Below the pieces are notes generated by a model, which saw only the letters and a list, made by a program, of their open reading frames with translations, was not told where the DNA came from and ran no database searches. This document shows, piece by piece, positions 1 to 5,359 of a DNA stretch of 5,359 nucleotides; position 1 is the stretch's first letter, and each line of letters starts with the position of its first letter. This DNA comes from Promethearchaeota archaeon (GTDB lineage: Archaea; Asgardarchaeota; Thorarchaeia; Thorarchaeales; Thorarchaeaceae): NCBI GenBank assembly GCA_027031765.1, contig JALVPN010000128.1, positions 1 to 5,359 on the forward strand, read 5' to 3'. Made by a program: the position numbers and the translations under genes.

Positions 1-70
1 TACGTGTCATGTACACAACTGTACACGTGGTTGCAATGAAGTGGACTCCGACCGCATGGAGCGAGTTCTG

Positions 71-1339
71 ATGGCGGGAAAGAATGGGTATGCGTTTGCA
101 GCCTGGACTGACTTCATTCAGGAGTCGCAGATACGGGCGCTCCTGAAGTACAAGGTGAAGTACTACTTTGCAGGTGGCATGCCGGGGATTGTCCCGACCG
201 ACGTCTTTGCGCAGATACTGGCCGGGCTCAGTGAGCGGTACAAGCAGGACCCAAAGCTTGCACTTGAGGACCTGAACTATGGGCCGACAGGGGGTAAGTC
301 ATGGTTCCTCAAGACACTGGCCGAGCGGATGAGACGGGTGCGCAACATCCCCCTCGACAAGGAGGAGGGGTGGAAGTCGATGTCAATAACGAACGGGTCA
401 CAGCAGGCCCTGTACGCGCTCCTGGACACCATGATTGATCCCGGCGACGTCATCATCACGCCCTCCCCTGCATATCTCGGGTTCCTCGTCCCGGCGGTCA
501 AGCTCGATGCCAGACTGATAACGGTGCCCACAGACCTTCACGGGGTCATACCGGAGAATGTGGAGGACGCCATCCAGGTCTCGAAGGCCCAGTTCGGCAG
601 GACACCAGACATCCTGTACTTGGTACCTGACTCTGACAACCCGAAAGGTACGACACTGCCACAGAAGCGGCGTCAGCAGCTGTTCGACATATGTGAGAAC
701 CATGACGTGCTCTTGGTTGAAGACTCGGCCTATGCAGAGATCCAGTTCAAGCCCAACCCCAAGCCCATCAAGTCCCTTGACAAGGAGAACACAAGGGTTG
801 CATACCTAGGTACTACGAGCAAGGAGGCAGCAGTGCTACGGGTGGGCTACTCGGTGCTACCAGACAAGGTGCGCGAACAGGTGTTGAAAGACAAGGGCTA
901 CTTGGATCTGTGCACCTCAACGCTGGTACAGCGCATCCTCGACGAGTACTACAGGAACTACATCGATGAAGCGATGAGGCGCGGCGTGCCCCTGTACAGA
1001 CTGCGCTACGAGGCCATGGCGAAAGCGATTGACGAGTCGTTCCCGGCTGGCACACGCACGGATCCCACAGGTGGGTTCTTCATCTGGTGGCAGAGCGAGA
1101 AGCCCTTCGACAGTAGCAGGTTCATGGAAGAGGTCGCAATCCCAAATGACCTACTCTACGTACCGGGTGGGCCGTTCTACCCCATGAGGGGGTACTCCCT
1201 GTCCGATGATGGCAAGACACTTGTACGCAGCAAGCCCGAACGGAACACGATGCGACTCGGCTTCTCATATGTCGAGCCGAGACTGATCACAGAGGGCATA
1301 ACGAAGTTGGGTAGACTGCTCACTGAAGAGCTCGGGTGA
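71..1339 (+). CDS. PLP-dependent aminotransferase, class I/II (fold type I; LysN/2-aminoadipate or aromatic aminotransferase-like, no HTH domain)
   Basis: Motifs seen in translation: SQIRALLK..YFAGGMPG (cf. SxIRELLK..ISLAGGLP), ITNGSQQAL, PAYLG, VPDSDNPKG (NPxG), LVEDSAY (D-x-x-Y), YLGTTSK with the putative PLP lysine at nt 821-823, LRVGY, GGFFIW, and NTMRLGFS (substrate-binding Arg). The ORF is open from GTG 41, with in-frame ATGs at 56 and 71. ATG 71 best matches the usual N-terminal length and has a weak GGAG upstream; the start is uncertain. Substrate cannot be assigned from sequence. Confidence 0.9.
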   Translation: MAGKNGYAFAAWTDFIQESQIRALLKYKVKYYFAGGMPGIVPTDVFAQILAGLSERYKQDPKLALEDLNYGPTGGKSWFLKTLAERMRRVRNIPLDKEEGWKSMSITNGSQQALYALLDTMIDPGDVIITPSPAYLGFLVPAVKLDARLITVPTDLHGVIPENVEDAIQVSKAQFGRTPDILYLVPDSDNPKGTTLPQKRRQQLFDICENHDVLLVEDSAYAEIQFKPNPKPIKSLDKENTRVAYLGTTSKEAAVLRVGYSVLPDKVREQVLKDKGYLDLCTSTLVQRILDEYYRNYIDEAMRRGVPLYRLRYEAMAKAIDESFPAGTRTDPTGGFFIWWQSEKPFDSSRFMEEVAIPNDLLYVPGGPFYPMRGYSLSDDGKTLVRSKPERNTMRLGFSYVEPRLITEGITKLGRLLTEELG

Positions 1340-1416
1340 CTGACCGGGCACCACAGAAGGACATTGCAGCGGGCCGTAGCACACCATGCTCGTACGTAGT
1401 GTACCATACACCACAC

Positions 1417-1440
1417 GTGGCGGGCCTACTGCCCGCCCAC
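1417..1440. terminator. GC-rich hairpin between the convergent aminotransferase and bshC
   Basis: GGCGGGC (1419-1425) pairs with GCCCGCC (1431-1437) around a 5-nt loop, plus 2 further pairs after a bulge. There is no U-tract on either strand, so terminator function is uncertain. Confidence 0.3.
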
Positions 1441-1452
1441 CTGCAACCCAGC

Positions 1453-3174
1453 TCACACAATGAAGTTCACAAACAGCAGGGCACCATTCTTCAGCTGGGG
1501 GACGTATGCCCTCATGTAGGGACCGAACAGGTCACGCAGACTTGCATTGATAGCCCACTCGACCCAGCACCACGAGGACTCTTGGCCGAGCTTGCCGCTG
1601 GCAAACTGACCAAAGGTCCAACTGAGGTACCGTTCAATGCCAAGACGAAGCGATGTCAGGTCGGGGTCCCGGTGGGCCTTCTTCGCACGGACCTCCCTGA
1701 CCGTGTCAGCGAGCATATCGTTGAGCGCCCTGTGTACGTCCAGCAGCAGGGAGCGTGTGTCGGCAAGGGCGGTGTTCATCTCGTCCCAGCGGCCCGTCTT
1801 GCGTGCCTTGGTCGCCGCCCCGACGAGTCTGAACAGGTCCGGACTGTGGAGGACCCTTGTGCCACGCCCGGCCAGTGTACGGGCCAAGGCCTCATTCCAG
1901 GGCGTATTGAAGTACACACGGGGGTACTTCACAAAGACTGGGAAGGGCACGCCCATGGACCTTGCTGCTGGGATGACCTGTGCGTAGTATGCGGTCTCAC
2001 CAGGTCCCCCAACGTGTACGCTCACCGGCAAGACCATGTCGATGGCGAACTGTCGTGAGTCGACCCTGGGCGAGATGTACTGGGCCACATCCGAGAGGTC
2101 GGGGTCCCGGGCTGAGACCTCGATTGTCACACGGCCACCACACGACGGACAAGAGCCCTCCAGCACTGCCATGCTATCAGACCCGCGGTACGACAGTTCC
2201 GTCCTCGCACAATGGCATCCCGGCTCCTGACACTCATAGAAGAACGGCACGTAGTCAGGACGACGCCGTCCAATGCCCGGGGACATCCCCGCGTCGATGA
2301 CCATGTCCGTAGCAGCCGAGTGCCCCTCAAGGAACCGGATGCGGTTGTCACGCTGGAGGAGGTACGCCATACCGGAGGCCATCATCTCGCGCATGTCAGG
2401 GTCAGACGCAGTGAGGATGGGGATCCCAAGGTCGCCCTCGACATTGAACAGTCGGGCCCATATGCGCAGCGACCACTCACCCAGTGTGGACGAGTTGACG
2501 AACGCATGCCTGACGATACTAAGGGCGTGTTCAAGGCGTTCTTCGAAGACTGTACGCTCTGTGCCCTGCATGCCGTGGAACAACGCTCTGTAGCCTGTAC
2601 GTATGCCGTCCTCGACGCCGCGGTACCACTCGTAGTCTGGGAGGGGCAGCACACGCACTGGCGAGAAGGAGTACTCTGTCGGCACTGGGACACTGATGAG
2701 GTTGCCGCCGCTGCCCATCAGTGGCGTGCGGGTGTTCACGAGCTCGCTCTGTACAGTGTCGTAGTCCGCTGCAAAGAAGAATGGTACGAGGGGCTGGTCT
2801 GTTTCACGGGCCATGCAGGCGATAACAGAGGCGCACACAGCCTTGTTCAGGACAAAGCACGGGCCCCCCATCGCGACCGTCTGGTGTGCAGCCTCGACAG
2901 CACCGAGGCCTATCCCCTCGATGTTCTTCAGGACGCGGGGTGTCAGAGCTGAGAGGGCACGGTTCGTCCTCCGCAGGGCCCTCTTTAGCCCCGAGAGCCG
3001 GGCACCCGTGTGCCACCCCTCGGTACGGTACCGTGTGATGACCTCTCTCGCGCGCTCGGCAGCCAGTCCGAGTGACACGGGTGGTGTGTCGTACAGTCGC
3101 TCTGCGAGTGCGGCCATATTGCCATCCCATATGAAGGCGTCATAGACAGTCCCCACGCTGGTCTGCCTTGCCAT
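1453..3174 (-). CDS. bshC: Bacillithiol biosynthesis cysteine-adding enzyme BshC homolog (divergent, with a Cys-rich insertion)
   Basis: ~573 aa. AVEAAHQTVAMGGPCFVLNKAV matches BshC VVTGQQxGLFxGPLYxIYKA; PLVPFFFAADYD matches PVVPVFWxAxEDHD; ISPRVDSRQFAIDMVLPVSVHVGGPGETAYYAQ..PFPV matches SPNVxLRPLxQxxxLPxxAYVGGPGExAYxAQ..PMP; the C-terminal helical region and GQES match xQER. It lies directly downstream of bshA. ATG 3174 is 6 nt from GGAGGTGA; the adjacent GTG 3177 is the alternative start. Confidence 0.85.
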   Translation of the reverse strand: MARQTSVGTVYDAFIWDGNMAALAERLYDTPPVSLGLAAERAREVITRYRTEGWHTGARLSGLKRALRRTNRALSALTPRVLKNIEGIGLGAVEAAHQTVAMGGPCFVLNKAVCASVIACMARETDQPLVPFFFAADYDTVQSELVNTRTPLMGSGGNLISVPVPTEYSFSPVRVLPLPDYEWYRGVEDGIRTGYRALFHGMQGTERTVFEERLEHALSIVRHAFVNSSTLGEWSLRIWARLFNVEGDLGIPILTASDPDMREMMASGMAYLLQRDNRIRFLEGHSAATDMVIDAGMSPGIGRRRPDYVPFFYECQEPGCHCARTELSYRGSDSMAVLEGSCPSCGGRVTIEVSARDPDLSDVAQYISPRVDSRQFAIDMVLPVSVHVGGPGETAYYAQVIPAARSMGVPFPVFVKYPRVYFNTPWNEALARTLAGRGTRVLHSPDLFRLVGAATKARKTGRWDEMNTALADTRSLLLDVHRALNDMLADTVREVRAKKAHRDPDLTSLRLGIERYLSWTFGQFASGKLGQESSWCWVEWAINASLRDLFGPYMRAYVPQLKNGALLFVNFIV

Positions 3175-3180
3175 CACCTG

Positions 3181-3188
3181 TCACCTCC
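3181..3188 (-). promoter_or_regulatory. Shine-Dalgarno site for bshC (GGAGGTGA), overlapping the bshA TAG stop
   Basis: The minus strand reads TAG-GAGGTGA-CAG-GTG-ATG. GGAGGTGA is a perfect complement of the 16S rRNA 3' TCACCTCC. This supports bshA-bshC co-transcription and translational coupling. Confidence 0.85.
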
Positions 3189-4351
3189 TAACTCGCGACG
3201 ACCGACTCGAAGACCTGCTCGTACTCCCCGACCACACGGTCGGCAGAGAAGCGTTCGACCACACGGCGCCTGCCAGCCTCAGACAGACGGGCCCGCAAAT
3301 CCTCATCATCAACAAGGTCGAGGACTGCGGCGACGAGCTCGTCCTGTCCGAAGCCCTTGGTGACAACGCCGTCGACGCCCGGCCTGACGAGTTCTGTGAC
3401 CCCGCCTGCCGGAGTGGTGACCACTGGCAGGCCGCAGGCCATGGCCTCAAGGAGTACGAGGGGCATGCCCTCAAGGGTCGAGTTGAGTACGAACACGTCA
3501 GCGGCGCACATGATACCCTCCATGTTGCTACGCACTCCCAGCAGGTGCACGTTGTCACACAGGTCCAGACGTTCGACTGCACGTTCCACCTCGACCCTAG
3601 TAGGACCGTCCCCCACAATCACAAGGCGTGTATTGGGGCGGTGGTCAACAATGACACGCATTGCTTCCACGAGGCCGACCACACGCTTGACGCGCCTGAA
3701 GTTCGAGGCGTGGAGGAGGACGGCCTCGTCGGGGTCGATTGCTGCTGCGGGTGGGCGCGGACGGACGGACACGCAGCCGTTCTCGACTACGATACACATC
3801 TTCCTGCCAGGTGCGAACCTGTCAACATCGACGAAGTTGGGGATGACCCGGATCTCGCGCCTGACACCGAGGTCTCGGGCCGCACGCTGTCTGAGGAACT
3901 CGGTGACAGAGGTGACTGCGTCAGCTGCCTCGACGACGTGACGCACGACTGGCCTGTAGGCTGGGTCGAGGCCAAGGGTGTGGACATCAGAGCCATGAAG
4001 AGTGACAACGTATGGGAGGCCTGCAATCTCCCGGGCGAGAAAGGCGGAAACAGCATGGGGGATGGCATAGTGCGAGTGCACGATGTCGAGGCCCGGGTCA
4101 TGCGCGCACTTCACAATCTTGGAGGCGAGGGCCATGGTGTATGGGGGGCCGGTGTCGCAGAATAGAGGGTAGTCGATGGTGTCCACGAGGTCGACGTGGA
4201 CGCCGGGTGTCTGTTCCCACATGAGTGAGAAGGGGCGCTGGTACGTGATGAAGTGAACTGTGTGTCCCCTCTCAGCCAGGTGTTGTCCGAGACGTGTAGC
4301 AAGATACCCCGAGCCGCCCACAGTGGGGTAGAGGTTGATTCCAATCCTCAA
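3188..4351 (-). CDS. bshA: N-acetyl-alpha-D-glucosaminyl L-malate synthase BshA (GT4 glycosyltransferase)
   Basis: 387 aa, TTG start. MRIGINLYPTVGGSGYLATRLGQHLAERGHTVHFIT matches BshA [36 protein letters not shown]. Also PPYTMALASKI, DIVHSHYAIPHAVSAFLA, TLHGSD, PNFVD, PDEAVLLHASNFRRVKRV, and the GT4 E-x7-E motif (EGMPLVLLEAMACG). Adjacent to bshC. Confidence 0.92.
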   Translation of the reverse strand: MRIGINLYPTVGGSGYLATRLGQHLAERGHTVHFITYQRPFSLMWEQTPGVHVDLVDTIDYPLFCDTGPPYTMALASKIVKCAHDPGLDIVHSHYAIPHAVSAFLAREIAGLPYVVTLHGSDVHTLGLDPAYRPVVRHVVEAADAVTSVTEFLRQRAARDLGVRREIRVIPNFVDVDRFAPGRKMCIVVENGCVSVRPRPPAAAIDPDEAVLLHASNFRRVKRVVGLVEAMRVIVDHRPNTRLVIVGDGPTRVEVERAVERLDLCDNVHLLGVRSNMEGIMCAADVFVLNSTLEGMPLVLLEAMACGLPVVTTPAGGVTELVRPGVDGVVTKGFGQDELVAAVLDLVDDEDLRARLSEAGRRRVVERFSADRVVGEYEQVFESVVAS

Positions 4352-4385
4352 TCACTGCACCGTATCAGTGTAGGCCTGAGAGCCT

Positions 4386-4396
4386 GCCTTTAAGGC
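4386..4396. promoter_or_regulatory. Palindromic TATA-like box (GCCTT-T-AAGGC) in the divergent bshA/bshB intergenic region
   Basis: One of only two AT-rich cores in 4352-4505. It reads CTTAAAG on the minus strand, about 38 nt upstream of the bshA TTG, which fits an archaeal TATA box plus a short leader. It reads TTTAAG on the plus strand. No clear BRE is visible. Confidence 0.4.
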
Positions 4397-4505
4397 CGAT
4401 GGTCGGGGTCAAGACCGTCATACAGTAGTGTCACGAATAGTGCCAACACTTTTTTTTCGGGGGACTCTGCACTACCCGTGGGAGACCAGACGAGGAACAG
4501 GAACA

Positions 4506-5177
4506 ATGACAGGAACAGATGGACAGTGCGTGCTTGTGGTGACGGCCCATCCGGATGATGAGTGTCTTGGTGCAGGGGGGACAATAGCAGCGCATGTGGA
4601 CCGTGGTGTTGTGGTCGACGTGGTGTGTCTCACTGGCAGTCCGGAGAGGAACCGTGAGCTGAGAGAGGCCTGCAGGAGGCTCGGAGTACGCAGTGTCAGG
4701 GTCAGTGAGAGGGGCGACTTCGACCTCGGGCCATCTCTGATACCCGAAGTGGTCAGCGCCCTCCTAGAGATGAGGCCTGCCGCAGTTATCACCCATTCCG
4801 AAGTCGACTACAACAGGGCCCACGTGGAGTGCGCACGCATTGTGAGTGAGGCGGCGGAGTGGGCCGCTCATGTCACAGTGCATGGAGAGAGTGCCCACAG
4901 GGTACAGCACATCTATGAGATGGAGGTCAACTCCATGTTCTCATGCCCACATGTGCTGGTTGACACTACAGACTCCTTCGAGAGGGCGCTCAGCGCACTC
5001 ACTGCACACAGGTCACAACTGGAGAAAGCGGGTGGCTACTACCGGCGACTGTTCGATGCAAAGACCCGCCTGCGTGGAGTCCAGGCTGCGTGTGAGCGGG
5101 CTGAGGCGTTCATGGTCCGCCGACTCGGGCACGCTGGGCCCTTCTACGCGGAGAACAGTGTGGGGCTTCTGGTATGA
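4506..5177 (+). CDS. bshB: PIG-L/LmbE-family Zn-dependent deacetylase; probable GlcNAc-malate deacetylase (BshB-like)
   Basis: VLVVTAHPDDECLGAGGTIA (Zn motif H-P-D-D at nt 4548-4559), VCLT, R-x-x-E-x-x-x-A-x-x-x-LG, RPAAVITH, second motif DYNRAH (normally DxHPDH), HRSQL (YxSQ), and RGVQAACERAEAF (cf. BshB1 RGxxxGxxYAEGF). The family call is strong; the BshB role rests on gene context. ATG 4506 (223 aa) is preferred over the track's GTG 4428 because the extra 26 aa do not resemble the family. Confidence 0.8.
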   Translation: MTGTDGQCVLVVTAHPDDECLGAGGTIAAHVDRGVVVDVVCLTGSPERNRELREACRRLGVRSVRVSERGDFDLGPSLIPEVVSALLEMRPAAVITHSEVDYNRAHVECARIVSEAAEWAAHVTVHGESAHRVQHIYEMEVNSMFSCPHVLVDTTDSFERALSALTAHRSQLEKAGGYYRRLFDAKTRLRGVQAACERAEAFMVRRLGHAGPFYAENSVGLLV

Positions 5178-5188
5178 TACTGGCAGCA

Positions 5189-5207
5189 TGGACGGCCACG
5201 TCGTCCA
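5189..5207. terminator. Hairpin just after the bshB stop, between convergent genes
   Basis: TGGACGGC (5189-5196) pairs with GTCGTCCA (5200-5207): 8 bp with one G-U and a 3-nt loop. No U-tract. Confidence 0.25.
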
Positions 5208-5270
5208 CAGTGTGAGAATGCGTACGAAAGGGAGGCACGTGACGTGTGGCGGGACGTAGGAGACTACTGT

Positions 5271-5359
5271 TCACTCACCGGCCTCGGCCTTTCTGCGCCG
5301 CGCCTCGAGCAGGGCCTTGAGCTCGTCCATCATGGTACCACGCGATGTGGCTGGTGCTG
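5271..5359 (-). CDS. 3' end of a gene truncated by the window edge; C-terminus ...[28 protein letters not shown]
   Basis: The minus-strand frame starting at 5357 is open from the window edge to TGA at 5273-5271. It has the same G/C-ending codon bias as the real genes (GAC GAG CTC AAG GCC CTG CTC GAG GCG) and encodes a plausible amphipathic helix. It is convergent with bshB across a 93-nt gap and is not in the ORF track. Confidence 0.6.
   Translation of the reverse strand, partial: [28 protein letters not shown]

Follow-up and report, generated by a model that had tools for sequence, protein, structure and literature searches.

A putative zinc ribbon in the archaeal branch of the BshC family, located at the position of the two-knuckle metal site of class I lysyl-tRNA synthetase

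The closest described relative of the protein studied here is bacterial BshC, for which the Bacillus subtilis structure 4WBD is available, but whose reaction, as reviews state, has never been reconstituted, nor its activated cysteine species established (PMC5790435, PMC4360819). No archaeon has been reported to contain bacillithiol, and a bacillithiol-like thiol in Asgard archaea was suggested from InterPro hits alone (PMC7278568). A metal site in a related Rossmann core is known from bacterial GluRS, a class Ib synthetase, which in some lineages only carries a structural zinc site (CxCx24C) in its acceptor-binding-domain insertion that is dispensable or lost elsewhere, according to a passage in PMC12088422 that takes the dispensability from work cited there. 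No paper joining BshC and lysyl-tRNA synthetase was found in the literature searched, outside of which lay the BshC crystal-structure paper (VanDuinen et al. 2015), and no paper was found that describes the cysteine motif presented below.

The window (the whole stretch of 5,359 nucleotides analysed) contains on its minus strand a BshC-like gene (1453..3177), encoding 574 aa when read from the GTG at 3177 and 573 aa when read from the ATG at 3174. The ATG directly follows the GTG, a Shine-Dalgarno-like box (GGAGGTGA) is located close upstream, and 573 aa is also the length of the protein in the database, so that the true start is probably one codon downstream of GTG 3177; the residue numbers used here, which are counted from this GTG, may all be one too high. 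The BshC-like start is preceded, at a distance of 10 nt, by the stop codon of bshA (3188..4351, minus strand), encoding a GT4 N-acetylglucosaminyl-malate synthase that scores 360.3 bits on TIGR03999 (equivalog cut-off 273.7). Divergent from bshA, a PIG-L family de-N-acetylase gene (4428..5177, plus strand) encodes a BshB-like protein with 67 bits on PF02585 and 82.8 bits on the BshB1 model TIGR04001, below the cut-off of 182.5.

The BshC-like protein displays the Rossmann-like BshC domain PF10079 with 49.4 bits (gathering cut-off 27), the match being confined to residues 215-416, and shares the fold of 4WBD, one of the features by which family membership was judged; the two are only about 15% identical. 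In PDB sequence searches with either the protein or the family profile as query, 4WBD was the sole match. The full model shows long helices at residues 446-522, the last 50 residues of the protein having a pLDDT below 50, and no Pfam match to the C-terminal coiled-coil dimerisation domain PF24850 was obtained for the protein. It would most likely join an activated amino acid, by analogy cysteine, to the amino group of glucosaminyl-malate. Bacillithiol can be named as the product only tentatively, since the protein scores 46.8 bits on the BshC equivalog TIGR03998, under the cut-off of 265.8, and since neither BrxA/B nor BrxC was found in the genome (95% complete), where the YpdA search gave only a weak thioredoxin-reductase-like match below cut-off.

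Translation of 2140-2232 (minus strand) gives 31 residues from C316 to C346, arranged as C316-x4-C321-x-C323-x19-C343-x2-C346, which are exactly the positions and spacings of the preliminary description. Four of these cysteines, C316, C321, C343 and C346, are invariant in an alignment of 21 sequences with 49-55% identity, and the full C-x4-C...C-x2-C pattern was found in 80 of 80 homologues from species-representative genomes of two archaeal phyla (Thorarchaeota/Asgard and Bathyarchaeia), in a search run with a 12-sequence alignment; as judged from these sequences, the pattern is far beyond chance. The first two form knuckle 1 (C316-x4-C321; 2215..2232, minus strand), and the last two form knuckle 2 (C343-P-S-C346, CPxC type; 2140..2151, minus strand), which aligns with the C-x2-C-G of Asgard LysRS-I, the class I lysyl-tRNA synthetase. 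The expected conservation in close homologues was thus found for these four but not for C323 (2209..2211, minus strand), which had been counted as part of the motif. This cysteine is lineage-specific and lies outside the site; it is unconserved in both the 21-sequence alignment and the archaeal clade, and was rejected as a fifth ligand or as half of a CxC redox pair, the aligned position being occupied by N, H, Y, F, K, R and others.

Across the wider archaeal clade, C343 does not vary and C346 is kept by 28 of 29 representatives, the other having Asp, and the second position of knuckle 1 is C, D or H with a spacing of x1, x2 or x4. When this clade is taken as 28 cluster representatives, 19 show four cysteines and the second ligand is Asp or His in nine, which together constitute one well-supported subclade and one of which also carries Asp as the fourth ligand. 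Such replacement of Cys by Asp or His throughout a subclade points to a metal site, not to a disulfide or a thiol relay.

The cysteines are part of a predicted subdomain (residues 312-355; 2113..2244, minus strand) of four beta-strands forming two hairpins. The full AlphaFold model places the strands at 312-315, 325-332, 336-342 and 349-355 with a regional pLDDT of about 90, and the model of the isolated domain (pLDDT 92.6) also has four strands. In both models each cysteine pair is located at the turn of a beta-hairpin, giving twice the succession strand-knuckle-strand that is the layout of a zinc ribbon; with four conserved putative ligands at two hairpin turns, the zinc-ribbon-type element of the preliminary description is supported. 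Among solved and predicted structures, zinc ribbons came closest in shape, namely those of RNA polymerase I A12.2, NrdR, ZPR1, TFIIS/RPB9-type and CPxCG proteins. An ESM Atlas search with the ribbon retrieved its own family first and generic zinc-ribbon clusters next, with no LysRS-I cluster among the matches, and Pfam searched with the ribbon alone gave sub-threshold zinc-finger matches only (reverse gyrase zinc finger, E 0.0095). We propose that C316 and C321 together with C343 and C346 would provide a tetrahedral metal site pinning the hairpin tips of a small two-hairpin ribbon, the metal most likely being Zn(II) in a structural role, although CPxC knuckles characterise rubredoxin-type iron sites just as well.

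Bacterial BshC differs at this site. In 4WBD the ribbon is replaced by a Cys-free hairpin that is about 12 residues shorter, in agreement with the preliminary description for the Bacillus enzyme, and the cysteine pairs are absent from all 63 canonical BshC cluster representatives. On TIGR03998 the canonical sequences, among them named enzymes of Bacillota and Rhodothermaceae, reach 425-515 bits, compared with 30-73 bits for members of the archaeal clade. The commonness in annotated BshC that the preliminary description named as refuting applies to one branch: the motif is universal in the archaeal proteins labelled BshC by NCBI and absent from canonical bacterial BshC. The family-invariant residues (the Q of GxQ, GP, K, the D..E of (E)DxD..E, the hairpin Arg and GPGE..Y) are shared by the query, the 29 archaeal-clade representatives and the 63 canonical ones, so that canonical BshC retains all of them in spite of lacking the four cysteines. 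From this comparison the ribbon appears to be dispensable for the chemistry of the family.

Several motifs were located along the chain (all encoded on the minus strand). The H98-Q99...G104-G105 motif (2863..2886) comes after the first Rossmann strand, where HHalign aligns it with the HIGH region of LysRS-I, and its Q99 and G105 do not vary in either clade. The D138-Y-D140 motif (2758..2766) follows the second strand and aligns with the DDYD of LysRS-I; D140 is invariant family-wide, and bacterial BshC has D-H-D instead of D-Y-D. Downstream of the ribbon, P370-R-V-D373 (2059..2070) is invariant in two alignments and aligns with the W-R-V-D of LysRS-I, and G390-G-P-G-E394 (1996..2010), after the fourth Rossmann strand, matches the GPGE of 4WBD, neither clade showing any variation at G391, E394 or Y397. 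R325 (2203..2205), on the strand after knuckle 1, is Arg in 29/29 archaeal-clade and 62/63 canonical bacterial representatives and is present in 4WBD. As the only residue of the segment that is invariant across bacterial and archaeal BshC, it probably reaches the substrate pocket and is a candidate for a functional residue of the whole family. The proposed metal site would stiffen the R325-bearing hairpin, an insertion that separates strands three and four of the class-I-synthetase-like Rossmann core.

A phylogenetic tree separates the ribbon-bearing sequences (29 + 5) from the ribbon-less ones (45) by one long branch with 100% support. The five sequences (P0204, P0205, P0240, P0247 and P0267) represent a second archaeal-type BshC-like clade, sister to the archaeal clade with 100% support, which carries the ribbon at the same position as VPFW-x-x-C-x-C...C-x2-C but, unlike the archaeal BshC-like clade, has no TIGR03998 match whatever.

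LysRS-I was by a wide margin the closest outside fold. Elsewhere in the genome a genuine LysRS-I is encoded (G000:C41, 334.6 bits), which at the aligned site reads P-x4-C-x2-C-G, 29 residues, C-x2-C-G, and the BshC-like protein and LysRS-I have their landmarks in a common order: the HIGH-like motif, DYD, the ribbon, RVD, and a strand with G-x-G. The two also differ. The BshC-like protein has no HIGH/KMSKS signature, with H-Q...GGP in place of HIGH and no KMSKS-like loop, and has a coiled-coil-like helical C-terminus where LysRS-I possesses an anticodon-binding helical cage; no match to the LysRS-I profiles PF01921 (E up to 10) or TIGR00467 was obtained. The solved LysRS-I of P. horikoshii (1IRX) displays C-x2-H...C-x3-H at the site, not Cys4, and presumably holds zinc there. 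HHalign linked the BshC-like family to LysRS-I with an E-value of 2.4e-5 and a probability of 75%, which fell to about 2% once the ribbon cysteines were masked or the ribbon was removed, and canonical bacterial BshC gave no HHalign match to LysRS-I. The profile match is therefore not independent evidence for homology of the ribbons, and residue-level homology between the two rests on position and fold. The LysRS-I parallel drawn in the preliminary description stands as to the place of the ribbon in the landmark order, but its profile support depends on the cysteines, and 1IRX was not among the structures found with the model of the isolated ribbon.

The two-knuckle metal site of LysRS-I occupies the corresponding place, so that inheritance of a structural metal site is most likely, rather than the emergence of a new catalytic device. 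Our main reading, to which we assign a probability of roughly 0.7, is that of a structural zinc ribbon inherited from an ancestor common to the BshC family and LysRS-I and lost in canonical bacterial BshC. Among the options considered earlier, a retained ancestral synthetase-like feature fits best. The ribbon would have been kept in the archaeal branch, comprising Asgard, Bathyarchaeia and the second archaeal-type clade, and lost from the bacterial branch, where the shorter Cys-free hairpin would do the same job. By analogy, the GluRS zinc site would be a precedent for such a loss. The tree is unrooted, and loss in bacteria therefore depends on taking LysRS-I as the outgroup.

An independent origin, in which the BshC hairpin gained its cysteine pairs within the archaeal branch and the likeness to LysRS-I is convergent, is unlikely in our view. 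CxxC knuckles are easily gained and lost by hairpins, and a hairpin is present at the same place in bacterial BshC; the spacings differ as well, Asgard LysRS-I having x2 and 29-33 residues where the BshC-like protein has x4 and 21, and convergence would agree with the failure of the isolated ribbon to find 1IRX and with the vanishing of the sequence link once the cysteines are taken away. Against this, subclades of the BshC-like family have a LysRS-like C-x2-C first knuckle, and the landmarks on either side, P-[FY] before the ribbon and R-V-D and G-x-G after it, are collinear with those of LysRS-I, by far the nearest fold outside the family. Moreover, the grouping of a second deep ribbon-bearing clade with the archaeal one indicates that the ribbon is old within the family.

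Quite unlikely, too, is a stronger version of common descent, in which the BshC family branched directly from LysRS-I, with the archaeal enzymes as surviving intermediates that have preserved the metal ribbon and D-Y-D. If their ribbon contacts the acceptor end of a tRNA, as in class Ib synthetases, the activated amino acid might come from aminoacyl-tRNA or be made in a tRNA-dependent manner. This would explain why ATP, cysteine and GlcN-Mal never worked in vitro, and would make a zinc-stabilised archaeal orthologue the best protein for solving the BshC reaction.

A redox-sensing Zn/Cys switch, in which oxidation of the thiolates frees the zinc and alters activity so that thiol synthesis tracks oxidative stress, is very unlikely. 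Cys4 zinc sites can serve as redox switches in other proteins, and the pathway product is a redox buffer; however, redox-inert Asp or His replaces one Cys across a subclade, bacterial BshC works without any cysteine here, and no regulator-like feature or extra reactive cysteine is conserved, C323 being lineage-specific. Nothing was found in favour of either the redox switch or the sulfur or cysteine relay offered in the preliminary description; an entire subclade has Asp or His as a ligand, and bacillithiol-making bacteria lack these cysteines. Least probable of all is a rubredoxin-like iron or Fe-S site, or a cysteine/persulfide relay in catalysis, which would explain the failed reconstitution of BshC and could draw on the CPxC knuckles shared with rubredoxins and on the host, which we take to be an anaerobe-type archaeon rich in Fe-S proteins, but a mononuclear structural site agrees with the Asp/His substitutions and with the topology of the ribbon, and the motif cannot be the missing ingredient of the family chemistry, since canonical BshC, the enzyme with the unsolved reaction, has none of the cysteines.

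As most likely an ordinary structural zinc site, the ribbon is a useful rather than a surprising finding. Under the main reading, it would tie the BshC family, together with the other kept motifs, specifically to class I lysyl-tRNA synthetase, within an evolutionary frame in which a synthetase core was re-used as a sugar-amine ligase. The archaeal orthologue is probably more rigid and suited to biochemistry and structure work. The large archaeal sister clade of BshC, found in Thorarchaeota, other Asgard and Bathyarchaeia in a complete bshA/bshB/bshC-type cluster, is also relevant to the question of a bacillithiol-like thiol in Asgard archaea. Among the 80 homologous loci, bshA adjoins the BshC-like gene in 72 and a PIG-L/BshB-like gene is present in 66, the bshB/bshA-bshC gene order differing between Thorarchaeota and Bathyarchaeia.

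The window holds four genes. The 574-aa BshC-like protein (1453-3177, minus strand) exceeds the Pfam cut-off for PF10079 (49.4 bits versus 27) and is well short of the TIGR03998 equivalog cut-off for BshC (46.8 bits versus 265.8). It follows, on the same strand, the GT4 glycosyltransferase gene bshA (3188-4351), whose product lies above the equivalog cut-off of the curated BshA profile TIGR03999 (360.3 bits versus 273.7); the two genes are tightly coupled, with 10 nt between the bshA stop and the BshC-like start. The PIG-L family deacetylase (4428-5177, plus strand) is, judged by its sequence, BshB-like but divergent, since its 82.8 bits with TIGR04001 are below the cut-off of 182.5. Its gene and bshA diverge and are only 76 bp apart (4352-4427), so that both units probably share one regulatory region. 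The fourth gene, encoding a class I/II aminotransferase (41-1339, plus strand), converges with the BshC-like gene. Two starts are possible for the latter (region 3172-3190), GTG 3177 and, directly after it, ATG 3174; given the GGAGGTGA box in the gap behind the bshA stop and the 573-aa length of the database copy, ATG is the likelier one. Residue numbers, counted here from the GTG, may therefore be one too high.

The BshC-like protein belongs to an archaeal sister family of BshC that carries a ribbon which is real and strictly conserved, and which is probably an ancestral structural metal site. Translation of 2140-2232 (minus strand) reproduced C316 through C346 with exactly the spacing noted in the preliminary description, and the cluster is conserved among close homologues. 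C316, C321, C343 and C346 are invariant in 21 homologues of 49-55% identity, while C323, originally counted with the cluster, is variable and lies outside the site. A scan of species-representative genomes identified the pattern C-x4-C...C-x2-C in 80 out of 80 loci, comprising 67 of Asgard type (titles mostly Thorarchaeota, some Promethearchaeota or Hermodarchaeota) and 13 of Bathyarchaeia type. In a family alignment of 97 full-length representatives, C316 and C343 are present in every member of the near clade (the archaeal BshC-like proteins, including that of the window), and C346 in all but one. The first knuckle varies more (n=28): C-x4-C (9), C-x2-C (8), C-x-C (2), C-x2-D (7) and a His candidate (2). 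These nine Asp/His variants form one supported subclade in a maximum-likelihood tree.

When 1.8 billion cluster representatives were searched exhaustively and without a profile, 46 came back at E < 1e-30, and canonical bacterial BshC entered only after a wide gap, at E 1e-12 or weaker. Where the archaeal proteins bear the Cys ribbon, the 63 canonical representatives of the alignment, which include the named BshC of one Bacillota species and of one Rhodothermaceae bacterium, have a shorter, Cys-free hairpin. The B. subtilis BshC structure (4WBD) likewise has zero Cys in this segment, in agreement with the preliminary description, in which no such cluster was known from Bacillus BshC. TIGR03998 scores are 425-515 bits for the canonical group versus 30-73 for the near clade. 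The tree separates 34 ribbon-bearing from 45 sampled canonical sequences by one long branch (SH-aLRT 100). Five of the aligned sequences (P0204, P0205, P0240, P0247 and P0267) constitute a second deep BshC-like clade, with a ribbon of the form VPFW-x-x-C-x-C...C-x2-C; this clade is sister to that of the window protein and gave no match to TIGR03998.

The full model of the BshC-like protein (mean pLDDT 77.7, about 90 for residues 310-360) places strands at 312-315, 325-332, 336-342 and 349-355 and puts one Cys pair at each of the two turns; the segment modelled alone adopted the same fold (pLDDT 92.6). The closest shapes to this isolated model were the zinc ribbons of RNA polymerase I A12.2, NrdR, ZPR1, TFIIS/RPB9-type clusters and CPxCG proteins, with scores that are non-significant at such a small domain size. 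The simplest interpretation is a mononuclear structural metal site, which would brace a hairpin that interrupts the Rossmann core between its third and fourth strands; from the sequence, iron instead of zinc is possible. Against the redox switch or sulfur/Cys relay proposed earlier stand the Asp and His found in place of Cys, substitutions that favour metal ligands over a disulfide switch or thiol relay. R325, located on the strand following the first knuckle, is Arg in 29/29 archaeal-clade and 62/63 canonical representatives, so the hairpin itself appears to matter for the enzyme. The Cys are dispensable for the family's chemistry, since bacteria make bacillithiol without them, and there is no evidence of new chemistry in the ribbon. 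According to reviews, the BshC reaction has never been reconstituted and the activated cysteine donor is unidentified; the value of the ribbon lies in an evolutionary link and in a handle on this unsolved reaction.

That link concerns class I lysyl-tRNA synthetase (LysRS-I), to whose Zn motif the cluster had been likened. The LysRS-I of the source genome (G000:C41; PF01921, 334.6 bits) has P-x4-C-x2-C-G, 29 residues and C-x2-C-G, a motif common to most Asgard LysRS-I, with 7 of 30 sequences devoid of any such pattern. Asgard LysRS-I thus has C-x2-C twice, whereas the P. horikoshii enzyme (1IRX, residues about 173-207) has C-x2-H and C-x3-H, knuckles that presumably bind zinc. Profile-profile alignment matched the archaeal BshC-like clade to Asgard LysRS-I over 208 columns (probability 75%, E 2.4e-5), a signal that was lost once the Cys were masked or the ribbon deleted, so that this sequence evidence rests on the very motif being tested. 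Outside the knuckles, this alignment pairs H-Q...GGP and the HIGH region, A-D-Y-D and D-D-Y-D, and S-P-R-V-D and T-W-R-V-D; at the knuckles, C316 falls opposite the first LysRS-I Cys, and both C343 and C346 fall opposite the second knuckle. A sub-alignment extends over the next strand and the G-x-G motif. Canonical BshC gave no comparable match to LysRS-I in profile comparison. What remains in favour of the proposed likeness is the collinearity of these landmarks and the preference of the fold for LysRS-I. No account of a BshC-LysRS-I link or of a BshC zinc site was found in the literature searched. In the ESM Atlas, a segment of 382-aa hypothetical proteins from a Chloroflexota cluster fits the ribbon model with a TM of 0.69, above generic zinc ribbons, so this cluster may represent another relative of the LysRS-I/BshC group.

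Among the 80 loci, bshA is a neighbour in 72 and the deacetylase in 66. The order bshB(-)/bshA(+) bshC(+)/aminotransferase(-) is found in nearly all Thorarchaeota-type loci, and Bathyarchaeia-type loci keep the same three bsh-type genes in a different order. Such conserved clusters support a working three-step route, presumably to an aminoacyl-glucosaminyl-malate; a 2025 preprint, using BLAST with strict thresholds, reported the full pathway in no archaeon. The source genome (95% complete) has the bshA, bshB-like and bshC-like genes; BrxA/B (PF06491) and BrxC (PF11009) were not found in it, and its best TIGR04018 match for YpdA was weak (75 bits versus a cut-off of 339.9). The aminotransferase (41-1339) keeps its position in 62 of the 80 loci, all of Thorarchaeota type, and is absent from Bathyarchaeia-type loci; this may be no more than gene order shared by related genomes, or the aminotransferase may have a functional connection with the pathway. 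One of the 13 Bathyarchaeia-type loci (L111:3101-4840), accompanied by bshA and the deacetylase, is located on a contig titled Krumholzibacteriaceae bacterium, and could reflect either misbinning or gene transfer to a bacterial host.
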